DNA from: Nitrospirota bacterium | GTDB taxonomy: Bacteria > Nitrospirota > UBA9217 | Reading direction: 5' to 3' | Length of the DNA stretch: 64,000 nt | Assembly: GCA_963796285.1 (NCBI GenBank) | Contig: CAWCKW010000012.1 | Span: 1,088,001 to 1,152,000 of the forward strand | Part shown: one piece after another, positions 1 through 64,000 of the stretch | How the letters are laid out: each line of letters begins with the position of its first letter | How positions within the stretch are numbered: position 1 is the stretch's first letter | The notes under the pieces: generated by a model | Databases searched by the model: none | The model's input: the letters and a program-made list of their open reading frames with translations, nothing else | What the model was told of the DNA's origin: nothing | Made by a program: the position numbers and the translations under genes

Positions 1-368
1 CGGAACGAAAATCGCTCTGCTCCGGGCACGTTAAAGAAATTGTTCTCAGCGCCCGTTGCCAGCAGGAGACAGTCATACCCAAACACTCCTTCCGCCATAC
101 TGACCTGCCTGCTCGTGGTATTGATCGTTGAAACTTCGCCCTGGACAAAATGGATACCTGCCGGTGCCAGCACGGTCTTTAGGGGTATCTGGATGCTCCC
201 GGCAGCGATCTTCCCGGTGGTGACCTCGTGGATGGACGGGAGGAAGGAGTGCTCGGCCTGCCGGTCGATCAGCGTGATCGAGGCACTATCGCCCATGAGG
301 GTCCTGAGGGTGAAGGCCGCTTCCAGTCCACCGAATCCTCCACCCACGATCACGATGTCAAAGCTCAT
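1..368 (-). CDS. FAD-dependent oxidoreductase (NDH-2/SQR-like), 5' part only; runs off the window
   Basis: Minus-strand translation from ATG 368 gives MSFDIVIVGGGFGGLEAA (GxGxxG Rossmann motif) ... YDCLLLATGA. AGGAGG RBS upstream. Not in the ORF track because it is truncated. Confidence 0.85.
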   Translation of the reverse strand, partial: MSFDIVIVGGGFGGLEAAFTLRTLMGDSASITLIDRQAEHSFLPSIHEVTTGKIAAGSIQIPLKTVLAPAGIHFVQGEVSTINTTSRQVSMAEGVFGYDCLLLATGAENNFFNVPGAERFSF

Positions 369-569
369 ACCAATCCTCCTCCTGGGGTAATTCTAGCAGA
401 AAAAATTCAGACAACAGAGACTTAATAGATCCTGGACGGTTAAAATGGACAGCGAATGGAACGGTGTCGTGATATCCAATGCTGAGGGGGCCTTTCATGC
501 CGGGAATTCATTCTTAACAAGAGGGATGTCAAACCGCAAAAAGTTTCAAAATGATGCTAATACGAACTT

Positions 570-598
570 TTGACAATCCGGTTCCGGAGTGCTATACT
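570..598 (+). promoter_or_regulatory. sigma70 promoter for 685..954
   Basis: TTGACA-17 bp-TATACT with an extended -10 (TGn). Confidence 0.75.
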
Positions 599-684
599 TA
601 AATTACAACAGGATTGTATTCGTCCTGTATTTGGTCTGACGTTGGAGGAATAAAACAGCATAAGACCTTAATAGGAGGTACAGT

Positions 685-954
685 ATGAAACGCTACGCGA
701 TCGCAACACCACACAAACCGGAAGATTGCCTCAAAGCATTAGATGAGGGCCTGGCAATAGGTCCGCAGGTACTGGGAAAGTTTGAGTATGGATGCACGGC
801 AGGAGACCATACGGGCTATGCGATAATTGATGCCGAAACCCGCGAAGATGCAATTAGATTTGTTCCGGGCTTCCTGCAGAACACCGCCAAGATCGTTGAA
901 GTGGTGAAGTTTACCCCGGAGATGGTACGGTCATTCCACAAGAAAGCTGCATAG
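685..954 (+). CDS. small hypothetical protein (DUF3303-like ferredoxin fold)
   Basis: Strong AGGAGG RBS and promoter; HxPEDC and GCxxGDHxGY motifs. Confidence 0.75.
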   Translation: MKRYAIATPHKPEDCLKALDEGLAIGPQVLGKFEYGCTAGDHTGYAIIDAETREDAIRFVPGFLQNTAKIVEVVKFTPEMVRSFHKKAA

Positions 955-1183
955 CTGAAAAGGCCAAAGCCAGTACCGAAGTACATATGAGCATGGTGAA
1001 TATCATGCTCTTTTTTTGTCCCGATGGACCGCATATAAATCAATCGAGCAGATAGCATGAACTGAATAGTTTCAGGTAGATGACTCAGGACGTTCTTTCC
1101 CCCCAAGATAAGAGAATGGGCGATATACTATAGTAGTAAGCTGAATCGTAATTACAAAAGGGACTATTCCAGGGAGAAGCGCC

Positions 1184-2134
1184 ATGAACAGCAATGACAC
1201 CTATGATGTGATCATCGTGGGCGGTGGCCCGGCAGGACTGGCAGCCGGGCTCTATTGCCAGCGCGCTGTCTTGAAAACGATCCTGTTCGAAAAGGGTCTG
1301 GTCGGGGGCCAGATCGCCATATCAAAGGACGTGGAGAATTACCCGGGCGTGCAGGGCATTACCGGATTCGATCTTGCGGAAAAGATGGTCCAGCATGCCG
1401 AGTCTTTCGGGCTGAGGATCATCCAGGAAGAAGTGGCAACGGTGATCAGTGGCCCGGACGTTCACTCGGTCCGGCTTGCCAATGGGACCGTGTATTCGAC
1501 GTATGCTCTGATCCTGGGGGCAGGCGGGTCCGTGCGTAAACTCGGCGTGCCCGGCGAAGCTGAATATCTGGGAAGCGGGGTTTCCTATTGTGGCACCTGC
1601 GACGGGTTCTTTTTCAAGGACAAGACCGTTGTGGTCGTGGGCGGCGGGGATACGGCAGTCGAGGAGGCCCTGATCCTCTCACGGCTTGCTCGCAAGGTAT
1701 ATCTCGTTCACCGGAAAGGCGTGCTGCGCGCAAGCAACCGGCTGCTCCTCAGCCGTCTCCTGGCCGAGCCTGGGATCGAAGTGATCTGGAACACGATCAT
1801 TACGGAGATCAATGGTGACGGTCGGTCCGTGAACGTCGTCTCCCTCATGAACACCGAGACCGGAGCAGCGAGAGACCTTCCTACGGACGGCGTCTTCATC
1901 TTTATCGGGTATGTTCCGAATACGACCTTGATACCGCCTGAGGTACGCATGAATGAACAGGGCTTCGTCATCACGGACGAAAAATGCGAGACGAGCGTTC
2001 CCGGCATCTTCGCCATCGGAGACCTGCGCCAGAAGTTCGCCAACCAGATCGTGGTTGCAGCCGCTGACGGGGCCATCGCAGCCCTGGCTGCGGCGCATTA
2101 TGTTGAGGCGCGAAAGGCGGCCGTACTACCCTGA
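1184..2134 (+). CDS. trxB: thioredoxin reductase
   Basis: GGGPAG, GVSYCGTCDG (CxxC), VVGGGDTAVEEA and TSVPGIFAIGD motifs. Confidence 0.95.
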   Translation: MNSNDTYDVIIVGGGPAGLAAGLYCQRAVLKTILFEKGLVGGQIAISKDVENYPGVQGITGFDLAEKMVQHAESFGLRIIQEEVATVISGPDVHSVRLANGTVYSTYALILGAGGSVRKLGVPGEAEYLGSGVSYCGTCDGFFFKDKTVVVVGGGDTAVEEALILSRLARKVYLVHRKGVLRASNRLLLSRLLAEPGIEVIWNTIITEINGDGRSVNVVSLMNTETGAARDLPTDGVFIFIGYVPNTTLIPPEVRMNEQGFVITDEKCETSVPGIFAIGDLRQKFANQIVVAAADGAIAALAAAHYVEARKAAVLP

Positions 2135-2314
2135 GCTGGTCCCTGTCACCACGTTCTTATACCGCAAGGATCAGATCATTGTTCTTCTTCGCGTTCACAA
2201 TCCTGCTGATAGAATGAAAATGCATGCCCGGATGACCAGAGAACTCATGCTTGACGGAAACCGTGTTTCTCAACAGACTCAGTAGATATGACCCATCGAT
2301 TCCCAGCACCGGAT

Positions 2315-3655
2315 TCATTGGTTCTGCGACAACGTGAGCGGCACGCTTTCAAAGATCGACGTTGCATAGTTGGGGAATGATCCGGTGGGAAAACTGCTGA
2401 TATAAACGCGCGGCGTCTGTCCTCCGATTGTGGGATCTCCGGTTTCGCCCATGAGGGTCGGGTAATACAGTGTTCGCCCTGTCTCGCTGTACCCGGCACC
2501 GATTGGCCCAGACCAATTGAGCAGGTCGTTCGAGGCTCGCACCTTAATGCTCCCGCTCGACTGGTACACGGCCAGGTACACATTGAAGGCGCTGTCGTAG
2601 ATCACTTCGGGCTGGCCTCCTGGCTCGTCGGTCCAGAGAGGTTTATACGAGCCGGCGGTCCCCGTTTCATCAGGCGTATCGCTGGTTGCAGGCTGCGTCC
2701 AGGGATCCGGTGAAGCGCCGTCGTACTTGTGGAACACCGTCGCGACCTTGTGCGGGTCGCCGGAGAGCGCGGCCGCTACCACGTCGCTATAGAGCGCGCG
2801 CGCGACACCTATACAAGCTCGTGTGTCGCAGACGCCCGGCAGCCCCGGCAGGAGATCGGTGTAGAACAGATAGAAGTAGGCGGTGCCAGGGTCCGCGGGC
2901 GGGTTGTCAAGGTGTTTGCCGTTCGCGTCGGCGACGACCAGTGAGCCATACCCGACGTTCATGTTTTCGCCTCCGCCGGTGAAGACGGATATCGGCTGAC
3001 TCGGCTGGAAGATCTGCCCCACGACCTTGAAGGTCTTCCCATCGTCAATGGACATTGCCAACCCGAGGGCACCGTAAAAGCAAGTCACCTCGGAGCCTGA
3101 ACCGCCGACAACAGCGCATTTGCCGCTCGCGGTCGACGGGTTCTGCCAGTGATACTCGCCATGGAAGGGAATGAACCATCCGCTTGTCCCGTTGCTCGCA
3201 AAGTGCACGACCTGACCGCCGGCCGCATAGTCCTTGTTGAAGATCCAGCCGGACGGCCCGTCTCCGGGACCGAACAACCTCGTGCAATTACTTCCGGAAA
3301 CGTGATCGAGCGTACCGATGAACGAGAATTCTCCGTTGACGCTGGGGGTTCCTGCGCACAGGGCATTGGCGCCGGCGCTGCCGAAGAACGTGTAGGTCAT
3401 GCCGCTCACGGGGAGGGCCCCGAACTGACCGTCCGAAGGACCGAAGGAGAAGCCGTAGCTTGTGAGTTCGGTATGCGTCGCGAAGGTGACGGGTGAGCCA
3501 AAGGTCCCGACGATATTAGGAATTGCTGGTGTCGACCCGCTATCACTTCCTCCGCCACCTCCACTCCCGCACCTCACGAGTGCAACAGATATGATAAAGA
3601 ACAAAGACAGTGTCAATACTATATTAAATTTATTATATTTTCCGTTCATGTCCAT
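2315..3655 (-). CDS. putative lipoprotein with beta-propeller/glycoside-hydrolase-like domain
   Basis: Hydrophobic signal followed by LVRC, Gly/Ser linker, Asp-box-like SIDDGKTF; AAGGAG RBS before ATG 3655. Confidence 0.7.
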   Translation of the reverse strand: MDMNGKYNKFNIVLTLSLFFIISVALVRCGSGGGGGSDSGSTPAIPNIVGTFGSPVTFATHTELTSYGFSFGPSDGQFGALPVSGMTYTFFGSAGANALCAGTPSVNGEFSFIGTLDHVSGSNCTRLFGPGDGPSGWIFNKDYAAGGQVVHFASNGTSGWFIPFHGEYHWQNPSTASGKCAVVGGSGSEVTCFYGALGLAMSIDDGKTFKVVGQIFQPSQPISVFTGGGENMNVGYGSLVVADANGKHLDNPPADPGTAYFYLFYTDLLPGLPGVCDTRACIGVARALYSDVVAAALSGDPHKVATVFHKYDGASPDPWTQPATSDTPDETGTAGSYKPLWTDEPGGQPEVIYDSAFNVYLAVYQSSGSIKVRASNDLLNWSGPIGAGYSETGRTLYYPTLMGETGDPTIGGQTPRVYISSFPTGSFPNYATSIFESVPLTLSQNQ

Positions 3656-3931
3656 GGTGTTCTCCTTAAAGGGAACATTGCCTGTTGCATTCTGCATTGA
3701 ACAATAGAGCCCCGTTGTCAGGAGCCGGGAATTCCCTCACAATAACGACACCCCCCGTAGCTACTGCCGGGGGATTCATATTCGAAGGGTTGAGTCCATA
3801 TTGCATTCAGAAGAGGTAGGCTCGTAGCGGCCGCGGGATCAAGACGTCAGGCTGATCTCGACTTTCTTGCCTGAACGCAAGGGAATCACCTCATGCCTTA
3901 AACCTGATCCCCGACCGACCGATTGCACACG

Positions 3932-4351
3932 CTATTTCACCATGGTGGTGGCCTCAGCTCCTTTGGGGAGCAGAATGCTTATCGCAAGTCGCGCTGTTAC
4001 GGTCCCTGCATTAACCGCTGCATGGACATCGCCGGGGCGTTCAGTCCAACTCTCCCCTGTCTTGATCACCCGCTCGATGCCCTTCTCGCGCAGGGTCATC
4101 TCGCCGCTCAGCACCGTTACGAGCACATACCCGCCGTGCTTATGGTTGGTGACCCCTGCCCCTGCCGGAAAATCCTGGATTATCGTGAGCAGATCATAAT
4201 CGCCACCTGTTATGGCGATGGGGAACTTGGACATATTGACTACGACCGGGCCCGGCGCCGCGGCCATCCCGACTTTCTCTTCGGCTGCCGCTGTTGCAAT
4301 CAAAAGAAACAACATGAGGGCTGCCAAGAATGATTGTTTTAGGGTTTTCAT
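3932..4351 (-). CDS. secreted cupin domain protein
   Basis: Signal peptide; HKH...VLSGE...GESWTE...H cupin motifs; AGGAGG RBS. Confidence 0.85.
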   Translation of the reverse strand: MKTLKQSFLAALMLFLLIATAAAEEKVGMAAAPGPVVVNMSKFPIAITGGDYDLLTIIQDFPAGAGVTNHKHGGYVLVTVLSGEMTLREKGIERVIKTGESWTERPGDVHAAVNAGTVTARLAISILLPKGAEATTMVK

Positions 4352-4725
4352 AGCACACCTCCTTGTTAAATACAGCTAAACCATATCGGGCCGGTCTGCC
4401 CATCAAACCGGACCTTTCGCCTCCTTTTTCTTTTAATTTTAATCTAGCACCCGCTCTCTTTGTTGTCAAGATTTGAACATAAATTATAAAAACAAGTCCT
4501 GTGGGATGCAAACTATATTACATTTTAAGCTGACTGCAGGGGCAGGCTTTGTACTGAGGAGCCTTCCCTGCTGCAACCTTCGTATTAAAAGTTAGAGGAA
4601 ACCTTAAAGTCTTTATTGTTAACATTTCAACCTTGCTTCAAATAAAGTATTTATATATCCAAGAGGTTTTTGGCGGGATCAAGGGTCACCCACGTAATAG
4701 GCGCTGACAATAAGGTGTTCCAACC

Positions 4726-5295
4726 TTATTTCACGAGAAATAGTGTGAATGTCTGGTCCGGCAGGAAGTCGAATGACCTCATCAGGGTGTAACCCGCTTT
4801 CTCCATCTCCTGAATGACGGTCTCTCCCGGCGTATGGTGCTTGAAGAGGGCGACAAAATTGAAACCGCGCTTTGGCTTGTGATCGATGATCGCGACCCGC
4901 CCGCCCTGTTTCAAATATTTTTTAATATTGCTGAAATAGTCCGTGGGCGCAGGTAAATGATGAAACACATTCCTGGCGAATACAAGGTTGAGACCGGCTT
5001 CCGGCAGATCCATCTCACCTCCCACACCAAGGACAGTGCTGATATTATCAAGTCCTTCCCGTGCCGCCTTGCGTCTGATGAAATCAAGATACTTCGATTT
5101 CACGTCAACCGCATAGACCCTCCCCATCTTTCCAGCTTTCTTGGCAAGGGCAAGCGTAAAATATCCGCCCCCGGAACCGATGTCGGCAATGATATCCCCT
5201 TCGTGAATCTTCAGGCTCGCGATGATCTCGACAGGTTTGCTTTTCGCTGAAGAGGCTTCCGTATTTAATATGTTCAGAAAAAGGGAGGTAAACAT
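4726..5295 (-). CDS. class I SAM-dependent methyltransferase
   Basis: IADIGSGGGYF motif I, VYAVD, LKQGGRVAIID. Confidence 0.9.
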   Translation of the reverse strand: MFTSLFLNILNTEASSAKSKPVEIIASLKIHEGDIIADIGSGGGYFTLALAKKAGKMGRVYAVDVKSKYLDFIRRKAAREGLDNISTVLGVGGEMDLPEAGLNLVFARNVFHHLPAPTDYFSNIKKYLKQGGRVAIIDHKPKRGFNFVALFKHHTPGETVIQEMEKAGYTLMRSFDFLPDQTFTLFLVK

Positions 5296-5371
5296 TTAAT
5301 AACGCCTAACGAGATAAAACCTCAATGCAACGCACATCTACGTCTCCAAGATGTTCATTAGTACTTTCCCA

Positions 5372-5554
5372 TCAGGGTTTGATATAGGCATTCAGTCCGA
5401 TGATGACAGGTTTGTCGTTTACTTTGGAGGTGGTGACGACATTTCCCCTCGTGCTCGCAACGACAAGGGTTTTGCCGGATGCCGACGGGGTCGGGGTTTC
5501 CAGGTCAATTTCGATATACAGTTTGTTGTCTTTTATCTCAACTTTCATTGCCAT
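5372..5554 (-). CDS. small conserved hypothetical protein
   Basis: AAGGAG RBS; PTPSASGKTLVVASTRGN motif of a known small-protein family. Confidence 0.75.
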   Translation of the reverse strand: MAMKVEIKDNKLYIEIDLETPTPSASGKTLVVASTRGNVVTTSKVNDKPVIIGLNAYIKP

Positions 5555-5739
5555 TGGTAGTTCTCCTTTTTTGATTTTCTATGCTTCTATTGCTTTGCTG
5601 CCTGCCCCGATGATGCCGTCTAGATCGAGGATTTTACAATCCAGCACATCCGACACTGCGTAGATATCCGTTGTGTGTCGCAAGATAACAATATAGACCC
5701 CGGAGCTTCATGATGCAAGGCCTCAGTATGATGTGTTGC

Positions 5740-6387
5740 TCATCGCCGGGTGACCAGCAGCGTGCGCCGGTCCCTGTTCTCCGCCGCCTGCTGCACCTGG
5801 GTCCCGCATCCCTCGCCATACACCAGCTCGATCGCCTCGACAAAACCAGGGCTCAGACAGCGCGAACCCGGCGCTTTCCGGGAATTGCATTTGAACCGAA
5901 ATGCATCACTGATGATGGAGAGTGCCTCATCGCCGTCCGAGAAGTGCAGGGGCCAAAGGAGGCAGACCTTCGGCTTTACCTGCTCGAGGGGCAGGCCGAG
6001 TGTCACGGCAACAGTGTGCAGGGAGCAGTGGGTCCGGTGATGGGACCAGTAGGCAAAAAGGCAGAGACCATCCTCGGTCGTGTCGATGGAAAATAGCCCG
6101 CGTTCCTCTTGCTCGAACACGTTGTCGTATCCCCGCTTGGTCAGGAGATGGGGGCAGTACTTGGCAGCCTCGGGCAGGACCCTGATGATCCTCTTCATCT
6201 CCGCCGTGGTAACGCAGACCTCGTAGGACGAACAGCAGCACCGCTCGCCCCTGGCGCAGCCGTTGCAGCGGTTCTCGAGCGACAGGAGCGCCTCGACATC
6301 GACCTCCACGCTGCTGCGCTGATGCGGCGGCTGATACTGGTGACGACGATTTTCCGGACTATTCGATCTCATAGGCGTCAAACTCAC
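5740..6387 (-). CDS. Cys-cluster protein (YkgJ/DUF3109-like)
   Basis: CxxC...CC...C, CLF, CSLH and KPKVCLLWP motifs. Confidence 0.75.
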   Translation of the reverse strand: MSLTPMRSNSPENRRHQYQPPHQRSSVEVDVEALLSLENRCNGCARGERCCCSSYEVCVTTAEMKRIIRVLPEAAKYCPHLLTKRGYDNVFEQEERGLFSIDTTEDGLCLFAYWSHHRTHCSLHTVAVTLGLPLEQVKPKVCLLWPLHFSDGDEALSIISDAFRFKCNSRKAPGSRCLSPGFVEAIELVYGEGCGTQVQQAAENRDRRTLLVTRR

Positions 6388-6434
6388 CCCTCCTTTCTAC
6401 GCGAGGGGACTAAGGCGAGGGACCTGCACGGTTA

Positions 6435-7805
6435 CTACCCCAGCAATTCATGAATGGACAAGGGCTCTTTCTTCCCTTTCACCTCGGCCGCGAACTGTTT
6501 TCCCCATCGGAACCCGTCCCCCGCGAGGTCGCGCGTTCTCGTAGAGCAAAGTATGGTCGTTCCCGCGATCTTGTTGTATGCTTCGATGCGGGAGGCCGTG
6601 TTCACCGTATCGCCAAGAGCGGTGTATTCCTTCTTCTTATGAAAACCCAGGCTTCCCAGGATCACGGTGCCGGAATGGATGCCCATGCCGATCGTGAACT
6701 CGTGGTTGAGGTTAGTCCGCACATATTGATTGAACCCGGGAAGGGCCTGAACAATGCTGCGTGCAGCGGAGACCGCTTGTCGGGCATGATCGCTGCCGGC
6801 GTTCTGCTCCAGCCCGAAAATGACCATGATCCCGTCACCCATGTATTTATCGATGTATCCTCCATGACTGTCGATGATCGCACCAATGGTCTCGAAATAC
6901 CGGTTCAGGATGTGGATCACGTCATACGGCAGTGCGCGTTCGGAGAAGGCCGTGAAAGACCGGATGTCGCTGAACAGCACGGTAACCTCGGCCTCACGGC
7001 CCACGTCGCCCGGATCAATACGCCCCTCCCGAATGGCGAACAGGATGTCGGTATCGTCGAGCACCAGCCGCCTGAGGGTCACATCCCCGGAGACCGTCGT
7101 CTGGCAGGCGAGCCGGATCTCGGGAGAGAAGCCCTTGGTGCGTGCAAGGCGCGCTTCGGCCTCGTTCCTCGGCCTGCAGTGATCGAGTCCCCCGGAAACG
7201 AGGACGCGGCAGGTGGAGCAGCGCGCGCGTCCACCGCACACGTGGGTGTGCGGTATCCCGGCGCCGAGCGATGCCTCGAGGATCGGGACCTTCGAGGTCG
7301 TCCTCACGTCCTTGTCCCCGCTGAAATGCAGGGTAACACTCACCTCGTCACCTTCCGCGCCGGAGACCGACCGTGCTTCCGGCCGTACCGTACCTTCGAA
7401 CGTGGTGAACCGCTCAAGGTAGGACCCTGCCAGGTCCTTGATCCGCATGGCAACCGGACGGTCATCCTTCGCGCCGCAATGGCCGTGGATGCAAAAGTAG
7501 GCGACATTAAAGCTGCTGCAAAGGTCATACAGGGAACAGGTCACGCAGTTGCAGCCTTTTTCCGTGATGGGGACCGAGCTGATGCCGCTGGCGCAGTACA
7601 GCGCTTCGTCGCGCATCCCGGGAAAGCTCGGGCAGGACCGGCAGCTGCAGCGAAGGAGATTGGCAAGGTTCATGCGGATCGTAGGATGGTCCCTGCCCCG
7701 CGCCAGCCGGTCCCGTTCCATCATGGGCGCATCGAGCTTCTCCGCCAGACGCTGCGGCACCAGACGCAGTATTGATCTGATCAGGTTTATCATCATACAC
7801 AGCAT
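6435..7805 (-). CDS. class III adenylate/guanylate cyclase with 2Fe-2S ferredoxin and N-terminal Cys-rich (DUF2769-like) domain
   Basis: CGGRARCSTC...RLACQ ferredoxin; LFSDIRSFT, KYMGDG, GDTVNTASR and VKGK cyclase motifs; start uncertain. Confidence 0.9.
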   Translation of the reverse strand: MLCMMINLIRSILRLVPQRLAEKLDAPMMERDRLARGRDHPTIRMNLANLLRCSCRSCPSFPGMRDEALYCASGISSVPITEKGCNCVTCSLYDLCSSFNVAYFCIHGHCGAKDDRPVAMRIKDLAGSYLERFTTFEGTVRPEARSVSGAEGDEVSVTLHFSGDKDVRTTSKVPILEASLGAGIPHTHVCGGRARCSTCRVLVSGGLDHCRPRNEAEARLARTKGFSPEIRLACQTTVSGDVTLRRLVLDDTDILFAIREGRIDPGDVGREAEVTVLFSDIRSFTAFSERALPYDVIHILNRYFETIGAIIDSHGGYIDKYMGDGIMVIFGLEQNAGSDHARQAVSAARSIVQALPGFNQYVRTNLNHEFTIGMGIHSGTVILGSLGFHKKKEYTALGDTVNTASRIEAYNKIAGTTILCSTRTRDLAGDGFRWGKQFAAEVKGKKEPLSIHELLG

Positions 7806-7883
7806 GCCTTAATGGGGCTTGTTAATAGAATGAAGAGTGCGAGCCTTCATATGGGTTGCCCTATGATGCTCGATCCTGATATG

Positions 7884-8615
7884 CTACAGCACGATTCTGC
7901 CAATGTAGGACCTCAACTCAGCGGAAGCTTCGAGGGCCGCCTGGACCACCGTAGGATCGTAAACAGTGCCCGATCGCGCAGTGATCTCTTCCACCGCTTC
8001 GTCGAACAGCAAAGCCTCCCGGTAAGGCCGTTTGACCGTCAGCGCATCAAGAATGTCCGCGATCGCGAACACCCGCGCACCATGCGGGATCGCCTCGCCC
8101 GTGAGCCCCCGCGGATAACCGGAACCATCGAAGTGTTCATGGTGACTCCTGATGATCTCCGCCGCCCTGCTGAAATATCCGATGTGGCCGATGATCCGCT
8201 GGCCGATCTCGGGATGCGTGTGCATGATCACCTGTTCTTCGGGCGTCAGGGGTCCGGTCTTATGCAGTATGGCGTCGGGAACGCCGATCTTGCCGATGTC
8301 ATGCAGCAACGCCCCGCAATAGAGGTCCACCAGTTCCCGTCCCTTGACGTCGCAGGACCGCGCGATGATGAGCGAGAACTCCGTAACTCGCAGGGAGTGG
8401 TTCCCCACTTCATGCTCGCGCGCATCGATGGCGCTGACCAGGGCTTCGAGCGTGACAAGATAAGCCGCGTCCATGCTGTGCACGATGCCTTCAAGATAGG
8501 TATCATTGAAATAACAATGCTCGCAGCGGAAGGTCCCGTCGGGACGCAGGACATACCGGTTATCTTCAACCGGATGGCCGCAATTCGGGCAGATCAGGAT
8601 GCGAAAAGATTGCAT
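7884..8615 (-). CDS. HD-GYP phosphodiesterase with N-terminal zinc ribbon
   Basis: CPNC...CEHC; HDIGK, HHEHFDGSGYP and RPYR. Confidence 0.9.
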   Translation of the reverse strand: MQSFRILICPNCGHPVEDNRYVLRPDGTFRCEHCYFNDTYLEGIVHSMDAAYLVTLEALVSAIDAREHEVGNHSLRVTEFSLIIARSCDVKGRELVDLYCGALLHDIGKIGVPDAILHKTGPLTPEEQVIMHTHPEIGQRIIGHIGYFSRAAEIIRSHHEHFDGSGYPRGLTGEAIPHGARVFAIADILDALTVKRPYREALLFDEAVEEITARSGTVYDPTVVQAALEASAELRSYIGRIVL

Positions 8616-9152
8616 GGGTCGGTCCCTCTCGCTTTAGTATAGCACCTGATACCAGCCCTTCGAGCTGGAAAGGAAAGTCTGTTTTCAGGCGTCTGGTCGA
8701 ACCGCTTTCTCCGAGCCCCCCTTTACCGCGTCGGTTGCTTTGCGGGCAATGACGTCGGGAACGGGAAGATTGTCGGAATGGCAATTTTCAAGCTGACGCA
8801 CTACCACTTACGGGCAAACTCTTATATCTAATCATGACCCCGGCGATTGTTCCGTATTGTTTGTCTACTGGCGCAACGTCAATTTCAGGCAGAAGGTCCA
8901 TTTAAATACTCCCCCGCGGGTGAGCTATAATAAAATTCTGAAGCAGTTGGTCATTTGGCGCAACAGGATGGTGAAATAACGCCAGTTGCCGGTCATTAAT
9001 ACTAAAGGGCATCGTCACTCTCAATATAAAGTCGCCCTAATATTACTGATAAAACGGTGATTTATTATCCTTCTTTTTATTTTTTAAGGAAAATTAAAAA
9101 ACGGCGTCAAAATTGCTTGTTAGATTATGAAGCATATTTGGAGGGAGCGATC

Positions 9153-9368
9153 ATGAATATTACAAGCCGGCAGCAAGATTACATGAGAGGCAGTAAGCCT
9201 TTGTTCGTACCCCAAACAAGCAAGAGAGCAAGGATGGTAAGGAAATCCGCACCAGCAGAACCAATTTGCCCTTTTACGCTCGAACCGCGCACGAACTGTT
9301 TTACCAATAGTGCATCTAATGGTAAAGTATGCTCTTTCACCATGGAACCATGCAGTATTTCATGTTAA
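9153..9368 (+). CDS. small Cys-rich hypothetical protein
   Basis: GGAGGGAG RBS before ATG 9153; 71 aa with 5 Cys in the C-terminal half. Confidence 0.45.
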   Translation: MNITSRQQDYMRGSKPLFVPQTSKRARMVRKSAPAEPICPFTLEPRTNCFTNSASNGKVCSFTMEPCSISC

Positions 9369-9646
9369 ACTGTAACAGAGAATTTATCACTGCAAGGAGT
9401 TTGCGCAAAAAACGAATGTACGTTTTTGAAGATTAAAATAATTCTTCGCATCGGCCTCGCTTATTTCATCTATGGCGCAGGATTCAATGATCATCCGCAA
9501 GGTAATTGCCGGCTTTTCATTTCAGCATTCCAATTTGCTTCATACAAGCAAGCTTACTTCCAAAATAACTCTTCGCTGCATCAATCATTTTATCATCGAG
9601 ATTTTAAGCACGACAGTATCTTATATCACGGCCCAATCCTGCGTTC

Positions 9647-10162
9647 TTAGTTCTGCTCCAAGCCTTGCTTCTTGGCAAGTTCAAGACTGAGCGCTGCCGA
9701 GATGGCTTTGTTTACGTTAAGCCGACAGTTTGCCAGGGCCGAGGCGGACGGCCCCTTGACTTTGTTTGCCGCCATGCAATGGAGGTCGCGAAGGCTGTTC
9801 CCTTCCGATGTGCAGGAGCCTTCGCCGATAATCACCAATCGGATCTTTTTGACGAGATCAATTGTCTTATCATTCTTGGGGATTGAGTTAACGCGAAATT
9901 CAAGGCGGCGCAGCTGCTGACCGATGTCAGTATAAAAATCCTGGTGCTTGCTGAAGGCGGCCTTTTTCGTCCCGGCTTGCTGGATCATCGTTTCTATGAA
10001 ATCATCGGTTTTTTGTTGGATGGTCGTCAAGCTTTTGTCCGTCACTTCATCATAGTCGGAAATAAGCCGGGCTCCCGCGCACCCAACCAGCAGGATTGCG
10101 CAAAGAATGGCGACCCAATACTTGAGAACCTGATTTCCCGACAAAGACATTCTATTCATCAT
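9647..10162 (-). CDS. putative lipoprotein
   Basis: AGGAGG RBS; LVGC lipobox. Confidence 0.75.
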   Translation of the reverse strand: MMNRMSLSGNQVLKYWVAILCAILLVGCAGARLISDYDEVTDKSLTTIQQKTDDFIETMIQQAGTKKAAFSKHQDFYTDIGQQLRRLEFRVNSIPKNDKTIDLVKKIRLVIIGEGSCTSEGNSLRDLHCMAANKVKGPSASALANCRLNVNKAISAALSLELAKKQGLEQN

Positions 10163-10299
10163 ATCCTCCTGTACGCAACGGGTGCAAGACGTCCCACTCA
10201 ACGCACAGCCATAGAAAAAAGCTTGTCAATATCAACGACCCGAATATTTTTTTGCAATCAGAATGCTTCACGTCATTCGGATGACATCAGCGCCGGAGT

Positions 10300-10686
10300 T
10301 TAGAGCTGTTCGTAGACTTCTTCTACTCTGATAACCAGGACTCCCCTCGCCCAGGGAAATAGTTTCTTCGCCGCCTCGAAATTTTCGCCGTTCTTCTGAA
10401 TCTGCCCCGTGCCCCTGATCCTGCACCCCTTGCCCGGGCCATGAGTTCCCTGGACCTGCCTGGTGCCGCAGAGCAGTTCTATCCTGCTATTCATCTCGAG
10501 ATTATCCTCGGTTTTCTGGTACCCGCCGATAGGTACAAGAAGCGTGTCGTCATTGGTCACGCTGAGGGCCTTGACGTATTCCCCCCAGGTGCCCGCCAGA
10601 TGGGGCCCGTCCGCGCCCACTGTTGCAATGGCGATCCATTCCGTTTTATCCAGGACCTCTTTGCACTTTTTTTCTATCTTTGCCAT
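10300..10686 (-). CDS. pyridoxamine 5'-phosphate oxidase-like FMN-binding protein
   Basis: AIATVGADGPH...W, KTEDNL, GPGKGCRIRGTG pattern. Confidence 0.85.
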   Translation of the reverse strand: MAKIEKKCKEVLDKTEWIAIATVGADGPHLAGTWGEYVKALSVTNDDTLLVPIGGYQKTEDNLEMNSRIELLCGTRQVQGTHGPGKGCRIRGTGQIQKNGENFEAAKKLFPWARGVLVIRVEEVYEQL

Positions 10687-10796
10687 ACGATGCCTCCTCT
10701 TTGAATGTCACTGATATAAAATCAGCACAAATGTCAAAATCCCCCTGCGCTCTGAGTTCTCTGTGGCAAGAGAAGATATCGCGTCTCTGCGCGAGC

Positions 10797-11393
10797 CTAA
10801 ACCACGGAACGAAGGGCCTTCCGGAAGACGTCAAGGGGCTGAGCGCCGACCACGGACTTTTTGTCTCCGATAAAGAACGCCGGCACGCCGGTCACGCCCC
10901 GGATAGCCGCCTCCTTCTTTACCGCTTCGAGCCCGGGGAGGTACTTCCCGTCTTCAAGTGCCCGTTTCATCGCCTCGTCATCGAGGCTCGCGTCACGCGC
11001 GATCATCGCGAGGACGTCGATATTTCCAATGTCCAGACCGTGAGAAAAGTACGCCGCGAACAGGGCGGTATGGAACGGTTCGAACAGATCGTGCTCGCGG
11101 GCGAACTCAGCGGCCTGAAGGGCCAGGCGGGAATTGGACAGAAGGGGCCGGTCAACAAAGGTGATCCCGAATGGCGCGCCCATGGTGCGAAGGTTCGCCA
11201 TGATGCGCTTGATGTCATCGGGAGGAAAGCGTTTTGCCATGGGGGTCCCCTCAGGAGGCGTCTCGGGATGGATCTCCACACCCCGCCATTCGACCTGAAG
11301 ATCGAACTCCTTATTCAGCTTTTCGACGATGCCTTCGCCGATGTAGCAGAAGGGTCAGATGTAATCGGAATAGATCTGAATGCGTATGGACAT
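10797..11393 (-). CDS. DsbA/FrnE-family oxidoreductase, selenoprotein (U13 in UPFC)
   Basis: ATG 11393 gives MSIRIQIYSDYI-TGA(11357-11355)-PFCYIG, in frame with ORF 10797..11279; GVTGVPAFFI cis-Pro loop; hairpin after the UGA. Confidence 0.88.
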
Positions 11394-11453
11394 AAGAGCG
11401 ACCTCGTTCGCTTGACGGTGCCATTTACTATGGGGGACCCTATCGCCGCGTTC

Positions 11454-12494
11454 CTAGTCTAGTTTAGGTTTGGGCGTGTCGTCCGTGGATGCAGGAAGTA
11501 TGGGATACATGACCGAAGGCTGGCTCCCGGACGTGCTTTGCAGAAACGCCTCGATTTTATTGATCTCATTTCGGTCCAGGGTGATGCCGAGCTGTGCGCT
11601 CCCCATGACCGCCACGGCCTCTTTGAGGCTCCATATCTTTCCCGAATGGAAGTACGGCGGAGTTAAAACGATATTCCTGAGAGAAGGAGCCTTGAACATA
11701 TACTCGTCTGACTTGACCCCCGTCACCTTGAAGCGTCCTACATCTCCTTGCATGAGGTCCGCCGACGGTCTTGAAACAACGCCGAAGGGGTAATAGGCTT
11801 GTCCGCCCATGTTGACTCCGTTATGGCATGAGCCGCAGCCCTTGTCCATGAAAAGCTTGAGCCCCTCCTTTTCCCTTGCCGCCAAGGCGCCTTCCTGACC
11901 GCCCAGGTAGCGGTCGAACGCCGAGTTCGGCGTGATCAGGGTCGCTTCGAATACGGCGATGGCCTTCGCCATGTTCTCAAAGTTGGCCGGGTCCTTGTCT
12001 CCGGGGAACGCCTTCGCGAACAGGGTAACATACTCCGGCATGCTTTTGATCGTCTCTATTACCCGCGTCGGCGTATTATTCATTTCCACCGACGCCTGCA
12101 TCGGCCCCTTTGCCTGCTGCTCCAGGTCGGCAGCCCTCCCGTCCCAGAACTGCGCCATATTGAATACAGAGTTCAACACGGTGGGCGCATTGCGCGGTCC
12201 CTTCTGCCATTTGTGCCCGGTTGAGGTCTCCTGAAAATCAATGCCGCCCATGCCGACATTGTGACAGGTGTTGCAACTGATCAGGTCGCTTGCCGACAAT
12301 CTCGGGTCGAAATAAAGCACTTTCCCCAGGATCACCTTTTCCGGCGTGGCCGGGTTGCCTGCGATCGCGGGCGCCTTTGTCGGTATGGGTTTGAACATCC
12401 CTTGCGCGCGCTCCAGAACGCTGTCAGACGCGTAAGCTCCTCCATAAACAGCAAGAACAAGGATCATACTGCACACATACTTTGCGATTCTCAT
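11454..12494 (-). CDS. ccpA: di-heme cytochrome c peroxidase
   Basis: CNTCH and CGSCH; RNAPTVLNS, QFWDGRA, FKAPSLRNI and PYFHSG motifs; signal peptide. Confidence 0.93.
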   Translation of the reverse strand: MRIAKYVCSMILVLAVYGGAYASDSVLERAQGMFKPIPTKAPAIAGNPATPEKVILGKVLYFDPRLSASDLISCNTCHNVGMGGIDFQETSTGHKWQKGPRNAPTVLNSVFNMAQFWDGRAADLEQQAKGPMQASVEMNNTPTRVIETIKSMPEYVTLFAKAFPGDKDPANFENMAKAIAVFEATLITPNSAFDRYLGGQEGALAAREKEGLKLFMDKGCGSCHNGVNMGGQAYYPFGVVSRPSADLMQGDVGRFKVTGVKSDEYMFKAPSLRNIVLTPPYFHSGKIWSLKEAVAVMGSAQLGITLDRNEINKIEAFLQSTSGSQPSVMYPILPASTDDTPKPKLD

Positions 12495-12951
12495 AGCGAT
12501 ACCTCCTCGGATGCTTTGCTCGTTCGATAATGCATGCCGTAACAGTGCTATGCGGATGCGCATGCATGAGGGACCGGGCTTCTGATGAAGCCGAAAGCAT
12601 AGCATGTTTTCAGTTTAGCACAATATTTTCAAGGCCGGGAACACGGCGTTTGCTGCATCGGACAAAAGTAGCAGAATAATCCTGTCCAACGTACACCTTG
12701 TTAATGATCGTTACACAATCCTGTATTCATAAATGACTTTGCGACCTGTCCTTTTTTGCATCGATATTCGCTGCTTTGAAGGGCGAACAATTCCCCCCTG
12801 ATATGCCGTCTTTCCGGAGAGCTGCGGATGAATTTCACTCCATCCGGAAATCCGGATACCCTTGAAAGACCCCATGGTCCAGGACCAGGGTCCGGTCCTG
12901 TAGATTATCTGGAGGCTTTTATCTTTCATGGTATTACGTTGAGCCGTCCTA

Positions 12952-14265
12952 TTAATTAAACCCCATGCCGATCGAAAACGTCACAAACGTACCCATGAAT
13001 TCATCGTTATTGCCCACGGCCAGCCCTACGCCCGGCAGGTTGATGAGATTGATAAAATAGTTTGCGCCGACACCGTACGCATTGTAGTAATTTCGCGTTC
13101 CTGCAAAGAACGGCTTATAGGTTCCGTAATCCACGAACGGCGCGACGGTGACTGTGCCGTGCCCCCAATGCGCGATGGGGATCTGGTAGTCAATGGAGCC
13201 TGCTGCCGCTTGACGCGACCAAAGGCCCGAGGGCTGGATTCCGCGGAATCCTTTGACTCGTCCATAAGTAGCCACATCGCCGATGGCAACATCCGAGGAC
13301 TGAGACGAGGCCTGCAGACCAAGCTGAAGAGCATGCTTTCCGAACAGCAGATGGTCCCATTCAAGCCGCGCGGTCTCACTGGAAACCTTGTCCAGGTCAT
13401 CGGTTCGGCGCACCTGTCGATTCCAGGAGATACTTGCCGAGAACCCATCATTATAGAAAAGCTTGTAGTCGGAGTTCGAATAGGACAACCGTGCACCGAC
13501 TCCCCAGGCTGCATAGTCATCCGGGTACGCGAAAGCCTCTATCTGCGAGTATTGTCTGTCGGTATAGGTCAACGATACGGATCCGGTGAAGAACGGTGTT
13601 ATTCGATACCCGGGCGACAGCTGGAATCCGATGTCTTTCTTTTCATATGCGTATATTGTCGTTGTGCGGTGGTAGGCGTCAAGTTCGGTAGACGACCGGC
13701 TGGCTATTGCGTTCAAGGTAACATCGGTGAATCTGACCCAGGGATCGAAATACATCAGCGAGAACGTGCTGCCCTCTGTCGACAGCGACCCACCCGCGCC
13801 AACTGTTTTACCGATCCCAAGAAAGTTCGACTCAAAGAGGAACGCACCGACCGAACGTTTACCATTACTTGAATACGCCGAGGGGATCGGGATCAGGGTC
13901 CAGCGGTCGGACACGGTCACTTTTATCTCCGGCTGCGTTACTGCAACATCCACGGACTCGAAAACCCTGGTATTCTTGATGCATTGACCCAGGGCCGCTT
14001 GATCAATGGAATCCCACGTCCGGTAATCCCCTTTTTTGAGACAATATTTGATCAAGGATTCGACATAGCGCGGTTTTGTCCTCTTCGCGCCTTCCAGCGA
14101 GACGGTCACTTCGCCCAGGTATTCATTGCTGATCACGGCGGATGACTCTCGAGGTGCGATCAACAGGACCGTTGTCGCGATCATGAACAACGTACGGATG
14201 CTGCGAATGAGTGAAGGCCGTTTCCATACGATCCTCACGGAATACACCTGGTGCCTGAAGCGCAA
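12952..14265 (-). CDS. Omp85/BamA-TamA-like outer membrane beta-barrel protein
   Basis: POTRA-like N-terminus, WTLIPIP, ESNFLGIGK, FRG motif, C-terminal aromatic residue; start uncertain. Confidence 0.75.
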   Translation of the reverse strand: MRFRHQVYSVRIVWKRPSLIRSIRTLFMIATTVLLIAPRESSAVISNEYLGEVTVSLEGAKRTKPRYVESLIKYCLKKGDYRTWDSIDQAALGQCIKNTRVFESVDVAVTQPEIKVTVSDRWTLIPIPSAYSSNGKRSVGAFLFESNFLGIGKTVGAGGSLSTEGSTFSLMYFDPWVRFTDVTLNAIASRSSTELDAYHRTTTIYAYEKKDIGFQLSPGYRITPFFTGSVSLTYTDRQYSQIEAFAYPDDYAAWGVGARLSYSNSDYKLFYNDGFSASISWNRQVRRTDDLDKVSSETARLEWDHLLFGKHALQLGLQASSQSSDVAIGDVATYGRVKGFRGIQPSGLWSRQAAAGSIDYQIPIAHWGHGTVTVAPFVDYGTYKPFFAGTRNYYNAYGVGANYFINLINLPGVGLAVGNNDEFMGTFVTFSIGMGFN

Positions 14266-14422
14266 CCAAGAAAAGTGAAAGGTTTTATATTTTGTTTGTC
14301 TACTATCGTAATGTCCATTTCGGTTACGACGCCCCCAAAAATACTCGATAAATTCTTTGCGTCACGTGGTCTCCGAGGACACCGTGGAAAGAGTAAACAA
14401 CTGAATTACAGGTATATCACTG

Positions 14423-14578
14423 CGATCTCTGCGTTCTCTGTGGCACGAGATGGTACCGCGCGTCTCCGCGCGATCCCAAACCACGGAACGAAGGGCCTTC
14501 CGGAAGACGTCAAGGGGCTGAGCGCCGGCCACGGACTTTTTGTCTCCGATAAATAACGCCGTCACACCGATCATGCCC
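14423..14578 (-). repeat. diverged duplicate of the 3' end and downstream sequence of the DsbA-like gene (10745..10900)
   Basis: Shared AACCACGGAACGAAGGGCCTTCCGGAAGACGTCAAGGGGCTGAGCGCC...TTTTTGTCTCCGATAAA; encodes FIGDKKSVAGAQPLDVFRKALRSVV. Confidence 0.9.
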
Positions 14579-14610
14579 GGACAGCCGCTTCCACTGACTC
14601 CGATGTTCCC

Positions 14611-15588
14611 TTATGCCGCTTTCCGTTTAATGTTAACCTTCCCCAGAAGCTTTGCAAGACGGTCCATGGACTCCAGCACTCCCTCCTCCATCCCCGCCTT
14701 GATCATCTCGTCGCGGTCCTCAACCGTCTGGAACACAGACCTGGACGTGACCTTTGTCCTGCCTCCCATCTCTTCGAACGTCGCCGTTTCAAGCGATACA
14801 TGGCCCGGCGTGCCTTCGAATTCAAAGGTGTCGACAATTCTCGCGGGCGAAACGACATCGTGATACACTCCGTGGAATGCGTACTTGTTGCCCGCTGCAT
14901 CGTATTGCACAAATCTCCACGAACCGCCCGGCCTCGCCTCCAGCCTGTCGATCACTGTCGTGTACCGTACCGGACCCCACCACTGCGGGACAAGGGCCGG
15001 ATCCATGTGCGCTCTGAACACCTCATATTGCGGCGCGTCAAAGACCCGAGTTATGACGACCTCTGGTTTTCCCGGTTCTGCTATGACCCGGGTACGATCG
15101 ATAGGCACGATGCTTTCGGCAAGTTTGTCGAAAGAGCCGCTCCATCCGGCCTGGGTAAGGTCCTTCATCTGGCCCTGTGGGAGGCCTTCATGCCGCAAGA
15201 TCATTTTTGTTTTGTTGCCGATTGCTTCGAATGTCACCGTCACCAGCAGTTCAAGCGGGAACTCTCCGATCAGCCCGTAGTGCGAAGCCGGCACCACGTT
15301 CCCCTTCTCATCGGCAAAACTATCGGTTACCACAAGCCGCTCCATCGGAACGATCTCGCGATAGACGCCCGTGCTCCAATAGTCCTTGCCGTCGGGACCG
15401 CGCATGCAATAGAGATACTTGCCGCCCACTCGAAGATCGTTCTTGATGACCGGTGCGGTGAAATATTGCGGTCCCCACCACTTTTTAAGACGCTCGGGCT
15501 CCGTCCATGCTTTCCATGCGAGTTCTCGCGGCGCGTCAAAAAAGCGCGTGATGGTCAGTACATCCCTATTTTTAATTGTCGTCGCCAT
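14611..15588 (-). CDS. tandem SRPBCC (AHSA1-like) domain protein
   Basis: Two ITRxFDAP...WWGP...GG domains. Confidence 0.9.
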   Translation of the reverse strand: MATTIKNRDVLTITRFFDAPRELAWKAWTEPERLKKWWGPQYFTAPVIKNDLRVGGKYLYCMRGPDGKDYWSTGVYREIVPMERLVVTDSFADEKGNVVPASHYGLIGEFPLELLVTVTFEAIGNKTKMILRHEGLPQGQMKDLTQAGWSGSFDKLAESIVPIDRTRVIAEPGKPEVVITRVFDAPQYEVFRAHMDPALVPQWWGPVRYTTVIDRLEARPGGSWRFVQYDAAGNKYAFHGVYHDVVSPARIVDTFEFEGTPGHVSLETATFEEMGGRTKVTSRSVFQTVEDRDEMIKAGMEEGVLESMDRLAKLLGKVNIKRKAA

Positions 15589-16096
15589 AGTGCGCCTCCT
15601 TTTGCGGAGAATTCGGGATAAATATACTCTTTAATTAGAGGATAGCACCGGATCGAACCATCGTCAAGGAGGGCGCTTCTCTTCCCGCGTATTATACTGA
15701 CCGGATGCAATACGTAACGGCCGGATTCAGTGGCACATATCAGCTGATGTCAAGGAAATGGGCATCCTTCTGGATCAGAATATACCTGTACCTGCACATT
15801 CTAATATGCTTTGTTCGACACTGCACCTGATATTCGATGCCGAGAGGACGGGACATGCGGGACGAGTGCAAAATTTGGCAGGAAAGCAACTGAGCAGGCC
15901 TCACATGAAGATGTTCTTTTCCTGTCTCTAGACCGTCAGAAATGTTAAACGGTTCAGATATGTATTAGGAATATCGAAACGATGATTATGGTTATTTGTT
16001 AAAGCAGATCGATGTGCATGGCATTTTTAACGAGTCTCTAATGGGGTGAATCATGATAAAATGGCAGGACCCGAATAGGTTTCCTTCGATCATGAA

Positions 16097-16672
16097 TTAC
16101 TGGTTATGCGCAAGACTTTTCAGTTGGATACTGGCTGTATCGATTGCCTTCTTAATGCCCTCACTCTTCGGATCGAAAACGAGAATGCATCGCCAGAGGG
16201 CGATCGCTTCGGCAAGGTTGCCTTTTCTGTATTCGGTCAGCGCCTGTTTTGAAAGGTTCGTGCCGCAATCCTTTATTCGTGCATGGATGACTTCCTTGTC
16301 AAAGGCCTCCTTCCGGTTGAGCTTCTGATAGTTCGTATAGGTGTTCAGGAGCTCATAATATGCCCGCCCTGAGGTTGCAAAATCCTCTCTGCTGAAAGCC
16401 TCGTCAGCGGCATGCCGGACGGCCTCAATTGTTTGGTGGTAGTTAGCGAGCAGCCCTTGGTCCGTCGGATTGTTTCGGCAGGCAGCGGCAGAAAGGTCAA
16501 GCGCTTTTTTAAAGTCACTTTGTACTATATACTGCTCGGCTGACGATCGTGTCCGGTGTGTCGTCTCGGTCGGCGTGAGTACGTTTTCTGGCTTCTTCTG
16601 TGGCATGCAGGAAGAAGACGCCAGCAGCAAGACCAGGTTGAGAGCGATGAGTTCAGAGGACCAATGCGGCAT
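16097..16672 (-). CDS. TPR-like lipoprotein
   Basis: ASSSC lipobox; helical repeats YRKGNLAEAIALW. Confidence 0.75.
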   Translation of the reverse strand: MPHWSSELIALNLVLLLASSSCMPQKKPENVLTPTETTHRTRSSAEQYIVQSDFKKALDLSAAACRNNPTDQGLLANYHQTIEAVRHAADEAFSREDFATSGRAYYELLNTYTNYQKLNRKEAFDKEVIHARIKDCGTNLSKQALTEYRKGNLAEAIALWRCILVFDPKSEGIKKAIDTASIQLKSLAHNQ

Positions 16673-16678
16673 GTTCTT

Positions 16679-18031
16679 CTACCCGTGTGTCAGCTGTAAT
16701 TCCGCTACAATCCGCTTGTCCATGAGCCTGATGAAGACCTTTACGAGCTCGGGATTGAATTGTGTTCCGGAATGGTTTTTCAGCTCTTCCAACGTTTGCA
16801 GCTCCGAGATTGCTTCTCGGTATGGTCTGCTTGACGTCATTGCGTCATAGGTATCGGTGATGGCGATGATGGCGGCAAAGAGGGGGATAGCGTCCCCCTT
16901 GAGTCCTTCGGGATAGCCCTTGCCGTTGAACCACTCGTGGTGATGCCTGACTGCCGGTATATATTTGTGCAGTAACATCGCCTTGCTGAGAATGTCGGCT
17001 CCATATTCGGTATGGTGCATCATTTCCTTGTGTTCCCGTTCGTTCAGCTTGCCCCGTTTGCGGAGGATCGCGTCCGGCGTTTTGATCTTCCCGATGTCAT
17101 GGAACAGGCAGGCGACTTCGAGGTCCTCCAACTCTGCTGCGTTTAGCCCGAGTTCCCTCCCGAGTTGCACGGAAAACCGGGAGACCCTCGTTGAATGCCC
17201 GTGAGTATACGGGTCCCGCGCGTCAATAGCGGCGGCAAGGACGCTCACGGTGGAAACATACGATTCCTCCAGCGCTTTGGCGTAATTGCTGATCTGACCG
17301 CTCTGCTCGGTGATCAGGACCATCATTTCATTAAAGCTCGTTGTCAGTTTTCCGAACTCGTCCTGCGAATAGACTTTGAGGCGTCGGTACCCCATCCCCT
17401 TTTTGAGGTCGTTCACCCCCGCGGAAAGCTCCTGGATCGGCTTTGTCACGAGCGACGAGAGCACAATGCTGCCGGCCATACCCATCACGAGAATCACCGC
17501 AAATACCAGCATGATCCATTTTCGGGCTGCACGCTGGGCATCATGGAGCGCCGATTTATTCACGCTGAGAACGACCGAACCCAGACGCTTATTAAATGCG
17601 ACAATAGGAGTGAGGATCTCAATACGTTCAACTGACGAACCCGATGATTCCGTGATCGTGGTGCCGTCAGCGCCTTTCTGGAGCAGCCGCCCCGCCGCGG
17701 GCACGAGCTTTATTCCGTCATTGGTGATGTCGTTATGCGCTAGGACGCGCATATCGCGACCAAGGATCGTTATGAATTCTATGTCCTGGTTCGATTCTCG
17801 CATCTTGAAAACCATATTGTCAAGACCGAGGACGTCCTTCGCAAGCAGGCTGTAACCCGCTGATGAGGCTATACTTTTCGACAACGCTGTCGTCCGTTTG
17901 AGAAGCTGATCATAAAGGTAATGGTTCAATATCGTGAGTGTGCTGAGGTAGAATGCAATAGTGGAGGTGATAAGCAGGGCGAGCACCATTCCAGCGATTT
18001 TGAATTTAATACAGTTGAATTTGATCGGCAT
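16679..18031 (-). CDS. membrane sensor-HAMP-HD-GYP phosphodiesterase
   Basis: Two TM helices, HAMP (DEFGKLTTSFNEM), HDIGK, HHEWFNGKGYP and RPYR. Confidence 0.92.
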   Translation of the reverse strand: MPIKFNCIKFKIAGMVLALLITSTIAFYLSTLTILNHYLYDQLLKRTTALSKSIASSAGYSLLAKDVLGLDNMVFKMRESNQDIEFITILGRDMRVLAHNDITNDGIKLVPAAGRLLQKGADGTTITESSGSSVERIEILTPIVAFNKRLGSVVLSVNKSALHDAQRAARKWIMLVFAVILVMGMAGSIVLSSLVTKPIQELSAGVNDLKKGMGYRRLKVYSQDEFGKLTTSFNEMMVLITEQSGQISNYAKALEESYVSTVSVLAAAIDARDPYTHGHSTRVSRFSVQLGRELGLNAAELEDLEVACLFHDIGKIKTPDAILRKRGKLNEREHKEMMHHTEYGADILSKAMLLHKYIPAVRHHHEWFNGKGYPEGLKGDAIPLFAAIIAITDTYDAMTSSRPYREAISELQTLEELKNHSGTQFNPELVKVFIRLMDKRIVAELQLTHG

Positions 18032-18351
18032 GCCAATACCCTATTTTTGCAGGATCGAAGACAGCTGCGATATTCTGATAGAATCTGCTATAACCACTTT
18101 TTTATGTTTAGACTAGATTAAATTGTACCACACCTCGTCTATTTTGGCAAGAAGAAAATACATTCCGTTCAAGCATGAAATTTATAGGATCAAAGAGAAA
18201 AGAAAGGATGCACCGTTTATCTCAGGGAGAAAAATGCCGAAAGCCGTAAGAAATCTAAAGGCCCTGCGGGTTTGGTTTTTTTAGTGTCATGCCTTTTCCC
18301 TCATAAGATTGATGATCGTCGAATAATTCAAATCAAGGTAAACAGCTATCT

Positions 18352-18648
18352 ACCGCCGGGCATTGCAATATTTCTGGTGAGTAATCATAAGATTTGTACA
18401 AACTCCGGAACACGGCATGGAACCGATTATTTTCCGGTCCGCCAGATGGCGGAAAAGGTCGCTGAATAAAAACGCTTCGCTAATGGCCATAATCCCGAAG
18501 GGTGACTGGTACAGTAAAGACTGACACTGAGAACGAATGAAACTGCGGCAGTGGTACGGATGACGATAACGAAAAGGCTCGACGAGCAACGTCCCGTTTC
18601 TCACCACAAGATAGCCCTTTTCGCTTGACGGCGCCCTTTAAATGGGTG
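18352..18648 (+). mobile_element. orphan IS1111-type right end with non-coding (bridge/seek RNA) region; no transposase
   Basis: Reverse-complement homolog of 49840..50130, ending TTGACGGCGCCCTTTAAATGGGTG. Confidence 0.8.
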
Positions 18649-18687
18649 ACGCTCAAATGCTCTTTACAACACTGTAACAGGCCGTCG

Positions 18688-19245
18688 TCATGATGCCGGC
18701 ACGTAGGTCAGCAGAACGTTCCCGTTGCCGAACGTTCGCGTGCGGACCAGCTTCAAGGCAAGCCTGTGCTTCAGGCCTTCGAACATCGTCTTTCCTTTGC
18801 CGATGACGACAGGATTCAGCAGGACCTGATACTCATCTATCAAGCCCTCCTCGGCAAGCTGCGCAACGATGCTGCCGCTTCCGAGCACCGTCAGGTCCTT
18901 CCCCGTTCCCTGCTTCAGCCTCCTGACCTCGTCCAGCATACCGTCCTTCACCAGCCTCGTATTGTTCCAGTCGGCCTTTTGCAGGGTGCGGGAGAAAACG
19001 ATCTTCTCCGACTTGTTCATGCCTGCGGCCACAATAGGGTCGGTCCTGATCGCCTCCGGGGTCGGCCAGAAGCCGGCCATGAGCTCATAGGTGACGCGTC
19101 CGAACAAGAGCGTGTTGCCGGAGTTCGAGGCCGCATTTGCCAGCTCCTGGAATTCCTCATCCACGTTATGCCAGGAGATGTCGCCCCCCTCGCCCGCAAT
19201 ATAGCCGTCCAGCGTTATCAGGTTGAATACGGTGAGTTTTCTCAT
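18688..19245 (-). CDS. dihydrofolate reductase/RibD C-terminal domain family protein
   Basis: MRKL...TLDGY, LLFGRVTY, GSGSIV, LIDEY and PVVIGKGK motifs. Confidence 0.9.
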   Translation of the reverse strand: MRKLTVFNLITLDGYIAGEGGDISWHNVDEEFQELANAASNSGNTLLFGRVTYELMAGFWPTPEAIRTDPIVAAGMNKSEKIVFSRTLQKADWNNTRLVKDGMLDEVRRLKQGTGKDLTVLGSGSIVAQLAEEGLIDEYQVLLNPVVIGKGKTMFEGLKHRLALKLVRTRTFGNGNVLLTYVPAS

Positions 19246-19682
19246 GTCCCCCACCTCCTTCCGTCCGATCGCTGCCGTATGCAGCGTCCTCAATTTAATT
19301 ATAACATCAAAGGCCGGAAAGATGTCCCTCTCCGGCCTTTGATCGTTCACGTCTACTCTTAGGATATTCCTCTCATGCCGCCATATCAACAACCACGGTA
19401 TCAAGTCTGGTCCTAGAGCGGTTTCAGGGTTCTTAAAGACTGGGACCTCAATAGGTGAGCCTGACCCATATCAGTTTTCGCCATGACCGACCCGATGCAA
19501 GGAGAAATCTGATCCCCTAGGTTGCCATTGTGAGCCAGAAGCTAATGCCATAACAAAGGATCTGACACTATTGTTTACTTTGTGTCAAAATTTGTCAAAG
19601 GATATGCCCAAAACCGTATGTTCCCGAGAAATTAATGCGTTTGAGTGTATTGCAAACAGCGTATATCCATCAGGTTACGCAT

Positions 19683-19698
19683 TGGTATGGATATTGCT
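19683..19698 (+). promoter_or_regulatory. putative sigma54 (-24/-12) promoter
   Basis: TGGTAT-N5-TTGCT upstream of 19735. Confidence 0.5.
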
Positions 19699-19734
19699 TT
19701 TTATAAGTATGAATTCATCACTTTTCTATGAAAG

Positions 19735-20031
19735 GTGGGCCGAAAGATGAATTGCTGGGAATATAAAAAATGCGCGGAAGAGGTGTTCAAGACCTGTCCT
19801 GCATATCCCGACAGCGGTTCCCGCTGCTGGATGCTCGCAGGTGTAAAGTTGCAATGTGGAGAAAAAGGGTTCTCAAGCCTGGATGAACAGATTGCCTATT
19901 GTGGCAAATGCGATTTCTACGCGCTGGGAAGCGCACGGGACCAACTGAAGCCGGCCGGCAACTCCGCAGGATCAAAAAGAAGCAGGCGTACGAGAAAAAA
20001 GCCGATGCCGGGTCTCCCGGATATCCCTTAA
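19735..20031 (+). CDS. two-CW domain protein (standalone or truncated)
   Basis: NCWEYKKC...CPAY...CWMLAG...CGKCDFY. Confidence 0.75.
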   Translation: MGRKMNCWEYKKCAEEVFKTCPAYPDSGSRCWMLAGVKLQCGEKGFSSLDEQIAYCGKCDFYALGSARDQLKPAGNSAGSKRSRRTRKKPMPGLPDIP

Positions 20032-20459
20032 CTCAAGAGGTGTTTATTTTCCGACAAGTTCCTTTTCACGTTGCCTTCTCTTGCAATATAACCGCCCGCC
20101 ATGCCGAGCGGGATCACTGCTGCAAAACTGACCATTTCATACCAGAGAGGCAGGCCGGGTTCGCGGAAAAAAAGACCCAGAACCAGACCTATCCCCGCAA
20201 CGATCGCGCCGTGCAGTATCTCGAACCGCCCGGCGGTGCGCCCGGCGACATAACCGCCGATCAGCGTAAAGCCCAGACCGAGGATCAACATCAGCATAAG
20301 CCCGCTGAAGCCGTGCATGCGTGCGGTAATTTCAGCCTCCGGAATCCCGGATGCCGCCAGCGCGAGGACTAATGCCGTCGCAACAATCAGCGTGCCGATG
20401 GTATCGACAAGCACCCCCCAAAGAATGGCCTTGAATCTCAGTCTCCGAATTTGAAGCAT
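20028..20459 (-). CDS. membrane protein (about 4 TM)
   Basis: Hydrophobic helices; GGYVAGR...HG motif. Confidence 0.75.
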   Translation of the reverse strand: MLQIRRLRFKAILWGVLVDTIGTLIVATALVLALAASGIPEAEITARMHGFSGLMLMLILGLGFTLIGGYVAGRTAGRFEILHGAIVAGIGLVLGLFFREPGLPLWYEMVSFAAVIPLGMAGGYIAREGNVKRNLSENKHLLS

Positions 20460-20522
20460 TACACCTTCCTGTCATTGCCGAATGTCCAGCTGTATCCTCT
20501 GCGCAACGAGCGCAATGATGTC

Positions 20523-20960
20523 TTGATTCTGCCTTTACCCTGAGCCGGGTAGCTCTGACGCGAAAGACGCGCATAGCAATGCTGAATAGATCATAGTTCA
20601 GAGTACAAGACAAGGCAGACGCGCCCTGCACTCGTTTATGGCCGCGATTTCGCAAGAGCAGGCTACGCGTGGCATAGCCTGTATTCGCGCAGCGCACTCA
20701 TAAGCACTGGCCACAGGCTCGTAAACGCTGGGTGCAGGCGGCCTCACCCTTTTAAAGGGTGAGGGTGGAGTGATGCGAGACCTGCATATCAGGGCGGAGG
20801 TACTGTTAATATGCCCGGCATGCTGCGCGTCTAAGCGATGAGCTGCCCAAAATAATCGATGCACATCTGGGACCAGTGCCAACTTAGATATCCTTCGGAA
20901 AACAGAATATTAATAAAGAAGAAAGAGCGATATTTTCAATTAAGTGACCCACTCAAAAGT
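20523..20960 (-). repeat. structured non-coding repeat family A, copy 1
   Basis: Reverse-complement of 26323..26683; also homologous to 24479..24780. Confidence 0.9.
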
Positions 20961-20971
20961 CAGAAGAGCCT

Positions 20972-21278
20972 TTATTCTATGTGTGCTTTTGCCGTTTGGA
21001 GAGCCAGCATCTTTATCCCTGGTAAACAGCCTCCACTTCATCTCTGATGAATGGATACCTGCCTTCTTGTCCTGACCTCTACAGTAATACCAGTGTCCAA
21101 AGCGTTCGACCGTAGAAAAGGGATGATTTTTTGTACAGAGAATCCCGCACGGTTTGATCTCTTTGAAATAAATAGTTTCCTCCGGGGATTCATCAAAAGA
21201 CATATCCGCAGGCAGTTCGATCTGAGATACATCCACGTGCTGTGCTTCCTTTTCATCCAGCCAGTCTGATATTTTCAT
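20972..21278 (-). CDS. hypothetical protein, probable +1 frameshift near the C-terminus
   Basis: AAAGGAG RBS; removing one base near 21011 gives RDKDLALQTAKAHIE-stop(20972) instead of running into repeat A. Confidence 0.6.
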
Positions 21279-21317
21279 TTGGTTTTTATCTCCTTTAGAA
21301 ATCGAGCCCAGTCACGC

Positions 21318-21647
21318 CTATAGCAGGGGGAGCTGAGCCAGATGCTTGCCGATCACAGCCGGCAGTTTCTTCGGTGACCTGATGCGAAGCTGCTTGTTGA
21401 CATTGAATCTGCCAAATACGACCCGGATGTCGGTTGCCTTCACTCCAAATTCCTGTGCAAGGAACCGGACCATGTGATCGGTCGCTCTGCCCGACACCGG
21501 CGACGCGGTGACGCTCACCTTCAGCTGCGCGCCCTTGACCTTGCCGATCGCGTCCCGGTTCGAACCGGGTTTGCCCAGGATGTTCAGTACCAGCGTTTCA
21601 CCATCCCAGGCACAGAACGAATCCATTTCAAGGTCATTGTCTGTCAC
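21318..21647 (-). CDS. DUF167 (YggU) family protein
   Basis: KPGS...LKVSVTASPVSGRA...KQLRI. Confidence 0.85.
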   Translation of the reverse strand: MTDNDLEMDSFCAWDGETLVLNILGKPGSNRDAIGKVKGAQLKVSVTASPVSGRATDHMVRFLAQEFGVKATDIRVVFGRFNVNKQLRIRSPKKLPAVIGKHLAQLPLL

Positions 21648-21704
21648 TTTAAAAGCGATCCCCTCGTGGTCCTTTGTTCTTCAAACTTTCTCCGGAATAG
21701 TTCT

Positions 21705-22520
21705 TTATGCAGCCTGGCCTATGAGTTTGACCTCTTGCTGCGGGAACGGTATGCTGATCCCTATTTGGGCGAACTGTTCCACGATCGCCTGATTGACCTC
21801 TGTCTGCGCTACATAATGATCGGGGACCGACACCCAGGGCATGACCGAGATGGTAACCGAGGAATCGCCAAGATTGGACACACCGACAATGGGTGCAGGG
21901 TCCTTCAGCACCTTGGGATTCTGGTCCAGGATGGCGTTGATCGTCGACATGGCAAACTTGATATCTGCGGCATACGCGACACGGACCGATAACTGCATCT
22001 GGCGAAGCTTGCCGTAATTATGCAGGATCTCTCCCACGATCTTGCGGTTGGGCACCACGACGTGGGACCTGTCCTCGTGCAACAGCACCGTGGAGAACAG
22101 GGATATTTCCTCGACCTGTCCGTACACGCCGAGCAGTTCGATATATTCCCCGACCGTGAACGGCTTGGTGAAGATGATGTTGAGACCGGCGACAAAATTG
22201 CCGAGGACGCTCTGCACGGCAAGGCTGAGCCCGACGCCCGCGACGCCGATACCGGCAAGCAGAGGGGTGATCTGAACGCCCATCTGGCCGATCGCCATTA
22301 CGGCAAACGTGCCGAATACGACAACCCTTGTCAGCTTGGTGAACAACTGGGTCACCTGCGGCTCAAGCTTATGCCTCGACAGCCAGCGCTGAGCGGCATT
22401 TCCGACCCATCGCGTGCAGAAGTAGCCGACGAAAAGAATGCCCAGACCCGTCAGGATCTGCATGCCGTGTTCGATGAAATACATGATAAGCTTGTCAGTT
22501 ATGTCTGCTGTTTTTATCAT
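21705..22520 (-). CDS. mscS: small-conductance mechanosensitive channel
   Basis: 3 TM helices; GNFVAG...KPFTVGEYI, VPN and IPFPQQ motifs. Confidence 0.9.
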   Translation of the reverse strand: MIKTADITDKLIMYFIEHGMQILTGLGILFVGYFCTRWVGNAAQRWLSRHKLEPQVTQLFTKLTRVVVFGTFAVMAIGQMGVQITPLLAGIGVAGVGLSLAVQSVLGNFVAGLNIIFTKPFTVGEYIELLGVYGQVEEISLFSTVLLHEDRSHVVVPNRKIVGEILHNYGKLRQMQLSVRVAYAADIKFAMSTINAILDQNPKVLKDPAPIVGVSNLGDSSVTISVMPWVSVPDHYVAQTEVNQAIVEQFAQIGISIPFPQQEVKLIGQAA

Positions 22521-22597
22521 TACCTCCTCCGCTTTTTTTGAACTGGAGTGATACTATCATACGATATAATGCATGTCTTTACAAAAAGTCCCTTCAA

Positions 22598-24337
22598 CTA
22601 TTGTTTCCTCGCCTTCTTCGCCCTGCAAACCTTCAACCTTTTGATGAGCTGATCTGACTCCAGCGTATTCAACACGTCCTTCTTCTCCACCCATCCCCGC
22701 CGCGCGATCGATACGCCGTACGTCATGAAATCGAACTGGCTCGTGATATGCGTGTCCGTGCTGATGACAAGGGGCACACCGAGCTCTTTTGCCATTTTCG
22801 CGTGGAGATCGTTCAGGTCGAGCCGTAACGGATAGGCATTGATCTCCATGGCCACGCCGTACTTCGCCGCCTCCTTCAGCACCGCCTCCATGTCCACGGC
22901 ATAAGCATCGCGCTCGCCGATGAGCCTTCCCGTGGGATGGGCGATCACGCTCACGCAGGGGTTTCGAACGGCTGAGATGAGCCGTTCTGTTATCCGTGAC
23001 TGCGTTTGTTTGAACCCTGAATGAATGGAGGCAACGACAATGTCGAGCCCTGCGAGCGCATCATCGGGCAGATCGAGCCTGCCGTCCGACCGGATGTCGA
23101 TCTCGGTCCCCTTCAGGACCCTGAACCCGGAAAGCTTCTTATTCGCCTCGTCAATCAGCTTGATCTCTTCAGCAAGCCTCTTTTCATCCAGTCCACGCGC
23201 GACGCCGAGGCCCTTGGTGTGGTCCGTGATCGCGATGTAGGAGTATCCTTTTTTCTTCGCCGCCTGAACGAGGGTGTCGAGGTCATGACTGCCGTCGGAC
23301 CAGTTCGAATGCACGTGAAGGTCGCCCTTGATGTCGTCGAGCGTAACGAGGTCGGGAAGTTTTCCCGCCAGCGCCGCCTCGATCTCGCCCGTGTCTTCCC
23401 TGAGCTCCGGCGGGATGAAAGGGAGTTTGAGCGCCTGGTACACGTCCTCTTCTTTCTTCCCGCCGATCCTCTTCTCCCCGGGTTCTTTGAACACCCCGTA
23501 CTCGCTGATCTTGAGCCCGGCCCTGACCGCCATCTCCCGGAGCTTGATGTTGTGCTGCTTGCTGCCGGTGAAATACAGGAGCGCCGCGCCGAAGGAGTCC
23601 GCGTCCACCACCCGCAGGTCCACCTGGATGCCCTCCTCGGTGATGACGGAGGATTTGGTCGGCCCGTGCATCAACACCCTGGTCACGTGAGGGAGTTTTA
23701 CGAACGCATCCATCACGGCTTCGGGTTGTTTGGAGGTCGTCAGGATATCGATGTCCTTAACCGTGTCCTTGCGCCGCCTGATGCTTCCCGCCACTTCGAT
23801 GTTATCCACCGGAGTGGTATCCTTTATTCTCCGGACAATGTCTTCGGCCAGCGGCAGCGCACGGCCCAACGGCAGGCGCTCGGCGCCCTTTTTGATAAGT
23901 TCGATCCCTTTGAGGATATTTTCTTCCGTCTTCTTTTGGATTCCCGGCAGGCCCGCAAGCTTTCCCTTCCGGATCGCCGCTTCCAATCCATCGACGCTCT
24001 TGACCTTGAGCTGCTCGAACAGCATCTTCGCCTTCTTCGGGCCCAGGCCGGGAACCGTGAGAAGCTGCAGCACCCCCCCGGGAATCTCGCGTTTCAGCTC
24101 CTCGTGCTTCGCGATCTTTCCCGTTTCGAGAAACTCATGGATCTTGCCGGCAAGGTCCTTGCCGATGCCGGGTATGGACTCCAGTTCTTCCTGCGAGAGC
24201 GTAGACACGTCCTTTGACAGCCCGTCCATATTCTGCGCCGCCCGGCGATAGGCCCGGATGCGGAACACGTTCTCGCCCTTGAGTTCAAGGAGCTCGGAAA
24301 TTTCGCTGAATATCTTCGCGATCTGCTGGTTCTTCAT
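22598..24337 (-). CDS. polX: DNA polymerase X / PHP 3'-5' exonuclease
   Basis: FRIRAY, AGSIRR, DID, VDLR, YFTGSK; PHP motifs DLHVHS, TDH, AHPTGR, TDTH. Confidence 0.95.
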   Translation of the reverse strand: MKNQQIAKIFSEISELLELKGENVFRIRAYRRAAQNMDGLSKDVSTLSQEELESIPGIGKDLAGKIHEFLETGKIAKHEELKREIPGGVLQLLTVPGLGPKKAKMLFEQLKVKSVDGLEAAIRKGKLAGLPGIQKKTEENILKGIELIKKGAERLPLGRALPLAEDIVRRIKDTTPVDNIEVAGSIRRRKDTVKDIDILTTSKQPEAVMDAFVKLPHVTRVLMHGPTKSSVITEEGIQVDLRVVDADSFGAALLYFTGSKQHNIKLREMAVRAGLKISEYGVFKEPGEKRIGGKKEEDVYQALKLPFIPPELREDTGEIEAALAGKLPDLVTLDDIKGDLHVHSNWSDGSHDLDTLVQAAKKKGYSYIAITDHTKGLGVARGLDEKRLAEEIKLIDEANKKLSGFRVLKGTEIDIRSDGRLDLPDDALAGLDIVVASIHSGFKQTQSRITERLISAVRNPCVSVIAHPTGRLIGERDAYAVDMEAVLKEAAKYGVAMEINAYPLRLDLNDLHAKMAKELGVPLVISTDTHITSQFDFMTYGVSIARRGWVEKKDVLNTLESDQLIKRLKVCRAKKARKQ

Positions 24338-24478
24338 GAACGCCTCACCAATAAATTAGAGATCGTCCGGTTGTTATGTAGGGCACTTAATTATACGTAT
24401 CACTCCGTATTTTTGATTTACGGTCGGTTTGGGGTAAAGTTATTTGATACTGCACTTATCCCAGGTGCGCCGATTTTT

Positions 24479-24780
24479 GGGTAGCTCTGATCGCGAAAGC
24501 CGCGCATGCAATGCTGGGCATAGAACGTAGTTACGACTGATATCATGACAGGCAGACACGGCCTCACCCTTTTAAAAGGGTGAGGGTGGAGTGCTGCGAG
24601 ACCTGCATATCAGGGCGGAGGTACTGATAATATGCCTGGCATGCTGCGCTGCTAAGCGATGAGCTGCCCAAAAAATCAATGCACACCTGGAACATGTGCC
24701 AACTTAGATAACCTTCAGACATCAGATTGTTCATGATGAATAAAGAGCATAATTGCAAATTAAGATACCCACACAAAACC
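24479..24780 (-). repeat. repeat family A, copy 2 (lacks the central insert)
   Basis: GGCAGACACG joined directly to GCCTCACCCTTTTAAAAGGGTGAGG; otherwise colinear with 20523..20960. Confidence 0.85.
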
Positions 24781-24996
24781 TGGAATACCGTAAGTTATAA
24801 ATCTTCAGGGAGCCACGAATGAACTGGTTAACAACGGAACATGGCACTTCTGTTTTTATTCTATCATAGGGGAAGTAAAGAAGGACTGCTTGAATGAAAA
24901 AGCCGGGGCACCGGCCAACGATCACAAAATACCGGTTAGTAGTATCCTGGCTGTGCAGTTCTCCGGTTGCGGAACGTGTAAAATTTACGGTAACTG

Positions 24997-25341
24997 TTAC
25001 GGCTTTGTATATCCATATGAGCCTGTTCTGATTTCCGCTATTCTGCCGTTTTTCAGAATAATGATCCGGGTAAACTGGCTTGTCCCGAGATTATACGTCC
25101 ATTCTTCCACGTTGATATACACCTTTTGCTTCGTATCAACATCAAGTCGCTGGACAACTTCTTCCTGGTGCGAGTCCCGGAAATCAGGCGAACCGCATTT
25201 CGCCATCAAATCGGAACGACTGTCGTCTGTTGAGACGATCCCGCCTTCACAACTGAAAGAATCGGCATGAACATTGAACCAGGGGACTGCCGTCATCAAA
25301 GATAGAAAGCACACAAAAATGAATGATTTTAACATAATCAA
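24997..25341 (-). CDS. DUF2845 family secreted protein
   Basis: Signal peptide; C...VS...KCGSP...EEWTYN.G motif. Confidence 0.8.
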   Translation of the reverse strand: MIMLKSFIFVCFLSLMTAVPWFNVHADSFSCEGGIVSTDDSRSDLMAKCGSPDFRDSHQEEVVQRLDVDTKQKVYINVEEWTYNLGTSQFTRIIILKNGRIAEIRTGSYGYTKP

Positions 25342-25561
25342 AACCTCCTGATAATGTTGCCGGAATACTCATGCCTGGTTAGACCTTGTAATACATTGCG
25401 TGCGCTTGTAATGGCACGAGGAACATCGGCGGCTTAATAACCGAAAGCGGTTGTAATTTTAAATAGTCGCCACCGGCGGTGTTTTGCCTAAGGTCGTATG
25501 CTCATGTCCTACCTCTCCTGATCTGTACATTGAAACAGCGTATCGACCTAACGTCTTGCAA

Positions 25562-26233
25562 TCATTGCACCGTTACAGTTCCTGTCATAATCGTGTGAAT
25601 GGAGCAGTGATAGTTGTAGGTCCCTGCTGTCGTGAACTGGAAACATACAGATGTTCCCGGAATCATATCTGAAGAATCGAAGCTGCCGTTTACGGGGACA
25701 GTTGTGCTGACCACATGATGTGTAGACGGACCGTTATTGGTCCATTGTACAATTGCGTTGGCAGAAACGGTAACACTGGATGGACTGAAATTGAAATCCT
25801 GAATAGTAACAGGAGTCGTTCCGCTCCCCGGGCAGGCAACAAGTTTCACTGTCAACGCTGATGTAGCAGTGAAATTAACTCCTGTGATGTTCGCGTTATT
25901 GACTGTTTGTGGACTGTTTATTGGTGCAAAGGTAAAACCGGTTTTAGAGGGCGTAACAATGTAGTTCCCGTTCGAGAGCGTGCTGAAGGTAAAATTTCCA
26001 TTCGAGTCCGTGGTCGTTGTAGCGGAGCCTGCCCCGCTGAGCGTCATAGTGACGCCGGCAAGACCTGTGCCGTTTGATGTCACTGTCCCTGTGATGCTGT
26101 AGGTAGGCGAACCGCCACCACCTCCGTACCCGCCGCCACCGCAGGAAACAAGGATTAAATTCATGATCATCAAAGCTCCCATTATGACCAGGAACCAACC
26201 CGTGATGTTTATCGTACGACGATAACTTTTCAT
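25562..26233 (-). CDS. lipoprotein with carboxypeptidase-regulatory-like domain and plastocyanin/cupredoxin domain
   Basis: LVSC lipobox; ITGTV...TTDSNGNFTF; H...YHCSIHTIMTGTVTV type-1 Cu ligands. Confidence 0.85.
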   Translation of the reverse strand: MKSYRRTINITGWFLVIMGALMIMNLILVSCGGGGYGGGGGSPTYSITGTVTSNGTGLAGVTMTLSGAGSATTTTDSNGNFTFSTLSNGNYIVTPSKTGFTFAPINSPQTVNNANITGVNFTATSALTVKLVACPGSGTTPVTIQDFNFSPSSVTVSANAIVQWTNNGPSTHHVVSTTVPVNGSFDSSDMIPGTSVCFQFTTAGTYNYHCSIHTIMTGTVTVQ

Positions 26234-26322
26234 AGCGGAGTTCTCCTTTTCTTCCTACGATTGTACATACAGCAATAAGTATTGCTCTCTTTATATGCAA
26301 AGTCAAGACACTCGTTTGCCGG

Positions 26323-26683
26323 GTTGGCACTTGTTCCAGGTTTGCATGGTTTTTTTGGGCAGCTCATCGCTCAGACGGGCAGCATTCCACGCATATTAAC
26401 AGTATCTCCGCTCTGATATGCAGGCCTCGCAGCGCTCCACCCTCACCCTTTTATAAGGCTGAGGCCGCTTGTACCCGGCGTTTACGAGCCTGTGGCCAGT
26501 GCTTATGAGTGCGCTGCGCGAATACAGGCTAGGCCACGCGTAGCCTGCTCTTGCGAAATCGCGGCCATAAACGAGTGCAGGGCGCGTCTGCCTTGTCTTG
26601 TTCTCGTAACTACGATCTATGCAGCATTGCTATGCGCGTCTTTCGCGTCAGAGCTGCCCGGCGCAGGGGTAAGGCAGAATCAA
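26323..26683 (+). repeat. repeat family A, copy 3
   Basis: High similarity to the reverse-complement of 20523..20883. Confidence 0.9.
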
Positions 26684-26852
26684 ATTGCCAACCTGCCCCC
26701 GAACAGGAGGATCGACGACATTATCAGGAGATGTCAAATTACAAATACAGTTTAGAATCATTCTTTTTTACTTGCAACCGACCTCGTCTTCGGCTATATT
26801 AAAGTTAATTAGGACTAAAAATGTACTAAATAAGTTTCATTAAAGGAGGAAG

Positions 26853-27374
26853 TTGATCATGCATACGACAGCCATCGGTTCATTGGAGTATAAGAACGAT
26901 TTTTTCTCCCTCGTCATTCGTGAGACCGAGCACCGCCCCGGGAGCTACATCCTCTCCATGGGGATCAGTCTCCCCAGGTTCAACCCCATCATCTGGGGAA
27001 GGACCGGGATCTGCTCGAACGCCGCATTCAAGGGCCTGCAACAGCTTCGAGCTGATGTTTCCTACTTTGCCCTCCAGCGCGGGATCGTGACAAAAGACGC
27101 CGGCATTCCCTCCGAGACGGGCAGCGGACGCGGAGACGGCTGGTATCAGGAAAATGCCCTCTTGATCGAGGACACTTCTCCCGAGGCTGTCCAGGAGATC
27201 CTCGCATTCAGCGCACGGGACCTCGTGCAGACGATCCTGACCGCCTGCCAGTCTGATGTCAAGGTCCCGGCCGGATTGGATCCCGCGGCTATGCAGCGCT
27301 TCCTCGAATCCGTCGGCATCCCGAATTACCGGGAAATGGCCCCGCCGCCGATCGCGAAGCCGCAGGCCGCCTAG
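26853..27374 (+). CDS. hypothetical protein (paralog of 37000..37530)
   Basis: GGAGG RBS; TTGCAA-17-TATATT promoter at about 26772-26800; shared GICSN.A..G.Q.LR and GWY motifs. Confidence 0.8.
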   Translation: MIMHTTAIGSLEYKNDFFSLVIRETEHRPGSYILSMGISLPRFNPIIWGRTGICSNAAFKGLQQLRADVSYFALQRGIVTKDAGIPSETGSGRGDGWYQENALLIEDTSPEAVQEILAFSARDLVQTILTACQSDVKVPAGLDPAAMQRFLESVGIPNYREMAPPPIAKPQAA

Positions 27375-27402
27375 CAGGGACATTAAACGCAGCTGGAAAT
27401 AA

Positions 27403-27437
27403 GAAGGCCCGGTTTTTTCCCGGGCCTTTGTTTTTTT
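27403..27437 (+). terminator. intrinsic terminator
   Basis: AAGGCCCGG-loop-CCGGGCCTT followed by a T-run. Confidence 0.75.
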
Positions 27438-27671
27438 CCTTGGTAGTCGTGCCAATAAGAATACAGGCATCACTCTGGGCAGATGGCATGAGAATGGATT
27501 GGACAGCTTATGCATTGTCTGAGATGAAGATGCAATCATTGATGACGACAACAAAGAAAGCATTGTCAATAAGATAACCTTAGCCGCTTCCTCCGATGAA
27601 TTCATTGATATGGTATACTTATTTTCATTGATAAATTCCTACAGTCATTTCATGAACCTCTGGGGTTATAA

Positions 27672-27944
27672 ATGAAGATTAAGAAAGCAACCAGGACCGG
27701 CAAGGTAATAGACATCAAGGAAGCTGCAGATAAAAAAGCAGCGCATACCGCGAAATTAAAAAAACTTCAGGAAGTCAGAACCATAGCAAGAAAAATGGGG
27801 ATTAACACAAGGAGCGTGACTTTAACAGAGCTTATAAGAGCAATCCAGAGAGCCGAGGGGAATAAAGATTGTTATTTGACTGCCCAAGTCCTGACCTGCG
27901 GACAGGTGAATTGTTGCTGGCGTGAAGTTTGTACGCCGTTCTGA
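27672..27944 (+). CDS. SAP/Rho-N-like small Cys-containing protein
   Basis: LIRAIQRAEGN.DCY...C.Q..C.WR..C motif. Confidence 0.75.
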   Translation: MKIKKATRTGKVIDIKEAADKKAAHTAKLKKLQEVRTIARKMGINTRSVTLTELIRAIQRAEGNKDCYLTAQVLTCGQVNCCWREVCTPF

Positions 27945-27957
27945 GGTTATTTCATCA

Positions 27958-28085
27958 GCAGTTAAGAGAACTGGCGGAGATTTCGTAGATCCGGGAATTA
28001 AGTGGGGACAGACGCGCCCCAGTTGAGGATAGAACATCAAACAGGCTAAGAAAGGGCAACGTCAAACATTAAAAACCTGACCCTG
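27958..28085 (+). repeat. REP-doublet-like repeat family C, copy 1
   Basis: Homologous to 43122..43244; GGGGACAG ... CCTGACCC inverted ends. Confidence 0.75.
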
Positions 28086-28157
28086 ATATGGCTTAATAGA
28101 AAAATTATTTATTGCACTAAAAGCATCAACATCCCCAAAGTTCCACTGAGATGTCCT

Positions 28158-28445
28158 CTAAGAGGTTCCCAACGGCTGCACTAACGTCACCTTCGCGTTT
28201 GCCTTTTTGCGTGGTACTTTCTTTAACTTACCGGCCGTAATAATTGCTAAATCTTCGATAGTCGATTCCCGTCTGGCAACGATAGCAGTTTGATCGCTCG
28301 TTGACATCTGTTTCAGCTTCTGGATCAATTCACGCGCCTTTTCTATCTGCTCCATGGATTCAGAAATAGATTTGTTTTGAATCGACAATTTCGTCCCATC
28401 AATTAAAGAATCTATGGCAACCCTTGTCCGTACAAAATTTTGCAT
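28158..28445 (-). CDS. hypothetical helical protein
   Basis: GAGGGG RBS; clean low-GC ORF. Confidence 0.6.
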   Translation of the reverse strand: MQNFVRTRVAIDSLIDGTKLSIQNKSISESMEQIEKARELIQKLKQMSTSDQTAIVARRESTIEDLAIITAGKLKKVPRKKANAKVTLVQPLGTS

Positions 28446-28704
28446 AGTAATACCCCTCTCTTTAAATAGTAGTGTTCTTATAGTAAGGCATCTTGTTGAT
28501 AAAAGCGCTAAAAAAACGAGCGCAGCCGAGGATTAAAAACCTGACCTGAGATGCTGGGGAACCGACGCTCTCCGTGAGGACTGCGGTGGTTTTTCCGTGA
28601 TCAATCAAACGCTGCGCCACATGTGTGCAACAACGTCACTCTGTATTTTTGCGGCTTTATGGTGACACCGGTTCAGCAATTCGATGAGTCCGATCGACAG
28701 CAAG

Positions 28705-29262
28705 CTATTGGTCCCGCCCAATCTGCCTCATCTTTGGGAAACGGCGCTCGATGTTCTGCAACAAGGCCAGGGCATCTGCGGGAGAAAACGTGTCTCCGAT
28801 GCACTCGACGCCAAAGAGCGGATTGAACCGTCCTTTGAGTTTGTCGTCGATGACAAACGCGCCCCATGAAGCCGGGAGCCTGGGTTCGTCTTTCTTGAAG
28901 AAGAAGTTATTGCCGTGAGATGCCGCATTGCGAAGGTGACGAAAGACCTCAAATGCGGGCGATTGATCGTTATGAGCCTCTGCCACAGAGTATGCGGTGT
29001 TGAGAAGCATACAGCAAAGCGACTTCATCACTGCATCCGCCGTAAGGTCTCCGGACACGCAGAGTGCGTGAACCTGCCCCACGTCTATGGCCAGGCCGGG
29101 CCTGACCTTGCCGCGATACCAGGCGATCTTGTCGGGACCTGGAGAAAGCTGGTCTTCCTTTTCGAAAACAGGCCCCATTCCCATGGTTGCCGCGAGGAAG
29201 GCCATGACCATTTCGAAGAACGGACTGTCTTGTGTAAAAATGATAGTGGGTGGCTTATTCAT
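28705..29262 (-). CDS. putative HEPN-domain protein
   Basis: RNAASH (RxxxxH) motif in an all-helical context. Confidence 0.6.
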   Translation of the reverse strand: MNKPPTIIFTQDSPFFEMVMAFLAATMGMGPVFEKEDQLSPGPDKIAWYRGKVRPGLAIDVGQVHALCVSGDLTADAVMKSLCCMLLNTAYSVAEAHNDQSPAFEVFRHLRNAASHGNNFFFKKDEPRLPASWGAFVIDDKLKGRFNPLFGVECIGDTFSPADALALLQNIERRFPKMRQIGRDQ

Positions 29263-29610
29263 CGTACTCTCTCAGTTCCCGACATGATGCACCTTTGGGG
29301 TCAGCCTATAGCGCAAAGCTCTCAAGGGGGTCTTGCACCGGGTAATGGAACATGGTACCGGGTTTCCGAGCAGAAGGCAATCGGGAAGTATAGGAATGAT
29401 CGAAGAGAAGCGTCAATGATGAGAGGAAGTGCATTTTCAGAGCGCCTGAAACAACAATGGTCAGGGTAAGGACTGACCCTATGGTGTTTTGGGATTTTTC
29501 CCAGTATAATCGTGTGAAATAGTGCCGCCAGGGAAGCGACCTTTAGAGAACTTACCGGCGATCGCTATGATTTGATGAATTTGTAATTATTGATGTGTGA
29601 GGCCGGCTTT

Positions 29611-29952
29611 ATGAAAGAACCTGATTCCAGATTGGTCTATTCAACAGAGCACGCTGTCCCGAGAAAAGAGAAGCGGGTCGACCGCAAACCGACGACTCCT
29701 GCCGCGTCAGCGAAAAGCAGAATTGTTGTGCGGCTCGACCGGAAGGGCCGGGGCGGCAAATCTGTCACGGTTATAGAGGGACTTCAGCTTTCGGTCGAAG
29801 ACAGTGAAAAACTCCTGAAACAAATAAAGGCGAAACTAGGTACCGGAGGAACCGTTAAAAACGGAGCACTGGAAATCCAGGGAGATCACTGTGATGCAGT
29901 CATGGCCGGGTTGTCCGGCAAAGGCTATCTGCCGAAGCATTCAGGTGGGTAA
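29611..29952 (+). CDS. yciH: translation initiation factor SUI1/YciH family
   Basis: RLVYST, RKGRGGKSVTVI, GTGGTVK and EIQGDH motifs. Confidence 0.92.
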   Translation: MKEPDSRLVYSTEHAVPRKEKRVDRKPTTPAASAKSRIVVRLDRKGRGGKSVTVIEGLQLSVEDSEKLLKQIKAKLGTGGTVKNGALEIQGDHCDAVMAGLSGKGYLPKHSGG

Positions 29953-30223
29953 CACGGGAAGGTGCTGTCGCAACGTTATGCGACAGGTGCAATAATGTCC
30001 CCAAGTCTATTCTTTATAATAAGATCATGGCGAAAACTGATCGTCAAATTACATGATATAGTTGTCGGGCAAGAAGTACTTCCCGAACTAAACAGTCGTT
30101 GCAGTTATCTTCAATCGGCGTCCTCGATCTTCAGTCTTAAAAGCATGCATCCAACATACAGCGTTTTCACATTTCAGTGCATTATCTGAAAGTAATTTTA
30201 ATCGCATCATTAATTTAAATATC

Positions 30224-30252
30224 TTGACTTAAGCGCCCGCCATATGGATAAT
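30224..30252 (+). promoter_or_regulatory. sigma70 promoter upstream of the multiheme cytochrome
   Basis: TTGACT-17 bp-GATAAT. Confidence 0.55.
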
Positions 30253-30421
30253 ATCCCCGCCTTCCGCACAATGAGGCTATTAAGAATACTCAGCGGCTAA
30301 TTTATTTCTCACTAAAATAATCCCAACTTTTTTACAGTATCTCTGGATACAACTTTAAGCAGAGTTCGAATAACTCGCACAGCTATAAAAATTACGGCAG
30401 ATTTCAAGGGAGGCTTTTTTC

Positions 30422-31426
30422 ATGTTGAATCCATTTTCAAAAATTATCCAAAGAATAGGCACGTGGTTCAGCACGGGTATTTCAAGCAGAGCCAGAATCA
30501 TTATCATCTCGATCTTGATCATCTTTGTACTCGGGTCCCTCTTTACCGCCTACAAGATCAACGATTATTTCGAGAACAATCCCAAATCATGCTCTACCTG
30601 TCATGTTCATGATGCAGCAAACAAGGCATGGTCGACCAGCGTACATCATGGAATAAACTGCCATGAGTGCCACCATTCCACCAAGCTCGACCAGATGAGG
30701 CAGGTCTTCAATTTTGCCGTGCTCGGTCACAACAAGGTCTCACCCAGGCACGGAGAAGTTATCGTACCGTGGAAGATCTGCTTTTCCTGCCATTGGGAAA
30801 AGAACGATAAAGAACCGAACGCGCCGAGCATAGCCAATTCGAGATACCACGCAAAGCACGTCTTTATGGAAAAGATCGAATGCACAAAATGTCACGGCTA
30901 CCGGACGCATCAGTTCAGCCTCGAGGAACGGTATTGCCTGACCTGCCACAAGGACCGGGAAGTGCACGGAACAGGGATGGAGAAGCTTGCATGCCTCAAC
31001 TGCCATACCGACAGGACAAAGGACCTCAAACCCGGGCCAAAGAAGTGCCTCTACTGCCATGGCGCTGAAAAATACCGGAAAGAACTGCTGGCTGACAAGA
31101 CCATCGATGTCACCCATTTCCAGCCCGACGAAAAAACGATCCGAAAGGCGATAAAGATCGACAGACCGGAAAACGGGCCCATGCAGTTCAACTGCTACGA
31201 ATGCCACAAGCCGCACAAAACTGCGCGGCCTGACTGGGGCAACTGCCTCTCCTGCCATGAAAAGATCATGGAGGTCGGCAAACACAAGACCCATGTTCAG
31301 GACTCGGGCATGAAATGCAAGGATTGCCACAAGCCCCATGTCTGGACAATAACAAATGAGCAGGCCAAGAAAACCTGCGTGGCATGCCATGAATATAGGG
31401 CCCCGAAGGCCTTTCTTGGCCGTTAA
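30422..31426 (+). CDS. membrane-anchored multiheme cytochrome c (11 CxxCH; NapC/NirT-like N-terminus)
   Basis: One TM helix, then CSTCH, CHECH, CFSCH, CTKCH, CLTCH, CLNCH, CLYCH, CYECH, CLSCH, CKDCH, CVACH. Confidence 0.93.
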   Translation: MLNPFSKIIQRIGTWFSTGISSRARIIIISILIIFVLGSLFTAYKINDYFENNPKSCSTCHVHDAANKAWSTSVHHGINCHECHHSTKLDQMRQVFNFAVLGHNKVSPRHGEVIVPWKICFSCHWEKNDKEPNAPSIANSRYHAKHVFMEKIECTKCHGYRTHQFSLEERYCLTCHKDREVHGTGMEKLACLNCHTDRTKDLKPGPKKCLYCHGAEKYRKELLADKTIDVTHFQPDEKTIRKAIKIDRPENGPMQFNCYECHKPHKTARPDWGNCLSCHEKIMEVGKHKTHVQDSGMKCKDCHKPHVWTITNEQAKKTCVACHEYRAPKAFLGR

Positions 31427-31499
31427 TCTGAATATTCCGATTTGGTGAACCGGGATCGGACTCTCATGGCTGCCGGTCAGGTTCGGGGGTGCGTCTCGT

Positions 31500-31675
31500 A
31501 GGGTCCCAACCGGCCCTTGATCCCGAAGCAATGCAGCGCTTCCTCGAATCCCTGAGCTCGCTCAATTTCAAGGAATTGGAACGGCCGCAGATCGCGAGAC
31601 CGCAGGCCGCCTAAGAAGTACATCAAGCGCAGTAGTAAACACAAAGGCCCGGGAGATTCCCGGGCCTTTGTTATT
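31500..31675 (+). pseudogene. 3' fragment and terminator of a third copy of the 26853..27374 gene
   Basis: ATGCAGCGCTTCCTCGAATCC...CCGCAGGCCGCCTAA then the AAAGGCCCGGGA/TCCCGGGCCTTT hairpin, as at 27291-27430. Confidence 0.8.
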
Positions 31676-31883
31676 TCATTGATAGGTGTGCACTCTACGG
31701 CCTCTGCATGACCCGCCCCATTCGCATAGAATACGCCAGTACCGTCTGCCACATTACCTCACGGGGCAATGAGAAAAAGTCGGTGTTCAAGAGGGATCGT
31801 TAATAGCAAGCCGCAAGACTTTACCCTATAGGTTGTTTAACCGTGATCTTTTAAAATATACTATTGTCAAAGCCTCACAACGT

Positions 31884-33038
31884 CTACTTTTTACAGCACG
31901 CTGATGCCGACTGCATGTTGTAGACCTCAAAGGCCGTCTCCTGTGGTGGCGTGGCGAAACCGCCTTTAATGCCTTCTTTCATTCGGGGCATCAGGATCCC
32001 GTCGCGGAACTTCTCCCAACTCTCCTTGGAGTCGTGGATCGCCACGATCGTCCAGCCACCAGCCGATGCGCCGGCCGCGTGGAAGATCTGGCCTACCGGC
32101 AGGCCGCCTCCGGCGGGATGCACCGCCGCTATTGACGCTTCGTACTGCTCCTTCGTGCCGCCCGGAAAGAAATGCACGACCCCGAATGCCATTTTAGTGC
32201 TCTTCTCAGTCTGAGCTACCGACTTCATGTTGTAGACCTCAAAAGCCGTCTCCTGTGGCGGCGTGGGGAAGCCGCCTATAATGCCCGCTTTCATCCGGGG
32301 CATCAGGATGTTGTCGCGGAATTTCTCCCAGCTCTCCTTGGAGTCGTGGATCGCCACGATCGTCCAGCCGCCGGCCGATGCGCCGGCCGCGTGGAAGATC
32401 TGGCCTTCCGGCAGGCCGCCTCCAGCAGGATGCACCGCCGCTATTGAAGCCTCGTACTGCTCCTTCGTGCCGCCCGGGAAGAAATGCACGACCCCGTATG
32501 CCATTTTCTCACACTTCTCAGGTTGAGCCTGCCCTGACTTGGCTTGCAACTCGTGGAGAATAGCCACCATCGCGGGAGAATTATCGACGTGGTGATGTAC
32601 AATTTTCCATGCTTTGCCTTCTCGCTGATAGATGTTCGTGACGCGGTTCTCGACGTTGACCTGGTGTCCGCCAAGCTTGAACTGCCCGGACTCGATGCCC
32701 ATTTCGTAGGCCATATTCCCGTTCACACGGATGAGTTGATCTTTTAGTTCAACCTTCCCCTCCGAGGCCAGTTTGGCTACTTGCTCAAACGACTTCTTGA
32801 CTGCATCCCACCCGACCTCCCGACCTCCGATGGGGTGCATGGTCGTCACGGTTGCGCTGTGTGACCAGATGTTTGACAAAGGACCGGCGTTCCCATTGAC
32901 CATGCTGTTCAACGCTGCGTAAAACTGTACTGATGCTTTGCGGACCTCGTCTTTGGGTTTCTTGTCCGCCGCTGCTGCAAACGTTACGGCAGAGAACACG
33001 AAAATCATTGCTACGATAATACTAGTTCTAACTCTCAT
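31884..33038 (-). CDS. secreted SnoaL/NTF2-like domain fused to two tandem about 104-aa repeats
   Basis: Signal peptide; RVTNIY...WKIVHHH; repeats GVVHFFPGGTKEQYEAS...FEVYN offset by 312 bp. Confidence 0.85.
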   Translation of the reverse strand: MRVRTSIIVAMIFVFSAVTFAAAADKKPKDEVRKASVQFYAALNSMVNGNAGPLSNIWSHSATVTTMHPIGGREVGWDAVKKSFEQVAKLASEGKVELKDQLIRVNGNMAYEMGIESGQFKLGGHQVNVENRVTNIYQREGKAWKIVHHHVDNSPAMVAILHELQAKSGQAQPEKCEKMAYGVVHFFPGGTKEQYEASIAAVHPAGGGLPEGQIFHAAGASAGGWTIVAIHDSKESWEKFRDNILMPRMKAGIIGGFPTPPQETAFEVYNMKSVAQTEKSTKMAFGVVHFFPGGTKEQYEASIAAVHPAGGGLPVGQIFHAAGASAGGWTIVAIHDSKESWEKFRDGILMPRMKEGIKGGFATPPQETAFEVYNMQSASACCKK

Positions 33039-33329
33039 ATTTGATCCTCCTTTCTTGATATTAGGTCCTGTAATACATTGCCTGAACTTTGTGCTCACCT
33101 TCATTAATTTTTAAAAAGACCCCTGTGTCCTTATGATTCGCCGCTTTTCGCACACCACTCGCAAAGAGTTTTGCTTTATCGAGAGCCAATGATTGAGGAT
33201 TACTAGGAATATTGTGATTAGAGTATAGCAGAGAGCAAGAAGGAGCGCCGATAGTAAATGGGGTATTTCGAGGGTATTAAGGGAATGATATTAAAGTATC
33301 AAGCGTAGAATCAAAGTGCCTGTTTGATT

Positions 33330-33917
33330 TTACTGACCGTTTCTTTCTGTCCGGGTGCGCACAGCATTAGCCATTTCCTTGACCTCGCTTATTGCTTTTG
33401 ACTGTACCAAACTTTCAGGGACATACCAAGGCGGTTTGACGTACGAGCAGTACTCAAGAAGATAGGTGCCGTCCCTCTGTGTATCAATAATCTCCCAGCT
33501 TCCTTCAATTCGTTCCAAGTCGCCTGACACACGCTCCCACACTATTCGACGGTGAGACGGAGAATATTGATCGCTTATTACATAATCCAGTTCTTTATTG
33601 AAGATACCCAGGAAATTTACTAAATATATATATTCCACCTCGGCTCCAACGTTACTGATCATACGAACATTTGCTTTTTTTAAGCCTTTGTAGATTTTGG
33701 GGAAATAGCTATAGCCCGTAAGCACCGACCAGATACGCTCGGGCGTAGATTTTACGCAGAAACTCGCTTTAACTCCGGGAACGTTGTCTCTAGTCTTAAC
33801 TGCCTCAGTGACCACATCGCGCGCAAAGAGTTTTGTCCAGTCGAGTGGTTTTTCCTCTGCAATTGCTGGACTCCATAACAGGCCGCAGAATATAAAACCA
33901 TAAATCCATGTCCTCAA
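33330..33917 (-). CDS. SRPBCC/polyketide cyclase family protein with signal peptide
   Basis: PERIWSVLT.Y and SGDLERIEGSW motifs. Confidence 0.8.
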   Translation of the reverse strand: MRTWIYGFIFCGLLWSPAIAEEKPLDWTKLFARDVVTEAVKTRDNVPGVKASFCVKSTPERIWSVLTGYSYFPKIYKGLKKANVRMISNVGAEVEYIYLVNFLGIFNKELDYVISDQYSPSHRRIVWERVSGDLERIEGSWEIIDTQRDGTYLLEYCSYVKPPWYVPESLVQSKAISEVKEMANAVRTRTERNGQ

Positions 33918-34125
33918 AACGAATACCCCGCTCTTTAATATAAATATAGGCTAGTATATCCGATGAATATTACAAGCGTATGAAATTTGCATTAAATTAC
34001 GGAGTCAAATGGAGTGAAAATCGGTTAAAATCTCTAATTGCAATTGTCACTACAACGGGGGGTAGCTCCCGCGCCTATTGACAGGAGTGGTAGTATGAAT
34101 AGTATGGAATGAGGGGGGGTGGCGA

Positions 34126-35178
34126 ATGATGGAAACCTCGTTTGAAATGATTTCAGCCGATGCAGCGCGATCCGGCGGCCAACAGACGGCAACTATGGTC
34201 ACGGACCGCGATGAAGCGCTGCTCGATGCGTATTCGCAGGCAGTCGTCCAGGCATCCGAAAAAGTAAACTCAACCGTTGTCAATATCGAAGTCCAATACG
34301 CTCGTAAAGGAAGAACTTCAGCTCCGCGCATGTCTCCCGAGACCCATGCAGGCGGGTCGGGGTTCGTGTTCACGCCTGACGGATTCATCCTTACCAACAG
34401 CCATGTGGTCCATAATGCGGAAACAATCATCGTGGGGATCCCGGATGGACGCCGGTTTCAGGCCCAGCTCGTAGGAGACGATCCGGACACCGATCTGGCG
34501 GTGATACGAATCAATGCGCCGAATCTGCAGCCCGCACTCCTCGGCGATTCGCAGCGGATCAGGGTGGGTCAGCTGGCTATTGCAATAGGAAATCCCTATG
34601 GTTTTCAGTGCACCGTGACCGCCGGCGTGGTGAGCGCTCTTGGTCGCACCCTTCGGTCCTCTTCGGGCAGGCTCATCGATAGCGTGATTCAGACCGACGC
34701 GGCGCTTAACCCCGGCAATTCGGGAGGCCCTCTCGTTACGTCTCGTGGAGAAGTTATCGGCGTGAACACCGCGACGATCATGCCTGCACAGGGTATATGC
34801 TTTGCCATTGGCATCAATACAGCCAAGTTCGTGGTAGCAAGCCTTATCAAGGATGGGAAGGTGCGGCGAAGCTCAATAGGCGTAGGTGGACAGAATGTCC
34901 AGATCCACCGAAGGATCGTACGCTTCTATGACCTGCCCGTGGAAAGCGGTGTCATGATCGTATCGATCCAGCCCGATAGTCCGGCTATCCGGGCAAACCT
35001 GCGGGTTGGCGACATCATTGTGGGCTTTGGCGGAACGCCCGTCTCCGGCATCGACGACCTGCATAAGCTGTTGACTCAGGAAAAGGTCAGCGTCAGCTTC
35101 CCGATAGCGATTATCCGTGGTACGGAAAAGGTAGTCCAATTCGTCGTTCCCGGAGAGTTCAACGATCGATCCGAATAG
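34126..35178 (+). CDS. trypsin-like serine protease with PDZ domain (HtrA/S1C)
   Basis: GSGF, TNSHVV, DLAVI and QTDAALNPGNSGGPL motifs. Confidence 0.95.
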   Translation: MMETSFEMISADAARSGGQQTATMVTDRDEALLDAYSQAVVQASEKVNSTVVNIEVQYARKGRTSAPRMSPETHAGGSGFVFTPDGFILTNSHVVHNAETIIVGIPDGRRFQAQLVGDDPDTDLAVIRINAPNLQPALLGDSQRIRVGQLAIAIGNPYGFQCTVTAGVVSALGRTLRSSSGRLIDSVIQTDAALNPGNSGGPLVTSRGEVIGVNTATIMPAQGICFAIGINTAKFVVASLIKDGKVRRSSIGVGGQNVQIHRRIVRFYDLPVESGVMIVSIQPDSPAIRANLRVGDIIVGFGGTPVSGIDDLHKLLTQEKVSVSFPIAIIRGTEKVVQFVVPGEFNDRSE

Positions 35179-35324
35179 TAAGCGCAACTTCGCGGTTGAT
35201 GCAAAATTGTCGTATCGCGGCTGGAAAGACCTTGAGCGATAACTGATGTACGGCTAAGACACGCGAAATAAACATTGTCCCGGCGTTTCACCGAATATCA
35301 AAATAAAAAACAGCAAGACCTTCC

Positions 35325-36098
35325 CTATTGGCCGGGAAACGCGATCCCGGATAAGCGGCCGCATTCTGAAAGATACTTTTCCTGCACAGCCGGATCCGCG
35401 GCAGCCGGGTGACAGCTCCCGGGTTGTAGATGATGGAAATATCTTCCCGAGACCAGGACCTCCTTGTCCTGGCTCGCTGCCAGCCACACCTGCGTCCGCG
35501 CCCCTTCCTCAACGCTGACAGGAGCTCCCCGCCCTCCCATCTTCGTGGCTGCCCAGCCGGGGTCCACGGCATTGGACAATACGTCGGGCCATTTGCGTGC
35601 AACGGCAAAGGCAAGGATGACGTTGTGCAGCTTCGAATCGGCGTAGGAGTTCGATCCGCCTCCGGTCCGGCTGCCCGAGGTCAGGTCGTTCAAGCTGGCG
35701 TCGCCACTTCGATGGAGACCAGAGCTCGTATAGACCAGCCGCTTCGGCCTCCTGATCAGGCAGGTCAGGATATAGGGGGCGAGGGAGTTCACAGCAAAGA
35801 TCTGCGGCAGGCCGTCCACGGTCGTTGCGCCATGGGGCACAAGATAGATGCCGGCATTATGGATCACGGCATCGAAGGGTCCCAGCTCGTTCACCCGGTC
35901 CGCAAGGGACTTCGTTTCCGCGATGCTTGCCAGATCGCCGATAACCGCGGAGAGCGCACCCGGGACTTTGGAAAGCGCCTCGTTCGCCCGATCCCGGTTG
36001 CGTCCGTGCAGCACGACCTGGTGGCCCTGGCTGACCAGCAGCCGCGCCTCCATCAGTCCGAGACCGTCGGCAGAACCGGTAATGAATATTCTTGCCAT
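35325..36098 (-). CDS. SDR family oxidoreductase
   Basis: TGSADGLG, HNAG and YADSK motifs. Confidence 0.93.
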   Translation of the reverse strand: MARIFITGSADGLGLMEARLLVSQGHQVVLHGRNRDRANEALSKVPGALSAVIGDLASIAETKSLADRVNELGPFDAVIHNAGIYLVPHGATTVDGLPQIFAVNSLAPYILTCLIRRPKRLVYTSSGLHRSGDASLNDLTSGSRTGGGSNSYADSKLHNVILAFAVARKWPDVLSNAVDPGWAATKMGGRGAPVSVEEGARTQVWLAASQDKEVLVSGRYFHHLQPGSCHPAAADPAVQEKYLSECGRLSGIAFPGQ

Positions 36099-36276
36099 GG
36101 AGTTTTCCCCGAAAACCTGATCGTCTTGCTCTTTATAAGTTTAGCAAAAAATGATGCCGTGACAGGTCCGTTTTATCGTAGTCAGCCACTGTTACGAGGG
36201 CAGGCTCAAAGGCGAAAGGATTCGATCAGGAGGTAAACGATCGCGAGGTGATCGATTTTCTTTATCATGGCTGACC

Positions 36277-36825
36277 TCATGGGATTTCCGTGCGGCCCTG
36301 CATCCCCTGAAGCCGCCGGAACGAGCGGACGATCAGGGGAACGGCGATCATCGCGCCGAGCACGATCCACTCCGCTGTGTCGGGATCGCGGAAGTACCTG
36401 CTCAGGCTCAGGGTCGAGACTGCAATGACGGCGTAATACAGCATGTCGCCCACGATCGCGAAGGCCCAGCCCATCATGAATCCATGGCCCGCAGCCAGCG
36501 CTGCTGCCCGCCCGGACATCGGGTCCGCGCCAAAGGAGAACATAACGAGCGCAATAGGGCCTGCACCGGTGCCGCTGAATTGGGCCGTGGTGCGGGCTAT
36601 TGCAGCCTTCATCCTTGCGGTGAAACGGGCGAGAAACGGGACTTTACCCACCAGCCAAGCGAGAAGTCGAAGGATCGGTTCGAATGCGAGGGCAAGTAGC
36701 ACATCGGAAACCAGGTAAAGCCCGGCAGTCACGGGCCAGGCCAGACCCTTGGTCTGGGCGAGCAATACGCCTGCCGGGATTCCGCCCCCGACAGGGATAA
36801 GGAAGAGCATCAATACGGAAAGCAT
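36277..36825 (-). CDS. hypothetical membrane protein
   Basis: Several TM helices; FLIPVGGGIPAGVLL; start at 36825 or 36897. Confidence 0.75.
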   Translation of the reverse strand: MLSVLMLFLIPVGGGIPAGVLLAQTKGLAWPVTAGLYLVSDVLLALAFEPILRLLAWLVGKVPFLARFTARMKAAIARTTAQFSGTGAGPIALVMFSFGADPMSGRAAALAAGHGFMMGWAFAIVGDMLYYAVIAVSTLSLSRYFRDPDTAEWIVLGAMIAVPLIVRSFRRLQGMQGRTEIP

Positions 36826-36999
36826 GGGGGATACTAACAAAAGAGACGGACAAAAGCAAGCGGCGGGGCGGGCTTGGTATTGTGGGGTATTTAACAAAGG
36901 TTGATATATCTAATTAGATGCCTGGCAAGGAAAACAGAGCGGGAAAATGTCGACATGCAACAAAGGAGACTCCTACCAGGCTTGCTCCGCGCCTCCGCG

Positions 37000-37530
37000 T
37001 CAACCCAAATGTTCCCTTTCATAGGCCATTACCCGGTCACGTTCCTCTGCCACAGACAGCGACTCAAGGTATTTCTGCATCTCAACCGAATTGGGAAATG
37101 CTGTCGGAATCTGAGCGTAAGGTACGCAGACAACCAGGACAGTCCTCACCAGATCCATCACGCTGAATTCGAGGAGTTTGCGAATTCTTTCGGGCGTTGC
37201 CTGTTCGAGCCGGAGAGGATCTTGATGATACCAACCGTGGCCGTGAGGGGTTATGAGGGTCGAGTCGATGCCTTTCTCTTTTTTTACGATCATGCCTTGT
37301 TTGGCCGCAAAAGCGGAAACATGAGTGCGGAGCAGCTGGATTCCTCTGACTGCCGGATTGGAGCAGATGCCGCCCTTTCTCCAGGAGAGCCGGCAGAACA
37401 GTGAAAGATTGATTCCGCAGCAGTATAGGTAGCTGTCCGGGCCCAGTCGCGGTTCCTCCCGGATCACAATATACAGGAAAGCGTTTTTATACTCGAATGA
37501 ACGGATCGGCGCGGTTTGCATGATCATCAT
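37000..37530 (-). CDS. hypothetical protein (paralog of 26853..27374)
   Basis: Colinear similarity: EYKN.F...VIRE, GICSN, GWY, MQ..LES. Confidence 0.8.
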   Translation of the reverse strand: MMIMQTAPIRSFEYKNAFLYIVIREEPRLGPDSYLYCCGINLSLFCRLSWRKGGICSNPAVRGIQLLRTHVSAFAAKQGMIVKKEKGIDSTLITPHGHGWYHQDPLRLEQATPERIRKLLEFSVMDLVRTVLVVCVPYAQIPTAFPNSVEMQKYLESLSVAEERDRVMAYEREHLG

Positions 37531-37993
37531 CCTTTCTTCTACGCAGCACGTTGCTTACCGTAGTATAACAATTCCGGAATAATCTTCAAGCTCATAGAGC
37601 ATCGTACTCTCTCGGTTCCCGACGTGATGCTCATGGATTATCATAGTTGAGTGATTATACAGGATTCAGATTCAGGTAAACCATAAGCATGGGCCGGGAC
37701 AAGTCGGAGGTACAAGTTCCCTTATCTCTGACGTAAAAAAGGAGAATCCACCTAACCGAGACGCAGAGAAATACATATTTAAATTATTGAGAATTCCCTC
37801 AGCGCCTCTGCGTCTCCGAGGTAAATTTGACCTTTTTTCGACTTTTTACGAATGCATCATATAATGTAAACTGCCTTATGCCTATCCGGTTTAAATGCTT
37901 TTTAAGTGACCAGACTGCCCGATTTGGTGATATACTCGTCCCATCGTAAATTTATCGGAGGTGAGCCATGGTTGATCCAACTAGAGATGGGAT

Positions 37994-38344
37994 ATGAACA
38001 TGATGACACCGATAGAAGAACGAGACAAGGCTTTATCAGTCATCGACCCATTTTTGCTCGAAATTTCCATGATCTTCAGAGAATGCTATTTATCAGAAGG
38101 GAAAGGTGCGCTTCTTGTTTATGCGGATTCAGTAATAAATGGCAACATTCCCACTGAGAGTGATTACACAACCAAAAACGATGTTCTTGAAATAATAGAC
38201 GGCATCGATGCTAAAGCCGGCCTGGCTGCGCTTTTAAGCACATACGACCCGCATACAGAAGGGATCTTGGTTTTAATTCCGAGCAGTAATATTGCACCAT
38301 TTTTTATTACAATCAAGCTGAAATCGCGGAGCACAGCAGACTGA
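37994..38344 (+). CDS. hypothetical protein
   Basis: Clean 116-aa ORF in a low-GC interval. Confidence 0.6.
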   Translation: MNMMTPIEERDKALSVIDPFLLEISMIFRECYLSEGKGALLVYADSVINGNIPTESDYTTKNDVLEIIDGIDAKAGLAALLSTYDPHTEGILVLIPSSNIAPFFITIKLKSRSTAD

Positions 38345-38586
38345 GCTAGCAACAGGATCAATCACAACCTGGATATGACTTCATTTTATATCTTGGCTGT
38401 CTCTCCCCCACCAATAGCTCCTGCAAGGACTCGATAGGTTATAGCTATTTATCCCACGCAATATAATTTTGTTAATTTCCTTGTTGACCTCACGTCCCCA
38501 AGTCCCTATGACAATCTTATCCCGAATGTCAACAGTAAAGACCCTGAGGTCTTCGTTGTGGGCAACGTCGCGGAGATGCGTCAAGT

Positions 38587-39423
38587 TCAAGGAATGCTTG
38601 CGGCTGCAGGCACGGAACAAGTCTGACCGCCACGGCGGCGCTGCACGAGCCGGAGGAGATCCTCTTTCCGCATCGGCGAGAGGCCTAGGCTGTCCGCTTC
38701 CTTTTTAAGCACGTCGTAGGAGCCATCGCCGCCGAGATAGCCGTTCACGCGCGCCACTGCGGTCGAAGCAACATAATCGGCAAAAGAGGGATAGATCCGC
38801 ATGAGTTCCTCCGCAAACTCAGGGTACTGCCGGAGGCTGTGTTTCTGGTGGTAGTCCTCGGCAAGTGTAAAACCGTTGTAGTTGATGATCTCCGTATGGA
38901 CCGTCTTACCGCGCTCTTGCTCGATCTGCGCCTTGGACTCCCGGGCAAGCCGCAGCTGCTCATCGTTATGCACGAAGATTATGGAGGCGTACTGGCGCGA
39001 CCAGCTCCGGTACGAAGGATCGTGTCCGGTCCAGAAGGCGCGGAGCAGTTCCTTGTAGGATATCCTGGAGGGATCATAGTCGATCTGGACGGTTTCTGTG
39101 TGGTCGCCGAGCGAGCGGTAGGTTGGATTCTGTTTGGTCCCGCCGGCATATCCCACGCGCGTTCTGATTACGCCGGGCAGACTCCCGAACTGGGAGTCGG
39201 GTCCCCAGAATCAGCCCATGGCAAAGGTTGCGGTAGCGATCTCTTTCGGCGCGAGGGCGTCGATCAGGGGTTTCGATGCAGAAGACGCGGAAGCAAAGGC
39301 ATTCGGGCTCATGTTATGCTGCCCCCTTTCTGTTGCGAAATAAACTGCCCCCGCGGCAAGCAGGAACAGAAGCAGTGCATATCCGGGAAACCGGAGCACG
39401 TATGGATTTTTGTCCTTGGTCAT
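38587..39423 (-). CDS. msrA: peptide methionine sulfoxide reductase A, selenoprotein (GUFW), with N-terminal signal/TM
   Basis: ATFAMG-TGA(39213-39211)-FWGPD in frame with VGYAGG, HTE and AEDYHQK; perfect hairpin GACTCCC-AGTTC-GGGAGTC 12 nt after the UGA. Confidence 0.92.
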
Positions 39424-39666
39424 GGGGAAATTATCCCACCTATCGATCAGCGGACGCAAGTAAAATGAGGGGCATAAGAATTTTTCGAGAGGAATAATGA
39501 AGGAACTACTTTAGTAGGAGAAGATCAAAGGAAGCCTATATCAGGGGGAACTGAGATAATTGTTTGCTGATGCGACAATTGCGCCCAATGCAAGAGGCAA
39601 GACCCTCAAGGTTCTCCGGCGTACGTTCAGTACGGGTCTGCCTCATGCCGGGCGCGAGCAGGCTGT

Positions 39667-40284
39667 TTACTTTTTCTTCATCGCATCGGCCACCCTGCCG
39701 ACGAGCTTCGGCCCGGGCTTGAGCGTGATGTCTCCCTGCTTCTTCCACTGGGCCGGGACGCCCTCCGAAGGGTGAGCGGCGAGATGTTTATTCGCGCGGA
39801 GCTTCCGGAGCAACTCCTCGACGTTCCTGCCCAAATTGAAAAAGTTCACTTCCGCGTTCAAAAGGGTGCCTTCGGGGCTGATGATGAACGTCCCGCGCAA
39901 AGCGAGCCCCGCTTCTTCATCGAGTACACCGAACAGGCGCGCTATGTCGCCGGTGACGTCGGAGGCCATGGGGTATCTGACCTGCGCCAGGGCCTTTTCG
40001 TCCCTCTGCCAGGCGAGGTGCACGAATTTGGTGTCCCTGCTCACCGTGACCACCTCGGCCCCAAGCTTCTGGAACTCATCGTACCGCTCCGCCAGAGCGG
40101 CAAACTCCGTTGCTCAGACAAAGGTAAAATCGGCGGGATAAAAGAACAGGACCGTCCATTTCTTTGCCGCCTTCAGTTTCTTCAGGCTGATCTTCCCGAA
40201 ATCGCACTTGACCGGGTCGAACATCTCAAGCTCAAAATCCGGAACTTTCTCGCCGACGCTCAGACTGCAACAATGCTCAGACAT
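39667..40284 (-). CDS. ahpC: AhpC-type peroxiredoxin, selenoprotein (peroxidatic Sec)
   Basis: FFYPADFTFV-TGA(40116-40114)-ATE in frame with HLAW, ALRGTFII and GRN; hairpin CCGCTC-TGGCG-GAGCGG after the UGA; GGAGG RBS. Confidence 0.92.
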
Positions 40285-40464
40285 ATCAGTTCCCTCCTTG
40301 TTGGAAATGTAGTGACGCATGATAAGATAAGTATAGCATGTTCCATTCTTACAGCGCCTGCACAAGGGTCAGACGCCTGTTGTAAAGCGTCGCCTGCACC
40401 CTCTTGTTAGTTGATCGTTTTATCGCCGCCCTGTCAGAAGCTCTCGAAGACGTTTATGCTGCGA

Positions 40465-42711
<2,247 letters not shown>

Positions 42712-43035
42712 CTATGAATCGACGAGACGGAAACCGGCGTTCTTCCATCCTTCGACACCGCCGCCCAGAACCTTGGCATTCGAAAATCCCTGCGCCAGAT
42801 ATTCCGCTGCCCGACCGGCAGCGCTAGCTTCTTTCTGTCAGGCTCAGTAGAAGATGATTTCCTGGTCCCTGGACAGGGAGGGCAAACGCGCCTTGAAGTC
42901 CTGCAGCGAGATCGCGGACTCAAGGTGCATTTTCCGGAACTTCTCCACGTCCTCGTACGCGCATACAAGAAGGGCCTCTCCGGACGTAACCTTCTTGCGC
43001 GCCTCTTCTGCCGATATTCTTATTGGCTCGGTCAT
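42712..43035 (-). CDS. rhodanese-like protein with two in-frame UGA codons (IIFY-U-A-U)
   Basis: Read-through of TGA 42846-42844 and 42840-42838 gives QKEASAAGRAAEYLAQGFSNAKVLGGGVEGWKNAG, which completes the rhodanese fold; GGGAGG RBS. Confidence 0.85.
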
Positions 43036-43121
43036 GGGGGGCCTCCCATCGGTGGATAGGCTGTGAATGAATAAAGGATAGCACAGACCAGAGGGAGATG
43101 CATGGGGTGTCATAGAATCAT

Positions 43122-43244
43122 CAGTTAAGCGAACCGGCGGAGATTTGTAAATTCGAGGATCAATAGGGGAAAGACGCGATCTGGTTGAGGGTAGAACATC
43201 AAACGGGCTAAGGGCAAAAGTCCAACAGTATGGACCTGACCCCA
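43122..43244 (+). repeat. repeat family C, copy 2
   Basis: CAGTTAAG.GAAC.GGCGGAGATTT ... GTTGAGG.TAGAACATCAAAC.GGCTAAG ... CCTGACCC shared with 27958..28085. Confidence 0.75.
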
Positions 43245-43299
43245 GGATGTTCCCCCCCGTTAAACTCTTGAGGTATAATTTTAACGAAGGAGGTTGGAC

Positions 43300-43893
43300 A
43301 TGAGAAAAATAATCGTTATATCAATGATCACATTAGATGGAGTAATGCAAGCACCTGGTGGACCTGAGGAAGATACATCAGGCCGTTTCAAATATGGCGG
43401 TTGGGTGGCACCTTATGGTGACGAAGTTTATGGCAAGGTCATGGAAAAACAGATGAGACCTGCGGATCTTCTGTTGGGCAGAAAAACGTTTGAGATTTGG
43501 GCCGGCTACTGGCCAGAGCATGAAAAGGGATGGCCAGGTATCAATGATGTCACAAAATACGTCATGTCCAGGACCATGAAAAAGTCAGATTGGAAAAACT
43601 CCGTTTTCCTGAAAAGCTTGGCAGATATCAAAAAGCTCAAAAGTTCAAAAGGCTCTGACATTAAAGTTTGGGGCAGCGGTAAACTTATTCAGCTGTTACT
43701 TAAGAATGATCTTGTGGACGAACTCTGGCTCATAATTCACCCGTTGACTCTTGGTAAAGGAAAGAAGTTGTTTGACAATGGCACGATTCCGGCAGCATTT
43801 ACATTAATAGAGAGGACTGTTACACCAAGTGGAGTGATTATTGCCAATTACAAGCGAGCTGGAAAAGTCAAGACAGGTACTGTTGGAGCTTAA
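43300..43893 (+). CDS. dihydrofolate reductase/RibD C-terminal domain family protein
   Basis: TLDGVMQAPGG, LLLGRKTF, GSGKLIQ and LGKGKKLF; lower GC than the flanks. Confidence 0.9.
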   Translation: MRKIIVISMITLDGVMQAPGGPEEDTSGRFKYGGWVAPYGDEVYGKVMEKQMRPADLLLGRKTFEIWAGYWPEHEKGWPGINDVTKYVMSRTMKKSDWKNSVFLKSLADIKKLKSSKGSDIKVWGSGKLIQLLLKNDLVDELWLIIHPLTLGKGKKLFDNGTIPAAFTLIERTVTPSGVIIANYKRAGKVKTGTVGA

Positions 43894-44032
43894 GGCGGCT
43901 AACCTGTTAATAATTCCCCAGATAAGCTGATATCTTCACCAGGTGTTTAGTCGCGATCAGTGCTTTTTCGCTAGTGCAATAAGAAAGATCTGACCCTATT
44001 GTTTCTTGTCAAGCGCCGTTTGGGAGAAGAAT

Positions 44033-45176
44033 ATGACAAGTCTGACTGTTTTCATCGGGGTGGTTCTCATCTGCATCGTGTTGTGGGATGCCTTCGAGAC
44101 CGTGGTGTTTCCGCGCCGTGTGACGCGCCGGGTGCGGCTTGTTCGACTCTTTTACCGGCTCACCTGGCCGCTCTGGTCAAGAACGGTCCGCGCGCTTGCT
44201 TCAAGTAAACGCCAGGAAAATTACCTGAGTTACTTCGGCCCGCTTTCATTTATCATTTTGCTCAGCATGTGGGCAGGCCTCCTGATCATCGGCTTCGCCC
44301 TCCTGTACTGGGCGCCGGGCAATGCCATCAAAACGCCGGAAGGGACTGCGGGCTTCAGTTCCTGTGTCTACTTCAGCGGCACCACGTTCTTCACCCTTGG
44401 CCTGGGAGACGTAGTTCCCCATGCATGGCTCGCACGAGTGCTGAGCGTGTTCGAAGCGGGAATGGGGTTCGGCTTTCTCGCGATCGTCATCAGTTACCTC
44501 CCGGCCCTCAATCAGTCATTTTCCCGGCGTGAAGTGAATATTTCGCTCCTGGATGCCCGTGCAGGCTCTCCGCCCACAGCCGCGGAAATACTCCGGCGGC
44601 ATATCGGCGACCACGACGTAGAGGCGCTCCAAAAGCTCCTGAACGAGTGGGAACACTGGGCAGCAGAGCTGCTCGAAAGTCATCTGTCCTATCCCGTGCT
44701 CGTCTATTTCCGGTCCCAGCACGACAACCAGTCCTGGCTTGCGGCGCTCACCTCCATCCTCGATACCAGTGCGTTTGCCATAGCAAGCCTCGAGGGTGCC
44801 TGCGCGAGCCAGGCCAAGCTGACCTTCGCCATGGCCCGGCATGCCGTCGTGGACCTCGCCCTCGTTCTGCACGCGCCTCCCCGGGACCCGGTAAGCGATC
44901 GCCTCGACGAAGCAACGCTCGTGGCGCTGCGAACGTTCCTGGCTGCGGAAGGCAAGCGCATCAAGGATGATCCAGAAGCTGAACAGAAGTTGAAGGAATT
45001 ACGGCTTATGTATGAACCCTACGTTTATGCCCTGTCCGAACGCCTGCGTCTGGCGATACCTCCCTGGATTATAGAAACAAGTAACGGCGGACAACTGGCA
45101 GGTAAGCGCCTGGGGACAGAGCACAGGGTTCGGGAAAACAGCCAGGCCAAAACATCGGGATGACGGGCATTTCTGA
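44033..45176 (+). CDS. potassium channel family protein (ion transport 2), probable +1 frameshift near 45083
   Basis: YFSGTTFFTLGLGD pore motif; the alternate frame after 45083 gives ADNWQVSAWG...HF-stop. Confidence 0.85.
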
Positions 45177-45192
45177 TGAGGTCTTCATACCG

Positions 45193-45720
45193 CTAGCCGA
45201 CTTTGCCGGGATGTTCGCGCCGAACCATCTGAATCACCTGGTCCAGTTTCTGCAAAAAGCTTGACCTGTCGCGTTTGGAGAAGGGTGCCGGCCCCCCGGT
45301 GATCTCGCCGTTCCCACGCAGTTCTGCAAGCAGGTTACGGGTTGCGACAGCATCTCCGATGTTTTCCTCGGTGAAGGCCTTCCCCGTTGGGCCGATTGCG
45401 TAGGCACCAGCCTTGATGCATCGGCTCGCGAGAAGGACATCAGCCGTGATCACGATGTCGTGGGGAGTGACATTGGCAACAATCCAGTTGTCGGCCTCAT
45501 CTACCCCATCGCCGACAACGTGAAGTACAATTCCATCCTCTGTGGGCACGCGCATCCAGGAGTTGGCCACCAGGGTGACACCTATATGATACCTGGCTGC
45601 AACCCGGTAGACCTCCTGCTTCACCGGGCATGCGTCAGCATCTACGAAAACATTCAGCAATCGATATCCTTGTTTGACAAACTCAAAGGGATCCAGTGAG
45701 GTTGTCTCTAGCCGATCCAT
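45193..45720 (-). CDS. YaiI/YqxD family protein
   Basis: VDADACPVK, AD.WI, DIVITAD and GGPAPF motifs. Confidence 0.9.
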   Translation of the reverse strand: MDRLETTSLDPFEFVKQGYRLLNVFVDADACPVKQEVYRVAARYHIGVTLVANSWMRVPTEDGIVLHVVGDGVDEADNWIVANVTPHDIVITADVLLASRCIKAGAYAIGPTGKAFTEENIGDAVATRNLLAELRGNGEITGGPAPFSKRDRSSFLQKLDQVIQMVRREHPGKVG

Positions 45721-45737
45721 CGTTCAATTGTTTTGAT

Positions 45738-46607
45738 CTAGTCAAGCGCCCCATGTTCTTTTGCAGTCTTGATCCAGTGTTCGGCCAGTTCAGCAGGATT
45801 TGCGCCCAGACCACGGCCAAGGTGCAGCGCCAGTCCCATCAATAACCCCGATGCTTTGCGGAAATCGGTGACATTGTCCAGTGTGCCAAATGATTCTTGA
45901 GCTTTCAAGAAGAGCAGATCGTGATGCCGGCGAGAAAAAGCTATGGGATCATGTAAGCCATCCGCTAACTCAGGGATCATCAGCAGGTCTATCCACTCGG
46001 TACCAAGCCGGTCATGCAATTGTTCGGGCTCTTCTCTACCCATCTCTCGCCAGAGACCCAATGTCTGCCGGTCACCCGATTCGGCCAAACCACTTTCCAG
46101 CAGAAGGGCGAAAGCGCTATCAGCTAAATTTTGCATCAGTTCGAGATACTCATCCTGAGCAACTTCGAAGCGCTTCGCGGCCTGTCCTTCAATGTAGGCG
46201 GCGACACTCAATTGAGGCAGATCTAAAACTTCCGGACACCCTTCCATACAGGGGAAATCACTCCCTTGGTACAGGTAGTACAGTTCCTCGCCCTGCCTTT
46301 GGCGGCCAAGAGGATATAACCGGCAGGCCAATGGGCGCCCCACATGCACGCTGCATCCAAAATCAGGTACATACTGGCTGCACGCCGGCTGCTGTCTCCA
46401 GCCGGGCGCACCATCAAAACGCAAATGGATGCCGCCAAAATCGCAGTAACGATCACGAAACGCCCTCGGGGTCAGTCCTTTTGCTTCGGCCAGACACGCC
46501 AGTTCCCACGGGTTCAGCCTGACAGTTTTGCCATGACAGCAGGTGCCTGAACGTGAACAGGTAAGTGGCAGATTATCAGTAAGGGTGAGTATGGTCGTGA
46601 CCGACAT
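45738..46607 (-). CDS. YkgJ family Cys-cluster protein
   Basis: C...G.CCH, CSVH..RPLACRLYP and EGCP motifs. Confidence 0.88.
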   Translation of the reverse strand: MSVTTILTLTDNLPLTCSRSGTCCHGKTVRLNPWELACLAEAKGLTPRAFRDRYCDFGGIHLRFDGAPGWRQQPACSQYVPDFGCSVHVGRPLACRLYPLGRQRQGEELYYLYQGSDFPCMEGCPEVLDLPQLSVAAYIEGQAAKRFEVAQDEYLELMQNLADSAFALLLESGLAESGDRQTLGLWREMGREEPEQLHDRLGTEWIDLLMIPELADGLHDPIAFSRRHHDLLFLKAQESFGTLDNVTDFRKASGLLMGLALHLGRGLGANPAELAEHWIKTAKEHGALD

Positions 46608-46720
46608 TGTGGGTTTTCCTTCTGCATTTCATTTGTTCAAATTCTCGCATAACACGCGAGGGAGACGCGAGTCTTTTGCGCGTCGGTCTCGATCCGCTTG
46701 AGAACACAGCGTGGAACGTT
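46593..46720. repeat. 128-bp direct repeat copy 1, containing an attC-like remnant
   Basis: Identical by eye to 48125..48252. Confidence 0.9.
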
Positions 46721-46807
46721 TAAAAGTGACTGGAGACCATCCCGGATTTCCAACATCCGCAACTCTTGGTGTCAACATCTTCGCCTCGGTTGGTAATCGG
46801 CCGGAAC

Positions 46808-47587
46808 TCAATTGCTGAGGAAGATATACTGTTTCAACAAATTGACTTTTCCAAGAGTATAGTCAAAAGGCAGCACGTGGGGAATTTGATATATCGGATT
46901 GACCCTCTTTTGGAGTTCCGCGAGCACAGGCGTCGGCAGGAGAAAATGGTTCAGGATAACCTTGGCCGGGGCTACGAATATCCTGCTGTCACGGACCTCC
47001 AAGCGGAGCGCTGCATACCCTTCAAAGCGATCGTTTACCATGAACTTTTCGACGAGCTTTCTGTCTTTCGGGGGTATCGTACTGGCCGGGACACTGAACT
47101 CCAATTCAATATACGGGGGGCTGAATTTGATCAGAAATTTGTCGTAGTGAAAGTTCCGCCTCCTCGCCGTCCTTATGAATTCATTTTTTATCGTTTGTTC
47201 CGAAACCAGCATCCTGACAGCAAAATCCGAGTAAGAAGTAATTTTAACGGTGTTTGCATTTCTTAACGCCTTGAAATCGATCTTCGGATTGGTATACTGC
47301 GCGGTGACGTAGTCGACAGGTACATCGTTTATCGGGAGCGATACGAATTTCATGAATAAGGACTTCAGGTCCCCGTTTTTGTTGTCCCCGGTGTTCGTTT
47401 TAATCTCTATTCGTTCACACTTCACCGTTTTTCTCAGTGCTTTCGCAAGCTCACCGTCAAGCGATTCCCGGGAATAGAGTGTGGACGTGCCAGATAAAAG
47501 TACGATTACAGCCGCCAAGGCCGTAATCAAACGAGTACGGACGGGATAATTGACAAATCTATTTTTGAAAAAGTGTGCCGTCTTCAA
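46808..47587 (-). CDS. exported hypothetical protein (LmeA/DUF2993-like)
   Basis: Signal-like segment; probable TTG start at 47587 after GAGG. Confidence 0.65.
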   Translation of the reverse strand: MKTAHFFKNRFVNYPVRTRLITALAAVIVLLSGTSTLYSRESLDGELAKALRKTVKCERIEIKTNTGDNKNGDLKSLFMKFVSLPINDVPVDYVTAQYTNPKIDFKALRNANTVKITSYSDFAVRMLVSEQTIKNEFIRTARRRNFHYDKFLIKFSPPYIELEFSVPASTIPPKDRKLVEKFMVNDRFEGYAALRLEVRDSRIFVAPAKVILNHFLLPTPVLAELQKRVNPIYQIPHVLPFDYTLGKVNLLKQYIFLSN

Positions 47588-47963
47588 TATAGAGGTCCTC
47601 TGCGTTATAGAGTTTGGGATTCGGCACGCTGATGCGATAGTGGCCGGCGCCGTTGGTCTCGGACAGGGTGTACACGTACGGTGTTCCGCTCGCGGGATCG
47701 TTGCCGATACGATCAAGGAACGCAGGCTGGAGTTGTTCTAATTTCCGGGGGTATTCCATATTAACGACGAAGTAGGCCTCGACGGCTTTTGAAAGGTTCT
47801 GCAAATCTGCCTGTACCTGTTCCCGGGAGGTAGCGTACGTCTGTTTCGGAGGTTCATAGTTATTGACGCCCCCTTTCCAGTAAAGGACGGCAACATAACC
47901 AAGGATAACCGCTGCAATCACGATCAGGATGGATAAAAATACGATGATTTTTTTCTTTCGCAT
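47559..47963 (-). CDS. membrane-anchored protein with pseudopilin G-like motif
   Basis: N-terminal TM; AVEAY...YP..LEQL.P...DP..G.PY.Y. Confidence 0.7.
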   Translation of the reverse strand: MRKKKIIVFLSILIVIAAVILGYVAVLYWKGGVNNYEPPKQTYATSREQVQADLQNLSKAVEAYFVVNMEYPRKLEQLQPAFLDRIGNDPASGTPYVYTLSETNGAGHYRISVPNPKLYNAEDLYIEDGTLFQK

Positions 47964-48124
47964 AGGCGGATTTCCTATCTCATGGTGTCATCCCAGCAAC
48001 CGATTCATGACCGGGACGTTGTATGTGCTGGCATCACGATATTGCGACGCAACATTCTTTGCCGGAGAATCCCATCAAATCGCCCTGACAACGTCTGCTC
48101 AGGAACAAATTTGCGGAAGCTTTA

Positions 48125-48252
48125 GGTCGTGACCGACATTGTGGGTTTTCCTTCTGCATTTCATTTGTTCAAATTCTCGCATAACACGCGAGGGAGACGC
48201 GAGTCTTTTGCGCGTCGGTCTCGATCCGCTTGAGAACACAGCGTGGAACGTT
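48125..48252. repeat. 128-bp direct repeat copy 2
   Basis: Identical by eye to 46593..46720, including the first codons (MSVTT) of the YkgJ gene. Confidence 0.9.
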
Positions 48253-48334
48253 GTGTCTGAAGTGGACTTATCTACCATCCTGGCCAAAGTTCAGCGTAAG
48301 TCCATGTAGGGCACAACGTCCCCTTTGGTCTCCT

Positions 48335-48616
48335 AGGGCCAGCATCATATCGGAAACCAAATAGAGCCCGGCGGTCACGGGCCAGGCCAGACCCTTGGTC
48401 TGGGCGAGCAATACGCCTGCCGGGATTCCGCCCCCGACAGGGATAAGGAAGAGCATCAATACGGAAAGCATGGGGGATATTAACAAAAGAGACGGACAAA
48501 GGCAAGCGGTTGGGCGGGCTTGGTATTGTGGGGTATTTAACAAAGGTTGATATATCTAATTAGATGCTTGGTAAGGACAACAGAGCGGAAAAATGTCGAC
48601 ATGCAACAAAGGAGAC
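48335..48616 (-). pseudogene. duplicated 5' fragment and upstream region of the 36277..36897 membrane gene
   Basis: High similarity to about 36700..36971; truncated after LYLVSD. Confidence 0.9.
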
Positions 48617-48735
48617 CTGACCCTACCATGCTCCCTTGGCACCCGAGAAACAAAAAGGCCGAATAATTTTCTCTCCGGCCATAATCGCTCAAGCTGCACA
48701 ACGGGTGCAACAACATCCCTAAGATGTTTCCGGGC

Positions 48736-49246
48736 TTACTCACGATGATGGTATCGTCCTAAATCCATTACTTTCGCTAATATTTGGTTAGCTATGTCAA
48801 AATTATTTTTTTGCGTCTCAAGATCGTATATCCATTTAATGCCATGAAAAAGATTATTTCTGTACCTATAAATAATGATGAGAAGCGCACGAACAATATG
48901 TTCGATTTCACGATCTTCGCCATTGAGTACAGCTTTAACTAATTCTTGCTGATCATTTATTCTAAAATTGAGGCTATGAAAGTGCTCGTAAGCAGAGGGG
49001 CCCGTATTATAGCGATATGAAAAATAATTTAGATAAACGGAGAAATAGCTGCAGGTTAAGCGTTCCTTGCGTCGATAAACTTTGCGTTATTTGTGTAAGT
49101 TTTTTGGGAGAAGCTTTTTGTCCGCAAGCTGTTCTTTCAAATAAGTTCCACATTAATGAAAAATGAAGAACAGGTTGAATATCTGCCACCTTGAGTTCTC
49201 TGCTAGCGGAACCAGATTGATTTAACCATCCAATAGCGTCAAACAT
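48736..49246 (-). pseudogene. HEPN-domain (Apea-like) protein split by a +1 frameshift
   Basis: FSLMWNLFE N-terminus; the second frame gives IIYRYRNNLFHGIK...stop 48736; span 511 = 3n+1; low GC. Confidence 0.75.
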
Positions 49247-49859
49247 TGCTCACCCTTTGTCCAAAATAAGTAACTTTGGGGCCGTTGTTTCTATCCATGC
49301 TTTCACAACAACAAGTTGCGCAGAAGCAATACAGCAACCATGAGAGGACAACTTTGGGGACGTTGTTACCCAAATAAAAATTAACCCGACAAACGAATAA
49401 TATTTCACGCCTGGTAGAGAGGATAAAAGCCAAATGATGGTATTCGCTCGTCAGGTATCAACGTCCCCAATACACTATTCTCTTTTTAATTAATAATTGA
49501 CCAAAACGGTTTCAATTATTGTACCTTATGACGGATTAGCAATACGATATTGAATTACTTGGTCAGCCAATTCCTTCATAGCAGTTTCCGCTTGAGCGTG
49601 CATGCCACTAAAGGCGCCCCTGGATAAATGTCTCTTGCCAGGAAGTTCCGAAGCCTTGGCCAAAAGAAAGGACCGCGACCAATATCATCATCGGAAAAAC
49701 ATGAGCATATTTTTCAATACTTCAGCTCGCATCATATCCTCATCAGCGGTCTGCAGCGATAATATGCCCAGTCCGCGCGTGACCAGAATCGCAGTTAAAA
49801 CCCGTACGAAATCTCGATGATATTCGGGTCCCATAGGGTCACCCATTTAAAGGGCACCG

Positions 49860-50232
49860 TCAAGGGAAAAAGCTATCTTGTGGCGAGAAACGGAACGTTT
49901 CTCGTCGAGCCTTTCCGCTATCTTCATCTTCCCATTGCCGCAGTTTCATTCGGTTTCGGTGTCAGTCTCAACTGCACCAGTCACCCATCAGGATTAAGGT
50001 CAGTATGGTGAAACACTGATCCATTGACCCATTCCGTCTTCTGACGGACCAGAAAATCTTCGGTTCCAGGCCGTGTCCAAATGATTGTTCAGGTCTCATG
50101 GTTATTAACCAGCCCCAAGATGGCTCACGGCATGGGCAGTAAAGATGCTGATAACGTTATAAGGGTGGGATGGATTACCAATCAGGTCTCGTGGTTTCGC
50201 CAACCCTAAGGCAGGTTCACCATCCCAGCCAG
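49860..50232 (-). ncRNA. putative bridge/seek RNA of the IS1111 element
   Basis: Lies downstream of the transposase; loops contain matches to the target (AGACCTG, TAGGGT) and donor (ATGGGTG, ATAC); stem covariation against the copy at 18352..18648. Confidence 0.7.
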
Positions 50233-50233
50233 C

Positions 50234-51256
50234 CTATGATACAAACAGTTTCTCCGATATGAACGGCACGTGGTCTCGCATGATGTAGTATGCCGCTCTC
50301 GCCAGTTTGTGTGCAAGAGCATTGATGTGCCGTCATGAAGTTCGTTCTTTGCATCTTCCGGTTGTAATACGCCCGGGGTTCGTCGTGTAATAGCGCCGTG
50401 CGATCTCGGCTGCCTCGGAGAAGGCCCAGGCCAGATACTTATTGCCGCTTTTCTTATTCCCTTTGCCTTTTGCCTTGTCGTTGCTGATCCATTTGCTGGA
50501 GACCTTCCGGCAGTAGGAGACGATAGTTGCCTACTTTCCGAACCGACTGATCGGGCCGGTCTCCAGCATGATGGTGAGTGCCAGAGTCTTTCCCATGCCG
50601 GGATCGTCGAGGAGGCATTGTATGGTTCGCGCAATTTCACCTTTCTTCGATAACATTTTCAATGGTTTTGATCTTACGGGTCAGAAAATCGATAGATTCT
50701 TTGCTGACCTTCCCGGCCAACGCAAGATCTTCGTTCTGTTCGAAGAAGCGGCGCGACGAGATCCGTCTTCAATGCCTTCACGTCATTCGCTTTGAGCGGA
50801 ACCGTTGTTCCGGCAACGATGTTCTGCAAACTGATGATGAGCGAAGTCCTGAGCTTTACGAGATGACTTCGTTTGCGCAATAAGTCTCGGATGGGCCGAT
50901 CTTCTTTCGGATAAATGTAGCCTTCGGGTAGAATTTCGAGCCTCAGCATCTCGGCCAGCCAGAAGGCATCATGCTGATCATCGGAATACTTGAGCCCCGT
51001 GTATTGTCTTTATCTCCGAGGGTTGGCGAGATGTACCTTGTATCCTTCCGCCATCAGCGCATCCACCAGCCAGTACCAGTTGTACGTGGACTCGATGACG
51101 ATGCCAATAATTGTATCCTTGTATGGTGCAAGGCGCTGAAAGAATTTGTTCCGGATAATTGGGAAGCTTTTTCTTGAATACTCGTTTACCAGTTTCATCA
51201 ATGATCGCCAGATAACTGTTGCTTGAATGTAAATCAATTCCTGTGTACAATTGCAT
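50234..51256 (-). pseudogene. IS110 DEDD recombinase/transposase with multiple frameshifts
   Basis: GIDLHS, IESTYNWYW, HLANP, PEGYIYP...RDLLRKR, SNDK.KGKGNKKSGNKYLAWAF and AHKLARAAY distributed across frames. Confidence 0.9.
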
Positions 51257-51477
51257 AAAGCACCTCCTGGGTTTAAGATTGGTCGTCTTTTCCCATGAGC
51301 ATATCAGAGCCTAACCGTTCTGGTATGCTCTGGAGGTGCCCTTTATATGGTTATACAGGTCTATAATGATATATCGCGCGCCTCCCCTCCTTGCTCCTCT
51401 CCCTCCGCAGCTCCTCCTGCCCTAACCCGCTTTTCCTTCTATCCAACCAGCACACTCTCAAGACAAACACCTGCACA

Positions 51478-52113
51478 TCAACTCACCACTGCTATGCTCT
51501 CTATTATTTCAGTTGAATTTTTTACGATAGCGATCCGTTCGAGGATTTTTAAAGAACGTTCATGCGCATCCCGGTCCATCGAAGAAACGCAATCGGAAAC
51601 AACCACCGGGTAGAATCCCCTGTTTGAAGCATCACGCGCCGATGATTCGATCCGAGCCTCGGTTGCTATACCGGTAAAGAGCAGCGTCGTTATCCGCCTG
51701 TTTTTCATCATAAGCTCGAAATTCGTCCCGATGAAAATGCTTGCCGTTGCTTTATCCAGAAGGATGTCCCCCTTCGCAGGCTTTACAGCCTCGGGTATCT
51801 CCCGTTCTCGCGAGCCGGGCGGCATAAAATTCGGCAGTTTGTCCGGGTCCTTGACATTATAGCGCCGCATCATATTGAAAATGCCCCAGGATGACTGGAA
51901 TTCCCTCGGAAGCGGCGTTATGAGGGTATAGACAACAGGCATTTTATTTCGCATGGTCTCCACAAGACGCTTCAGATTGCCGATAAATTCCTCCTTGTTG
52001 AATATTCTGTCTACAAGGCCGTTTTGGACATCCCAGACAACGAGGCACGAGTGGCCGGGATCGGCTATTTCTTTCAGATCTTCATATATGGTGAGGCCAT
52101 TTGCATTTATCAT
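51478..52113 (-). CDS. isochorismatase/cysteine hydrolase family protein
   Basis: LVVWDVQ, K.TASIF.GT, GIATE, SARDA and VVSDC; Arg at the usual catalytic Cys position. Confidence 0.85.
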   Translation of the reverse strand: MINANGLTIYEDLKEIADPGHSCLVVWDVQNGLVDRIFNKEEFIGNLKRLVETMRNKMPVVYTLITPLPREFQSSWGIFNMMRRYNVKDPDKLPNFMPPGSREREIPEAVKPAKGDILLDKATASIFIGTNFELMMKNRRITTLLFTGIATEARIESSARDASNRGFYPVVVSDCVSSMDRDAHERSLKILERIAIVKNSTEIIESIAVVS

Positions 52114-52218
52114 CAACGACTCCTTTCTGCAGAAAGCATCCAATGACGTTTCAAGCGGCTTAGCCTGTCATGGGAAACCCGCTACGAGCATGTCGATGAG
52201 ACATTCGATGTATCCGGC

Positions 52219-52761
52219 TTATTTCTTTTGCACATACTTATTGGAGTACTGGTTGTGCTTAACTTTGTTATAGTCCAGCTCGCTCTCAGGAACCGGCTTC
52301 TTCGTTTCGTCCGGATAGCCGATGCTCACCATGCATTCAACCTTGATGTGCTCGGGCAGTCCCAGCAGACCTTGCATATATTGCTCTGCTGACATTGTTT
52401 CCGTGTGCATACGGTTTCTGATCTGTATCCAGCAGCTGCCGAGACCCAACGAGTGAGCGGTCATCTGAACAAGGATCGCAGCAATGGAGCAGTCTTCAAC
52501 CCATACGTCGCATTTTACGCTGTCGGCACACACGACGATCCCCATGGCTGCGTCCCGCAAATGATGCGATCCGTGCTCTCGTGCTTCCGAAAGCTTGACC
52601 AGGAGCTCTTGATCATCAACAACGATAAATTCCCATGATTTGATGTTTCGCGAGGTAGGTGAGCGGAGTAATGCCTCTATAAGGATATCTCGGGTTTTGC
52701 TCTCAAGAGGCGTATGAGCATATTTACGAATACTTCTGCGTGTGCGTAAGAGATCGATCAT
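52219..52761 (-). CDS. nitroreductase family protein
   Basis: RRSIRKY, WEFIVV, AHSLGLGSCWI and IGYP motifs. Confidence 0.93.
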   Translation of the reverse strand: MIDLLRTRRSIRKYAHTPLESKTRDILIEALLRSPTSRNIKSWEFIVVDDQELLVKLSEAREHGSHHLRDAAMGIVVCADSVKCDVWVEDCSIAAILVQMTAHSLGLGSCWIQIRNRMHTETMSAEQYMQGLLGLPEHIKVECMVSIGYPDETKKPVPESELDYNKVKHNQYSNKYVQKK

Positions 52762-52943
52762 GCCATATCCCCCCATAGCGGTATGCAAGGCCGATGACGA
52801 ATGTTTTGATTATACGCGCATGCAATATGTTGTCAAGAACATCGGTGAGTATTTGAATCCGACGTAAGGCGACGAAGATGCGACGATGCGGCGACGAGAG
52901 TCGACTGGGAAACACGGGGCCGTTGACTCCTCGTCAGGCGGGT

Positions 52944-53595
52944 TTATCTTTTTGCAACAAGGCGCTGCCCCAGATCAAAGGCCTTCTGACAGTCAGCGGG
53001 AAATATTTCTTTACGTCTCAAAGCCTTCTTCTTTGGATCAAAATGCTCCATGATGACCTTTGAATAGTCAGGGAACTGGTACGTGTCATAGCGAGCACAA
53101 GGTTTCGGCCTCGCCAAAGATCATCTTTAACGATGCTTCGGTGGCGCTCATCATTGCCTGGTAGCCGATCTGCGCGCTCATTTCCTCGGGAACGTTCATC
53201 GTGTAGATCATCGCCGTCCGCAATTTACGCGGGAAGAGAGACCGGGGAGGCTGGGAATACACAAGAGGGGCAAAGAGAAGGCGTTCCATGCATGATTTCA
53301 GCTCTCCGGACATGGACCCGAAATATACCGGAGTTCCCAGCACCACTGCGTCGGCCTGGTCCTCGATCCGTTTTAAAACAGGGGTGAGCTCATCTTTCAT
53401 GGCGCATTTGCCCTTGGCGGGCGAGTCGATCATTTTACACACGAAACAACTCGTGCAGCCTTTGAAGGTGAGGTCATAGAGATGGATCAACTCGGTTTCT
53501 GCCCCTGCGGCTTGTGCCCCTTCGATTGTTTTTTTCAGCAGCGTTCCCGTGTTCCAGCTTTTTCTCGGGCTGCCGTTGATGGCGATCAGTTTCAT
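52944..53595 (-). CDS. flavodoxin-like (iron-sulfur flavoprotein) protein, +1 frameshift near 53091
   Basis: INGSPRKSWNT, GCTSCFVC...C, GTPVYF; the other frame continues YDTYQFPDYSK...FPADCQKAFDLG-stop 52944. Confidence 0.85.
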
Positions 53596-53670
53596 AGCGA
53601 AGACCCTCCAATAACATCAAGACTATTTACCACGAAGCACGCCCTGCTTGCTAGCTTTCAGAATACGATT

Positions 53671-54560
53671 CCCATGCGAAAATTTAGCCAGGCGACCGAG
53701 TCCGAGGGTTGAAGCATTTCGGATGTCTGAGCCCGCAGGATGGCAAGCCTGTGGCCAGCGGTTTAGGAGTGCGAAGTCGCGAATGCAAGCTATTTCCGAA
53801 ATGTACTGAGGACGACCGAGCATGGCGTGAAGAATTTTCGCCGGGTGCCCTTCTTTCGGTTACCTTTCTTGGGCACGCAAGAAAGGTGACAAAGCATATG
53901 CAAACCCCTGCCAGGAAGTCCACGATCCTTGTTTTTTTTCTGCACCCCAGTTCACAGGTCCGCGCAGGCATGCACTGATGTTACCAGTTATCACCCTCTT
54001 CTGCTGTCGCAGCGCTCCACCCTCGCCATGTAAACAGGGCTCGGCCGCGTCTGCCTGGTCTTGTGGGTTAATTATCTTTATCAAGCATCGCATGTATGTG
54101 CACGAACCTGTTCATGGGATGCAGGGGGTTTTGGAAAGGCAAAGGCTTTGAGTCCTTAATCTTTTGCCCCCCCATGCGAAAATTTAGGCAGGCGACGAGT
54201 CCGAGGGTGAAGCATTTCGGACCGAAATGTACTGAGGACGATTGAGCATGCCGTCAAGAATTTTCGCCGGGTGCCCTTCTTTCGGTTACCTTTCTTGGGC
54301 ACGCAAGAAAGGTGACAAGAAAATTCAAGCCCATACCTGGCAGTCCACGATCCTTGTTTTTTTTCTGCACCCCAGTTCACAGGTCCGCGCAGGCATGCAC
54401 TGATGTTACCAGTTATCACCCTCTTCAGCTGTCGCAGCGCTCCACCCTCGCCAGTGAACAATAGCTCGGCCGCGTCTGCCTGGTCTTGTGGGTTAATTAT
54501 CTTTTCCGAGCATCGCATGCTTGTGCGCGAACCTGTTCATGGGATGCAGGGGGTTTTGGA
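53671..54560 (+). repeat. composite repeat array 1 (modules X-Y-X-Y)
   Basis: X at 53671-53890 and 54166-54316; Y at 53905-54135 and 54328-54560; homologous to 60268..61309. Confidence 0.92.
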
Positions 54561-54586
54561 AATTCAAAGTCTTTAAGAACGTATGC

Positions 54587-55654
54587 TCATCGCAGCGTAA
54601 TGGCTTTCTCGGGACACATCTCCTGGCAGCAAAAGCAGGCAATGCAGATATCCGGATTCACCCGGGGAATATTCCCGACCATGGACAACGCCGATACCGG
54701 GCAATGATCAACGCACGTGCCGCAGCTCGTACACTTTTCCGGGTCTGCCTGGGGGCGAAGCATCGCCCGGCCATGGATCAGGGACTGCATGGTCTCGTTG
54801 CGCATTATGGCTTCGCCGCCCAGCGGGGGGAGTTTGAAATCAGGCAGGCGTTTCAGCTCCCCGATGATCTCGATCGTCTTGAGGTCGTAGTCGCCCAGGC
54901 CCGCCTCTTTCGCCTTCTGAAGGAAACGCAGTTTCCCCGGATCGCATCCCATCATGGTCGCAATGACGGCGTCGACGGCAACGGCATTGTCGGAGGCGAG
55001 GACCATGCCGATATCTCTGAGGTCGGGCGAGGCCGGGCCGTTGCCTTCCATCCCGACCACGGCGTCGACGATGAACAGGTCCGGCACCCTGAGCATGAAC
55101 ACCTCTACTATCATTTCATTAAAATCCTTCGGACTGCCGGCGGCCTTGTGCAGCATGGCCTTCTGGGCGCCGGGCAACAGGCCGTAACTGTTCTTGATCG
55201 CCCCGGTCAGAACGGTCAGGCCGTGGGTCTTGAATTTCGGCAGGCTGATGACGATATCGGCATCCAGCACGTCTTGCGACACGCTGACGAACGGCAGGTA
55301 TCTGGGATTGAAGGCGACCTTTCGGGAATCATTTCCGATGTTCTTATAATGGCCCTTGGCTGCTTCCATCAGGCCGGTCCTGGAAAAGCACTCCTCGTTC
55401 GCGCCGTAGTTGATCAGGCCCGGATTGTCTCCCACGATAAGGGACGCGGGGCCCATTGTTTCCACTTTTTCCACGACAGCGCGAAGCACGGCGGGATTGG
55501 TGACGATGCCTTCTTTTGATTCCGAGCTTCGGAGCACGTTGGGCTTTATCAGGACCTTTTTCCCGGATATGGCCAAGGGAAAGAGTTCAAATGCCCGGTC
55601 CACGGCTTTCCTGACATTCTCATAACTGGCGGGATGGATCATGACTCTTGACAT
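54587..55654 (-). CDS. DUF362 domain protein with C-terminal 2[4Fe-4S] ferredoxin
   Basis: VLIKPN, PKFKTH, MEGNGP; CTSCGTC..CP and CIACFCC..CP. Confidence 0.92.
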   Translation of the reverse strand: MSRVMIHPASYENVRKAVDRAFELFPLAISGKKVLIKPNVLRSSESKEGIVTNPAVLRAVVEKVETMGPASLIVGDNPGLINYGANEECFSRTGLMEAAKGHYKNIGNDSRKVAFNPRYLPFVSVSQDVLDADIVISLPKFKTHGLTVLTGAIKNSYGLLPGAQKAMLHKAAGSPKDFNEMIVEVFMLRVPDLFIVDAVVGMEGNGPASPDLRDIGMVLASDNAVAVDAVIATMMGCDPGKLRFLQKAKEAGLGDYDLKTIEIIGELKRLPDFKLPPLGGEAIMRNETMQSLIHGRAMLRPQADPEKCTSCGTCVDHCPVSALSMVGNIPRVNPDICIACFCCQEMCPEKAITLR

Positions 55655-55796
55655 ACAATCGTTCTCCCATGAAAGAAAAATTCCGCACCTGACCCTGAAT
55701 GGTTCTTTTGCTGCAGGGCGCTTCAATATAAGCCTGATGCAGAATCATGTCAATGATGTCTTATGAGTAGAGAGGGTAATGTGCGACACGAGAGGG

Positions 55797-56339
55797 TCAG
55801 TGGCCAATAGATTCCGATATATGCGCAAGCACTCGTTCAACTCGAGTCTTTGGACTGCCTGTTACCTCCAGCACGTCCACCTCGAAGTCGAATGAATTTT
55901 CCAAAATGATCTCTTTGAGTTTTTCGTCAACGCGCCGCCGGAATGCGGCGTCCTCCTGCAGCGGGAGAACTATCCGATCGGGCTCTTCGATGGGGATGAA
56001 GACGACCAGATCGAGCTTCCTGATCGCAGCTTGAACGCGAGGCAGCCATTTTTCGAGATCGAACGCTTCGGCGTCGGCATGCGTCAGGAGGTAGCCCAGG
56101 ATGTCGGCTGGACATCGGTCGAAGATGACGTTCGGCTCGTTCTCGTCCAGGAGCTCGATGGACCGCTCCATTTGCAGCTCGAAGTCTTCGAGAGAAGGGA
56201 TTTCAGCAAACTCGTACCCCTCCTCCTGCAACAGGTGGTAAGGTTCTTCGACAATGGTATACTGCGGAAGCGCTTCGGACAACGCCTCGACCAGTGTCGT
56301 CTTGCCTGAAAAGTGAGTGCCTGAAATGGCGATCCGCAT
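55797..56339 (-). CDS. P-loop ATPase/kinase (AAA_28, NadR-like)
   Basis: GTHFSGKTT Walker A; IFDR. Confidence 0.85.
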   Translation of the reverse strand: MRIAISGTHFSGKTTLVEALSEALPQYTIVEEPYHLLQEEGYEFAEIPSLEDFELQMERSIELLDENEPNVIFDRCPADILGYLLTHADAEAFDLEKWLPRVQAAIRKLDLVVFIPIEEPDRIVLPLQEDAAFRRRVDEKLKEIILENSFDFEVDVLEVTGSPKTRVERVLAHISESIGH

Positions 56340-56412
56340 AATCGGAACTCAACCTTGAACCGCGATGGCGGTAAAATTCTTGCCTTTTGAATAGAATTTA
56401 ATTTTTAGTTAC

Positions 56413-56549
56413 TAACAGGTTGTTGAAAAACTATTTTCGCAGGCTAAAGCCCGCGGCTACCAAAACGGAACATATTGATTTTGCATACGGTAGCCGCACC
56501 CTTTAGGGTGCGTTTGTGTAGGATCGAGCCCTTTTTCAACAGCCTGCTA
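56413..56549. mobile_element. MITE with 18-bp TIRs enclosing an inverted pair of GTAG-type REPs
   Basis: TAACAGGTTGTTGAAAAA / TTTTTCAACAGCCTGCTA (16/18 match); REPs at 56438-56460 and 56490-56512. Confidence 0.8.
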
Positions 56550-56554
56550 AACTG

Positions 56555-57796
56555 TCACGATATCGACTTCCTATTTTTTCTCCCCAAGTCCGGCAAAAAG
56601 GCGGTGAACACGCCGAGCAGGGGCAGATACGAGCACAGGTGATACACGTATTCGATGCCGTAGTGGTCCGCGATCTTGCCGAACACGGCGGCGCCGATCC
56701 CGGCCATGCCGAAGGCGAAGCCGAAGAAGAGGCCGGATACGGCGCCCACGTTGCCGGGAATGAGCTCCTGCGCGAACACGAGAATGGCCGAGAAGGCGGA
56801 CGCAAGGATAAGCCCGATAATGAAAGCGAGAATGCCGGTCCACGCGAGGTTCGCATAGGGCATGACAAGGGCGAAGGGCGCAGCGCCCAGGATCGAGAAC
56901 CAGATCACGCGCTTTCTGCCGATGCGGTCGCCGATAGGCCCGCCCATGACCGTGCCGATCGCCACTGCGAACAAAAAAGCGAACAAATGCAGCTGCGCCG
57001 ATTGCACGGACAACTGGAACCGGTGCATGAGATAGAAGATATAGTAGCTGCTGAGACTCGACAGATAAAAGAACTTGGAGAAGATCAGGACCAGCAGTAC
57101 GAGCATCGACAGGACGACCGTGCGCGTGGGCAGGGTCGGGTGCAGGCCGGTATGCGTCTTCGGCCGGGGTCCCCCGCTTGCCTGCTTCCGCTTGTACCAG
57201 CCGCCCACCTGCCACAAGACAGCAATAGCGAGCAGGGCCGCGAGCGAGAACCACGCGACGCTTTTCTGTCCCCGCGGGATGATGATCCATGCGGCAAGCA
57301 GCGGTCCCATCGCGCTTCCCGTGTTCCCGCCGACCTGGAAGATCGACTGGGCCAGTCCGTGCTGCCCGCCCGAGGCCATGCGGGCCACGCGGGACGACTC
57401 GGGATGGAAGACCGACGAGCCGGTGCCCACGATCGCGGCGGCGAAGAGCAGCATCCCGTAAGTTTGCGCTGTTGCCAGGACCAGGAGGCCGATGAGGGTG
57501 CATCCCATGCCGAAGGCCAGGGAGTACGGCTTCGGCTGGCGGTCCGTGTAGAACCCGATCATGGGCTGGAGCAGCGAAGCGGTGACCTGGTAGGTCAGCG
57601 TGATCAGTCCGATCTGCGCAAAGGTGAGCTGGAACGTTCCCTTGAGCAAGGGATAGATCGCAAGGATCAGGGACTGGATCATGTCGTTCAGAAAATGCGA
57701 AAAGCTGATGGCGCCCAGCACCCGGTAAGCAGTGCGCCTGGCGCTCTTGGGAGCGCTGTCGGCTTTTTCTTCACTGTTCTTGACGCTGTTTTGCAT
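56555..57796 (-). CDS. fsr: MFS transporter, fosmidomycin resistance family
   Basis: SHFLND, QIGLITL, FHPESSR, AQSIFQVGGN and GDRIGRK motifs. Confidence 0.92.
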   Translation of the reverse strand: MQNSVKNSEEKADSAPKSARRTAYRVLGAISFSHFLNDMIQSLILAIYPLLKGTFQLTFAQIGLITLTYQVTASLLQPMIGFYTDRQPKPYSLAFGMGCTLIGLLVLATAQTYGMLLFAAAIVGTGSSVFHPESSRVARMASGGQHGLAQSIFQVGGNTGSAMGPLLAAWIIIPRGQKSVAWFSLAALLAIAVLWQVGGWYKRKQASGGPRPKTHTGLHPTLPTRTVVLSMLVLLVLIFSKFFYLSSLSSYYIFYLMHRFQLSVQSAQLHLFAFLFAVAIGTVMGGPIGDRIGRKRVIWFSILGAAPFALVMPYANLAWTGILAFIIGLILASAFSAILVFAQELIPGNVGAVSGLFFGFAFGMAGIGAAVFGKIADHYGIEYVYHLCSYLPLLGVFTAFLPDLGRKNRKSIS

Positions 57797-57971
57797 GGTG
57801 TTCCTTACAAGAGAATAATAGTTGTGAATGCGGAGCGTAACGCCGCGAGAACGGTTTCAGGCCGTCGAGATATTACCATGGAAGAAACCGCTTTGCCACT
57901 CTTTACTGCAATGGAGAAGTAAGAAGCAGGAAATGGGGCGTGGGGAATAAAGGGTGAAGATCCGGCAATCG

Positions 57972-58157
57972 TTATACTTCGTCCTCCTGTGAAACCTGGA
58001 CAGATGGGAACCCCTCTTCATCGACGATTACGCGAACCGTGATCGGCTTACAGCAAACCTGACAGTCTTCGATATACGTCTGCTTTCTTACGGAGCAGTC
58101 GACGAGAAGCTCAATAGGCTCGCCGCAATAAGGACACGTGCTGTTGACCGGTTCCAT
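57972..58157 (-). CDS. CPXCG motif cysteine-rich protein
   Basis: CPYCGE...YIEDCQVCCKP. Confidence 0.88.
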   Translation of the reverse strand: MEPVNSTCPYCGEPIELLVDCSVRKQTYIEDCQVCCKPITVRVIVDEEGFPSVQVSQEDEV

Positions 58158-58412
58158 ACCAAACGCCGCCATACATCACCTCAACGGCATTATACGTTAA
58201 CCGCAGCGAATAAAGCAACGCCGACCCTTCCCGTTGGCGATGGAATAGTGTCATCTTGAATTCTCTCTGGTCCCTGGCCGCATTGACAACGCTTCTTTCT
58301 CCTGCTACATTTTTCAATATGGAGAAAACGATGATTTCGCCGCAACGGTAATGGAGTACGTCGACCCGACGAGGTCAATATCCCGGAGATGACAAAAAAG
58401 GAGGAATAACAC

Positions 58413-58697
58413 ATGAACGAAGACATGGACAAAATGATTTCCCGCCGCTCACTGCTTAAAGGCGCCGCTGCAGTAATGGGCGTCGCACTGGTATCGACTT
58501 TCGTTGGCAAGGCACGCGCAGCAAAGTCGACCAAGGCCGCCTTGAAATACCAGGACACTCCGAAGGGCGATATGAAATGCAGCAATTGTATTATGTTCAT
58601 CCCCGGCAAGACACCATCGGAAGACGGTGCCTGTCAATTGGTGGAGGGTTCGATCAGCCCACAGGGCTACTGTACCGCGTGGCTCAAGAAATCCTAG
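58413..58697 (+). CDS. high-potential iron-sulfur protein (HiPIP), Tat-exported
   Basis: SRRSLLK Tat motif; YQ, CSNC...C..V.G.I...GYC.AW. Confidence 0.9.
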   Translation: MNEDMDKMISRRSLLKGAAAVMGVALVSTFVGKARAAKSTKAALKYQDTPKGDMKCSNCIMFIPGKTPSEDGACQLVEGSISPQGYCTAWLKKS

Positions 58698-58797
58698 CGC
58701 AGCGTCTCGTAAACAAAACATATGCGTAGAGTAAAGAGCTGGTCACTTGACCAGCTCTCCTTGTTTTAAAGGTACGGGGCTTTTCGTGAAGAACCCG

Positions 58798-58963
58798 CTA
58801 GTGTAGTGTCTCTCAATTGACTGGTTTTATAAAATCTCCCCTTTCCCTCTTTTTCAAAGAGGGGGAATGACCTTGCCCCGATGCCTTCCTTTGGAAAAGG
58901 GAGGTTAGGAGGGATTTTCTAAGGTCTGCAATAACACCATTTGTTTGAGAGACACTACACTAG
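58798..58963. mobile_element. 166-bp MITE with perfect 19-bp TIRs (IS630-like ends)
   Basis: CTAGTGTAGTGTCTCTCAA ... TTGAGAGACACTACACTAG; two internal hairpins. Confidence 0.85.
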
Positions 58964-59108
58964 GGGAACGTTGTTAATTGCATCACTTTTTATATGGGGA
59001 TCATTAGTAATACCTTCATCTTATTGACTTTAATATAGGGTCGCGGTTTACTGTAATGATGAAGTGGTTTTACAGCCTCAAGATTTTTTCTTGGAAAGGA
59101 GAATTACC

Positions 59109-59660
59109 ATGAAAAAGCATGAAGGCAAAAAAATGGACATGCAGGCGATGATGGAAGTATACAAGAAGGTGGGAACTCCGGGTGAGCCTCATAAGCTGCT
59201 GTCGAAACTGGAGGGAAGCTGGACCACCAAGACCACGGGTTGGCTGGAAGGCAAGCCGGCCATGGAATCGACCGGCACGTGCGAGCAAAAACTTGTCCTT
59301 AACGGCCATTACCTGCAGCAGATCTATACCGGCGAAATGATGGGAGCGCCATTCTCCGGCATAAACCTCCTGGGGTACAATAACCATACGAAGAACTACG
59401 AGTCGGTCTGGCTCGACTCAATGAGCACGGCCATCTATCTCTTCGTGGGCAAGGGCAGCGCGGATGGCAAGACCATCACGCAGGAATGCAGCTACGACGA
59501 CCCTGTCAGAGGCCCGGCTGTCTGGAGCAGCGTGACCAAGATCAAGGACGACAATACCCTGGAGTTTGCGATGTTTATCACCCCCAAGGGTGGTAAGGAA
59601 GAGAAGATGATGGAGATGACGGTTGCACGGAAGGAAGCCGTCGCTCGCAAGGCAGCATGA
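59109..59660 (+). CDS. DUF1579 domain protein
   Basis: PGEPHKLL...GSW, GYNN...Y.S.W.DSM.T motifs; AAAGGAG RBS. Confidence 0.88.
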   Translation: MKKHEGKKMDMQAMMEVYKKVGTPGEPHKLLSKLEGSWTTKTTGWLEGKPAMESTGTCEQKLVLNGHYLQQIYTGEMMGAPFSGINLLGYNNHTKNYESVWLDSMSTAIYLFVGKGSADGKTITQECSYDDPVRGPAVWSSVTKIKDDNTLEFAMFITPKGGKEEKMMEMTVARKEAVARKAA

Positions 59661-59883
59661 GGGGAGTGAGGAGTTGTCCCCAAAAATGTCCAATAGGTTC
59701 CTGCGTTCCGTACAGGTTCCTGTTGACTCGATATGAACATTCTGCTACAGTTGCGTAGTGTAACTGTCAAACACTACGTTTCAGCGAAACAACACGACAT
59801 ATCAACCGGTTCGAAACGGATGTACCTGCGTGTACATCCGTTCACCCGGGTTCTTAGAACGCTCAGCAGAAGGGAGATACTGC

Positions 59884-60252
59884 ATGGCAGTTATTGCAGA
59901 AATTGAAAAGGGAATTGGCTCCCACGGTTTGTGGAAGGCGCACCTGAGGCGTGCCATTGAAACAGGTACATTCGATGCCTCTATCGACACCGTCCGAAAA
60001 GACGACCATTGTGACTTCGGTAAGTGGCTATATGGTTCAACGCTTAGTGATATCGACAAGGCATCGAATTCATACAAGGCGGTGAGGGACCTTCACGAAG
60101 AGTTCCACCGGACGGCGGCCAAAATCGTCGATCTTGCTTTGTCCGGAAGGAAAGACGAAGCCAGAAAAATGATAGCCCATGATGGAGAGTATGCCTTGAT
60201 ATCTTCGAAACTTACGGCTAAGATGATGGAATGGAAAAAGAGCCTTTCTTAA
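59884..60252 (+). CDS. standalone CZB (chemoreceptor zinc-binding) domain protein
   Basis: HGLWK, CDFGKWLY and HEEFH motifs. Confidence 0.9.
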   Translation: MAVIAEIEKGIGSHGLWKAHLRRAIETGTFDASIDTVRKDDHCDFGKWLYGSTLSDIDKASNSYKAVRDLHEEFHRTAAKIVDLALSGRKDEARKMIAHDGEYALISSKLTAKMMEWKKSLS

Positions 60253-60267
60253 CAACTCCAGCCGGCT

Positions 60268-61309
60268 AGCCCCTGCCAGGAAGTCCACGATCCTTGTTAT
60301 TTTTCTGCACCCCAGTTCACAGGTCCGCGCAGTCATGCACTGATGTTACCAGTTATCACCCTCTTCTGCTGCCGCAGCGCTCCACCCTCGCCATTGAACA
60401 GGGCTCGGCCGCGCCTGCCTGGTCTTGTGGATTAATTATCATTATCGAGCATCGCATGTATGTGCGCGAACCTGTTCATGGGATGCAGGGGGTTTTGAAA
60501 AAGCAAAAGCTTCAAGTATATTCTTTTTGCCCCCCCATGCGAAAATTTAGGCGGGCGACCGAGTCCGAGGGTTAAGCATTTCGGATGTCCGAAGCCCGAA
60601 GGTCGGCGAGCCTGCGCCCAGCGTCTATGAGTGCGCACGCGCGAATGCAGGGTGTTTCCGAAATGTACTGAGGACGACCGAGCACGCCGTAAAGAATTTT
60701 CGCCGGGTGCCCTTCTTTGGGTCACCTTTCTTGGGCACGCAAGAAAGGTGACAAAGCTGAAGCAAGCCCCTGCCACGAAGTCCACGATCCTTGTTATTTT
60801 TCTGCACCCCAGTTCACAGGTCCGCGCAGGCATGCACTGATGTTACCAGTTATCACCCTCTTCTGCTGCCGCAGCGCTCCACCCTCGCCATGTGAACAGG
60901 GCTCGGCCGCGCCTGCCTGGTCTTGTGGGTTAATTATCATTATCGAGCATCGCATGTATGTGCGCGAACCTGTTCATGGGATGCAGGGGGTTTTGAAAAA
61001 GCAGAAAGCTTCAAGTAACGATCTGCACCACGGTTCTTTTCTGCCCCCCCATGCGAAAATTTAGGCGGGCGACCGAGTCCGAAGGTTAAGCATTTCGGAT
61101 GCCTGAGCCCAGCGCTGACGAGTGCTCGGCGCGAGTGCAGGGTATCTGAGCCGGGTTGCAGCCTGCGGCGAGCGTGTACGAGTTAGCGTTTCGATGCCCG
61201 AGTGCAGGGTGTTTCCGAAATGTACTGAGGACGACCGAGCACGCCGTAAAGAATTTTCGCCGGGTGCCCTTCTTTGGGTCACCTTTCTTGGGCACGCAAG
61301 AAAGGTGAC
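60268..61309 (+). repeat. composite repeat array 2 (modules Y-X-Y-X)
   Basis: Y at 60268-60500 and 60766-60996; X at 60530-60752 and 61044-61309. Confidence 0.92.
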
Positions 61310-61413
61310 TGACAGCAATGGGGTAGTTGCAGGGGGCAATATTAGGGGTAAATCTCATTCAGTGACAATACAGTCATCAAGTGAGATTTGATCCCGTTTT
61401 TTATTTTCTCGTG

Positions 61414-62191
61414 TTAGAGGGTATTCAGATAAGCGATGAGATCTTCCACTTCGTCTTCCGTGAGATAGGCAAAGGACGGCATGCTCCTCATCGGCTGCCG
61501 GAGCTGAAATCGAATGCTCTCGGCAGTGGCTGGATTATTGCTCTTCGGAAGTGTGCGCCCTTTCAGAATTCCTTTCAGACCCGGCCCCACGATCGTTCTG
61601 GTGCTCAAGGGATCGTGGCAGGTCGAGCACCGGGCAGCGAAGAGTGTCCTGCCCAGCTCGATGCTCAGGCGGTCGGTCCTGATCGGCAATCTGCCCGGAC
61701 CGCCGGTGCGCACGACCGTAAGGAGCGGGCCGCGCAGTTGATAATAGAGGCTCTTGTCCACTGACCGGTCCTGGCCGAAACGGGTCATTATCAGGAAGTA
61801 TCCGCCCGAGATACCGATCATCACGATGCTCATGATCCCGATCACGATGCCGATGGTCTTTGCCTGCGCGTAGAACTGGCGAAAGCGACGGATGAAAAGC
61901 ACCTTGACAACGATGAGCGTCAAGATGGCAAGGGCAAGCGCGATATGGACCACGGCGCGGGGGGAAGGCTCTGCCTTTGATAGCGGCGGCGAAGTCGACG
62001 CACAGATACGAGATGAGGAAAACGATCAGTAAAAAAAGATAGCCCGAGGCCTTATGGCGGAGCTTGATGCGGGCGACGTTGTCAACAGCCGCGCCTCCGA
62101 AGACTTGAAACATGGTATACATGCTGTAAACAGCAGGCAACAGCAGTACGAGAGAAAGGAGCGCTTTGATGTGAAAAATGGTCATAGACAA
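61414..62191 (-). CDS. membrane protein with C-terminal monoheme cytochrome c, +1 frameshift near 61981
   Basis: ORF 62191.. (TM helices, HK..GY) joins ORF ..61414 (CSTCH, GPGLKG, MPSF) through AEPSPRAVVH. Confidence 0.8.
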
Positions 62192-62273
62192 TATCCTGGG
62201 AACCTTGGGGCCGTTGTGGCCCGGTTTGACTTGCCCTTACCGTGTTCTTTTGAAACTTTGCTTTAGACTTCCT

Positions 62274-62597
62274 TCATAACAGCTTGCAGAGCCCGTCAAT
62301 TATATGCCTTTGGATTCCGTCCGCCAAGCGTTGCGCACTTGCTTTGGCCGCGACATCCAGCTCGATGGTCTCCAGTTCTGTGAGAACATCCATCTTCGTC
62401 ACAAGCCTTTTAAAACCAGCGGGTGTCAACTGGCCTGCTGCAAGCATGGTGGTCCAGTGTTCAATATTTACCGCCTGCAATCTCACAAATTCCGACTTAT
62501 CTTTCTTGGCAGAACTGATAAGTTCCTTGAGCTCATCTTTCGCCAGCGTCGAGGTCTCATCCTTGAAGCCGTCGATGTAATCAGTGAACTTGCTCAT
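62274..62597 (-). CDS. hypothetical helical protein (partner of the upstream lipoprotein)
   Basis: AGGAG RBS before ATG 62597. Confidence 0.7.
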   Translation of the reverse strand: MSKFTDYIDGFKDETSTLAKDELKELISSAKKDKSEFVRLQAVNIEHWTTMLAAGQLTPAGFKRLVTKMDVLTELETIELDVAAKASAQRLADGIQRHIIDGLCKLL

Positions 62598-62684
62598 GCA
62601 GGCTCCTAGCCCGGACAAGCCGGAATTGGAAATTGAAGAGTGGAAATTGGTAATTGAAAATTTAAAAACAGACGTAACAGACTA

Positions 62685-63164
62685 TTATTTATCCTTGTTC
62701 TTCAAGTTCTCTGTCGCTATGGCAATATCAAAGGCCTGCCCGAGAACTACCGCTGCTTGCTGAAAATACTTTGGGCCAAGTTTCGCCCCCCTGTTTTCCT
62801 GGTAATCCGCTACATCCGCGTTCAGCAATTTCTGGATCTCATTAAACTGCTGCATGGTTTTGCTGTTGGCGTTCCCTTTCCCCTTCTCGTATTCGTAAGC
62901 CTTGCGAAATTTCAGGGCAAGGTCTACCAGTGCCGCCTCATTGCCGGCATAGGGTTTTGTATCGAACGTCTCAAAAAGCATCATGGTCTCTGCTTTAAGA
63001 TCGGTCAGGTTTTTGTAAGTAGTAGTGTCGTGGTAGGCGAGGGGGATGGCACAACTTGTGAGCAACGTGCTCGTGAGCAACATGCCGGCAACGAGCATGA
63101 AAATTGATCGTGTAATCGAGCTCTCTCTGCTCCAGAGATCGGCTCTCGGCACTATAATAGGCAT
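62685..63164 (-). CDS. putative lipoprotein
   Basis: LTSC lipobox; helical. Confidence 0.75.
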   Translation of the reverse strand: MPIIVPRADLWSRESSITRSIFMLVAGMLLTSTLLTSCAIPLAYHDTTTYKNLTDLKAETMMLFETFDTKPYAGNEAALVDLALKFRKAYEYEKGKGNANSKTMQQFNEIQKLLNADVADYQENRGAKLGPKYFQQAAVVLGQAFDIAIATENLKNKDK

Positions 63165-63487
63165 GCGGGTTTTTCCCCCTTCATCCCCGCCCTATCCCCC
63201 GAAGGGGTGCAGGAAACGGCTTTGGGCGGGCGTGACGTAGTATATATAAATAGGCGAGGTTTCTGTAGCTAACGTACTATAAAAGAACGGACATGTCAAA
63301 GACATTCATGGAGGGAAGACAAAACTGAGGCTGTTCATATTACAGCGCGTCACTGGGATTATGGAGCGAGGCTTTGGCAGGATGTATGCCGGGTCTTTGT
63401 TGTGTCATCGGCCTCTCAGCTTCTCCGCTTGATCCGCCACAATGCGGCGCGGTCAAGGGCGGGAGGCCGTGAACTTCGGTGCACCCG

Positions 63488-64000
63488 TTAGCCCTGGCGC
63501 TTTCGTTCGGCCAGCAATTCGGTGAATTCTTCGGGGGGCAGCGGTTTGCTGAAGAAGTGCCCCTGCGCCTCGTCGCACCGGGCTTCGGTAACGCTGGAAA
63601 GCTGCTCCGCGGTTTCCACGCCCTCGGCAACGACCGATATATTCATTTGATGGGCCATGGCGGTCACTGCGCCGACGATCGCCCGGTCATCCGGATCGAG
63701 GGCGATGTTCTTAACGAACGTTTGATCTATCTTGAGCCGTTGGATCGGCAGCCTCTTCAGACGGCTTAGCGATGAATAACCCGTGCCGAAATCATCAATG
63801 GTGATGCGGATCCCCTTCTGTGCCAGCTCATGCAGGCGGCTGATCGTGCTCTCGATATCCACCACCGCGGTGCTTTCCGTAATCTCGATATCCACGGAGT
63901 TCGGCGGCACTCCCGTTTCATCAAGGATCCTCGTTATCGTGTCCGCAAAGCCGGGCTTCTGAAATCCCCGGGAAGAGAGGTTTGCCGCAATGGAAAAGGG
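63488..64000 (-). CDS. EAL-domain c-di-GMP phosphodiesterase (C-terminal part)
   Basis: ANLS, EITES, DDFGTGYSSL, LKID, VAEGVET and QG motifs; runs off the window. Confidence 0.92.
   Translation of the reverse strand, partial: PFSIAANLSSRGFQKPGFADTITRILDETGVPPNSVDIEITESTAVVDIESTISRLHELAQKGIRITIDDFGTGYSSLSRLKRLPIQRLKIDQTFVKNIALDPDDRAIVGAVTAMAHQMNISVVAEGVETAEQLSSVTEARCDEAQGHFFSKPLPPEEFTELLAERKRQG

Follow-up and report, generated by a model that had tools for sequence, protein, structure and literature searches.

Does a gene that carries two in-frame TGA codons, one codon apart, encode a complete protein with two selenocysteines, and does a single hairpin in its mRNA serve both codons? This question is raised by a rhodanese gene on the minus strand of the stretch of DNA analysed here, which is 64,000 nucleotides long (hereafter, the window) and belongs to a Nitrospirota MAG. 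With a probability of roughly 0.88, we suggest that the gene is intact and that its product would be a cytoplasmic rhodanese selenoprotein with a single domain and a [Cys/Sec]-x-Sec motif, here Sec-Ala-Sec, with both UGAs decoded via one SECIS. A preliminary description, made from the letters of the DNA, had proposed a closely similar reading, and its claims are taken up below where the evidence bears on them.

Coding frame, fold and active site

The minus strand reads ATC ATC TTC TAC TGA GCC TGA CAG AAA GAA GCT AGC GCT GCC GGT CGG GCA GCG. Re-reading of the sequence and its translation confirms these letters, as first reported, together with the open frame of 41 codons after the second UGA. 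With TGA read as U, the 107-residue translation contains ...DQEIIFY-U-A-U-QKEASAAGRAAEYLAQGFSNAKVLGGGVEGWKNAGFRLVDS, and the 41 codons past the second TGA are conserved, among them those for GFSNAKVLGGGVEGWKNAG. ORF calling with table 11 breaks the gene in two, and the N-terminal ORF ends at the first TGA. Residues 9-100 of the 107 match the Pfam Rhodanese model PF00581 (E 5.9e-10), and the score of 39.9 bits passes the gathering score of 22.2. The features of the gene and its surroundings are collected in Table 1.

Table 1. Positions of the features discussed in the text, in window coordinates unless another record is named.
Feature	Position	Strand	Remarks
Rhodanese selenoprotein CDS	42712..43035	-	107 residues, single domain; TGA read as Sec at codons 64 and 66
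Start codon ATG	43035-43033	-	
Stop codon TAG	42714-42712	-	
Shine-Dalgarno-like GGGAGG	43042..43047	-	6 nt before the ATG; letters read directly, putative function
First in-frame TGA, codon 64	42844..42846	-	catalytic-Cys position; TGY (Cys) in CxU relatives
Second in-frame TGA, codon 66	42838..42840	-	near-invariant Sec position of the family
SECIS hairpin within the CDS	42805..42823	-	7-bp stem CGCUGCC/GGCAGCG, loop GGUCG; conservation and covariation
katG	40465-42660	-	next downstream of the rhodanese gene
AhpC/TSA peroxiredoxin gene	39667-40284	-	TGA at 40116-40114, at the peroxidatic Cys (FTFV-U-ATE); Pfam E 5.6e-39
MsrA gene	38587-39312	-	TGA at 39213-39211; G-U-FWG, predicted Sec at the catalytic position
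Covering contig X1 record 5	42650-42969		
Covering contig X2 record 10	42600-43068		
Paralogue pair on L073, one C-A-U and one U-G-U	L073:3001-3315 and L073:4043-4366		

The fold is established as that of a rhodanese. In an AF2 model built from 102 family sequences (pLDDT 91.2, pTM 0.85), the U-A-U motif lies between a strand (residues 59-63) and a helix (residues 67-81); the nucleophile position ends the central strand and the helix comes next, as in the alpha/beta rhodanese fold. Foldseek matches the model to GlpE (TMq 0.77), BH2092 (0.71-0.72), YgaP and other rhodaneses, with a probability of 1.00 for GlpE, BH2092 and YgaP. The rhodanese identity assigned from the letters is borne out by the Pfam match, the model and these structural matches. 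When seven orthologues were combined into a profile and aligned to solved rhodaneses, the first U matched the catalytic Cys of 6mxv, a rhodanese-like protein, as well as the Cys in the YCWGPAC loop of BH2092 (3o3w/3nhv), the latter in a gap-free alignment; this upholds the earlier placement of the first UGA at the catalytic Cys. Based on the alignment and the model, Sec-64 would thus occupy the classical nucleophile position at the end of the central beta-strand, while Sec-66, at the N-terminus of helix 67-81, would cap that helix. A further residue, Cys-25 in the LVCAY strand (codon 42961-42963 on the minus strand), is at least 90% conserved across the 102 family sequences and may be a third redox partner near the active site.

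Conservation of the two TGA codons

The source genome is a MAG (3.58 Mb in 13 contigs, 96% complete) with 5% estimated contamination, and one or both TGAs might for this reason be sequencing or assembly errors. However, for Logan contigs from two independent studies (X1 and X2 in Table 1) that span the two codons, no difference is listed at either of them. The preliminary description had called for confirmation of both codons in raw reads; the letters hold in the contigs of the two studies, which are assembled sequences rather than the raw reads themselves and one of which may come from the source sample, so that the comparative argument for the TGAs is the stronger one. Four further species-level genomes (G240, G204, G025 and G257) have the same TGA-GCC-TGA, as do the records L035, L037 and L038, which apparently overlap with these four. 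We consider the probability of an error at either codon to be close to negligible. Run X3 spans the rhodanese gene in short pieces only, and the RNA-library contig X15 spans only 42600-42839, ending within the second TGA; it gives evidence neither of a full-length transcript nor of one shared with katG.

Orthologues are present in 8 of 61 related genomes (the source genome included); four of them have U-A-U (the source genome, G025, G003 and G001) and four C-[AG]-U. In an evenly sampled set of 401 genomes of the phylum, the family occurs in 27, again including the source genome, and the tabulation of homologues that the preliminary description had proposed gives 12 UxU, 15 CxU and no CxC, which corresponds to a UxU share of ~44% of the family in this sample. 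A double TGA is thus found in 12 of these 27 members, while the description had named its absence from all homologues as a sign against its reading. Codon 66 is TGA in all 27; codon 64 is TGA in 12 and TGY in 15, and across the relatives TGA-64 alternates solely with TGY.

Two wider searches extend the family beyond the phylum. When 185,579 species genomes were searched with peptide patterns, 240 relatives were returned, and the 80 kept (8 UxU, 71 CxU and 1 CxC) span Nitrospirota, Thermodesulfobacteriota, Planctomycetota (anammox) and others; because one of the two peptide patterns ended in Cys, UxU is under-sampled here (8/80) and the set is not used for frequencies. A search for the DNA pattern TGA-NNN-TGA followed by a hairpin, which selects for UxU and gives presence only among the matches listed, returned at least 119 matches. 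At least 49 of these are UxU rhodaneses by filter and, among the matches listed, about six more resemble UxU rhodaneses by eye, the remainder being chance matches in GC-rich genomes. Among the matches listed, UxU genes are found in Nitrospirota, Thermodesulfobacteriota, Planctomycetota, Methylomirabilota, Acidobacteriota and others. Pooling and de-duplication give 116 family members, 63 CxU, 52 UxU and 1 CxC, a ratio that is not a frequency because of the manner of collection. Position 66 is U (TGA) in 115 of the 116 unique members, which supports the part of the preliminary reading that concerned the second UGA, and codon 66 encodes Cys in L089 and P0018. In other words, both in-frame UGAs align with Cys in homologues, codon 64 with the TGY of the 15 CxU members of the phylum sample and codon 66 with the Cys of L089 and P0018.

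Public gene calls end many members of the family at one or the other TGA. Among the best 120 database homologues, 43 are exactly 63 aa long and end at UGA-64, and many others are 65 aa long and end at UGA-66, as had been anticipated for the annotation of this gene. These calls are what would be expected if the gene were a pseudogene, or if the first TGA were a true stop and the real product the 63-aa N-terminal fragment of the public databases. Such a product would, however, contain only half of the fold and no active-site loop, and the 41 downstream codons are kept in frame. In all nine UxU-UxU pairs, the codons from 67 onward have a dN/dS of 0.04-0.26, similar to the 0.04-0.27 of codons 1-63. 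As judged from these ratios, the codons after the TGAs are under purifying selection, and the low dN/dS past both UGAs argues that the downstream part is maintained as protein in the same frame. The conservation of the SECIS hairpin and the exclusive exchange of TGA-64 for TGY likewise speak against a true stop, and we regard this explanation as very improbable. By these comparisons, the gene and its conservation are established and both TGAs are almost certainly read as selenocysteine.

The practical value of the present reading is in annotation: public protein sets store the gene and dozens of its relatives as fragments of 63 or 65 residues. An NCBI record gives one of the 63-aa fragments the name "ArsR family transcriptional regulator". 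Seven full-length entries (six from ENA and one from Logan, among P0003-P0016 and P0035) have FYCAW, i.e. a UGA read as Trp.

The distribution of the two states was followed on a maximum-likelihood tree of 110 members; six rows whose length was not within 95-130 aa were omitted, and U was treated as C to keep the Cys/Sec trait from influencing the topology. On this tree, 17 changes of the motif are required compared with a shuffled mean of ~37, and 17 is an upper-leaning estimate because the alignment columns are few and many forks are unresolved; at least three changes are forced by well-supported branches alone. For instance, L039 (CGU) and L133 (UGU) are sisters with 98% support. Thus, as reconstructed on this tree, position 64 has switched between Cys and Sec several times. 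At the same time, UxU is kept in whole clades, e.g. in five Methylomirabilota and six Syntrophales sequences. A Syntrophaceae contig (L073, JAGXSW010000127.1) carries two family paralogues ~1 kb apart, one with C-A-U and the other with U-G-U. The family illustrates the ease with which a catalytic Cys would be swapped for Sec once a SECIS is in place.

The hairpin and the selenocysteine machinery

The first base of the hairpin loop lies 21 nt after the end of UGA-66 and 27 nt after the end of UGA-64, and the stem starts 14-15 nt after the second UGA; the two distances had been given correctly at the outset, with the same end points. A DNA alignment of 72 sequences (A2) that starts at the first motif codon contains no gaps, and CxU and UxU genes therefore share the register of the hairpin. 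The stem corresponds to alignment columns 24-30 with 36-42, which are paired in 86.5% of cells compared with 81.6% in shuffles (0 of 500 as high), and pairing drops to 23-55% when the partner is slid by 1-3 columns. At pair 27-39, where both bases are third codon positions, UA occurs 45 times, CG 14, UG 7, GC 2 and AU once, and the loop is GGUC[G/A] in most of the 72 sequences. The hairpin is not folded by L089, the sole CxC relative examined as DNA. On its own, the 81-nt hairpin region folds no better than shuffles (z -0.32), and the case for the hairpin is thus built on conservation and covariation and not on folding energy; because the stem encodes the conserved SAAGRA residues, part of this conservation is at the protein level.

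In the available part of a 2026 review (PMC13188914), the bacterial SECIS model has a G in the first two loop positions and a loop 16-37 nt from the UGA. The hairpin described here has GG at the start of its loop, and its distances of 21 and 27 nt both fall within this range. The earlier proposal of one hairpin for both UGAs has thereby gained ground, in that the hairpin is conserved, covaries and lies at a distance compatible with each codon. The existence of the hairpin is established; we infer that Sec is inserted at both codons and that the one hairpin is used twice. In the mechanism that we propose, a single SECIS within the coding mRNA, overlapping the codons for A-A-G-R-A-A, would be used by SelB with Sec-tRNA(Sec) for UGA-64 first and then for UGA-66 two codons on.

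The spacing between a UGA and the minimal SECIS has been reported to be strict in E. coli, so that a single hairpin would not necessarily work efficiently at two distances, and some termination at UGA-64 may occur. UGA-64 might be decoded poorly, in which case mostly the 63-residue fragment would be made and the double-Sec full-length protein would be a minor species. Two Sec insertions from one hairpin would need two loadings of SelB within two codons, and since the register of the hairpin is set by the ancestral second UGA, the first UGA lies at a spacing for which the hairpin was not originally set. A mostly wasted product is, however, hard to square with a dN/dS that is as low downstream of the UGAs as upstream, and the retention of UxU in 12 of the 27 phylum-sample members and in whole clades, as well as the position of both spacings within the 16-37 nt of the bacterial model, also count against poor decoding. 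On balance, we find it unlikely that the full-length protein is a minor species and favor decoding of both UGAs. If both are indeed decoded from one fixed hairpin, the family is a natural experiment, which would show that bacterial SelB and the SECIS tolerate two spacings as well as rapid re-loading. The family is also a small natural system in which the service of two UGA codons by one bacterial SECIS can be studied.

The machinery for selenocysteine, for which the preliminary description had asked, is established for the source genome. The genes selB (369.6 bits) and selA (595.4 bits) are adjacent on contig C12, selD (350.1 bits) carries an in-frame TGA of its own, and SelA, SelB and SelD all score above their curated cut-offs. 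A tRNA-SeC gene lies on C12 beside selAB, ~6 kb from selB, and ARAGORN calls two further tRNA-SeC genes in the genome (three in all); it found no tRNA within the window itself, the tRNA-Sec genes being elsewhere in the genome. Two contigs carry the selD with its in-frame TGA, scoring identically, and a third holds pieces of it (C1:101902-102822, C8:19066-19986 and C9:16273-17201). The repeated selD and the three tRNA-SeC calls may reflect duplicated contigs or the MAG's 5% contamination. The same genome encodes a second, apparently exported rhodanese (L004, G000:C12:90396-90695) with the motif FYCRGMG-U-GLS; its one in-frame TGA lies five residues past the catalytic Cys, making it a different form of Sec-rhodanese.

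Genomic setting, possible chemistry and relation to known selenoproteins

In the source genome, the rhodanese gene is accompanied by katG, a peroxiredoxin gene and a MsrA gene, all on the same strand, with a terminator-like site between the latter two. The AhpC/TSA gene probably encodes a Sec-peroxiredoxin and is split in two by table-11 ORF calling. Sec-MsrA is a known selenoprotein form, and the table-11 ORF of the MsrA gene begins only past the TGA. The nearest relative, L035, has 96% nucleotide identity to the window over 42713-43113, shares no sequence with 36108-42712, and is similar again at 36001-36107. Lacking a counterpart of 36108-42712 in L035, the KatG/peroxiredoxin/MsrA neighborhood is specific to the source genome, and this region looks like a genome-specific, selenoprotein-rich peroxide-defence island.

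We considered guilt by association as a route to the function of the family and dropped it. At 115 family loci, tblastn of KatG gave no match and tblastn of four other readable window neighbors gave single matches only, for three of them; when the 2274 neighboring ORFs were clustered, the top cluster was present in only 10 of the 115 loci. With no recurring neighbor, the gene context gives no functional support and the family is best described as a stand-alone gene. Thus, the peroxide-defence setting of the rhodanese in the source genome is suggestive only.

Considering the active site itself, the U-A-U pair would most likely form a redox or chalcogen-transfer center. Residue 64 would carry a persulfide or a perselenide, or the pair would cycle between diselenol and diselenide; for the CxU relatives, oxidation would give a selenenylsulfide. 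The vicinal diselenide or Se/S-carrier site proposed in the preliminary description is likewise a putative one. We also entertain, as a rather doubtful idea, that position 64 is a freely reversible Cys/Sec switch and that U-x-U, perhaps together with Cys-25, forms a low-potential diselenide center for peroxide defence, not sulfur transfer. Our literature searches found no experimental incorporation of selenium for this rhodanese or any member of its clade. The search for two selenocysteine and rhodanese found no paper, and that for rhodanese, selenocysteine and diselenide returned, going by titles and the openings of abstracts, none on the protein described here.

The double-Sec rhodanese is a kind of protein reported from sequence in 2007, and the gene described here represents no new kind of system. 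The part available of Zhang & Gladyshev (2007; Nucleic Acids Res 35:4952, PMC1976440) describes, from the metagenome of the Olavius algarvensis symbionts, a "rhodanese-related sulfurtransferase" in a UxU form. As far as that part defines it, this form is a rhodanese domain with a Sec-x-Sec motif, and the gene described here encodes exactly this combination; likened by the description of domain and motif, the two share membership of the rhodanese family, a second Sec that has evolved, and the U-x-U motif. They differ in their sources, which in the accessible text of that paper are marine deltaproteobacterial symbionts and here a Nitrospirota MAG. The novelty implied by the preliminary description therefore does not stand: the form was already on record in the part of the 2007 paper available, and it is widespread. 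It is also far commoner than the literature suggests. The available part of the 2026 review (PMC13188914) lists five forms of rhodanese selenoproteins, the third of which is NF041203, with CxU and one Sec; "UxU" does not occur in that part of the review, nor in the accessible part of the GOS paper (PMC2398784).

The best NCBIfam match of the protein is this same model, NF041203 (rhodanese_LYCAU, "rhodanese-related (seleno)protein"), with 48.4 bits against a cut-off of 115, and five further members of the clade score 44.9-69.9 bits, all below 115. These scores argue that the clade is a sister group without a curated model, and it passes no curated NCBIfam model. The two groups have the same domain, and their active-site loops correspond in part: as in the Cys-x-Sec motif of NF041203, the second position is Sec, whereas the first, position 64, is occupied by Sec in the protein described here and by Cys in 15 of the 27 clade members of the phylum sample. 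Two UGAs a few codons apart in one gene are also found in the FmdB-family UxxU and the rhodanese/DsbD-like TsoB UxxxxU proteins, as given in the available part of the review (PMC13188914); these belong to other families and have a Sec spacing other than the U-x-U described here. Finally, GlpE (1gmx) and BH2092 (3o3w/3nhv) have the same fold, and their catalytic Cys corresponds to residue 64. However, GlpE and BH2092 are all-Cys proteins, while the rhodanese described here has a second chalcogen at +2, and GlpE has a six-residue rhodanese loop where in our model a helix begins right after U-A-U.

Follow-up and report, generated by a model that had tools for sequence, protein, structure and literature searches.

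An insertion sequence of the IS1111 group was detected at positions 49840-51357 (minus strand; core TG counted at both junctions) of the 64,000-nucleotide stretch of Nitrospirota DNA analyzed here, hereafter referred to as the window. Its noncoding region is read as the gene for a guide RNA, in which one loop (loop 1) sets the insertion site and a second loop (loop 2) docks the flanks of the resident copy, and this reading as a whole is put forward tentatively, at slightly below even confidence. The RNA is a new variant of the bridge or seek RNAs, carrying an extra conserved target-like loop. An earlier note on this DNA had described it as a multiplexed guide, with loop 2 directing insertion into a variant of a host repeat. 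That description holds only in part: the IS1111-type guide RNA and the second conserved target-like loop were both recovered, while independent specificity of loop 2 for a variant repeat was not.

The insertion sequence and its target site

The core TG was read in the sequence at 51356-51357 (left junction) and at 49840-49841 (right junction), between the flanks TAGACC-TG and TG-ACCCTA. The transposase gene of DEDD/IS110 type (50234-51256, minus strand) is a pseudogene broken by frameshifts, with fragmented open reading frames. Its homology to the intact 348-aa protein of L002, a relative within the same genome, is divided among frames 1, 2, 3 and 1, and its match to PF01548 includes one TAA. 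L002 matched PF01548 (62.6 bits), PF02371 (40.1 bits) and NF033542 (174 bits), and through this intact relative both of the domains expected for the IS1111 group of the IS110 family, DEDD_Tnp_IS110 and Transposase_20, were identified. Two full-length relatives of the element, at about 73% nucleotide identity, are present in the same genome, and L173, with 24% identity, is its fourth IS110-family element. For comparison, a set of 158 related loci was retrieved. The solo 3' fragments L004, L006, L007 and L008 differ in their start points and look like decay products. In sequencing runs, the words of the element were present at a share of 0.20 or less.

Subterminal inverted repeats, within the range of 7-17 bp for the IS1111 group, are kept in the relatives. 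The left repeat AAAGGGCACC (51335-51344, minus strand), located 11 nt inside the left end, is the reverse complement of 49849-49858, where the right repeat GGTGCCCTTT (minus strand) is located 7 nt plus the core inside the right end. A −35-like TTGACG (49858-49863, minus strand) overlaps the right repeat, and joining of the right end to the left end would create TTGACG-18 nt-TATAAC, a putative junction promoter of the circularized element by analogy with the published IS1111/IS110 pattern (PMC11187229). The noncoding sequence of about 390 nt downstream and about 100 nt upstream of the transposase gene gives the long right end and short left end of the group. The insertion is site-specific without target duplication beyond the shared core, since TG is present at both junctions, the joined flanks AGACC-TG-ACCCTA are found uninterrupted twice in the genome, and 74 insertions of relatives match their own guides.

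The earlier note had reconstructed the target by rejoining the flanks to TAGACC-TG-ACCCTA, in agreement with the finding that the uninterrupted 13-mer AGACCTGACCCTA exists in two further copies in the genome. One of these is an unoccupied perfect target at 48613-48625 of the window (plus strand; C12:1136613), in the orientation opposite to the element. That the target is a high-copy host repeat was not confirmed: GACCTGACCC occurs 20 times in 3.58 Mb against about 7 expected (rough estimate). The variant site assigned to loop 2 at 43233, GACCTGACCCCA, is indeed present, as a single site, about 0.4 being expected by chance for a 12-mer (rough estimate).

Loop 1 as the target-binding loop

The guide-RNA region covers about 390 nt from the transposase stop to the right end. 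Loop 1 (50161-50232, minus strand; 89.9 bits with its covariance model R2) is the target-binding loop, by which the insertion site is set. Its 5' guide CTTAGGGT (50203-50210) is complementary to the right flank, with which TAGGGT pairs, and its 3' guide GAGACCTG (50183-50190), including AGACCTG, is identical to the left flank plus core. Both matches, together with the position of the loop, agree with the earlier reading. As in seekRNAs, a single stem-loop thus carries the top-strand match 5' of the bottom-strand target match. The closing stem is well supported by covariation (46 cells changed on both sides; 0/500 shuffles). The guides vary among relatives, each matching its own flanks: for 74 unique insertions of relatives, 10.26 out of 11 positions were paired, and for one representative per flank class (n=27) the value was 9.93, compared with 6.63 after shuffling (0/5000 shuffles). 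Position +1 was paired in 73 of the 74 insertions. The AT that follows the 3' guide (50181-50182) corresponds to the start of the left end in most relatives, with the exception of the window's lineage, of which the left end starts with TA, unlike the AU after the loop 1 core.

A second, conserved target-like loop

Loop 2 is related to loop 1 and conserved, and is not a one-off duplication. Its covariance model R1 placed it at 50069-50131 (minus strand, 80.1 bits), where the earlier note had read another loop, similar in structure and with target-like guides. CTTGGGGC (50112-50119), with TGGGGC in place of TAGGGT, forms the guide-like 5' strand, and the 3' strand is again GAGACCTG (50090-50097), with AGACCTG as in loop 1. 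Conservation, which the note had proposed as a check, was found in every family member tested: R1 matched at the expected place in 40 out of 40 family loci, and also in the Paraburkholderia plasmid copy L167 (44 bits, 53% protein identity). Among other loci, the match was weak in L168 and absent from L169 and L170. A regular expression for the loop 2 scaffold motif gave 162 matches over 166 loci, a few of them off-target or on loop 1, and relatives with intact transposases of 340-354 aa also carry the loop. Loop 1 was weakly matched by R1 in 4 loci and caught by the regular expression likewise in 4, and R2 gave no matches on loop 2. With the Pseudoalteromonas (32% identity) and Rhizobium (30% identity) elements neither model gave a match, which marks the reach of the models, not absence of the loops.

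Loop 2 is nested in a large donor domain closed by a covarying long-range helix, with the 5' strand at 50135-50155 and the 3' strand at 49917-49939 (both minus strand; RNAalifold, A1 columns 117-139 with 351-376). The compensatory changes in this helix include AU:24 and CG:13 at 117/376 and AU:16 and GC:14 at 125/368. For the interior of loop 2, a target-loop-like fold (94.6% of cells paired) and an alternative fold, GCCA:UGGY plus CCA:UGG (97.9% of cells paired), are equally supported, and the interior fold is ambiguous.

The guide positions of loop 2 keep complementarity to the site of loop 1, namely to −1 to −4 of the left flank plus the core and to +2 to +5 of the right flank. For the 74 insertions, 8.58 out of 11 positions were paired with the flanks (shuffled, 6.6); the total of flank pairing over 11 positions was 8.33 compared with 6.65 after shuffling, and none of 5000 shuffles reached 8.33. 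Strand B2 of loop 2 pairs at −1 to −4 in 62-67 and strand T2 at +2 to +4 in 67-74 of the 74 insertions. Independently retargeted lineages carry matching loop 2 guides (GAGAAATG/AGGAC and TCTATGC), and the guides of L167, GGGAATG/AAAGGAC, match its own target as read by eye. Within the L002 clade, loop 1 and the flanks differ among copies, while the 3' strand of loop 2 is always CATGATCTG. The bases after the loop 2 core showed neither covariation with the left end or the right flank nor a matching handshake dinucleotide, and no features of loop 2 specific to the left or the right junction were found.

Contigs from four RNA libraries, representing relatives of 85-99% likeness, span loops 1 and 2 (e.g., 50051-50387, 50082-50269 and 50125-50241), but such contigs indicate neither transcription, ends nor strand and may be derived from DNA. 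In an Rfam search of 47000-53000 of the window, two chance-level matches (E 3.3 and 7.5) were obtained, both outside the RNA region of the element.

Insertion sites in relation to the two loops

Among the 74 unique insertions, the flanks fitted loop 1 better in 64, both loops equally in 8 and loop 2 better in 2. At positions for which the two loops make discordant predictions, the flank followed loop 1 at 148 and loop 2 at 21; on the left side (−1 to −5), 58 positions agreed exclusively with loop 1 and 5 exclusively with loop 2, and on the right side (+1 to +6) these numbers were 90 and 16. The discordance at +1 was 51 to 0 in favor of loop 1, the base predicted by loop 2 being found in no insertion. 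A division into ACCCTA and ACCCCA classes was not observed within the window's lineage: by hand tally, its copies, with TTAGGGT in loop 1 and TTGGGGC in loop 2, have ACCCTA or near variants as right flanks, and none has ACCCCA. Site choice follows loop 1, and we infer that loop 2 selects no second class of insertion sites.

A multiplexed guide, in which loop 2 as an independent target loop sends some insertions to variant sites (...TG-ACCCCA or ...TG-GCCCCA), would be in keeping with a layout identical to that of loop 1, with both guide strands in place. It would also account for the +5 position, where the flank is C, fitting loop 2 but not loop 1, in 10 insertions (7 of them in the L002 clade, by reading of the table) compared with 5 fitting neither loop; for the single insertions L021 and L035, which fit loop 2 better, and L140, which does so at −1; for a site located 62 nt away from the L153 insertion that fits loop 2 perfectly, GAGACC-TG-GCCCCAA; and for the presence of GACCTGACCCCA at 43233. 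Against it stand, in addition to the preference of the flanks for loop 1, the lack in loop 2 of the handshake dinucleotide that matches the left end in loop 1, the absence of a second site at a fixed distance among 68 flank pairs and the low copy number of the target in the genome. We regard it as the least probable of the explanations weighed here. Two-site avidity, with loop 2 binding a second site at fixed spacing, was rejected since the distances in the same 68 pairs were not constant and loop 2 was not favored. Around several insertions, groups of target-like sites lie within about 120 nt, and one class has 24-nt tandem repeats; this scoring of nearby sites allowed wobble pairs at a threshold of 9/11 or more and is noisy.

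Donor strand and the remaining RNA architecture

The right-end (donor) guide is a single-stranded junction strand, consisting of GAUGGGUG and the two bases that follow it, which form a handshake with the right flank. In the window it reads GATGGGTG plus AC (49980-49989, minus strand), in the same sense as the right end, the core and the first two bases of the right flank. The dinucleotide after GAUGGGUG is identical to +1,+2 of the right flank in 119 of 123 loci, and four states were found (AC 94, TC 12, CA 11 and TA 2). When the donor strand changes from GGG to GGA, the right end shows the same change in 9 loci and a mismatch in 1 locus. The match of ATGGGTG in this third region with the right end, noticed earlier, is thereby confirmed, while two other details proposed for the region are not. 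The hairpin closed by CACCA/TGGTG showed covariation no better than shuffles (147 of 500 reached its paired fraction), TGGTG being instead part of a strongly covarying helix with the downstream CACC (97.7% of cells paired; 0/500 shuffles); and ATAC, considered as a donor guide, falls within a hand-drawn helix, GGTCA/TGACC plus ATGG/CCAT, for which 72.8% of cells are paired and which is poorly aligned in the MAFFT alignment.

Helix P6, GGTGCAGT/ACTGACACC (49958-49978, minus strand), is located directly 3' of the donor strand, with 97.7% of cells paired and pairs changed on both sides in 13, 3, 3 and 2 sequences. Near the 3' end of the RNA region, a conserved hairpin CGACGAGAAAC...GTTTCTCG (49883-49907, minus strand; RNAalifold 397-406 with 411-419), in which two inner pairs are changed on both sides in 13-14 sequences, possibly represents the transcript end or terminator.

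No left-end guide was found anywhere, and several candidates were discarded. The GUUAUC of the linker was assigned to the long-range helix, of which it forms the 5' strand and in which compensatory changes were seen, and it has no equivalent in L167. Loop 2 as a donor-binding loop was rejected, its strands matching neither the right end (AAATGGG-TG) nor the left end (TG-ATAATC or TG-TATAAC). The bases after the loop 2 core are A-rich and resemble the left end by eye, but the idea of a left-end copy was dropped because of the lack of covariation. A search for loop-2-predicted sites inside 20 elements, with up to 3 mismatches allowed, gave only scattered matches with 2-3 mismatches.

Possible roles of loop 2

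The evolution of the two loops was followed on a tree of 98 elements, with the guides masked. Changes of both loops on the same branch and at the same position, −1 to −5, were counted 22 times against 4.9 expected, and 19 of the 22 went to the same base, for which about 2.5 are expected after a rough adjustment (1.5-fold branch excess, one base in three). Of the 51 changes in loop 2, 35 were toward the state of loop 1. Since non-guide positions of loop 2 also change together with the guides of loop 1 (61 against 37.1 and 31 against 19.7 expected), only the same-position, same-base part of this signal is specific. Part of it could stem from exchange of the whole noncoding module among copies or from short gene-conversion events between the two loops.

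Reading of the resident flanks is the most likely role of loop 2, as suggested by this co-evolution and by the retained complementarity. As a second docking loop for the recombinase dimer, loop 2 would recognize the flanks of the resident copy that stem from its target (left flank-TG at the left and TG-right flank at the right junction), with loop 1 engaged on a new target. Both of the target-type loops needed in IS110 systems for half-match excision or direct transfer would then be present in cis on one RNA. As a counterpoint, loop 1 alone could read the resident flanks, like the single target loop of IS621 and ISEc11. A more elaborate version, which we consider rather doubtful, is a tri-specific RNA, in which the new target is recognized by loop 1, the right end by the junction strand and the old flanks by loop 2, so that a single ribonucleoprotein would hold the old and new sites together with the element end for excision or direct junction transfer in cis; direct junction transfer is reported for IS110 elements only with two separate RNAs (10.1101/2025.10.25.684509).

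Two explanations without flank reading have to be set against docking on the resident flanks. Loop 2 may be a scaffold, which binds protein or folds the core of the donor domain with its strands touching no DNA, its likeness to loop 1 being due to loop duplication followed by gene conversion or to joint inheritance of the module. The scaffold motifs are common to both loops, the 3' strand of loop 2 seldom changes at −3, −4 and −5 (5, 4 and 7 changes compared with 16, 15 and 10 for loop 1) as expected for a scaffold, the excess of co-changes is similar at non-guide positions, the alternative fold places both strands in hairpin loops, and loop 2 of the L002 clade does not track the left flank. 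Moreover, a short one-loop RNA of 82 nt is sufficient in ISEc11, where it moved the reporter at 42% compared with 15% for the 154-nt form (PMC11187229). Ancestral retention, however, cannot explain loop 2 guides that fit new targets in separate lineages, nor is the observed number of same-base co-changes expected from a scaffold, and the matches are imperfect and interrupted (T2 ACAGGAC, T1 ATAGGAC), in better agreement with selection on pairing than with copied tracts; we judge the scaffold explanation unlikely. The same difference in ISEc11 transposition between long and short RNA, comparable here by RNA length and not by loop content, is what would be expected if loop 2 were an attenuator or decoy, that is, a near-cognate but exchange-incompetent target loop that keeps transposase or target DNA occupied and dampens transposition. 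Such a loop would be unpaired at +1, as is systematically the case for loop 2, which is paired there in 20 of the 74 insertions, and would lack a covarying handshake dinucleotide. Loop 2 of other lineages, however, pairs at +1 with a shift in register, so the +1 mismatch is not universal, and this explanation appears very unlikely.

Comparison with known systems and significance

The element resembles the IS1111-family elements ISEc11, ISPa11 and ISKpn4 (Siddiquee et al. 2024, PMC11187229) in its DEDD transposase, subterminal inverted repeats and downstream noncoding region, and in a stem-loop of which the 5' strand pairs with the top and the 3' strand with the bottom strand of the target. The longer RNA form of these elements, 145-170 nt in length and of unknown role, is close in size to loop 1, linker and loop 2 taken together (about 164 nt, 50069-50232). 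Unlike those elements, the noncoding region here is about 390 nt, with a near-cognate second loop and a large donor domain following loop 1. Passages of the main text on the ISEc11, ISPa11 and ISKpn4 seekRNAs make no mention of a second target-like loop, the long-form folds being given in supplementary figures outside this comparison, and no text describing such a loop in IS1111 RNAs was found in a literature search.

As in the IS621 bridge RNA (Durrant et al. 2024, PMC11208160; Hiraizumi et al. 2026, PMC13626964), one RNA carries two similar loops with guides to both strands around a shared core dinucleotide, and two core-adjacent bases match the partner DNA after strand exchange. These are here the AU after the loop 1 core, corresponding to the start of the left end in most relatives but not in the window's lineage, and the two bases after the donor strand core, corresponding to the right flank. 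Unlike IS621, the strand order is reversed, the RNA is located at the right end, and the second internal-loop-like loop carries target-like instead of donor-like guides. The IS621-type donor-binding internal loop with guides to both donor arms has no counterpart: here a junction strand within a multi-branched domain acts as the donor guide, located between two helices and directed to the right-end arm only.

In direct transfer by CazIS110-1, an RNA with the target-binding loop (TBL) only, together with a bridge RNA, moves the junction directly to a new target (10.1101/2025.10.25.684509). The arrangement proposed here is similar in using two target-type loops, one on the resident junction via the flank half and one on the new target. 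The CazIS110-1 reaction was measured, in an IS110-group element, with separate RNAs of identical guides, unlike the single RNA with slightly different guides deduced here from sequence. Half-match recombination of IS621 (10.64898/2026.08.31.748434), for which half-site pairing is enough, would let a loop with short core-proximal matches act on junctions, though in that case donor-arm recognition drives excision and here the extra loop matches the target arms. Circle formation by ISEc11 requires target-derived flanks on both sides (PMC11187229).

Bridge and seek RNAs are under development as programmable recombinases, and less is understood of the IS1111 branch, for which neither the role of the long RNA form nor the way of recognizing its own ends has been settled (PMC11187229, PMC11208160). 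More than 150 natural elements are now seen to carry a conserved third module, of which the guide positions evolve with the target although the insertion site is not set by them. Under either reading of loop 2, the two-base handshake of the donor strand offers a design rule. If loop 2 is an attenuator, it shows a way to damp activity. If its role is to read the resident flanks, the requirement of IS1111 elements for target-derived flanks in excision would be explained, and a natural single-RNA design for direct transfer would be at hand.

Insertion sequence and its target site

The minus strand of the window carries an insertion sequence (49840-51357) that belongs to the IS1111 group within the IS110 family, with the left junction TATAGACC-TG-TATAACCATAT-AAAGGGCACC (core TG at 51356-51357, minus strand) and the right junction GGTGCCCTTT-AAATGGG-TG-ACCCTATGGG (core TG at 49840-49841, minus strand). 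Its 10-bp subterminal inverted repeats, short left end and region of about 390 nt located 3' of the transposase gene are in agreement with the IS1111 group as described in the accessible parts of PMC11208160 and PMC11187229. No model in Rfam matched. The same genome contains two full relatives of about 73% nucleotide identity, L002 (intact) and L003 (frameshifted). It also contains several isolated fragments of the 3' region, of which one is in the window. The L002 protein (348 aa) matches PF01548, PF02371 and NF033542; in the window copy the transposase gene is broken, and homology to this protein is scattered across several frames. The window copy is without a working transposase and could act only with the protein from another copy. 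The genome also has a fourth IS110-family element, L173 (contig C12, 148212-148652; only 24% protein identity), whose subterminal inverted repeats are 12 bp long (GGTTGACAGTTG / CAACTGTCAACC) and whose gene is followed by a long downstream region.

The joined flanks of the window copy read AGACC-TG-ACCCTA. The 13-mer target AGACCTGACCCTA is present in two uninterrupted copies in the genome, at window 48613-48625 (plus strand) and at C12:1725866. The former is perfect and unoccupied, 1.2 kb from the element and in the opposite orientation, and a near copy lies 68 nt from the latter on the other strand. In the left flanks of many relatives (for instance L003, L021, L025, L028, L037, L040, L043, L049, L054 and L055), a TGTCAA(G) some 8-14 nt before the insertion core is conserved by eye, which suggests that the natural target belongs to a longer conserved motif. 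Elements targeting GAAATG/TCCTATT sit within tandem repeats of about 24 nt with one target per unit (left flanks of L015, L018, L019 and L060; right flanks of L017, L021 and L136). In some adjacent units the sequence is ...AAGTG-ATAA-TG-TCCT..., as though a few bases of the left end had stayed behind in a target, which raises the question of a footprint of the element.

Target-binding and donor-matching strands

Using the L002 protein as query, 78 loci were fetched from species genomes and 80 from metagenomes, mostly from Nitrospirota/Thermodesulfovibrionia and 'delta-proteobacterial' assemblies, and four plasmid loci were added to these 158. Guide strands, ends and flanks were parsed with all fields for 80 copies (77 distinct); after removal of L136 (loop 1 not parsed) and of L143 and L150 (odd or nested right flanks), 74 unique insertions were left. 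Shuffle tests used a single representative of each flank class (n = 27) and 5000 shuffles of the flanks ignoring relatedness.

Loop 1 (50161-50232, minus strand) binds the target. There is strong covariation in its closing stem (46 cells with changes on both sides, reached by none of 500 shuffles). Its single strands vary widely among relatives, each pair fitting the flanks of its own element. The 3' strand has the same sense as the left flank plus TG and the 5' strand is the complement of the right flank, the order published for IS1111 seekRNAs (PMC11187229, as far as accessible). On average 10.26 of the 11 scored positions pair with the element's own flanks in the 74 insertions; for the flank-class representatives the value was 9.93 against 6.63 after shuffling, with 0 of 5000 shuffles as high.

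The earlier note had proposed a donor loop carrying ATGGGTG and ATAC. The ATGGGTG match is real, and among the guides only loop 1 has better support. In 119 of 123 loci the two bases following GAUGGGUG are those with which the right flank begins, with four kinds of dinucleotide (AC 94, TC 12, CA 11, TA 2), and the right end AAATGGATG goes with the donor motif GAUGGAUG in 9 loci, a single locus being discordant. The RNA thus has a right-end guide strand with a handshake; viewed reversed, this strand has the 'donor guide + handshake guide' layout of IS621 in the accessible part of PMC13626964. The surrounding loop did not hold. Covariation of CACCA/UGGUG in the hairpin drawn round ATGGGTG is no better than in shuffles, UGGUG pairs instead with a downstream CACC (both partners changed in 13, 3, 3 and 2 sequences), and ATAC falls within another, hand-drawn helix of partial alignment support (72.8% paired), indicating that the donor-matching segment is a junction strand between two helices. 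No guide to the left end was found.

Conservation and fold of loop 2

A conserved third module, loop 2 (50069-50131, minus strand), is complementary near the core to the same site as loop 1. The loop 2 motif gave 162 matches over 166 loci, a few of them off-target or on loop 1. A covariance model of loop 2 (R1), built from 44 distinct sequences, found its match at the predicted position in each of the 40 family loci searched and also in a Paraburkholderia plasmid element (53% protein identity), with a weak match in a Caballeronia element and no match in two elements at 30-32% identity. Both loops share the scaffold GUGA(A/G)CC ... UGG ... CCA ... UG ... UUGG; on loop 1 the loop 2 model gave weak matches in four loci, and the loop 1 model gave none on loop 2. 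A long-range helix with compensatory changes closes the domain containing loop 2. Two folds can be drawn for its interior, one resembling a target loop and one consisting of a pair of small hairpins, both compatible with the family alignment, and the target-loop-like fold is favoured because the apical stem is extended, by eye, in more distant relatives.

Loop 2 is also found in solo 3' pieces. L004 (window 18355-18653, plus strand), which has no transposase gene, extends from a degenerate loop 2 (21.4 bits with R1) to a right-end-like AAATGGGTG followed by ACGCTC, and comparable fragments, L006, L007 and L008 (loop 2 only), lie elsewhere in the genome. The right-end tip is repeated (CCCTTTAAATGGGTG) directly after the right end in L014 (1392-1729), L086 (1294-1324) and the right flank of L150, in L014 followed by a second partial non-coding region beginning just before loop 2; such arrangements may have arisen by aberrant recombination at sequences resembling the right end.

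Contigs (85-99% alike) from four metatranscriptome libraries span both loops as well as the donor region, among them window 50051-50387, 50082-50269, 50125-50241 and 49936-50080. These contigs concern relatives, their starts, ends, strand and level are not readable and library DNA is possible, so that they give a weak hint only of expression of the relatives' RNA region.

Loop 2 tracks the target and does not set the insertion site

The 3' strand of loop 2 pairs with left-flank positions -1 to -4 in 62-67 of the 74 insertions, and the 5' strand with +2 to +4 in 67-74 but with +1 in only 20. Overall 8.58 of 11 positions pair; for the flank-class representatives the value was 8.33 against 6.65 after shuffling, again reached by 0 of 5000 shuffles. 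In lineages with new targets the loop 2 strands match those targets: GAGAAAUG and ACAGGAC for GAAATG/TCCTATT, CUCUAUGC for TTCTG/CATAGAA, and GGGAAUG and AAAGGAC for CGAATG/TCCCTTAT of the Paraburkholderia plasmid.

Insertion sites are nevertheless not set by loop 2. At discordant positions the flank agrees with loop 1 only in 58 cases and with loop 2 only in 5 on the left (-1 to -5), and in 90 and 16 on the right (+1 to +6), including 51 and 0 at +1; the better fit is that of loop 1 in 64 of the 74 insertions, with 8 ties and 2 for loop 2. The exception is +5: 10 insertions, of which 7 belong to the L002 clade by reading of the table, have a C there that fits loop 2 and not loop 1. Either a single A-C mismatch may be tolerated, or the pattern may come from the composition of the hosts' target sequences. 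The earlier note's reading of a multiplexed guide, with loop 2 aimed at a second target, is quite unlikely: window-lineage copies lie at ACCCTA or near variants and none at the proposed ACCCCA (hand tally), and no loop 2 site was found within the elements searched or at a fixed distance in their flanks. For the two bases after the loop 2 core, no covariation with either partner was found; loop 1 and the donor strand differ in this respect. An unoccupied GAGACC-TG-GCCCCAA lies 62 nt upstream of the L153 insertion (fit 11/11 for loop 2, 10 for loop 1), the sole perfect loop-2-type site in the flanks of 68 insertions. At C12:118858 (minus strand), GATCTGGCCCCAG agrees over 13 nt with the site that loop 2 of L002/L003 predicts, with no insertion there.

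Possible roles of loop 2

Loop 2 might be pure scaffold, its likeness to loop 1 being kept by descent, conversion or module exchange, a reading we consider somewhat improbable. On a maximum-likelihood tree of 98 distinct elements (guides masked, changes placed by parsimony), the two loops co-changed at the same position and branch 22 times within -1 to -5 against 4.9 expected, 19 of the 22 going to the same base, and of 51 loop 2 changes 35 went toward the loop 1 state of the clade, 8 away and 8 neither. Since non-guide positions of loop 2 also co-change with loop 1 guides at about 1.5 times expectation (61 against 37.1; 31 against 19.7), the general excess is explained by long branches or whole-module exchange, and the specific signal is that of same position and same base only. 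Counter to tracking, the L002 clade keeps the loop 2 3' strand CAUGAUCUG while loop 1 and flanks vary, this constant strand pairing near the core only, partly by G-U pairs. An attenuating decoy is unlikely. For ISEc11, a one-loop RNA sufficed and outperformed the long form (42% versus 15%; accessible part of PMC11187229), which argues that a module of this kind is dispensable for movement under those assay conditions.

We tentatively infer that loop 2 is a second docking loop for the recombinase dimer, reading the target-derived flanks of the resident copy, since, in the portions available of the respective reports, IS1111 circle formation requires target-derived flanks on both sides (PMC11187229), a TBL-only RNA together with the bridge RNA of an IS110 element moves the junction directly to a new target (10.1101/2025.10.25.684509), and half-site matches suffice for IS621 recombination (10.64898/2026.08.31.748434). 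No second target-like loop was described for IS1111 RNAs in the accessible passages of the literature searched. If loop 2 docks the dimer in this way, two target-type loops on one RNA would supply in cis what these reactions require.
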